From: an archaeon
GTDB taxonomy: Archaea > Asgardarchaeota > Thorarchaeia > Thorarchaeales > Thorarchaeaceae
DNA: 21,264 nucleotides
Assembly (NCBI GenBank): GCA_024275415.1
Contig: JAJRZD010000088.1
Location: 1-21,264 of the forward strand
Reading direction: 5' to 3'
In this document: in pieces, positions 1 to 21,264 of the stretch
How the letters are laid out: each line of letters starts with the position of its first letter
Position numbering within the stretch: position 1 is the stretch's first letter
Position numbers and translations under genes: made by a program
Notes under the pieces: generated by a model
Database searches by the model: none
What the model was told of the DNA's origin: nothing
The model's input: the letters and a program-made list of their open reading frames with translations, nothing else

Positions 1-1
1 C

Positions 2-238
2 TCACTCAACTTCTATGACCTCGACTGTGGTTGTTGTATCTTGAGGGCCGGAGATTCGCTCCGCTATAAAGGGCTCGAAAAAGCAGTTGTTAATATTCGA
101 GAACGCAATCCATCCTTGGCTCACTCGACAGATACAAAATCCTTTCCCCTTATTAGAGCTATGGTCAACTCAGTTCAACTTTGGAAACGAAACAACAAGG
201 ATAGACAGCTCATTCATACCAAGCCACATAACAAGCAT
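2..238 (-). other. Candidate 78-codon ORF interrupted by a single in-frame TGA (possible Sec recoding, pseudogene or chance)
   Basis: ATG at 238 reads MLVMWLGMNELSILVVSFPKLN-[TGA at 172-170]-VDHSSNKGKGFCICRVSQGWIAFSNINNCFFEPFIAERISGPQDTTTTVEVIEVE-TGA(4-2). AT-rich promoter-like DNA lies directly upstream. No homology recognised. Confidence 0.2.
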
Positions 239-244
239 GTTAAT

Positions 245-264
245 TAATTAGATATAGTTAATTA
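245..264. promoter_or_regulatory. Palindromic operator-like motif TAATT-N10-AATTA (copy 1)
   Basis: taatt-agatatagtt-aatta matches 5217-5236 at 16 of 20 positions; it lies in an AT-rich intergenic region. Confidence 0.35.
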
Positions 265-489
265 CCGGGGTTGTAAACAACTGCGCCAGACTTGCCCAAA
301 CGTAGACATCCTTTAGATGAATATTTGAAGTAATTTATAGAGCTTTATAGACTCGACCACTCCCACAGGAGTATGAGGTTATCCATTGCACACAAACGGC
401 CTCGCAGAGTCCACAGTGCTCTTGATTAGAGGAATCCTTGGATTCTAACAAATCCGCCCATATCAAGAAGAAAGTGCATATTCTGCGAG

Positions 490-1200
490 GTGCTCTTTCA
501 CAACTCCTTTAAATCATTCACAAAGTGCGGCATCGCAAACGAGGAATCGTATGTGGACAGCAACAATCGCGATGACTGGATGACCAACGGCCACGGGGTC
601 TTCATTGATATCCATGACACACTTCGTCCCTATGAAGATGTGACTAGGTTCTTCAGAAAGGTTGAGAGGGACTTCGATAGGAGAGCATACTGCAATGGTT
701 CAAACACGAGGGGAAGATGGATATACCAGATATACAGCATCGAGTTCATCAGAAACCTGTCTAACCTAATAGAAAGGGTCTATGTTGCATCTCACTCATC
801 TGGACCAATTCTAGAGGTCATGGCGGGCGATGGGTTGCTGGGCCGGTTCGTTGAGCAGTTCAGTAATCACAGGATCATTTCGACAGATGCAAAGACGAGC
901 CGTGACAATATCGGGTTCCCAAAGTCGGTAATACGCCTCGATGCACTGAGCGCAGTAACAGAGTATGACCCATCTGTGGTCGTGATGTGTTGGGAACCTT
1001 TCTATTCAGATGTGAGCCTTGAAATCGTTGCAGGAAGAAAACCTGTCATCTGGATTGGCGACCCACTATCATGTGCTGTTTCCAGCGACATCCACCGAAT
1101 GGATCATATTGCACACCATTCGCCATATCTACTGGGAAGGCATGATAATTTCACAAACAGAACCTTCAGAACGGTAGTAAAGATATTCAATCAGGAATAA
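490..1200 (+). CDS. Class I SAM-dependent methyltransferase-like protein (start uncertain; ATG 580 plausible)
   Basis: 236-codon ORF with motif-I-like ILEVMAGDGLLG, followed by IISTD, RLDALSAV and VVVMCWEP, matching Rossmann methyltransferase strand order. Confidence 0.55.
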   Translation: MLFHNSFKSFTKCGIANEESYVDSNNRDDWMTNGHGVFIDIHDTLRPYEDVTRFFRKVERDFDRRAYCNGSNTRGRWIYQIYSIEFIRNLSNLIERVYVASHSSGPILEVMAGDGLLGRFVEQFSNHRIISTDAKTSRDNIGFPKSVIRLDALSAVTEYDPSVVVMCWEPFYSDVSLEIVAGRKPVIWIGDPLSCAVSSDIHRMDHIAHHSPYLLGRHDNFTNRTFRTVVKIFNQE

Positions 1201-1808
1201 GGCGCTAGTTCGTAGGACTTGCCGATTCTCCAGCCACTCCAGAGCAGACTCAGTACCAGTCCAGTCAGTGCGAGAGGAAACATTAACGGTAGGACGGAGA
1301 TGAACGCGACTGTGACGGCGGCCGATGCAATCCCTAACGAAAGGATAAAGGTGGGACCACAGCAGGCGAACCCTGTGAGAAGTGCGGGAACAGCCGAGAA
1401 GACGCTCTGTGTAGGATTGACTCTGCATTGTCTTCTTGCCCTGTATGTGTACACCGAAACAGCGATATTCGTCCCCACGAGAACGGCAATGATCGAACCA
1501 AAAATGATGTTGGGGATAGAGAGGAAAACAGTAAAGAAACCAAGGGATATGAACCCGATGAACTCCCAGTTGAAGGGAGCACGCTCTCTGAGAATCAATG
1601 CAGGCCAGTTCTCCAAGATTGTAATTCCAATTGTTCCGGAGCCAGCGAAACTCATTAGCCCAGTGATGCCAAAGTAGAAGAAAAGGTATACCAGTGCTGT
1701 GAGCAAGAGGATCCTCCTGCTTGTGCCCGCACGCAATGCATTCCGGATCTCATTGAGTGCCATCCGAAAATTCGATTTTGCGGTGCTTGAGCCGACACTT
1801 TCTGACAT
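1191..1808 (-). CDS. Multi-pass membrane protein with vicinal-Cys ACCGP motif (possible metal binding or transport)
   Basis: ATG start, about 4-5 hydrophobic segments, GFACCGP at the start of a late helix; divergent from the DUF3179 gene. Confidence 0.7.
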   Translation of the reverse strand: MSESVGSSTAKSNFRMALNEIRNALRAGTSRRILLLTALVYLFFYFGITGLMSFAGSGTIGITILENWPALILRERAPFNWEFIGFISLGFFTVFLSIPNIIFGSIIAVLVGTNIAVSVYTYRARRQCRVNPTQSVFSAVPALLTGFACCGPTFILSLGIASAAVTVAFISVLPLMFPLALTGLVLSLLWSGWRIGKSYELAPYS

Positions 1809-1923
1809 GTCAAATCGGGTATTAATTCGTAGATCAGGATATAATAGGCCTTACACCGGCACGGGTTTGGTTCCGTATTGGATGGACTTATATTAATAAT
1901 TGTTAATATATAATAGATTGAAA

Positions 1924-3051
1924 ATGCTTGCTAAACGCAATTTTGTTGCATTGGTTGTCATTTTCGCGATTGTCACGGGATTTGGCATCGCTATTGTGGC
2001 ACTTAACCAGAACGCAGGAACATCCGATGATGACATTGCTCCCAACATCCCAGATAATCGTGCCTACGGATATCCTGTGAACGAAACACTGTTACACGAA
2101 TATGAGAAAAACCTCAATGCCGGTGGGCCGCCTCCAGATGGGATACCTCCTATCGACAAGCCTGAATACTGGACGGCATCAGAGGCAGAAGAATATCTCA
2201 ACGATGCAGACATCGTCTTTGGCTTGGCGCTTGGTGGGGTGATACTTGCATTTCCGCAGAGGGTAATGGTGTGGCATGAGATTGTCAATGAGGTAATCAA
2301 CGGGACACGGGTCACTATCACTTATTGTCCGTTAACTGGCTCAGCCATCGCGTTCCGTGGGAACCTGCCAGGTAACGACACGACTTTTGGTACAAGCGGG
2401 CGTTTAATCAACTCGAATCTCGTGATGTATGACAGAGCCACGAACTCATATTTTCCTCAGATACTCTCGCAGGCAATCAATAAGAATTACCTTGGCTATC
2501 GACTGGAGAAGATCCATATGGTATGGACTCAGTGGGGGAAGTGGAAAGATACCTACCCGGATACCATTGTGCTCTCGACTGACACAGGATATGTTCGAGA
2601 TTACAGCTGGGATCCCTATGGGTCATATTCGGATGCGAACTCATACTACTACAGCGAAGACATCCTCTTCCCCGTAATGAATACCGACGACAGACTATAT
2701 GAGAAGGATGTAGTGATAGGTGTAGAAACCATTCAGGGACAGTATGCCATCCAAAAACAGGTATTGCGAACAGAGAACCTAGTACAGTTCGATATCGGAA
2801 ACGAGAGCTTTGTGGCCTTTTACGACTCTGACCTCGACACTGTACGGACTTTCTCGCGCGAGTTCCAGGGAGTTCTGCTGGACTTCATCTTTGAGAACGG
2901 GACGTTCGTGGACAGGCAGATGGCATACAACTGGTCGGTGCTTGGGGATTCGACAGCGGGCAATCTTGTGGAGATAGCGAACATGGATGTCATGTGGTAC
3001 TCGTGGGTCGCATATTTCCCCAGTACCGGGCTTACCTGTACGAATTGCTGA
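1924..3051 (+). CDS. DUF3179 domain-containing protein, N-terminally anchored or secreted
   Basis: N-terminal hydrophobic helix; family-typical motifs GGPPPDGIPPID, WHEIVN, TYCPLTGS, FGTSGRLINSNLVMYDRAT, W..W...YPDT.VLS and W.AYFP. ATG 1924 preferred over TTG 1900. Confidence 0.85.
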   Translation: MLAKRNFVALVVIFAIVTGFGIAIVALNQNAGTSDDDIAPNIPDNRAYGYPVNETLLHEYEKNLNAGGPPPDGIPPIDKPEYWTASEAEEYLNDADIVFGLALGGVILAFPQRVMVWHEIVNEVINGTRVTITYCPLTGSAIAFRGNLPGNDTTFGTSGRLINSNLVMYDRATNSYFPQILSQAINKNYLGYRLEKIHMVWTQWGKWKDTYPDTIVLSTDTGYVRDYSWDPYGSYSDANSYYYSEDILFPVMNTDDRLYEKDVVIGVETIQGQYAIQKQVLRTENLVQFDIGNESFVAFYDSDLDTVRTFSREFQGVLLDFIFENGTFVDRQMAYNWSVLGDSTAGNLVEIANMDVMWYSWVAYFPSTGLTCTNC

Positions 3052-3146
3052 TTCCTCCGTAGATGCCTAGTTGTATGCCTCTGTGTTACACCTGTTCATA
3101 TTCTACTCCTGTAATGTATCTGTAGAAGCGAGAGGAAGACACTATC

Positions 3147-4076
3147 ATGGTGAAGCCAGAAGTAGAAGCGGTGGACATCGATCCCAAGACTGGCACGACC
3201 TTGGGTTTCTACCACTATGGCACTGACAGGCCGAATGTATTGGTACTCTCAGCAATGGAAGGTCATTCGGCCACTTGTGTGTACGCGAGCTTCCTGCTGA
3301 TGAGGTATTTTGAGGGGATTGGTCGCATCGACGGTTCTATCTCAGTCCTTCCAGTTGCGAACCCGTTAGCGTTCAGGCTCGGAGCTCGCGTGTCACCATT
3401 GGATTCACAAGCGCTCGATACGGTATTCCCAGGGAGCGAGTTTGGAACCCTCACTGAGCGGATTGCATGGGAGATATGGCGCAAGGTATCACAGGCAGAT
3501 TATGTCATCCAGCTCAGATCCATACACCATTCGTGCATTAGCCACGTTGAAACCATGCATAGAGAATACATCCATGTGCGGAACTTGGCATCCCAGATAG
3601 GACTGCCCTTTGTTGTACAGAGTAGTGCCCTTCGAGGTATGCTATCAACTGAAGCAGCTCACGAGGGCATCCCTGCGGTGACTATCAATCTCAGAGGGTT
3701 CAGGGATCAGGTCGACCCACAGGCATCCGTCGAGGTTCGAGAAAGCATCATCAATTTCCTGAAGATTACCGGCATGATTTCAGGGGAAACTATCGAGACC
3801 TCCAGCACCTTCACAGGACGCACTCTTCATGTCAACTCGACAGAGGAAGGCTTCTTCATCCCGACTGTTGGGCTCGGTGATAGCGTCAGGATGGACGATG
3901 TGATTGGTTCAGTTGAGGGCTGTGGTGATATTCGTAGCCCCTATGAGGGAATAGTCATTTCCCTTAGTCGAATGAACTACGTCTTTGAAGGCGATCATAT
4001 TGCTGGCATTGCATCAATGATTGCAGACAAGCACCTGCCGCAAGAAGAGAGCCTACAACCTCGCAGGAAGTGGTAG
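3147..4076 (+). CDS. Succinylglutamate desuccinylase/aspartoacylase (AstE/AspA, M14-like) family protein, catalytic motifs degenerate
   Basis: PVANP, VFPG...GTLTERIA, ADYVI and GIPAVT motifs plus a C-terminal barrel-sandwich-like segment (IRSPYEGIV). The usual HGDE, NR, DLH and catalytic E are replaced. Confidence 0.75.
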   Translation: MVKPEVEAVDIDPKTGTTLGFYHYGTDRPNVLVLSAMEGHSATCVYASFLLMRYFEGIGRIDGSISVLPVANPLAFRLGARVSPLDSQALDTVFPGSEFGTLTERIAWEIWRKVSQADYVIQLRSIHHSCISHVETMHREYIHVRNLASQIGLPFVVQSSALRGMLSTEAAHEGIPAVTINLRGFRDQVDPQASVEVRESIINFLKITGMISGETIETSSTFTGRTLHVNSTEEGFFIPTVGLGDSVRMDDVIGSVEGCGDIRSPYEGIVISLSRMNYVFEGDHIAGIASMIADKHLPQEESLQPRRKW

Positions 4077-4516
4077 AGGTGTGCGGTAGCTGCGGGACAT
4101 ATCTTATACGTACCAATGTCGGAGACCCTAAACTCAGAGAGAAGGATGACCTGCTTCTCATCGGGAGCTGCATGAAAGATAGGTTTCCCGATGTGGTGTC
4201 GGAGATCGAAGAGAGAGGAGATGGGATGGTGGTCCTGGATGTCTGCATGGAGGAGATCCATATGAACCACGCAGGGTTCAAAATCGCATCAATTGTCAGG
4301 TATGCGAATATTAAACGGCTCACCGCACTGACCATCGATGGTAGTCCACACTGCGTTCAACTTCATTATGTGATAGAAGACATACAACGACATTTTGCTC
4401 CTGATGTCGAGGTCAGCCATTATGTTGTAGAGAAGGGGAAAGTGTGCAAGGTGTCATCTCAGGCTGTGAAACGATCCCGACACCTTTCGAAGATCGAGGT
4501 CGGGATGACCGAATAG
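4070..4516 (+). CDS. Small Cys-rich putative Fe-S protein (archaeal family often labelled '4Fe-4S ferredoxin')
   Basis: CGSC, LLLIGSC, VCMEE and LTIDGSPHCVQLH motifs; GTG start overlaps the upstream stop, suggesting translational coupling. Confidence 0.6.
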   Translation: MVEVCGSCGTYLIRTNVGDPKLREKDDLLLIGSCMKDRFPDVVSEIEERGDGMVVLDVCMEEIHMNHAGFKIASIVRYANIKRLTALTIDGSPHCVQLHYVIEDIQRHFAPDVEVSHYVVEKGKVCKVSSQAVKRSRHLSKIEVGMTE

Positions 4517-4526
4517 TGTCCTTATG

Positions 4527-4542
4527 GGAACACCAGTGTTCC
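4527..4542. terminator. Short hairpin between convergent genes
   Basis: GGAACAC-CA-GTGTTCC perfect inverted repeat in the 55-nt gap between convergent stops. Confidence 0.3.
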
Positions 4543-4571
4543 AGCTTGACAGGTGACTCCCACTTCATGTA

Positions 4572-5156
4572 CTATCTACGCAGTTTCGGCAGGATGAAGC
4601 CTACCTCTTTCCGATACTGTAGATACAGTTCACCGTAATGCAAGATCAGCTTTCGTTCCTCAAGATATGCGCCAATGAGCGTGTATGCTATTAGGGATAA
4701 TGCGAAGACGATGACCTTCGGGAATGGGTATATGAGCGTCAACGCTCCGAAGAATAAGATTGTTGCGAGGTAGAGAGGATGTCGGATTCTCCCGTAGAGA
4801 CCTTCTGTGACCAACTCAGGCATCCTGTCGCTTCGCATATCGGCCACAGTGCTCACGGAGATGACGGCTGATGCCTTTGCTGCTACCACAGCACCGGCGA
4901 GGAACAAGACAATACCACCTATGAACAGGATCGGGTTCACGAGTTCAGGAAAGAACAGAAAGTATAGCCAATCCCAGTACCACATTGCAATGAATGGTAT
5001 CATTATGGTGATGATACTTGTTACTGTGTAAATCCGTGAATAACCTTCTTTCCCCCATTTGTCAATGATGCGCTCCTTGACTGAGAGAGCTGAGAGTCCG
5101 CTGTGCTGCAACCCAAAAATGATCGTTCCTAAGACTATGAGAATATACTCTATCAT
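4572..5156 (-). CDS. Integral-membrane methyltransferase of the ICMT/PEMT superfamily, MddA/NnrU/nurim-like
   Basis: About 5-6 TM helices, GLYGRIRHPLY and EERKL...YGE.Y..Y motifs, and an N-terminal FGLQHS motif. ATG 5156 preferred over GTG 5168. Confidence 0.75.
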   Translation of the reverse strand: MIEYILIVLGTIIFGLQHSGLSALSVKERIIDKWGKEGYSRIYTVTSIITIMIPFIAMWYWDWLYFLFFPELVNPILFIGGIVLFLAGAVVAAKASAVISVSTVADMRSDRMPELVTEGLYGRIRHPLYLATILFFGALTLIYPFPKVIVFALSLIAYTLIGAYLEERKLILHYGELYLQYRKEVGFILPKLRR

Positions 5157-5194
5157 GTGAGACCTCACAAATATCTGATGATTAGTAGTACGAA

Positions 5195-5206
5195 CAAACT
5201 TATAAG
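5195..5206. promoter_or_regulatory. Palindromic TATA box (CTTATAAG) with upstream A-rich BRE-like bases, between divergent genes
   Basis: caaacttataag lies in the 5157-5258 divergent intergenic region; the palindrome could serve both directions. Confidence 0.45.
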
Positions 5207-5216
5207 AAACTATGGT

Positions 5217-5236
5217 TAATTGACAATAGTTAATTA
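5217..5236. promoter_or_regulatory. Palindromic operator-like motif TAATT-N10-AATTA (copy 2)
   Basis: taatt-gacaatagtt-aatta overlaps the expected transcription start downstream of the TATA at about 5200. Confidence 0.35.
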
Positions 5237-5258
5237 TTTATCGCATAAGGTGTGCGCT

Positions 5259-5825
5259 ATGCAGGAAATACCGGCGAACAAATTCAAAGTAATAGAGATG
5301 TGGAAAGACACGATGGTGACCATCAAAGATGGTGACGAGAAGAAACGGATTGATGCAGTCCGATACCAAATAGGTTACAAGGTGGGAGAAGGACGCGCAA
5401 CTCGTTTTGTGGATCACGGGAATGGCATGCATGAGATTACGGAAAGGACGTTCTACTTTGCTCCTTCAATCCATAAGATGATGGAAGAGCCATTCCATTA
5501 TGATGGTAGCAGTGTCGAGCAGATCATTGGTGAAGCACAGACAGAGAACACGAAAGAGCTAGGTCGAGTCGATTTCTGTGGGGATCACGAGCTAGTGGAG
5601 ATATCCTTCGAGAGCCCAGGCGTTGAATGTTGCGCTATGACGAAGGAAGAAGCAGACAAACACGGCGTGCCATTACAGTTCCTCTCAGGATACCTACTAG
5701 GAAAGAGTGATAACATGTTGAAGGTCGCCCTCACAAAGACGGTCGTTGACAACGGCGTAGTGTACTACGAGAACATCCATGTGGTGCCAGAAAGCTCGGT
5801 AAAGACTCTACAGTGCCTGGAATAA
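5259..5825 (+). CDS. Hypothetical protein (188 aa) with vicinal Cys (GVECC)
   Basis: Long ORF with coding-like composition; ATG 5259 preferred over TTG 5220. No family recognised. Confidence 0.7.
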   Translation: MQEIPANKFKVIEMWKDTMVTIKDGDEKKRIDAVRYQIGYKVGEGRATRFVDHGNGMHEITERTFYFAPSIHKMMEEPFHYDGSSVEQIIGEAQTENTKELGRVDFCGDHELVEISFESPGVECCAMTKEEADKHGVPLQFLSGYLLGKSDNMLKVALTKTVVDNGVVYYENIHVVPESSVKTLQCLE

Positions 5826-5836
5826 ATCATCCTTCC

Positions 5837-5920
5837 GTAAGACGGGTGTTTCGGTTCATCTCCCTGTCACAGCTGCTCCTACACGGCTGGATTTCCTTTC
5901 GCTGGCAACACCCGTCTTAC
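5837..5920. other. Long stem-loop with a perfect 14-bp closing stem (structured 3' UTR, ncRNA or MITE-like remnant)
   Basis: GTAAGACGGGTGTT (5837-5850) and AACACCCGTCTTAC (5907-5920) are exact reverse complements; an inner stem CAGCTG/CGGCTG spans 5870-5889. Confidence 0.6.
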
Positions 5921-5990
5921 AACTAGGGGTAGGTCGGGCGTCCCACGAAACGACTGGACTTAACAATTGTTCCAAGATAGCCGTCTAAAA

Positions 5991-6006
5991 ACAAACAATT
6001 ATATAC
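5991..6006 (+). promoter_or_regulatory. Probable BRE/TATA promoter of tfb
   Basis: acaaacaaTTATATAc about 115 nt upstream of the tfb ATG; an SD-like AGGTGAT sits at 6106-6112. Confidence 0.5.
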
Positions 6007-6118
6007 TCAAAAAATACCGCTTGCGGTCGCGATACCTCTCGATTTGCACTTTTGTGGCAGCATTTGGCAGAACATACGGACAGCCAAAGGTCGAGTGGTC
6101 GCGATAGGTGATCAGAAA

Positions 6119-7060
6119 ATGGCGAAACCAGTCCGTGCGCTAAGTGACAGACAAGGCGCTTTTGTTTGCTCCTCTTGTGGAGGCACCGAATTTTATGAAG
6201 ACATGACGCGCGGGGAAAGCATCTGCACATCTTGCGGATGTGTTCTTTCCGACCGGATTGTAGATACGGGACCTGAATGGAGAGCCTTTACATCCGAGGA
6301 AAGGAATTCTAGGGCTCGAACAGGGTCTCCAATGACCTTGACCATGGCTGACAAGGGACTCGCGACCACGATTGGTTGGAGCGACAAAGACGCCAATGGT
6401 AGGTCGATTGCAGCAAGCAATCGTGCAGCAATCTACAGGATGCGGAAATGGCAGATCAGGACATTGGTGCACAGCTCCCAACATAGGAACCTTAGTATCG
6501 CAATGAGCGAGATGGATAGACTATGCTCTCAGCTGGGTGTGCCAAGTGAGAGCAAGGAAACGTCCGCACTCATCTACAGGAAAGCCCTCGGAAAGAGATT
6601 GGTTCGAGGCCGAAGCATAGAAGGTATGGTCGCGGCTGCAATCTATTTGTCCTGTAGGATCCACAAGATACCAAGACAGTTGGATGAGATCGTTACCGAG
6701 GCAAAGGTGAACAGGAAAGAACTCGGTCAGTGTGTTAGACTTGTACTACGTAATGTACCCATCAAGGTACCAATCCCCTCAGCCAACGACCTCATGCCCA
6801 GAATATCAGCCGACCTGTCATTAGATGGACGCACTGTGCAGACTGCAATGTCCATCATTAATGACGCCAGAGAGCGTGGTATCACTGCTGGGAAGGATCC
6901 TGGTGGCCTTGCAGCAGCTGCACTCTATATAGCTGGTATCATCGAGAATGACAGAAGAACTCAGCGTGAGATAGCAGAAGCAGCCAATGTGACAGAAGTC
7001 ACAGTTCGAAATCGATACAAGGATCTTGCAACAAGTCTGAAGATCACAATCAGGCCATAG
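6119..7060 (+). CDS. tfb: Transcription initiation factor IIB (TFB)
   Basis: Zn ribbon CSSCG...CTSCG, B-reader IVDTGPEWRAF, two cyclin repeats (LVRGRSIE, GKDPGGLAAAALY) and C-terminal HTH TQREIA..ANVTEVTVRNRYK. ATG 6119 follows an AGGTGA SD. Confidence 0.97.
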   Translation: MAKPVRALSDRQGAFVCSSCGGTEFYEDMTRGESICTSCGCVLSDRIVDTGPEWRAFTSEERNSRARTGSPMTLTMADKGLATTIGWSDKDANGRSIAASNRAAIYRMRKWQIRTLVHSSQHRNLSIAMSEMDRLCSQLGVPSESKETSALIYRKALGKRLVRGRSIEGMVAAAIYLSCRIHKIPRQLDEIVTEAKVNRKELGQCVRLVLRNVPIKVPIPSANDLMPRISADLSLDGRTVQTAMSIINDARERGITAGKDPGGLAAAALYIAGIIENDRRTQREIAEAANVTEVTVRNRYKDLATSLKITIRP

Positions 7061-7087
7061 TAGGATCTGTTCGAATTGCAATGATTC

Positions 7088-7224
7088 GCCGCCTTTATGT
7101 GACAAAAACATAGAGGTGGCACTAAATCACGCCAGAAGATGAGAGATAGATTCGCCTAGGTTGGTGAATTTATGAGTGTGCCTGCAAGCCTAATCAGGTT
7201 GATACGGATTTCGAATGGAAATCC
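7088..7224 (+). terminator. Three consecutive hairpins downstream of tfb; the last is followed by a T-rich tract
   Basis: 7088-7120 (13 bp, 2 G-U), 7146-7173 (11 bp, 2 G-U), and 7206-7224 (7 bp perfect) followed by TTTATTGTTTT. Confidence 0.5.
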
Positions 7225-7263
7225 TTTATTGTTTTGCCGCCGTATGCGGTATGTGGTCATTAC

Positions 7264-7965
7264 ATGAATCTTCAGATCATGGCTCCGGCTTACACTGATC
7301 GAGCCCATTTCTTCCTATTTGAACTTTCTAAGGGAGAAGAGGGATTTTCCATCCAGGAGATTCTAAAGAGTTTGGCGTTCTCAATGGTCGACTCGAGCGA
7401 GTGGGTCGATAAGGAGATAGGAACTCGAATCCGACTATTTTCTTCTTCATCTATGCCTGAATACTTTGGGGGATGTATTCTGCCATCTCACGAGATTACC
7501 AAACAGATGTGCCGCCTTGCAAGGGCATTCACATGGACATCTCGGGCATTTGATGTATTGTTCCTGCTATTCATCGCAGAATGGCTTATCGGGCTTCTTG
7601 TATTCGTTGGTGGACTGTCAGTCTTTTTGTCATATATTGGAATACTCATTGCCGTGACATTCTTGTGCTTCCTCATCAATGCGATATTTGCGATCTTGTT
7701 ATTTTTCTATCTTGACCGAAAATCGACTCACCACAACATAGAGATTGCACACAATGTCATCAGATTGTTACTGGAGGGACTGGCAGAGCGGTACAGGGAT
7801 GGATCTATAACTGCAATCAACATTTGCACAAAGCTCGGAAATCGATCTATTGCACATCATCTTCCGAGGGAATTCATAGAAAAGATGAAACCTCTTGGAG
7901 TAAACCACTTGGAAATGGACGCTCGCATCTGGGAGAGTTTTCACTCCAATGGCGCGCTCCAATAA
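7264..7965 (+). CDS. Hypothetical membrane protein (two central TM helices)
   Basis: Long ORF with hydrophobic segments FDVLFLLFIAEWLIGLLVF and YIGILIAVTFLCFLINAIFAILLFFYL. Start uncertain (TTG 7234 or ATG 7264). Confidence 0.65.
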   Translation: MNLQIMAPAYTDRAHFFLFELSKGEEGFSIQEILKSLAFSMVDSSEWVDKEIGTRIRLFSSSSMPEYFGGCILPSHEITKQMCRLARAFTWTSRAFDVLFLLFIAEWLIGLLVFVGGLSVFLSYIGILIAVTFLCFLINAIFAILLFFYLDRKSTHHNIEIAHNVIRLLLEGLAERYRDGSITAINICTKLGNRSIAHHLPREFIEKMKPLGVNHLEMDARIWESFHSNGALQ

Positions 7966-8081
7966 CGAAGAATCACCAGACACATTACAGAAAATCATTG
8001 TGAAACGACATCCCACTTTTTCAGCTATTTAGTTGGTGAATATCAAATGCTTTTAGAGGAAACACCTTAAAGTGTCACACT

Positions 8082-8831
8082 ATGGGGCCATTTCTTCTGG
8101 CACTCTGTGGCATCCCAGCCAGTGGTAAGACGACATTCGCTAGCAGGATTCAGGAACGTTTCTCCTCTGAGGAATGCGAAACAATGCTCGTGAGTACAGA
8201 TGAGTGGAGAAACGACTCGTACTATTCCAACTTCATACCTGAGAAGGAGAATGCAGTGCGGAAAAATGCATTGGAGAAGACAAGACAGGCTCTCTTGCAG
8301 AGAATAAACGTCATTCATGACGACACCAACTATTATGCCAGTATGCGTCATGATCTATATAATCTCGCAATTGAGCACGCGTACGCCTTCGGGGTCGTCT
8401 TTATTCGAACGCCGTTAGATATTGCACTAGAGTGGAATAGGGACAGAGAGAGACCCTTACCGGACAGCGTCATCGAAAAGATCAACGATAGATTAGATGT
8501 GCCTGGTTCCAAATACACTTGGGATACACCCATAGCCACGGTCGATATGGCGAAAGACGACATTGATGGCTGTATAGATACCATCAAGAAGAAGCTTGGT
8601 ATCCTCAGACCGTCCAGACCATTGGGCAAGCCAGTTCCCGGTGATGCTGAGTTTTATGATGGACTTACACGTAGGATAGTCCACGAATTCCTTAAGGAAC
8701 GAAAAGAACTACGGAGGACTCGTGAAATCAGTAGGATCAGAAAACAGGTTCTGAAAGAGGCAATCACGCATAGAATGGACTCTGAGGAGGTAAGGTGGAC
8801 GTTGTTATCAAGATTGGCGAAAGTGGAATGA
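8082..8831 (+). CDS. pstK: L-seryl-tRNA(Sec) kinase (PSTK)
   Basis: P-loop LCGIPASGKTT, DDTNYYASMR motif typical of PSTK, WNRDR lid region and an archaeal-type helical C-terminal domain; directly adjacent to tRNA-Sec and SepSecS. Confidence 0.92.
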   Translation: MGPFLLALCGIPASGKTTFASRIQERFSSEECETMLVSTDEWRNDSYYSNFIPEKENAVRKNALEKTRQALLQRINVIHDDTNYYASMRHDLYNLAIEHAYAFGVVFIRTPLDIALEWNRDRERPLPDSVIEKINDRLDVPGSKYTWDTPIATVDMAKDDIDGCIDTIKKKLGILRPSRPLGKPVPGDAEFYDGLTRRIVHEFLKERKELRRTREISRIRKQVLKEAITHRMDSEEVRWTLLSRLAKVE

Positions 8832-8922
8832 TGGCGGCTCCTCAAGAGAATCGAACTCTAATCGCTTGCACGATCATGGGTTTGAAGCCCACGGCCCGGG
8901 ACCACCCGTGCTATGAGGAGCC
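8832..8922 (-). tRNA. selC: tRNA-Sec (anticodon UCA), archaeal 9/4 fold, CCA encoded
   Basis: Minus strand: GGCTCCTCA TA GCACGGG TGGT CCCGGGC C GTGGG CTTCAAA CCCAT G ATCGT GCAA GCGAT T AGAG TTCGATT CTCT TGAGGAGCC G CCA. This gives a 9-bp acceptor stem, 4-bp T stem, 7-bp D stem with a 4-nt loop (one A.G mismatch), TCA anticodon (8885-8883), long variable arm with a GCAA loop, and G73. Confidence 0.97.
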
Positions 8923-8975
8923 TCAACTGACATAGAGGGGAAACAAGAACGGATGTGATATACGGGACGTTCTGT

Positions 8976-9638
8976 TTAGATGTATCGCTTTATGACCTCG
9001 ATGGTTTCCTGTTTCCATTCGACGCTTTTCTTGGCCAAAGCGGTAGCAATGTCTCCTGGCAACGGTTCCTCGCGTGGCAATGGTTCGATTTTTGAAAGCC
9101 AGCCACTAGTATGGAGGGTGATAGGATGAAGGCCTTCACCTTCTGTCGCCTTGATTATCATCTCCCTACCGTGTGCTACCTGATAATAGACCTCGGAAAG
9201 GGGGCGTTTTTCGAGGATTTGATGTACCAGCCTGTCCCAACATGCCTTGGCCAGTAGCGCCCGTCGCACACGACTCTTCTGTGGTGTGCCCAAAACGCGG
9301 TATTTGTCTAGAGCTGCATTGATGTCAGCGGAAACCGATTCGATGTATGCTGTGATTTCCTGCTCGTTGTCACCTCGGACTTCCAGTTCGATGCTGGCAT
9401 TGTTCCCTTTGACAGAGAAAGTGACGTGCATCGAGTTCTTCTCGGAACGCAATGTAAATCTTGCAGTCCCATGGAATTCTTGGCTCTCGGGTTCGGAATA
9501 GTTTGACAGATATACTCCTGGCGCGGATGCAATCACATACCAGGCAACTCGGAATACCACTGAGGGGTCATCCACATAAGGGATGGTTGCAGTGGCACTA
9601 TAAGGCAACGCGTCATCGTTCAATGGCGGACTCTCCAT
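8976..9638 (-). CDS. Uncharacterised 220-aa protein embedded in the Sec operon
   Basis: ATG-initiated ORF starting 18 nt after the SepSecS stop and ending 53 nt before tRNA-Sec on the same strand. N-terminal half has an alpha/beta pattern, C-terminal half is helical. No family recognised. Confidence 0.8.
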   Translation of the reverse strand: MESPPLNDDALPYSATATIPYVDDPSVVFRVAWYVIASAPGVYLSNYSEPESQEFHGTARFTLRSEKNSMHVTFSVKGNNASIELEVRGDNEQEITAYIESVSADINAALDKYRVLGTPQKSRVRRALLAKACWDRLVHQILEKRPLSEVYYQVAHGREMIIKATEGEGLHPITLHTSGWLSKIEPLPREEPLPGDIATALAKKSVEWKQETIEVIKRYI

Positions 9639-9656
9639 TCTTCAAGCAAGTCCATA

Positions 9657-10967
9657 TTACTTGCTGATTTCCTTATAGAGTTTGGTTGTAGCAGCCTCTA
9701 TATCATTCTTTGTTGCACCTATTGCTGCGTTCATGACCAGATAGGACACTGGATAGTGGTAGATGCAGGATCCATACTGCCCAGACCCCACCGCCCTTGG
9801 TCCTGTGACACGCCTATTGTAGAGGCGTCCACCCAATGACTGTGCGTCAATGCCCTCCAAAGTCATGGCGCAGGCAATCGGGTTTGTTGTGCTCAGGATG
9901 CGCTGGCCTATCCTTTCAGCCAGCTCTGTCAGCCGTTCCTCAAGCAGAGTACGGCATTCCACCTGCTGAGACCTCAGGGTTTCATATCTCCGCAGCCCCA
10001 AAGATAGGAGCGATGCAAGGGTCTGAACGAGTGGGGCAGCACTAGCCCTGCCTGCATAGGACTCGGCAGTTTTCTCAATAATCTCCTCATTTGGTGATAC
10101 AAGGATTGATGAGCCAACAGGAGTCAGGAAGTTCTTGTCACCGCTTTGTATGATCATATCAACCCTTCCAGCGTCAATGGCGCTGCGAATCGTCTGCATG
10201 ATCTCAAGGGACTGAACGCCATATGCATTGTTGACGAACAATGGGACGTCGTGGCTCTGACAGAGCTTGGCAATCTCTTTTATCGGGTCAGGTGTCCGTG
10301 GTGGAAAGAAGGTGGTCGTGGCAAGGACGGCGGTGTTGTCTTCTCTGGAAATGGCATTCTCCAAATAGCCCAGATCGGCGTCCACTGCATCATCGTTCAA
10401 GACGGTCGGAGTAATTTCCAAATCGACACCAGCGATGGCAATCGCCCGTTTAGGCGAAGTGTGGTCTATGCGGGGGAACAGTATCTTCTTGACGTTGTAA
10501 TGTTGTCGGAGAGCTGCTGCTACCAAGGCCAATGACATGCCTGTAGAAAGTGGTAGGACGATACCATACCGGACATTGGGAACCCCTAGTCGCTTCATCG
10601 CATCGAGAGCGACTTGATTCACGATTTGCTGCATTATTGATGCGCCTGGCGCCTTGGGTTGCGGGGCAGTAACATGACCACTTCGGCCTATCCCATGATT
10701 GAAACCTGCTGCTAGCTCAGAAACCAATGGTGATGCTATCCGGGCCTCTCGCTCGCCCACTCTAGCTGCCTCGGGATCTTTGTCCGTGTCAAGGGATGCA
10801 AGTACTTTCAGGATCAGGTCAATTTGGAAATCGCTCAACGACTCATCCAAGAACCTTCGCTGATGGAGAACCTTACGGAGAGGCCCCAAAAGAGCCCCTA
10901 GTGTGGTTTCACTACGCCGAAGCATATTCTTGGGTATCAAATCCTCAATCATCTTCTCAATGTCCAA
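9657..10967 (-). CDS. spcS: O-phosphoseryl-tRNA(Sec) selenium transferase (SepSecS)
   Basis: GEREAR, HGIGRSG...QPKAPG, PRIDHTS, NNAYG, PLP-lysine motif QSGDKNF, YAGRAS and RRVTGPR, all typical of archaeal/eukaryotic SepSecS. Confidence 0.96.
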   Translation of the reverse strand: MDIEKMIEDLIPKNMLRRSETTLGALLGPLRKVLHQRRFLDESLSDFQIDLILKVLASLDTDKDPEAARVGEREARIASPLVSELAAGFNHGIGRSGHVTAPQPKAPGASIMQQIVNQVALDAMKRLGVPNVRYGIVLPLSTGMSLALVAAALRQHYNVKKILFPRIDHTSPKRAIAIAGVDLEITPTVLNDDAVDADLGYLENAISREDNTAVLATTTFFPPRTPDPIKEIAKLCQSHDVPLFVNNAYGVQSLEIMQTIRSAIDAGRVDMIIQSGDKNFLTPVGSSILVSPNEEIIEKTAESYAGRASAAPLVQTLASLLSLGLRRYETLRSQQVECRTLLEERLTELAERIGQRILSTTNPIACAMTLEGIDAQSLGGRLYNRRVTGPRAVGSGQYGSCIYHYPVSYLVMNAAIGATKNDIEAATTKLYKEISK

Positions 10968-12354
10968 ATGAGAACTCCTCCTCTCTCAAAGTTTCATAGA
11001 ATACCTTGTCATTCACATCGACTGACCGGGTAAAGGTCGCTGAAATGACCCCACGAGTGCCAAAGGTGCCAGTCACTTTGCCAGAATGACCAGAAGCAGT
11101 GGACAAACTATGCCCCTGCAAACGCTCTGCAATCTCTTTCGTTGAAGCCAGTCCTTCGACAAGTACATCGTTCTCTCGGATACGAAACACCGTACCCTTA
11201 CGAACTCGTTGCTTGAATAGGATAATCCTGTCGGGCACTTCAGTAACGGTGCCGGTTCCAACAATCCTCATGGCAGTGGGACGCAGGTCGGTTCGCATCA
11301 GTAAGACACGCATTCCAGGTTCCACTCCAATCTTCTTCTGAAGGAGGACAGCTGCCAAGAACAGCGAGTCCTGAGCCTCGTCCAGTACGACTCGGATACC
11401 ATCAGAACGGGTTATGAAAGGGACAATTTCGGCAGTCACTGTAGGCATTCCAATAGTGGCACTCAACACCATACGTTTGGTTACTTTCCCTCGATAGAGT
11501 GGATTCAGTGAGATTGTAGCGTAGACCTTGTCGCTTGCGGGGAGTGAGCTGGGAGCACAGAGATAGTCGCCCCTATGAATGGACTCACTCTTGACATCCG
11601 GGATGTTAACACCGACACGGTTTCCGGCCTGTGCTTTCTCCTGTTGTTCACCGAAGACTTGAATGGAACGTACCCGAACGCGGTCGCTGTGTGGGACGAG
11701 TTGAACAGTGCCTCCTGTGCTGATGGATCCCCTAAGAATCGTCCCAGTCACGACCGTGCCATGTCCCTTCTTCGGGAAAGCATGGTCGATTGGCATGAGG
11801 AACGGGTTCTGCGTGTCCCGAATATGTGGCTTGACAATTCGATAGATAAGAGACTTGAGATCGTCAATTCCTTTGCCGGTCTTGGCGGACACATTGACGA
11901 TATCATAGTTCTTGATGCCTGAGCCATCAAGAATTGAGCGTATGCGACCGGCCATTCGCTCAAGTTCTAGTTCACCAACTAAGTCGCTCTTCGTGACTGC
12001 GACAATGACGGGGTCGATGTCGAAAGCGCCAAGGATGATAATGTGCTCGCCAGTCTGAATCTTTGGTCCCTCGTCAGCCGCGACACAGACTATGGCAGCA
12101 TCGATGATACTCGCACCTGCGACCACACTTCGGATGAGATCGGCATGACCGGGAGCGTCTACGAGCGTGACGAGATATTCATGGAGCTTGAACATAGTGA
12201 AGCCAAGGTCAATGGTTATCCCACGCTCTTCTGATTGGGGATGCTTGTCCAGACCAGCCGTGGAAACTTTTTCACTCATAGCCCGTGCGAGTTCTGTTTT
12301 CCCGTGATCGATATGACCAACAAGCCCAATATGAACCGGGATGTCTTTTGCCAT
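10957..12354 (-). CDS. selB: Selenocysteine-specific elongation factor SelB/aSelB (archaeal type)
   Basis: GHIDHGKT, ERGITIDLGF, DAPGH and TKSD G-motifs, EF-Tu-like domains II and III, and a short C-terminal barrel-type domain IV (no bacterial winged-helix tail). Overlaps the SepSecS start by 11 nt. Confidence 0.94.
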   Translation of the reverse strand: MAKDIPVHIGLVGHIDHGKTELARAMSEKVSTAGLDKHPQSEERGITIDLGFTMFKLHEYLVTLVDAPGHADLIRSVVAGASIIDAAIVCVAADEGPKIQTGEHIIILGAFDIDPVIVAVTKSDLVGELELERMAGRIRSILDGSGIKNYDIVNVSAKTGKGIDDLKSLIYRIVKPHIRDTQNPFLMPIDHAFPKKGHGTVVTGTILRGSISTGGTVQLVPHSDRVRVRSIQVFGEQQEKAQAGNRVGVNIPDVKSESIHRGDYLCAPSSLPASDKVYATISLNPLYRGKVTKRMVLSATIGMPTVTAEIVPFITRSDGIRVVLDEAQDSLFLAAVLLQKKIGVEPGMRVLLMRTDLRPTAMRIVGTGTVTEVPDRIILFKQRVRKGTVFRIRENDVLVEGLASTKEIAERLQGHSLSTASGHSGKVTGTFGTRGVISATFTRSVDVNDKVFYETLREEEFSFGH

Positions 12355-12447
12355 AGTGCTCGTATGAAGTAGGAACGAGTCGCATGTTAAACCTTCGCAG
12401 GAGTCCTATCAGTGTACCTTATTTGTGGCGGTGTGTAACAGGGAGGT

Positions 12448-12855
12448 ATGGTTTCTCGGTCAATGGAAAAGATGATGCTTATCGCAATAGGACTTACCAC
12501 TGTGGTTATTGTTGGAGTGCCGATACTCGCATACACTATAGAGACCTTTTCCAACATATCATCCTTCGAGTCTGCTCAGACATTTGCAGAACGTGTCCAT
12601 AATCTCACTGCTACCGTAGATGGAGGGAACGAAACGGAGTTGTCAGTCGAGATAAGGGTTCCAAAATATGTGGAGATAACCTCCTCGAATAACATACTAA
12701 GCATTGCATATGTAAAGGAGGGCATCCAAGATGGATTTTGGAGCGATTCATACTTGCACGAGATTGTCCTTATTCCCCCCAGCGATTCGGGAATCTACAC
12801 TCTGACAGTCGAATTAGTTGCAGACCAGATACTCGTCACATTCACTTCGATTTAG
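12448..12855 (+). CDS. Small exported/membrane-anchored protein, archaeal pilin-like
   Basis: GGAGGT SD; short N-terminus with Glu followed by a hydrophobic helix (SRSMEKMMLIAIGLTTVVIVGVPIL), then a long helix and a beta-rich domain. Confidence 0.55.
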   Translation: MVSRSMEKMMLIAIGLTTVVIVGVPILAYTIETFSNISSFESAQTFAERVHNLTATVDGGNETELSVEIRVPKYVEITSSNNILSIAYVKEGIQDGFWSDSYLHEIVLIPPSDSGIYTLTVELVADQILVTFTSI

Positions 12856-12942
12856 CAGTCGGAGGCTCACGCTCAGCACAATCTTTTTAATGCACCCACA
12901 AGTTCCCGCCTCGAAGCACACCGAAGACGAGGACTGAATAAC

Positions 12943-13995
12943 ATGGCCGAGGATTCAGATAAGTCGGACACAGAAGAGCTGGACGAGCAGTCCACGTCAT
13001 CGGATGAAACCAAACTGGAGAAAGAACCCAAGGAAAAGAAGGCCAAAGGCAAGAAGAGAGGTAACCCACTTGGCTTGATATTCAACATCAGGATGCTCAG
13101 AAGGATTGTCCAGATTGTCTTTTTCCTCGGGATAAATGCATACATCCTGACTGCATGGTGGGGACAGGAAGCTATCACACAGTTCTGGACTGGTTTTCGA
13201 GACATCCTCCCGACCCTGCCAATCATTTCACCCTTAGAAGCAGAATATGCAGTAATAGGCGGGTCATTTGATGTCATGCAGCGAGAGTTCACAAGTGGGC
13301 TCTTCCCATTCTTCACATTGGGAGCAATGGTCATCATCGTCACAATCCTTGGGAGGTCAGCGTGCGGCTGGGTCTGTCCCATCGGGACGATTCAGGATTT
13401 CGCGACACTTCCGAACAGGGAGAAAATCCGACCATCACCAGGAACCGAGAAGGAACTTGGGAGGATGAAGGCATACATCTTCTTCATCGTTATGTTCTTC
13501 ACTGTCTGGATTGGTGTGAGCGTTGTCCTTGGTACCGCAGATGCTCTGAAGGATGCCCTTGGCATCTTTGCCGATGCTGTGTTCGACCAGTTCAATCCAG
13601 CATACATTCTCTTTGTTATTGTACCAAGCCAGAACTGGCCAACAGGATTTGATAACATGTGGCTCCTTGGGACATGGGGAGCAGTTGTATGGCTACAGAT
13701 CATTTTCGTTGCGCTCGTGGTAATCGTGTCATACTGGTTCCCACGCTGGTTCTGCAGATGGTTGTGTCCAGCAGGCTGGCTCTATGGGGTATTCTCAAGA
13801 GACGCTCTTGTGGGCATTGGCAGGAATCCTGCACGATGCACCCCTGATGTCTGCAACACATGTGAGGTTGTATGTCCGATGAACATCAGGATTCGGAGAT
13901 ACCCGTACCAGCGCGTCCATTCACCAGAATGCATCATGTGTCTTGAATGCAAGAGTCACTGCCCGAACAAGGCAATAGAAATCAAGTTCCTCTAG
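12943..13995 (+). CDS. NapH/MauN-like 4Fe-4S-binding membrane protein
   Basis: TM helices, two CxxxCP motifs (GRSACGWVCPIG, RWFCRWLCPAG) and two C-terminal ferredoxin-type motifs (CTPDVCNTCEVVCPM, CIMCLECKSHCP). Confidence 0.88.
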   Translation: MAEDSDKSDTEELDEQSTSSDETKLEKEPKEKKAKGKKRGNPLGLIFNIRMLRRIVQIVFFLGINAYILTAWWGQEAITQFWTGFRDILPTLPIISPLEAEYAVIGGSFDVMQREFTSGLFPFFTLGAMVIIVTILGRSACGWVCPIGTIQDFATLPNREKIRPSPGTEKELGRMKAYIFFIVMFFTVWIGVSVVLGTADALKDALGIFADAVFDQFNPAYILFVIVPSQNWPTGFDNMWLLGTWGAVVWLQIIFVALVVIVSYWFPRWFCRWLCPAGWLYGVFSRDALVGIGRNPARCTPDVCNTCEVVCPMNIRIRRYPYQRVHSPECIMCLECKSHCPNKAIEIKFL

Positions 13996-13997
13996 GC

Positions 13998-14348
13998 TCA
14001 TTCAAGTGTCGCAATGAAATCGGAGAATTGCCGATTCACATGGTCATATAGTTCCATCAACGAGAGACCATAGTCTGTAATAGTTGCCCCTCCACCACCA
14101 TGATGTCCCCCCTTGTAGGACTGGACGAGCTTGGCATTCAGCTTGGCCTCGATTTTCCTGATTACGCCCCACGCATAGCGATAAGACATCTCAAGATCCT
14201 TTGCTGCTTGCGAAATAGAGCCAGTCGTGTGTATGCTTCTGAGAAGCGCATAGGCACCAGGACCAAGAACATACTCTCCTGCATGTTCCAGCCAGAGCTT
14301 GTAATTCGGTTGTAAGCGAGGGAGAGTCTTGTTCTTTTTTCCGGTCAT
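13998..14348 (-). CDS. Stand-alone ModE-type winged helix-turn-helix regulator
   Basis: LL..IH.TGSISQAAK.L.MSYRYAW..I...E..L...LV....GG..GGGA.IT pattern; no molybdate-binding mop domains. Confidence 0.88.
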   Translation of the reverse strand: MTGKKNKTLPRLQPNYKLWLEHAGEYVLGPGAYALLRSIHTTGSISQAAKDLEMSYRYAWGVIRKIEAKLNAKLVQSYKGGHHGGGGATITDYGLSLMELYDHVNRQFSDFIATLE

Positions 14349-14405
14349 CGTTAAAAGGCAACCAAACGTGTTTGCTCGATTCGAAGCTAGCGCATCCTGA
14401 AGAAT

Positions 14406-14627
14406 CTAGTGACCCCATCTCATACGTTCGGGCTTCGTTTCCTTCTTGAATGCCTTCTTCACTTTCTTCCAATGGTCTTGACAGAGATAGGTCTTCCTCT
14501 TACGCGCGTCTTTGACCTTCAATCCTGAAGATGTGATGCTTTGTCCGATACGCTCTGTAGAGAATGATCTTTTCGAGGGTTTTTCGCACCCTACTATGCT
14601 GCAGGTTTTTTCTTTGGATCGTTCCAC
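14406..14627 (-). CDS. Small basic zinc-finger-like protein (C-x4-C...C-x2-H)
   Basis: CSIVGC...YLCQDHW with a Lys/Arg-rich tail; resembles a conserved small archaeal family. GTG start. Confidence 0.7.
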   Translation of the reverse strand: MERSKEKTCSIVGCEKPSKRSFSTERIGQSITSSGLKVKDARKRKTYLCQDHWKKVKKAFKKETKPERMRWGH

Positions 14628-14686
14628 GGCTCACACTTCAGGAATCTTGATGGATGTGAGCAATTTAACTATAACGACAAGGGAAT

Positions 14687-15673
14687 TCAATGCCCTCGAG
14701 GAGTCAGAACCGGACCCTGTGAGAAATCAAAGAGAACCATCTCATCGGTTCCCAATCGCAGGGAGAGTTGTTTTGAGTCATTCACGACCCCAATCTTGAC
14801 TGCGGTCATCTTGTGGGCATTGGCAATGCTTGTGATTTTATCAAGTTCTTCACGGGATGCACTGACAAGAAAGCCTGACGATATGAACATCCGAATCCAA
14901 TCAGTAAGTGGGATTGATGGTGGACATGACGCATTGACTACATCGAGGTCAATCGTACCTCCTTTCCAAGAATACTCGACGAGCATCCCAGCTGTCCCGA
15001 CAAGTCCGGCGACAGAAACATCCTTTGAAGCATGAAGGAGACCTTTTTCGGCTAAATCGAGCATGGTTGTGAAACGCAGGATGACAGACTCTGAGTCCTT
15101 GTGTGTAACAGTGTCCCATCCTAGAGGATAACTGGAACCCCTCTTCCCTATCGAATCGAATAGAAGGATTAGGACATCATCATCCTCAGCCCCTCCAGCC
15201 GTTAGCATGTGATTCCTTTTTACGGTCCCAGTCGCCGACCCCACGACATAGGTAGAGCTGGAGCTAGGGTTAGTGTGTCCTCGTACAATGGGTACTTGGA
15301 ATCTCTGGGAGCCCTGTATCAGCCCTTCGAGAATAGCATCACCAATCTTTTGATCGGAGTACGACAATGCAACGGCAAAGGAGGTCGGACGCCCCCCAGC
15401 TGCATAGATGTCCATGGTGTTAGCTAGGACCACATTGAAACCTGCTGAAAAGGGATGGTTCAGACAAAGCTCCTCAACGATAGAATCTGTTGTAAGAAGA
15501 ATCACCTCATCGGAGTCAGTGCCTATGGCAGCCGAATCCTCTCCGAGAGAGTGAGGAGTATTGCCATTGTAAGACTGCTCACGCAACTTGCGAAGGATAT
15601 CGGGAAGGACGAACTTTCGAGAGATCCCATCAAAGGTGTGCAAGAGATGAATAATCTCTTTCAGTTCTGTCAA
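14687..15673 (-). CDS. AIR synthase-related protein (PurM/HypE/ThiL/SelD superfamily; methanogenesis marker 2 / sll0787-like)
   Basis: FDGISRK N-terminus, GEDSAAI, TTDSI, LANTMDIYAAGGRP, GHT, and SKDVSVAGLVGT motifs. Lacks the SelD Cys/Sec-x-x-Lys motif. Confidence 0.8.
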   Translation of the reverse strand: MTELKEIIHLLHTFDGISRKFVLPDILRKLREQSYNGNTPHSLGEDSAAIGTDSDEVILLTTDSIVEELCLNHPFSAGFNVVLANTMDIYAAGGRPTSFAVALSYSDQKIGDAILEGLIQGSQRFQVPIVRGHTNPSSSSTYVVGSATGTVKRNHMLTAGGAEDDDVLILLFDSIGKRGSSYPLGWDTVTHKDSESVILRFTTMLDLAEKGLLHASKDVSVAGLVGTAGMLVEYSWKGGTIDLDVVNASCPPSIPLTDWIRMFISSGFLVSASREELDKITSIANAHKMTAVKIGVVNDSKQLSLRLGTDEMVLFDFSQGPVLTPRGH

Positions 15674-15701
15674 GGATAAGCCCCTGATAGGTCTTAAAGC
15701 A

Positions 15702-15827
15702 CTATGGCATTGTCAGATAGCCAATGGCAAACGCTGCCTGGCCCAGCAGGAGCCCAATCGCCAGCATTGACATTCCTACCATGAAATAGATGAGAGCTCT
15801 CATCTCAGATTTCACTTCTTCGAACAA
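15702..15827 (-). CDS. Small single-pass membrane protein (41 aa), not in the supplied ORF track
   Basis: TTG start preceded by AAGGTGA SD; MFEEVKSEMRALIYFMVGMSMLAIGLLLGQAAFAIGYLTMP-TAG; fills the gap in a same-strand gene run. Confidence 0.6.
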   Translation of the reverse strand: MFEEVKSEMRALIYFMVGMSMLAIGLLLGQAAFAIGYLTMP

Positions 15828-15900
15828 GTCTTGTCACCTTCTATACAGGCTGCACTAGTGTTGCTTATAGAGATTGTGGGAAGGCTTGAAACGTCGTGTT

Positions 15901-16212
15901 CTAGAATTCTAGCTTCCCACGTAGCTTCTTCGCATACTTGTCGGGGATAGCAGAAGGATCTTCTATAAGATCATGCTCTGGAACTGTGACAACTCTTTTG
16001 GGGATTTTTTCCCGTTTACATCTTCCGTTGTCAGTCATTTTTCTAATGGTGCACTTGCTATACTGGCACCAAGCTCCATCACACACATCATCAAAAGATG
16101 TGCACCATGCAACCTTTTTGCCGCTTTTCTTACGGAATTTCAGGGTTCCACGGTCTTGTATGCATCTAAAAGATTCACAAAAAGGGGTACATTCTTTGAA
16201 CCCGTCCATCAT
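15901..16212 (-). CDS. Cys-rich conserved hypothetical protein (probable metal binding)
   Basis: Eight Cys in the pattern CTPFC..FRC...WC....DVC.GAWC.Y.KC...DNGRC. ATG 16212 follows an AGGAG; alternative ATG at 16230. Confidence 0.7.
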   Translation of the reverse strand: MMDGFKECTPFCESFRCIQDRGTLKFRKKSGKKVAWCTSFDDVCDGAWCQYSKCTIRKMTDNGRCKREKIPKRVVTVPEHDLIEDPSAIPDKYAKKLRGKLEF

Positions 16213-16233
16213 GAAATCTACTCCTATCATCGT

Positions 16234-17064
16234 TCATTTCGATTTCTTTGCCAACGTGATTGTTTCTTCTAGCGATCTCTTTCCACCTTCAATGATACTG
16301 ATTGCCTTGGAAAGCTCTCTGTTCATGGAGTCATAGGCAGTCTGAGATACATCACCAATCTTGAGTTTCGCGTCAAGCCTGCTGATCTCCCTTCGCAACC
16401 GTTTGATCTCATTGTCCATGGACTTGAGCCACTGCTTAGAGGTCTTGAGTGCTGAAACGAGATCCTTTTGCAAATACTTGATTTTCATTTGCAATCGTTT
16501 CTTCTCCTCCTGAAATACTACTGGATCCAGTGTCTTCTCAGCAGACTTCAGCTTCTCCAGCTTGGCAGTTTGGATCATGAGTTGAGAGAGCGTGTTCTTT
16601 AGAGGTATCTCACCCTCCACAGACCGAAGCTTTGCCCTACGGGATTTGGCTTCATCAAGTTCATGGCGAAGGTCACGCGCCCGAGAGATGAGGAGATCCT
16701 TGTCTGCATGTTCGAGGTCTAACGCATGACGTGTCGAGCTTATCTCTGCAATGATACGATCCAACTCCTCATCAAGTACCTTCATTTCTGCTCTTGCAAA
16801 GATGATGGCCATTGTTTGAGAGTCCATCCCATCAATTGAGAACTGGAACTCGGGGTAAGAGAGATGCTCTGAAATATGGGGTTCCTCTATTTCTTCGTAG
16901 ATCTTGTCAAGCTCAGCTCGATGTGCTTCCAGCACCGCTTCAGGTTCATCGTCCACTGCTTTATTTAGTGGCTTTCCACATTCACTGCAGAATCGTCCTG
17001 AAGGAACCTTGGCACTACAGTGCGGACAGTCTACGAGATTATCGGGCAATCTTTCCCCCACCAT
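16234..17064 (-). CDS. Double zinc-ribbon protein with long coiled coil (C-terminus CdvA-like)
   Basis: CPHC...FCSECG ribbon followed by a heptad-rich helical region ending RLDAKLKIGDVSQTAYDSM. Start ATG 17064 or GTG 17112. Confidence 0.7.
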   Translation of the reverse strand: MVGERLPDNLVDCPHCSAKVPSGRFCSECGKPLNKAVDDEPEAVLEAHRAELDKIYEEIEEPHISEHLSYPEFQFSIDGMDSQTMAIIFARAEMKVLDEELDRIIAEISSTRHALDLEHADKDLLISRARDLRHELDEAKSRRAKLRSVEGEIPLKNTLSQLMIQTAKLEKLKSAEKTLDPVVFQEEKKRLQMKIKYLQKDLVSALKTSKQWLKSMDNEIKRLRREISRLDAKLKIGDVSQTAYDSMNRELSKAISIIEGGKRSLEETITLAKKSK

Positions 17065-17113
17065 ATAAAGCACAAATCGAGCGTTAGAAACGCTCGTCTG
17101 AGTCGGGAACACA

Positions 17114-17434
17114 TCAACTTACTAAGGTAGCAAGCCGACCAGCCACCTGATCCAGTTTGTCTTTCGAGGTAACTATCGAATCAGCACCATAAGTCGGCAA
17201 GACCTTGAGCTCCTCAATCAGTAGTGCGATGGCTTGGCTTGCATCGATGTCTTTCTGATCGAGAGATCCATCAGGGAATGTCAGGGATGCCTCATGCCAT
17301 TTTTCCTTGCTGTCATCAACAGGATAGAGACAGTAAATATAGTCATCATTACTACAGATGAAGGATGGGGTGTTCTCCCAAGCCTGGGCGAGGAGTGCAC
17401 CAAAAGCCTTTGCGTTTTCAGCCTTGTCAGCCAT
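17114..17434 (-). CDS. Hypothetical protein (106 aa)
   Basis: ATG with GGTGA SD, coding-like acidic composition, in a same-strand run. Confidence 0.75.
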   Translation of the reverse strand: MADKAENAKAFGALLAQAWENTPSFICSNDDYIYCLYPVDDSKEKWHEASLTFPDGSLDQKDIDASQAIALLIEELKVLPTYGADSIVTSKDKLDQVAGRLATLVS

Positions 17435-17527
17435 TCAGTATCACCATCGTTGGCTAGATGAGATATGAGGCAATCTGTCAACCAGCCTTATGACCTTTTC
17501 TGACATATAGGTAGATGGAGCCATTCA

Positions 17528-18100
17528 TTATGGCTTGTGCCAAATAAAGGAATAGTAAAATACATCCCCGTCCTCTTTGACAGTGGCAATGATGAACCTC
17601 TTCCTGACGCTGGTCGCAAGCCGTCCCGCTCGTACAATGTCAAGGGGGATGACTCCCTTCCGTTGAGGAATGACGTGGACAAGGAATGGAGCATGATCCT
17701 TTCCCGGACCATGTTCATAGACAGCGAAATCGGTCCCGAATTTCAGGCCAGGGCGTAGGATATAGCCCAGAGAACGTAGGTTCGAGTATACCATAAATCG
17801 GTCTACAAACTCATCGGATTGCTGTCTTCCAATCTTCAAGAGGTCATCAAGGGACAACGGTTCTCCTGAAACAGGATCCCTGACCTGCAATCGACCCTCA
17901 CTAATGAGATATGCACATTCCACTAGCGACAGCTCAAGAGGCTTGTCGAATTCAGGACTCTTTGGTTTCCGTATGCCTACTGGTTGCCCGAAATAGCCGT
18001 TGGCATAGAGTTTCATCCCATCCTGGGGGTTCCACACGATGCCTCGATCGCCAACAAAGTCTGCTGATGCCGGTTTCGAGGACTCGGACAAACTTGCCAC
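17528..18100 (-). CDS. endA: tRNA-intron (splicing) endonuclease
   Basis: LELSLVECAYL, VYSNLRSLGY..RPGLKFGTDFAVY...P...HAPFLV and RLATSVRK, containing the Tyr/His/Lys catalytic triad pattern; single-unit (alpha4-type length) subunit. Confidence 0.93.
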   Translation of the reverse strand: MASLSESSKPASADFVGDRGIVWNPQDGMKLYANGYFGQPVGIRKPKSPEFDKPLELSLVECAYLISEGRLQVRDPVSGEPLSLDDLLKIGRQQSDEFVDRFMVYSNLRSLGYILRPGLKFGTDFAVYEHGPGKDHAPFLVHVIPQRKGVIPLDIVRAGRLATSVRKRFIIATVKEDGDVFYYSFIWHKP

Positions 18101-18101
18101 C

Positions 18102-18791
18102 TTACGTGTTCAATGTCAATGAAAGAGAACGAATCGTGATAGCGACATCCTCGCCAAAGTTTGCGATGTCTTCCATCATGTTCATGAAGTCCCTGAAGCG
18201 TAAGAGTATCCCTATGTCTAGTCCTGAAGGATAGAGGATGGTCACAATCTCCCGAATCAGGATATCGATCTCTTTCTCCAGCGAGCATATCTCATCTACT
18301 TTCTTCATCGAATTCTCCATGTTTATTGACAGGAATCGTACAGCTTCCCGCGCCTCTTTGATCTCATCAATGACTAGCTTACCAAGCCTTTCAATCAGAT
18401 CCTTGAGTTCTCCAGTGGGAGTCCAGGAGGACTTTATTACGGCGTCTAGGTGATTGCAAGCAATCTCTGCGCCGTCCACAAGTTTGTCGGTGTAGTGTAC
18501 AAGTCGCAATAGATCCTCACGTTGCATCAGTGTATGTGCTTTTGCTAGCTCAAGTGTGATGTGACGTTTCACTTCATCGGCCTTTTCCTCAAGTTCGGTG
18601 ACTTTCTTCAAGTCCTCCGTGGACATCGGCTTATTATCACAAAGCCAATCAGGGAGCGCTTTTGCGATGATCTTGTTCGCTGCAAGAGCGATTCGGAAAT
18701 GCTCTTCAAGCATCTGAGTGATGTTCCCGAGCTCGGAGGTGAGGAAACGACTGTTATCAATGACCATCTCGAAGTTTCTCTCCGACCGCAC
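18102..18791 (-). CDS. DUF47 / PhoU-like phosphate transport regulator family protein
   Basis: Duplicated helical repeats with LEEKADEVKR, REDLLRL...D...D, LEKEID and EDIANFGED motifs. Start may be ATG 18767. Confidence 0.85.
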   Translation of the reverse strand: MRSERNFEMVIDNSRFLTSELGNITQMLEEHFRIALAANKIIAKALPDWLCDNKPMSTEDLKKVTELEEKADEVKRHITLELAKAHTLMQREDLLRLVHYTDKLVDGAEIACNHLDAVIKSSWTPTGELKDLIERLGKLVIDEIKEAREAVRFLSINMENSMKKVDEICSLEKEIDILIREIVTILYPSGLDIGILLRFRDFMNMMEDIANFGEDVAITIRSLSLTLNT

Positions 18792-18817
18792 TTCGGTTTT
18801 GGAGTAGATTTAAGTCT

Positions 18818-19642
18818 ATGGTAGGCGCTGAAAACGTCGAGGAAATACAAGTGGAACTCTGGCACATCATAGTTGGGTTGATTCAAGGATTCGTCGAGTG
18901 GCTCCCTATATCCTCAGAAGGGCAGGCAGTGCTGTTCGTCTATAACTTTGGCTCGGTTCCTCCCAGTGAGCTAATTACTCTAGTAGTATGGCTTCATTTG
19001 GGAACGGCACTTGCGGTGATTGCAAGATATCCACGAACCATAGTTGAAGTGCTATCATTGAAAGACAGAGAACTATTTCGCAACTTGCTCGTCGCAACAG
19101 TATGTACTGCGATAACAGCCATTCCACTCTATTTCCTCCTGAAAGATGCAGTGCTACTGTTCCAAGGGGAGATTCTCAATGTCATTGTGGGAGTGCTTCT
19201 TGTAGTTACTGCGGGCGTGTTGTATCTCCCTAAGTTAAGGGCCGATGGGGAGGGCATGGATGAAATCGAGCCAGATGTCCGTGTTTCTGCAATAACGGGA
19301 TTAGTACAGGGTTTCTCAGTATTGCCAGGTCTAAGCAGGTCAGGGTTAACAGTGTCTGCGCTTCTGATGCAGAAAGTGGACAAAGAAACAGCATTGCGAT
19401 TCAGTTTCCTAATGAGTGTCCCGGCAGTGCTCGGGATACTTGCAGTCGAATTCATGACTGGCTCTGCCGTCCTGCCGTCCATCGCTCCTCTAGATTTGCT
19501 GTTCGTAGAGATCATTGTATTCGTTTCAGGATTGGCATCCATGGAGTTCCTCCTCCGCGTCGCAAAAAGGGTCAGCTTCTGGAAATTGTGCTTGCTCTTG
19601 GGAGCAATTGCCATCATCTTTGGACTACCGGCATTAATCTGA
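18818..19642 (+). CDS. uppP: Undecaprenyl-diphosphate phosphatase (UppP/BacA family)
   Basis: GLIQGFVEWLPISSEG, LHLGT, GLVQG..VLPGLSRSG and FSFLMSVPA motifs; multi-pass membrane protein. Confidence 0.92.
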   Translation: MVGAENVEEIQVELWHIIVGLIQGFVEWLPISSEGQAVLFVYNFGSVPPSELITLVVWLHLGTALAVIARYPRTIVEVLSLKDRELFRNLLVATVCTAITAIPLYFLLKDAVLLFQGEILNVIVGVLLVVTAGVLYLPKLRADGEGMDEIEPDVRVSAITGLVQGFSVLPGLSRSGLTVSALLMQKVDKETALRFSFLMSVPAVLGILAVEFMTGSAVLPSIAPLDLLFVEIIVFVSGLASMEFLLRVAKRVSFWKLCLLLGAIAIIFGLPALI

Positions 19643-20356
19643 TCTTTTCTGAAACATGATTGCAATGGGAGCGTTCGCCTTTCTCCATTCGGCCAGTTTT
19701 CCTTCGTAATTGAGCGGAATTGGATGCCGTCCATGGTTCCCGATTATGATGAACAGCGTGTCCTTTCGAGCCTGACGCATCAGGACTTTAATCCAGTTGT
19801 CAGTACGCCTGACTATCTTCTCTAAGAGAGTCTTGGGAGGGGTTCGATGTCCGTATTGGGCATATAGGCTTTCAAAGTCGAGGAAATGGAGCACCAATAG
19901 CTCGCTCTTGAAGACATGCTTGGTAGACTCGATGTAAGTATTCATGTCATCGCGTGCGATGATGGAGTAGGAAGAATCGAAGCCAAAGTCGGAGGTGTCC
20001 TCAGCGCGGCATACCACTCGGACAAACTTGCCATATGACTTGACATGTTCGATAAGATGGAATCCTCCTACTGTGGATCCGGAAAGAAGCCGTTGGGTCA
20101 GTGGGACAGCATATGGATCATCAGTGTCGATAAGGACGAGGGCCTCCAAGTTTTTGATTAGTGCTTCGGGCTTGTATACCACTGCCTCGAAGAGACCAAA
20201 ATTATCGAGAATGACCATTACGATAGCCCTGGGGGTAAACTTCTCGAGGATTTCTGCATTTGGCTCAGGAAGACCAACCGGCACCTCAATTCCTAAAAGT
20301 TTCAGTATTGTAGAGGGAATCTCCAATGCAGACGAGCGTATCTGGGGGAAAGACAT
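19634..20356 (-). CDS. Alkaline-phosphatase/phosphodiesterase superfamily-like protein, motifs degenerate
   Basis: MVILDNFG, LHFLDFE and IIGNHG align by pattern with the core D..G, D and (S/A)DHG motifs; shorter than typical members. Confidence 0.55.
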   Translation of the reverse strand: MSFPQIRSSALEIPSTILKLLGIEVPVGLPEPNAEILEKFTPRAIVMVILDNFGLFEAVVYKPEALIKNLEALVLIDTDDPYAVPLTQRLLSGSTVGGFHLIEHVKSYGKFVRVVCRAEDTSDFGFDSSYSIIARDDMNTYIESTKHVFKSELLVLHFLDFESLYAQYGHRTPPKTLLEKIVRRTDNWIKVLMRQARKDTLFIIIGNHGRHPIPLNYEGKLAEWRKANAPIAIMFQKRSD

Positions 20357-20453
20357 AGGTTAACCTTCTGCGTGATTCTAGGTGGATGAATGATGTTCGT
20401 TCTATCATAAGCTAGAGTCTAATCCTTTGAATGTTTCTTAGGTCAATAACACC

Positions 20454-21264
20454 TTATTTTCCTATGTAGTAGTACTCGTTTGCTGCTTTTTGCTGCTGGT
20501 CGAGCTGCGAACCGTCCTTATTCACACGAGGGCGCCCTGTTTGAGGGTCGCGCCTAAAGGTGACTCCCATCTGTTTCAAGAAGGCATTCATCCCAGCTCG
20601 TAGTGTCGTGACCGAAGAAGCAATTCCTTTCTTGCCAGGAATCCCATCAAAGACGACCATACTATCGCTCAGGTAGTCTGCCATGAGAATTGAGTGTTCG
20701 ACCACGAATGCAGTCTTCTGATTGTTCTGTATCGTCTTGCGGATGGCATCCGAGCTCGCAAGGCGCTGTTCGATATCTAGGAAAGCCGAGGGTTCGTCAA
20801 ACAGGTAGATGTCAGCCTCTTTTGCAAGACATGCAGCAATGGCGGCGCGTTGGAGTTCGCCACCACTAAGATCCACGATAGCATGCTCCATGAGATGCTC
20901 CAAGCCCAGCTTCCTGATGACCGACGTTCTAAAGTCAGAAGAATCCACGGTACTGCCACCGGCTTCACGGAGGTACATCCGAACCGTGCCAGGATAGTCT
21001 TGGCTGATATATTGCGGCTTGTAGCTTACTCTCAAGTCAAACCCTGCTGTCGTCTTCTTTGGTGCCTCTCCCTCATCAGGATCCAACTCCCCAGCAAGTA
21101 TCTTTACGAAGGTGGTCTTTCCAATACCGTTAGGACCCAAGATGCCGATGATCTGCCCCTTTGTAATACGTCCTCCACGAACGGTCAGTTCGAAGTCATC
21201 GAACTTCTTTTTCATATCCCCATACTCGACAAGGGTCTCAAACGACTTGAATTCCTCGTCTTGA
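20454..21264 (-). CDS. rli1: Ribosome recycling ATPase ABCE1/Rli1, C-terminal half (5' end beyond window)
   Basis: Walker A GPNGIGKTT, VSYKPQYI, signature LSGGELQR, Walker B YLFDEPSAFLD, VVEH, and hinge TFRRDP.TGRPRVNK.GSQLD. The frame stays open to the window edge. Confidence 0.95.
   Translation of the reverse strand, partial: QDEEFKSFETLVEYGDMKKKFDDFELTVRGGRITKGQIIGILGPNGIGKTTFVKILAGELDPDEGEAPKKTTAGFDLRVSYKPQYISQDYPGTVRMYLREAGGSTVDSSDFRTSVIRKLGLEHLMEHAIVDLSGGELQRAAIAACLAKEADIYLFDEPSAFLDIEQRLASSDAIRKTIQNNQKTAFVVEHSILMADYLSDSMVVFDGIPGKKGIASSVTTLRAGMNAFLKQMGVTFRRDPQTGRPRVNKDGSQLDQQQKAANEYYYIGK

What the first reader, a model, noticed from the sequence alone, without database searches (positions are those of the whole stretch)
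8082..12354. Compact, near-complete selenocysteine gene cluster (pstK, tRNA-Sec, SepSecS, selB) in a probable Asgard archaeon
Seen: four Sec-pathway components within 4.3 kb, with selB overlapping SepSecS and tRNA-Sec downstream on the same strand. Known: archaea and eukaryotes share the PSTK/SepSecS route, and Sec machinery has been reported in Loki- and Thorarchaeota. Inference: an operon-like layout makes guilt-by-association usable for finding missing archaeal Sec factors, and implies recoded selenoproteins elsewhere in the genome.
Basis: partly seen in the sequence, partly recalled or inferred. Interest (0 to 1): 0.7.

Follow-up and report, generated by a model that had tools for sequence, protein, structure and literature searches.

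The report
Known Thorarchaeal selenocysteine gene cluster
This is the intact gene cluster that an Asgard (Thorarchaeia) archaeon uses to make and insert selenocysteine. The arrangement is already described, and the one unexplained gene inside it is probably not a dedicated selenocysteine factor.

Summary
Window 8082-12354 carries PSTK (+), tRNA-Sec, SepSecS and archaeal SelB (all -). It also carries a fifth gene the finding left out, a 220-aa protein of NCBIfam NF045535 'Sel_Asgard', at 8976-9638 between SepSecS and tRNA-Sec.

The genome is a Thorarchaeial MAG. Elsewhere it encodes a Sec-containing SelD and two VhuU-type selenoproteins with eukaryote-like SECIS hairpins, so the pathway is in use.

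The same five-gene order occurs in 40 of 69 related loci. SepSecS followed by Sel_Asgard also occurs in other Asgard families. Sec machinery in Thorarchaeia, and an Asgard-only neighbour of secS/efSec/pstk, are already published, and this scan has reported the same cluster on other genomes.

I tested the guilt-by-association idea on Sel_Asgard, and it does not track the Sec trait:
- It stays intact after at least five independent losses of the Sec genes in Thorarchaeia.
- It is under purifying selection between two Sec-less sisters (dN/dS about 0.1).
- It is present in whole Sec-less families (19/19, 4/4).
- It is undetected in one Sec-using family (0/5).

Its confident model has an alpha/beta domain plus a Vps28-C-terminal-like helical bundle, which suggests an adaptor rather than an enzyme.

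Verdict: real, ordinary, already known.

The parts
8082..8831 (+). [quoted passage not shown]
   Evidence: Best NCBIfam match is TIGR03574 selen_PSTK, 153 bits over the full length, below the 290.5 equivalog cut-off. Pfam KTI12/PSTK family PF08433, 113 bits. Its only PDB matches are M. jannaschii PSTK, E 8e-27. The gene is deleted together with the other Sec genes in 7 related loci. It is absent genome-wide in the 5 Sec-less genomes searched, best 30.8 bits.
8832..8922 (-). tRNA-Sec, anticodon UCA, 9/4 fold, 7-bp D stem, 5-bp variable arm, G73 and encoded CCA
   Evidence: ARAGORN. Rfam RF01852 57.9 bits against a gathering score of 47. MFE cloverleaf -41.4 kcal/mol, z -3.4. Across 35 homologues, 98.4% of cells are paired and 18 of 31 pairs show compensatory changes, with 0 of 500 shuffles as high.
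8976..9638 (-). Sel_Asgard family protein (220 aa, pI 5.7). An Asgard-only two-domain adaptor-like protein, linked to SepSecS by gene order but not tied to the Sec trait
   Evidence: NF045535 213 bits, cut-off 132. No Pfam family. AF2 model pLDDT 93.4, pTM 0.89. The C-terminal domain best matches the Vps28 C-terminal bundle 2j9w_A, Z 13.1, rmsd 2.5, 100 of 101 residues. hhalign probability 96.7%, E 4e-10, to the C-terminus of ~790-aa Loki proteins that also hit PF03997 VPS28. Phyletic decoupling from Sec.
9657..10967 (-). O-phosphoseryl-tRNA(Sec) selenium transferase (SepSecS), 436 aa, TTG start overlapping the end of selB by 11 nt
   Evidence: TIGR03531 449 bits, cut-off 225. PF05889 396 bits. 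SepCysS models score only 16-22 bits. The DKNF lysine (K278) and R95, H169 and R307 are invariant in 24 homologues. Junction sequence with GGAGGAG upstream of the TTG.
10957..12354 (-). Archaeal selenocysteine-specific elongation factor (aSelB/EFSec), 465 aa, first gene of the selB-SepSecS-Sel_Asgard run
   Evidence: TIGR00475 selB 270 bits, cut-off 242. EF-Tu, EF-1alpha and aIF2-gamma models all score far below their cut-offs. GTP_EFTU, domain 2, PF21440 aSelB_III at 45 bits (cut-off 19), and a Tsr1/eEFSec-type C-terminal domain.
12355..12447 (.). 93-nt divergent intergenic region upstream of selB, the likely promoter region (inferred only)
   Evidence: The sequence shows an A/T-rich TTTAAC box about 32 nt upstream of the selB ATG. 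No transcript data could be obtained.

Best explanation
The stretch is the ordinary chromosomal selenocysteine-encoding locus of a Thorarchaeial (Asgard) archaeon. It works by the archaeal/eukaryotic two-step route.

1. tRNA-Sec (9/4 fold, UCA anticodon) is charged with serine by the normal SerRS.
2. PSTK phosphorylates Ser-tRNA(Sec).
3. SepSecS, a PLP enzyme, replaces the phosphate with selenium. The donor is selenophosphate made by SelD, which is itself a selenoprotein encoded on another contig.
4. aSelB-GTP carries Sec-tRNA(Sec) to UGA codons of mRNAs that have eukaryote-like SECIS hairpins just after the coding region. In this genome those are two vhuU genes and selD.

selB, SepSecS and the fifth gene, Sel_Asgard, are probably one transcript with translational coupling. 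tRNA-Sec follows on the same strand and PSTK converges on it.

Sel_Asgard is a small acidic protein with two domains: an alpha/beta domain and a Vps28-C-terminal-like four-helix bundle. It is most likely a protein-binding adaptor whose main role does not depend on selenocysteine. Its place beside SepSecS is old, conserved gene order inside a wider conserved Asgard block.

What is shown: the gene identities, the tRNA fold, selenoprotein genes with SECIS-like hairpins, conserved gene order, and the decoupling of Sel_Asgard from the Sec trait.

What is inferred from the named families: the enzymatic steps, co-transcription, and the adaptor role.
For: - Gene identities.
- tRNA-Sec covariation.
- SelD with TGA at the canonical position (THGUSCK).
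- Two VhuU genes (DCULSCAAH) directly after truncated VhuA-type hydrogenase genes.
- SECIS-like hairpins, with a 9-bp upper stem flanked by AUGA and GA. They fit the model in PMC11227280.
- Gene order: all five genes in the same order in 40 of 69 loci. SepSecS followed by Sel_Asgard also occurs in families f4, f16 and f22.
- Coupling signals: an 11-nt overlap and an 18-nt gap.

Sel_Asgard is not Sec-dedicated:
- Seven Thor loci keep it between intact flanks with every Sec gene gone or reduced to stubs.
- Five of those genomes lack SepSecS, SelD, tRNA-Sec and PSTK anywhere.
- A tree needs at least 5 independent losses.
- dN/dS is 0.096 between the Sec-less sisters L066 and L069.
- Family tallies, Sel_Asgard versus SepSecS: f14 19/19 vs 0/19, f29 4/4 vs 0/4, f28 2/3 vs 0/3, f6 3/4 vs 0/4. 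Family f30 is the reverse, 0/5 vs 5/5, with Sec-containing SelD.
- The invariant residues F29, D135, Y151, R158 and E159 are kept in both Sec-using and Sec-less lineages.

Fold.
Against: - PSTK scores below NCBI's equivalog cut-off (153 vs 290.5 bits), and I built no tree with KTI12 outgroups.
- No transcript data exist for co-transcription.
- The SepSecS-Sel_Asgard adjacency is kept across at least four GTDB families in different Asgard lineages. That is more than random synteny usually gives and still argues for some functional link with Sec.
- Most genomes are MAGs, so absence calls are soft. The 69 loci were found through Sel_Asgard itself, which biases toward retention. Within the host's family, 5 of 13 SepSecS-less genomes lack Sel_Asgard too.
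- tRNA-Sec in family f30 did not reach Rfam's threshold, so Sec use there rests on SepSecS plus a TGA-containing SelD.
- The Vps28-like assignment rests on a Z score at the edge of what helical bundles give by chance, plus a sequence bridge at Pfam's threshold.
Confidence: 0.85

Rival explanations
1. Sel_Asgard is a dedicated selenocysteine factor. It could be the missing archaeal SECIS-binding adaptor (an SBP2 analogue), or a SepSecS/tRNA-Sec/selenophosphate-handling partner, co-translated with SepSecS.
For: It always lies directly downstream of SepSecS on the same strand in Sec-using Thor, Loki and two further families. The gap here is 18 nt. NCBIfam names the family 'putative selenocysteine system protein'. 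PMC11227280 flags such a neighbour. No SBP2 is known in archaea.
Against: - It is kept intact and under purifying selection after at least 5 independent losses of the Sec genes.
- It is present in whole Sec-less families, and undetected in a Sec-using family.
- Its conserved residues are the same in Sec-using and Sec-less lineages.
- It is acidic, pI 5.7, and has no RNA-binding fold match.
Confidence: 0.12
2. The genes are non-Sec paralogues (KTI12, EF-1alpha/aIF2-gamma, SepCysS) that happen to lie together.
For: PSTK falls below its equivalog cut-off, and Pfam files it under the shared KTI12 family.
Against: - SepSecS and SelB pass their curated cut-offs, while the paralogue models fail theirs by wide margins.
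- A bona fide tRNA-Sec lies in the cluster.
- The kinase matches only PSTK structures and disappears with the Sec trait.
- A Sec-containing SelD and selenoprotein genes exist in the genome.
Confidence: 0.01
3. The layout is inherited synteny and not one operon. selB-SepSecS-Sel_Asgard, tRNA-Sec and PSTK would be separate transcription units with no shared regulation, and the neighbours carry no functional information.
For: - PSTK is on the opposite strand.
- A 53-nt spacer with an A/T-rich TATATC stretch precedes the tRNA.
- The whole 12-kb neighbourhood, including the housekeeping genes EndA, UppP and TFB, is conserved across Asgard families with or without Sec.
Against: The 11-nt overlap and the 18-nt gap point to co-transcription of at least the three protein genes. 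The gene order survives across families.
Confidence: 0.3

Closest known systems
Asgard archaeal Sec-encoding system (Lokiarchaeota: Mariotti et al. 2016, PMC4989117; Asgard-wide: Huang et al. 2024, PMC11227280)
   Same: Same component set: tRNA-Sec, PSTK, SepSecS, aSelB/EFSec and a Sec-containing SelD. Same selenoprotein families (SelD, VhuU/FrhA). Same eukaryote-like SECIS hairpins. Thorarchaeia are reported there as 77% Sec-users.
   Different: In the first Lokiarchaeum assembly the genes lay on separate contigs, except EFsec and tRNA-Sec. Here, and in 40 of 69 Thor loci, four Sec components plus Sel_Asgard are packed into 4.3 kb. SelD is elsewhere.
Methanococcales Sec machinery (M. jannaschii / M. 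maripaludis PSTK, SepSecS, aSelB)
   Same: Same two-step PSTK/SepSecS chemistry and the same aSelB domain plan. The PSTK here aligns over its full length with the M. jannaschii PSTK structures.
   Different: The methanogen genes are scattered and use the archaeal GAA_A-type SECIS. Here the SECIS has an AUGA...GA core. No Sel_Asgard homologue is found outside Asgard: 0 of 14 control genomes.
NCBIfam NF045535 'Sel_Asgard', putative selenocysteine system protein
   Same: The 220-aa gene is a clear member, 213 bits against a cut-off of 132. It sits where the family name implies, beside SepSecS.
   Different: The name implies a Sec function. The distribution measured here does not support a Sec-dedicated role.
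Vps28 C-terminal domain (ESCRT-I), PF03997
   Same: The C-terminal four-helix bundle (residues 115-217) superposes on yeast Vps28-CTD 2j9w_A at Z 13.1, rmsd 2.5 A, 100 of 101 residues. The whole protein is homologous to the C-terminus of ~790-aa Loki proteins (hhalign 96.7%), and the last ~100 residues of those proteins hit PF03997 at 24-29 bits.
   Different: No Sel_Asgard sequence hits PF03997 directly. The N-terminal domain is alpha/beta, like an adaptin-appendage platform or TBP-like fold, and not the helical Vps28 N-domain. There is no ESCRT gene context.

Membership tests
Archaeal/eukaryotic Sec-encoding system | tRNA-Sec with UCA anticodon, 9-bp acceptor and 4-bp T stem, long variable arm | tested here: met
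   Covariation on 35 homologues: 18 of 31 pairs compensatory and 98.4% of cells paired.
Archaeal/eukaryotic Sec-encoding system | PSTK: passes the curated PSTK model | tested here: inconclusive
   TIGR03574 is the best hit over the full length, but at 153 bits it is below the 290.5 cut-off. The only PDB matches are PSTK. No tree with KTI12 was built.
Archaeal/eukaryotic Sec-encoding system | PSTK: distribution follows the Sec trait (a KTI12 would not) | tested here: met
   Deleted together with SelB, SepSecS and tRNA-Sec in 7 loci. Absent from the 5 Sec-less genomes searched, best 30.8 bits.
Archaeal/eukaryotic Sec-encoding system | SepSecS above the curated cut-off, with the PLP lysine | tested here: met
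   TIGR03531 449 bits against 225. The invariant DKNF lysine K278 is present. Its role as the PLP lysine is from my knowledge of the M. maripaludis structure, not tested here.
Archaeal/eukaryotic Sec-encoding system | Sec-specific elongation factor of the archaeal type | tested here: met
   TIGR00475 270 bits against 242. PF21440 aSelB_III. The match covers model positions 2-288 of 581, so the bacterial SECIS-binding C-terminus is not matched.
Archaeal/eukaryotic Sec-encoding system | SelD and at least one selenoprotein gene with a SECIS in the same genome | tested here: met
   SelD 211.7 bits with 1 TGA (THGUSCK) on contig C127. Two vhuU genes with DCULSCAAH. SECIS-like hairpins.
NF045535 Sel_Asgard | Score above the curated cut-off | tested here: met
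   213.3 bits against 132. One copy in the genome.
Dedicated Sec-pathway factor (claim made for Sel_Asgard) | Presence and absence follow the Sec trait | tested here: not met
   Sel_Asgard is retained in Sec-less genomes and families, and is undetected in Sec-using family f30.
VPS28 (PF03997) | Direct match to the family model | tested here: not met
   No hit for 12 diverse members at E<=5, nor anywhere in the genome. The only support is structural and transitive.
HEPN / RnlA-type RNase | Rx4-6H catalytic motif in the helical domain | tested here: not met
   The invariant residues are D135, Y151, R158 and E159, with no conserved His 4-6 residues after the Arg. RnlA was only a borderline Foldseek hit, E 1.2e-3 and TM 0.27.

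The most novel reading that the evidence does not exclude
Sel_Asgard is a moonlighting adaptor. Its Vps28-CTD-like bundle has a Sec-independent housekeeping role, perhaps with the small basic zinc-ribbon protein c4 that is its immediate neighbour in Sec-less lineages. In Sec-using Asgard it additionally bridges SepSecS or aSelB to Sec-tRNA or the eukaryote-like SECIS. That would make it an archaeal forerunner or analogue of SBP2/SECp43.
Probability: 0.12. Interest if true: 0.75.

Novelty: already known. Interest (0 to 1): 0.3.

Why it matters
The cluster adds nothing new about how Asgard archaea encode selenocysteine. It is a clean, complete example of a published system.

The useful part is a caution. 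The only uncharacterised gene inside the cluster is already named 'putative selenocysteine system protein' in NCBI annotation and has been proposed as a candidate factor. It does not behave like a Sec-dedicated gene across about 400 Asgard genomes. Anyone looking for the archaeal SECIS-binding factor should not rely on this gene's position alone.

Its confident two-domain model, with a Vps28-CTD-like bundle, gives a concrete starting point for binding experiments.

Tried and rejected
- **Complex prediction.** SepSecS + c4 + Sel_Asgard, with Sel_Asgard as the scored partner, gave no answer: score 0.00 against a mark of 0.32. This is neither for nor against binding.
- **RNA runs.** No RNA holder was listed for window 8000-12500, so co-transcription could not be tested.
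- **RnlA/HEPN resemblance.** The Foldseek top hit was borderline, E 1.2e-3 and TM 0.27. It is not among the 50 best by VIA Z and the Rx4-6H motif is absent. Rejected.
- **Wider fold searches.** The wide VIA search gave only per-domain generic matches, Z 9-11.5. The ESM Atlas shape search gave TM <0.5. The Atlas feature search gave no usable hit.
- **Profile search of PDB sequences.** Sel_Asgard gave nothing below E 0.1.
- **Rfam on the selD locus.** No SECIS family match. The hairpins were found by eye and by folding.
- **Genome-wide Cys/TGA self-comparison screen**. It found no further convincing selenoprotein, but it cannot see families without a Cys paralogue.
- **Motif search for DPUxxC**. 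It found nothing, because the local VhuU motif is DCUxxC.
- **ORF pair 15901-17112 read through its TGA**. It looked like a possible selenoprotein. The downstream ORF has its own ATG two codons after the TGA. In related loci the matches to the two ORFs are separated by up to about 45 nt. Rejected.
- **c4 versus the ModE-like HTH at 13998-14348.** Not homologous.


Full report
**What is there.** The window is a whole 21,264-bp contig (C69) of a 3.5-Mb, 127-contig MAG, 92.9% complete.

- ARAGORN finds one tRNA, tRNA-SeC(tca), at 8832-8922 on the minus strand. Rfam RF01852 scores it 57.9 bits against a gathering score of 47.
- 8082-8831 (+) is a P-loop kinase. Its best NCBIfam model is archaeal PSTK (TIGR03574, 153 bits, full length, below the 290.5 cut-off). 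Its only PDB matches are the M. jannaschii PSTK structures.
- 9657-10967 (-) is SepSecS: TIGR03531 449 bits against 225. The SepCysS models reach only 16-22 bits.
- 10957-12354 (-) is an archaeal SelB: TIGR00475 270 bits against 242, plus PF21440 aSelB_III. EF-Tu, EF-1alpha and aIF2-gamma models score far under their cut-offs.
- selB and SepSecS overlap by 11 nt, with GGAGGAG ahead of the SepSecS TTG start.

The finding omitted one gene. Between SepSecS and the tRNA lies a 220-aa ORF at 8976-9638 (-), 18 nt after SepSecS and 53 nt before the tRNA. It is a clear member of NCBIfam NF045535 'Sel_Asgard, putative selenocysteine system protein', 213 bits against 132.

**The tRNA.** It folds into a 9-bp acceptor, 7-bp D stem (one A.G mismatch), 6-bp anticodon stem, 5-bp variable arm and 4-bp T stem, with G73 and an encoded CCA. 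On 35 homologous tRNA-Sec genes from related loci, 98.4% of cells form standard pairs and 18 of 31 pairs show compensatory changes. No shuffle (0 of 500) and no slid register comes close.

**Is the pathway used?** Yes.
- SelD lies on contig C127 (211.7 bits) with one in-frame TGA at the canonical site, THGUSCK.
- Two truncated VhuA-type hydrogenase genes (contigs C97, C46) are each followed by a small VhuU-type gene reading RCYDCULSCAAH.
- A conserved hairpin follows each vhuU gene: a 9-bp upper stem and an 8-nt apical loop, flanked by AUGA on the 5' side and GA on the 3' side. A type-II-like hairpin follows selD. Both fit the eSECIS-like models of PMC11227280.
- In all three genes the terminal UGA stop lies inside the SECIS core.

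**Host and conservation.** The closest homologues of the 220-aa protein are all from Thorarchaeota MAGs, and some are already annotated 'putative selenocysteine system protein'. A scan of one genome per species gave 69 loci.
- 40 loci carry SelB, SepSecS, Sel_Asgard, tRNA-Sec and PSTK in the same order.
- 19 are cut by contig ends or rearranged downstream, and 3 do not fit these classes.
- 7 have both flanks but no Sec genes.

The adjacency SepSecS then Sel_Asgard also occurs in three other GTDB families, here coded f4, f16 and f22. Family f22 is probably Lokiarchaeia.

**What is already published.** Mariotti et al. 2016 described the Loki Sec machinery and the absence of SBP2. Huang et al. 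2024 surveyed more than 400 Asgard genomes and found 77% of Thorarchaeia use Sec. They mention an Asgard-only hypothetical protein often next to secS, efSec and pstk. The cluster and the guilt-by-association idea are therefore not new. This scan has also reported the same cluster, with the same conclusion, on other genomes. I looked those up after my own tests.

**Testing guilt by association on Sel_Asgard.**

1. *Local deletions.* Seven Thor loci keep Sel_Asgard between the usual flanks (a 135-aa ORF upstream, TFB downstream), while SelB, SepSecS, tRNA-Sec and PSTK are gone. In two of them (L063, L071) the Sec genes are reduced to stubs. In six of the seven the Sel_Asgard ORF is full-length, 211-224 aa. 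In L071 the first ATG gives only 161 aa, but an alternative start codon lies further upstream.
2. *Whole genomes.* Five of these genomes have no SepSecS, no SelD above cut-off (best 95 bits against 212 here), no tRNA-Sec above Rfam's threshold and no PSTK.
3. *Independent events.* A tree of three flanking or in-locus proteins for 50 loci needs at least five separate losses.
4. *Selection.* Between the two Sec-less sisters L066 and L069, Sel_Asgard has dN/dS 0.096.
5. *The host's own family.* Among 86 genomes (85 relatives plus this one), 13 lack SepSecS. Six of these, at 73-93% completeness, keep a strong Sel_Asgard, two keep weak or partial matches, and five lack both.
6. *Phylum level,* the same 400 genomes for both models, Sel_Asgard versus SepSecS: f14 19/19 vs 0/19, f29 4/4 vs 0/4, f28 2/3 vs 0/3, f6 3/4 vs 0/4. 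Family f30 is 0/5 vs 5/5. In f30, both 100%-complete genomes and one incomplete one encode a TGA-containing SelD. Its tRNA-Sec did not reach Rfam's threshold.
7. *Conserved residues.* F29, D135, Y151, R158 and E159 are invariant in Sec-using and Sec-less lineages alike.

Caveats: these are MAGs, the 69 loci were ascertained through Sel_Asgard itself, and a very divergent homologue in f30 could be missed.

**Wider context.** Sel_Asgard sits in an older conserved block: UppP, a PhoU_div protein, tRNA-splicing endonuclease EndA, a 106-aa ORF, a zinc-ribbon coiled-coil protein, a Cys-rich ORF, an AIR-synthase-like protein, a 73-aa basic zinc-ribbon protein ('c4', window 14406-14627), a ModE-like HTH, and a NapH-like ferredoxin. 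Sec-less families keep this block, with c4 immediately next to Sel_Asgard. Sec-using families have SelB-SepSecS inserted upstream of Sel_Asgard. The other neighbours of the cluster are therefore poor candidates for Sec factors too.

**What Sel_Asgard looks like.** AlphaFold2 with a 27-sequence alignment gives pLDDT 93.4 and pTM 0.89.
- Residues 10-115 form an alpha/beta domain, and residues 115-220 a helical bundle.
- The N-domain resembles adaptin/COPI appendage platform and Bet v 1-like folds, Z about 10-11. This is generic.
- The C-domain's best match is the yeast Vps28 C-terminal domain, 2j9w_A: Z 13.1, rmsd 2.5 A, 100 of 101 residues. That is at the edge of what bundles give by chance.
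- A sequence bridge supports it. The weak 'second copies' of Sel_Asgard in Loki genomes are the C-terminal ~190 residues of ~790-aa proteins with DDRGK/UFL1/PCI winged helices.
- The last ~100 residues of those proteins hit Pfam VPS28 at 24-29 bits against a gathering score of 24.5.
- hhalign of the Sel_Asgard alignment against one of them gives 96.7% probability, E 4e-10, over 195 columns.
- No Sel_Asgard sequence hits VPS28 directly, so I do not file it as a Vps28 family member.
- The protein is acidic, pI 5.7, and has no RNA-binding or enzyme-like match.

I read it as a protein-binding adaptor.

**Verdict.** The system is the known Asgard Sec-encoding system in its usual Thorarchaeial arrangement. 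The conserved SepSecS-Sel_Asgard adjacency keeps a minority reading alive: a moonlighting adaptor that also serves Sec decoding, about 12%.

Noticed in passing
window 14406-14627 (-): A 73-aa basic (pI about 10) zinc-ribbon-like ORF ('c4'; invariant C9, C14, C49, H52 and a Lys-rich tail), lying between the AIR-synthase-like gene and the ModE-like HTH. It is conserved in 50 Thor loci. In Sec-less Asgard families (loci L103-L106) it is the immediate neighbour of Sel_Asgard. No Pfam or NCBIfam match.
   Followed up: partly
window 12448-19642: A conserved Asgard gene block around the Sec cluster: a 135-aa ORF, NapH-like ferredoxin, ModE-like HTH, c4, an AIR-synthase-like protein (PurM/SelD superfamily; methanogenesis-marker-2/sll0787-like), a Cys-rich 109-aa ORF, a zinc-ribbon coiled-coil 292-aa ORF, a 106-aa ORF, EndA, PhoU_div and UppP. 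The AIR-synthase-like gene also lies next to the Sec genes in families f4 and f16.
   Followed up: partly
window 15901-17112 (-): Two ORFs in the same frame, separated by TGA plus one codon. Read through, they look like a 403-aa selenoprotein, but the second ORF has its own ATG. In related loci the matches to the two ORFs are separated by up to about 45 nt.
   Followed up: yes
window 7234-7965 (+): A 243-aa ORF with no family match, between TFB and PSTK. None of the 69 related loci has a homologue there (tblastn, E 1e-8); in those loci TFB directly flanks PSTK. It may be a lineage-specific insertion or a spurious ORF.
   Followed up: no
G000 C97:3818-3887 (-), C46:3738-3807 (-), C127:35222-35287 (-): eSECIS-like hairpins of the two vhuU genes and of selD. 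In each, the gene's terminal UGA stop codon is part of the xUGA core of the SECIS. The two vhuU copies differ by a U-A to U-G change that keeps the stem paired.
   Followed up: partly
L071 (7261-7910, 9569-9748) and L063 (7636-7854): Related Thor loci with short remnants of SelB, SepSecS and PSTK around a Sel_Asgard ORF that is still open. This is Sec loss caught in progress.
   Followed up: partly
L113:3429-5795 (-), L114:1658-4030 (+): Loki proteins of about 790 aa combining DDRGK, UFL1 and PCI winged-helix regions with a C-terminal Sel_Asgard-like module whose last ~100 residues hit Pfam VPS28. The architecture links UFM1-ligase-like and ESCRT-I-like pieces.
   Followed up: partly
G310-G314 (family f30); loci L108, L109: An Asgard family with SepSecS (5/5) and a TGA-containing SelD (3/5), but no detectable Sel_Asgard and no tRNA-Sec above Rfam's threshold. 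SepSecS stands alone there, without SelB or PSTK nearby.
   Followed up: partly
window 1900-3051 (+): A DUF3179 (PF11376) protein of 383 aa. A 2026 review (PMC13188914) lists PF11376 among families with selenoprotein members (UxxC/T). I did not check whether this copy has Cys at that site.
   Followed up: no

Follow-up and report, generated by a model that had tools for sequence, protein, structure and literature searches.

SelAsg, an Asgard-restricted protein encoded beside SepSecS, is retained with and without selenocysteine genes: a possible adaptor rather than a dedicated decoding factor

Background

In methanogens, the protein SepCysE is the scaffold of the SepRS-SepCysS 'transsulfursome', and its distribution follows that of its pathway. 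It is small, non-enzymatic and encoded with the PLP enzyme that converts Sep-tRNA, and by analogy it would be the nearest parallel to an adaptor of SepSecS, the corresponding enzyme of the selenocysteine (Sec) pathway. In eukaryotes, the archaeal/eukaryotic type of Sec pathway has accessory factors such as SBP2 and SECp43 (TRNAU1AP), SBP2 having an L7Ae kink-turn-binding domain. [quoted passage not shown] An unnamed hypothetical protein (e.g. MBD3157761.1), exclusive to Asgard archaea and often encoded close to secS, efSec and pstk, was pointed out in the latter work (PMC11227280), and NCBIfam holds an equivalog model, NF045535.1, for a 'Sel_Asgard, putative selenocysteine system protein'. The protein of PMC11227280 and the NCBIfam model probably represent the same family.

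Here, we analysed a window of 21,264 nucleotides from a Thorarchaeaceae genome in which a member of this family, hereafter SelAsg, is encoded between SepSecS and tRNA-Sec. An initial annotation had proposed this gene as an undescribed Sec component that binds SECIS elements or handles tRNA-Sec, and SelAsg would then fill the same slot as SBP2 and SECp43 among the accessory factors of this type of Sec pathway. We combined family searches, comparison of gene neighbourhoods, phyletic profiling, selection analysis and structure prediction, and found that SelAsg is selected for without Sec and is missing in some Sec users.

Results and discussion

The SelAsg gene (8976..9638, minus strand) encodes a protein of 220 aa (P0001) from an ATG start, as seen in the open reading frame list and its translation. 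On the minus strand the gene order is SelB, SepSecS, SelAsg, tRNA-Sec, where archaeal SelB/EFSec (10957..12354, minus; TIGR00475 270 bits; aSelB_III) is the first gene of the array, SepSecS (9657..10967, minus; Pfam SepSecS 2.4e-118; TIGR03531 449 bits) is the upstream partner of SelAsg, and tRNA-Sec with anticodon TCA (8832..8922, minus; ARAGORN; Rfam RF01852 57.9 bits) is convergent with PSTK (8082..8831, plus; TIGR03574 E 7.8e-45, below the curated cut-off). The placement of a 220-aa frame downstream of selB, after SepSecS and before tRNA-Sec was thus correctly described at the outset, and the coordinates also return the reported distances of 18 nt from the SepSecS stop codon to the SelAsg ATG and 53 nt from the SelAsg stop codon to the 5' end of tRNA-Sec. 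From this spacing we infer that SelAsg is co-transcribed with selB-SepSecS. A promoter and terminator scan of the window yielded nothing above shuffled sequences, using a sigma-70 model, which is not applicable to archaea. The SelD gene of the genome (212 bits) is located on another contig (C127:35486-36298, minus; locus L066) and contains one in-frame TGA, making SelD itself a selenoprotein and indicating that the source organism decodes Sec.

P0001 matches NF045535 with 213.3 bits (cut-off 132) over model positions 4-195 of 195, i.e. over the full length, and is a single copy in the source genome as judged by a profile search. No Pfam domain was found in P0001 among the matches inspected at E<=1. 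Its 236 homologues at E<=1e-3 occur as one copy per genome under purifying selection; all organism-labelled ones are from Asgards (Thor-, Loki-, Odin-, Atabey-, Hod- and Hermod- lineages), with one labelled only 'subsurface metagenome', and the closest matches with an organism label are all from Thorarchaeota. The NF045535 model itself matched 281 of 400 Asgard genomes and none of 14 control genomes, among which M. jannaschii. By sequence, then, SelAsg is a real gene and a member of an Asgard-only family, with which it shares the full-length match, the Asgard restriction and the position beside SepSecS, SelB and PSTK, and from which nothing sets it apart. The claim that it is a new component does not hold, since NF045535 already names the family and PMC11227280 flags such a gene; as a Sec candidate by position, the family had been both catalogued and published before.

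Three further features of the window were recorded. A very stable hairpin of 84 nt (5837-5920, plus; -38.9 kcal/mol, z -6.5) lies just 3' of the stop codon of a 201-aa gene, and no SECIS core AUGA...GA was present in its right arm on either strand. A 243-aa open reading frame without family match (7234-7965, plus) is situated between TFB and PSTK and had no homologue in the sampled loci of other lineages. Finally, a PurM-superfamily gene ('AIR synthase-like / methanogenesis marker 2-like'; 14687-15673, minus), below every curated cut-off, has a SelD similarity of 43 bits and is not the SelD of the genome. It is a Sec-cluster neighbour in the sampled, Sec-using Thor, Frey and Atabey loci, standing between SelAsg and a zinc-finger gene in Freyarchaeum and Atabeyarchaeum (L055:8674-9669 and L056:4601-5596) and beside the zinc-finger gene in the window. 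Near SelAsg in the Loki and Sec-lacking loci sampled, no such gene was seen.

In the same 400 Asgard genomes SepSecS was matched 243 times, and coordinates of both genes were available for about 95 genomes, mostly of the Loki family f22 and the Thor family f1 (f1-f30 being GTDB family codes). In every one of these, SelAsg follows immediately after SepSecS and shares its strand, with gaps of about 90-730 nt between the HMM matches. The pair is likewise intact in 9/9 wider loci sampled from seven families (the window, Atabeyarchaeum, Freyarchaeum, f17, f21, two Loki and two Sigyn-type loci), in several of which SelB, PSTK and tRNA-Sec are displaced while SepSecS and SelAsg stay together. Outside Thor, tRNA-Sec was seen next to SelAsg again only in f17 (locus L058). 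SelAsg is therefore a conserved member of the Sec cluster, as proposed from synteny, and not a chance passenger of a single window, which the initial annotation had kept as its alternative. Because the pair is kept where SelB, PSTK and tRNA-Sec have moved, and even among orthologues that, outside Thor, share just 13-27% identity with P0001, the pairing constitutes good evidence, at the level of gene order, for a functional link to SepSecS specifically. No SepSecS indel tracking the presence of SelAsg was found in 12 sequences. Co-folding of SepSecS and SelAsg returned a score of 0.00, which weighs neither way on binding, in a run without controls and with one monomer of each, whereas SepSecS is a tetramer.

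A different picture emerges from the presence and absence of both genes. SelAsg and SepSecS were found in 78/85 and 71/85 genomes of f1 (Thor), 134/135 and 130/135 of f22 (Loki), 14/14 and 13/14 of f21, 4/4 and 3/4 of f23 (Sigyn), 5/6 and 6/6 of f16 (Frey), and 3/3 and 3/3 of both f17 and f4 (Atabey), respectively. SelAsg without any SepSecS was observed in f14 (19/19 versus 0/19), in f29, comprising Odinarchaeum yellowstonii and its kin with one closed 1.42-Mb genome (4/4 versus 0/4), in f6 (3/4 versus 0/4), in f28 (2/3 versus 0/3) and in f2 (1/1 versus 0/1). Five representative genomes with SelAsg and without SepSecS had no PSTK or SelD over the cut-off either. One of the five, an f28 genome without a SepSecS match (G299), has at the end of a contig (C43:4-89) a tRNA-Sec-like match that reaches 50.3 bits against a gathering score of 47, for which reason f28 was not counted as firmly Sec-lacking; the absence of Sec in f28 may be an assembly gap, that in f14 and Odinarchaeum is not. 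Conversely, all five genomes of Candidatus Borrarchaeum (f30), two of them 100% complete, have SepSecS and none has SelAsg (5/5 versus 0/5), and M. jannaschii has SepSecS and no SelAsg match. In Helarchaeota-type families f18 and f19, SepSecS is present and the SelAsg relatives are proteins of 121-144 aa that correspond to the C-terminal domain only (L061:4776-5141, L062:5487-5885 and L063:5251-5685), always encoded between a PEP synthase gene and a uL16 (L10e) gene, away from selB-SepSecS. The expectations that homologues would be uncommon in Sec-lacking genomes and present in all Sec-positive Asgards were thus both contradicted.

The copies in Sec-lacking genomes bear the marks of working genes. 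They occur once per genome, are interleaved with those of Sec users in the tree, where the f2 copy is sister to Thor with a support of 100/99, and keep D135, R158 and E159 in the alignment. Their dN/dS values (NG86) are 0.05-0.10 in f14 at dS 0.3-2.2, higher dS being near saturation, 0.13-0.25 in Odinarchaeum and 0.17-0.22 in f6, next to 0.07-0.33 in Sec-using Loki. By these data, they are functional orthologues under purifying selection. The result is a double dissociation: SelAsg is selected without Sec and missing in some Sec users. Phylogeny, too, accounts for part of the co-occurrence of SelAsg with Sec: some 110 genomes from at least fourteen families (f8, f10, f11 and f13 among them) lack the two together, with no SepSecS found and only two weak SelAsg matches, both in f8. 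In the SepSecS-lacking f2 genome of the Thor order (G311), SelAsg adjoins TFB, a gene likewise found nearby in the window, as though the surrounding Sec genes had been removed. Since SelAsg persists where Sec is lacking, its link to Sec may be no more than inherited gene order. A homologue in genome G115 was examined as a selenoprotein with a 'TGA inside' and rejected, the TGA being its own stop codon and the reading frame being open.

To relate SelAsg to known protein folds, an AlphaFold2 (AF2) model was built on a 36-sequence alignment (pLDDT 94.8, pTM 0.90). The proposed helix/beta-sheet/helix N-terminal half and helical C-terminal half were borne out: a strand, a helix, four strands and a helix are followed by four helices. 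The N-terminal domain (residues 13-114; 9297..9602, minus; AF2 model, VIA-align) is predicted as beta-alpha-beta4-alpha (DSSP E13-20, H25-37, E42-48, E56-64, E69-77, E82-89, H92-114), has a TBP-like or adaptin-appendage-platform-like topology and is acidic (net -6 to -9 according to the boundaries used). In VIA-align it resembles the adaptin appendage platform (3h1z, 1w80) at Z 10.0-10.8, the 10.8 being that of AP-2, while KA1, Bet v 1-like and PGM C-terminal domains were matched as well, such topology matches having Z 9-10.8; the assignment speaks at the level of the modelled fold only and is silent on function. The C-terminal domain (residues 118-217; 8988..9287, minus; AF2 model, VIA-align) is predicted as an up-down four-helix bundle close to the Vps28 C-terminal domain of ESCRT-I (2j9u; Z 11.1, rmsd 2.3, 93/94 residues) and to CheA P1/HPt (Z 11.3), with ties for FbpA and designed bundles and a further match to FAT-like bundles. 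According to the tool, Z 10-11 is the range of common folds and the helical-bundle values lie below its caution line. P0001 has no match to the Vps28 C-terminal domain (PF03997) at E<=1 and no ESCRT genes were found in the neighbourhood.

At full length, a Foldseek search of the model against the PDB gave nothing at E<1e-3, and a profile search of the PDB with the SelAsg alignment gave only designed proteins at E>0.02. The best full-length Foldseek match is the NRD-HEPN part of E. coli RnlA (6y2r, 7aex; E 1.9e-3, probability 0.90), in which a TBP-like alpha/beta domain likewise precedes a helical bundle, but which superposes with a TM of only 0.26-0.28 and an rmsd of about 14 A. Identity as a HEPN RNase was rejected, as the Rx4-6H motif, which HEPN domains have where the last bundle helix starts, is missing: R158, the only invariant Arg, lies in helix 147-164 with no conserved His after it.

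Nearly all conserved residues of the 36-sequence alignment (D135, Y151, R158, E159, W180, W208 and K209) are situated in the bundle. R158 is invariant (36/36) and with E159 (35/36) forms the only invariant or near-invariant pair of the family, encoded by codons AGG GAG (9162..9167, minus; motif A-R-E in the alignment); it belongs to the second bundle helix within the motif A-(H/D/x)-(G/A)-R-E, the preceding His being specific to Thor. The conserved polar residues might, instead of forming a binding site, be buried as a structural network. No conserved Cys was found in the alignment of the family, and a role as selenium or sulfur relay was rejected on that ground.

These features bear directly on the possibility that SelAsg is a dedicated Sec-decoding factor, which like SBP2 or SECp43 would bind SECIS or tRNA-Sec and link them to SelB. 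Its position within selB-SepSecS-SelAsg-tRNA-Sec, the conserved adjacency to SepSecS, the vacancy left by SBP2 in archaea and a basic helix in the Thor proteins all speak for such a role. Of the basic patch noted initially (QKSRVRRALLAK, residues 120-131), its presence in P0001 was confirmed and its conservation proved to be confined to Thorarchaeia: against a charge of +3 to +5 in Thor, Loki proteins have 0 to +2 and that of Freyarchaeum has -1. The pI is 4.8 to 9.3 across the family. Neither L7Ae nor any other RNA-binding family was among the Pfam matches of P0001 at E<=1, the anticipated L7Ae-like or other RNA-binding fold did not turn up in the structure search, and no conserved positive surface and no catalytic or nucleotide-binding signature were found; none of this points, as far as the model goes, to RNA binding or catalysis. 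Compared to SBP2 and SECp43, SelAsg thus lacks both L7Ae and RRM domains, is modelled with two domains of different topology, and shows neither a conserved basic surface nor co-distribution with Sec. An SBP2-type factor would occur with eukaryote-like SECIS elements and not in the absence of Sec, and SelAsg fails on both sides: it is missing in Borrarchaeum, which uses eukaryote-like SECIS elements (PMC11227280), and is selected in lineages such as f14 and Odinarchaeum without SepSecS, PSTK or SelD over the cut-off. As Helarchaeota have a C-domain relative only, and tRNA-Sec adjacency is not kept beyond Thor and f17, we consider a decoding role of this kind very improbable; SelAsg is probably not the missing Sec-decoding factor, and the proposal of a SECIS-binding or tRNA-Sec-handling protein is not upheld.

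The two-domain module of SelAsg is reused in other proteins. Most Loki genomes contain a second, weak profile match to SelAsg, corresponding to the last ~200 residues of ~790-aa proteins (e.g. L050:4929-7295 and L051:5268-7640, both minus) with winged helices of the DDRGK, UFL1 and PCI types in their N-terminal parts. In eukaryotes, domains of the DDRGK/UFL1 type belong to UFMylation, and winged helices of the PCI/UFL1/DDRGK type mostly bind proteins. HHalign relates SelAsg to the fused Loki module with 98.4% probability (E 9e-15), the R-E pair being missing in the latter, and the fused paralogues score 24.3 and 22.6 bits against Pfam VPS28 (cut-off 24.5). In AFDB and the ESM Atlas, the module or its N-terminal domain ends Asgard TPR, HEAT, zinc-ribbon and 'ArsR' proteins. 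This modular reuse fits a docking module. The ~790-aa Loki proteins are encoded beside DsbD-like and GT87 membrane proteins.

A second conserved neighbour of SelAsg, new in the present analysis, is a small, basic zinc-finger protein of 72-81 aa with the motif C-x4-C...C-x2-H (C2CH), represented in the window by a SAP30-like protein of 73 aa (14406..14627, minus; 63 bits). It is the sole recurrent neighbour of SelAsg in Sec-lacking lineages, where besides it a CLC channel, a HerA-like protein, a CoA ligase, IleRS, PEP synthase and uL16 were seen and none of them recurrently. The zinc-finger gene is directly adjacent to SelAsg, at 24-93 nt, in 14/14 Sec-lacking genomes examined and also in Sigyn-type genomes, and lies at 1.5-5 kb in Thor, including the window, and in Loki (other loci: L046:7727-7951, L047:5645-5863, L048:8427-8672 and L045:7390-7614). 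In Freyarchaeum and Atabeyarchaeum the order on one strand is selB-SepSecS-SelAsg-(PurM-family gene)-zinc finger. The best solved relative by profile is the zinc finger of SAP30L/SAP30 (E 0.028, below significance by sequence), and with a model of pLDDT 82.7 the top three Foldseek matches are SAP30/SAP30L (probability 0.77-0.97, TM 0.49-0.55); the protein has no Pfam family, with weak matches to Pfam THAP and Rtr1. The SAP30/SAP30L zinc finger is a eukaryotic one, of the Sin3-HDAC complex. No publication joining SAP30 and Asgard was found in the literature searched, and the zinc-finger protein may be an unreported eukaryote-like protein.

Given this neighbour, SelAsg might be the sensor or co-factor of a DNA-binding zinc finger, both controlling neighbouring genes and, where present, the Sec genes. 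The proximity of the zinc finger in nearly all SelAsg lineages would suit this, as would its resemblance to the DNA-binding SAP30 finger (TM 0.50-0.55 at the fold probability of 0.97), the fusion of SelAsg-like modules to winged-helix arrays, one of them annotated 'ArsR family' in AFDB, and the ligand binding often seen in small alpha/beta domains shaped like the N-terminal domain (cf. the Bet v 1-like matches). Yet the zinc finger is distributed far wider than SelAsg, occurring in 292/400 genomes (f11 22/22 and Borrarchaeum 4/5 among them), its SAP30 similarity is below significance by sequence, and the fused proteins have winged helices of the PCI/UFL1/DDRGK kind, mostly protein binders in eukaryotes, so that we regard a regulatory pair as quite unlikely.

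The zinc finger also raises the question whether SepSecS matters to SelAsg at all. Homologues of window genes 15901-19642, then the zinc finger, then SelAsg form an array that the window shares with Sec-lacking Odinarchaeum and f14, which indicates that the neighbourhood of SelAsg and zinc finger is old, with or without Sec genes. SelAsg could accordingly be a general Asgard protein that works with the zinc finger and is a passenger of this ancient array, its adjacency to SepSecS being inherited order with no link to Sec: in Odinarchaeum and f14 the zinc finger abuts SelAsg with selB-SepSecS simply missing, the arrangement beside TFB in f2 looks like an excision of the Sec genes, and the distribution of SelAsg tracks lineage as much as Sec. 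Against it, the SepSecS-SelAsg pair survives with short gaps in Loki, f21 and Sigyn-type genomes, where selB, PSTK, tRNA-Sec and zinc finger have all moved, and it does so among strongly diverged orthologues, whereas unlinked neighbours rarely remain adjacent so long. We therefore deem a mere passenger rather unlikely, if less so than the regulatory pair.

The reading that we tentatively prefer, and to which we give somewhat less than an even chance, is that SelAsg is an adaptor coupled to SepSecS which is not dedicated to Sec and whose core role, probably played together with the zinc finger, is independent of Sec. SelAsg would be a soluble, two-domain, non-enzymatic protein-protein adaptor, a reading prompted by the lack of enzyme features and by the modular reuse. 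The folds matched by its two domains, namely the adaptin appendage platform, the Vps28 C-terminal domain, HPt and FAT-like bundles, are well-known modules of protein interaction, although such matches at Z 10-11 are common. In Sec-using Thor-, Loki-, Sigyn-, Frey- and Atabeyarchaeia, it would be co-expressed with SepSecS and work with it, docking via the polar cluster D135, Y151, R158, E159 and K209 of the bundle and thereby stabilising SepSecS or organising the hand-over around it. Since orthologues are kept under selection in Odinarchaeum, f14, f6 and f2 without SepSecS, SelAsg would not be dedicated to Sec decoding, and since Borrarchaeum and M. jannaschii do without it, it would not be required for Sec either; its role there may be that of an accessory, with a core activity that is independent of Sec and probably shared with the SAP30-like zinc finger. 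In this respect SelAsg differs from SepCysE, as its distribution does not follow its pathway. A bolder extension, which we regard as a long shot, is that SelAsg and the zinc finger form a two-part Asgard adaptor, in which the zinc finger binds nucleic acid (the tRNA with its long variable arm, SECIS RNA or the ribosome) and SelAsg binds SepSecS or SelB, standing in for SECp43/SBP2 in most Sec-using Asgards and having a second, Sec-independent job in Odinarchaeum and others.

Conclusions

The SelAsg family is the obvious positional candidate for an SBP2-like adaptor in Asgard archaea and has already been labelled so. Its double dissociation from Sec, together with a build that resembles an adaptor and not an RNA binder, makes it less likely to be the decoding factor that is sought, and shifts attention to the binding of SepSecS and to the newly noticed zinc-finger partner. 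Should SelAsg prove to bind SepSecS, the Sec-synthesis step of archaea would have its first accessory protein.
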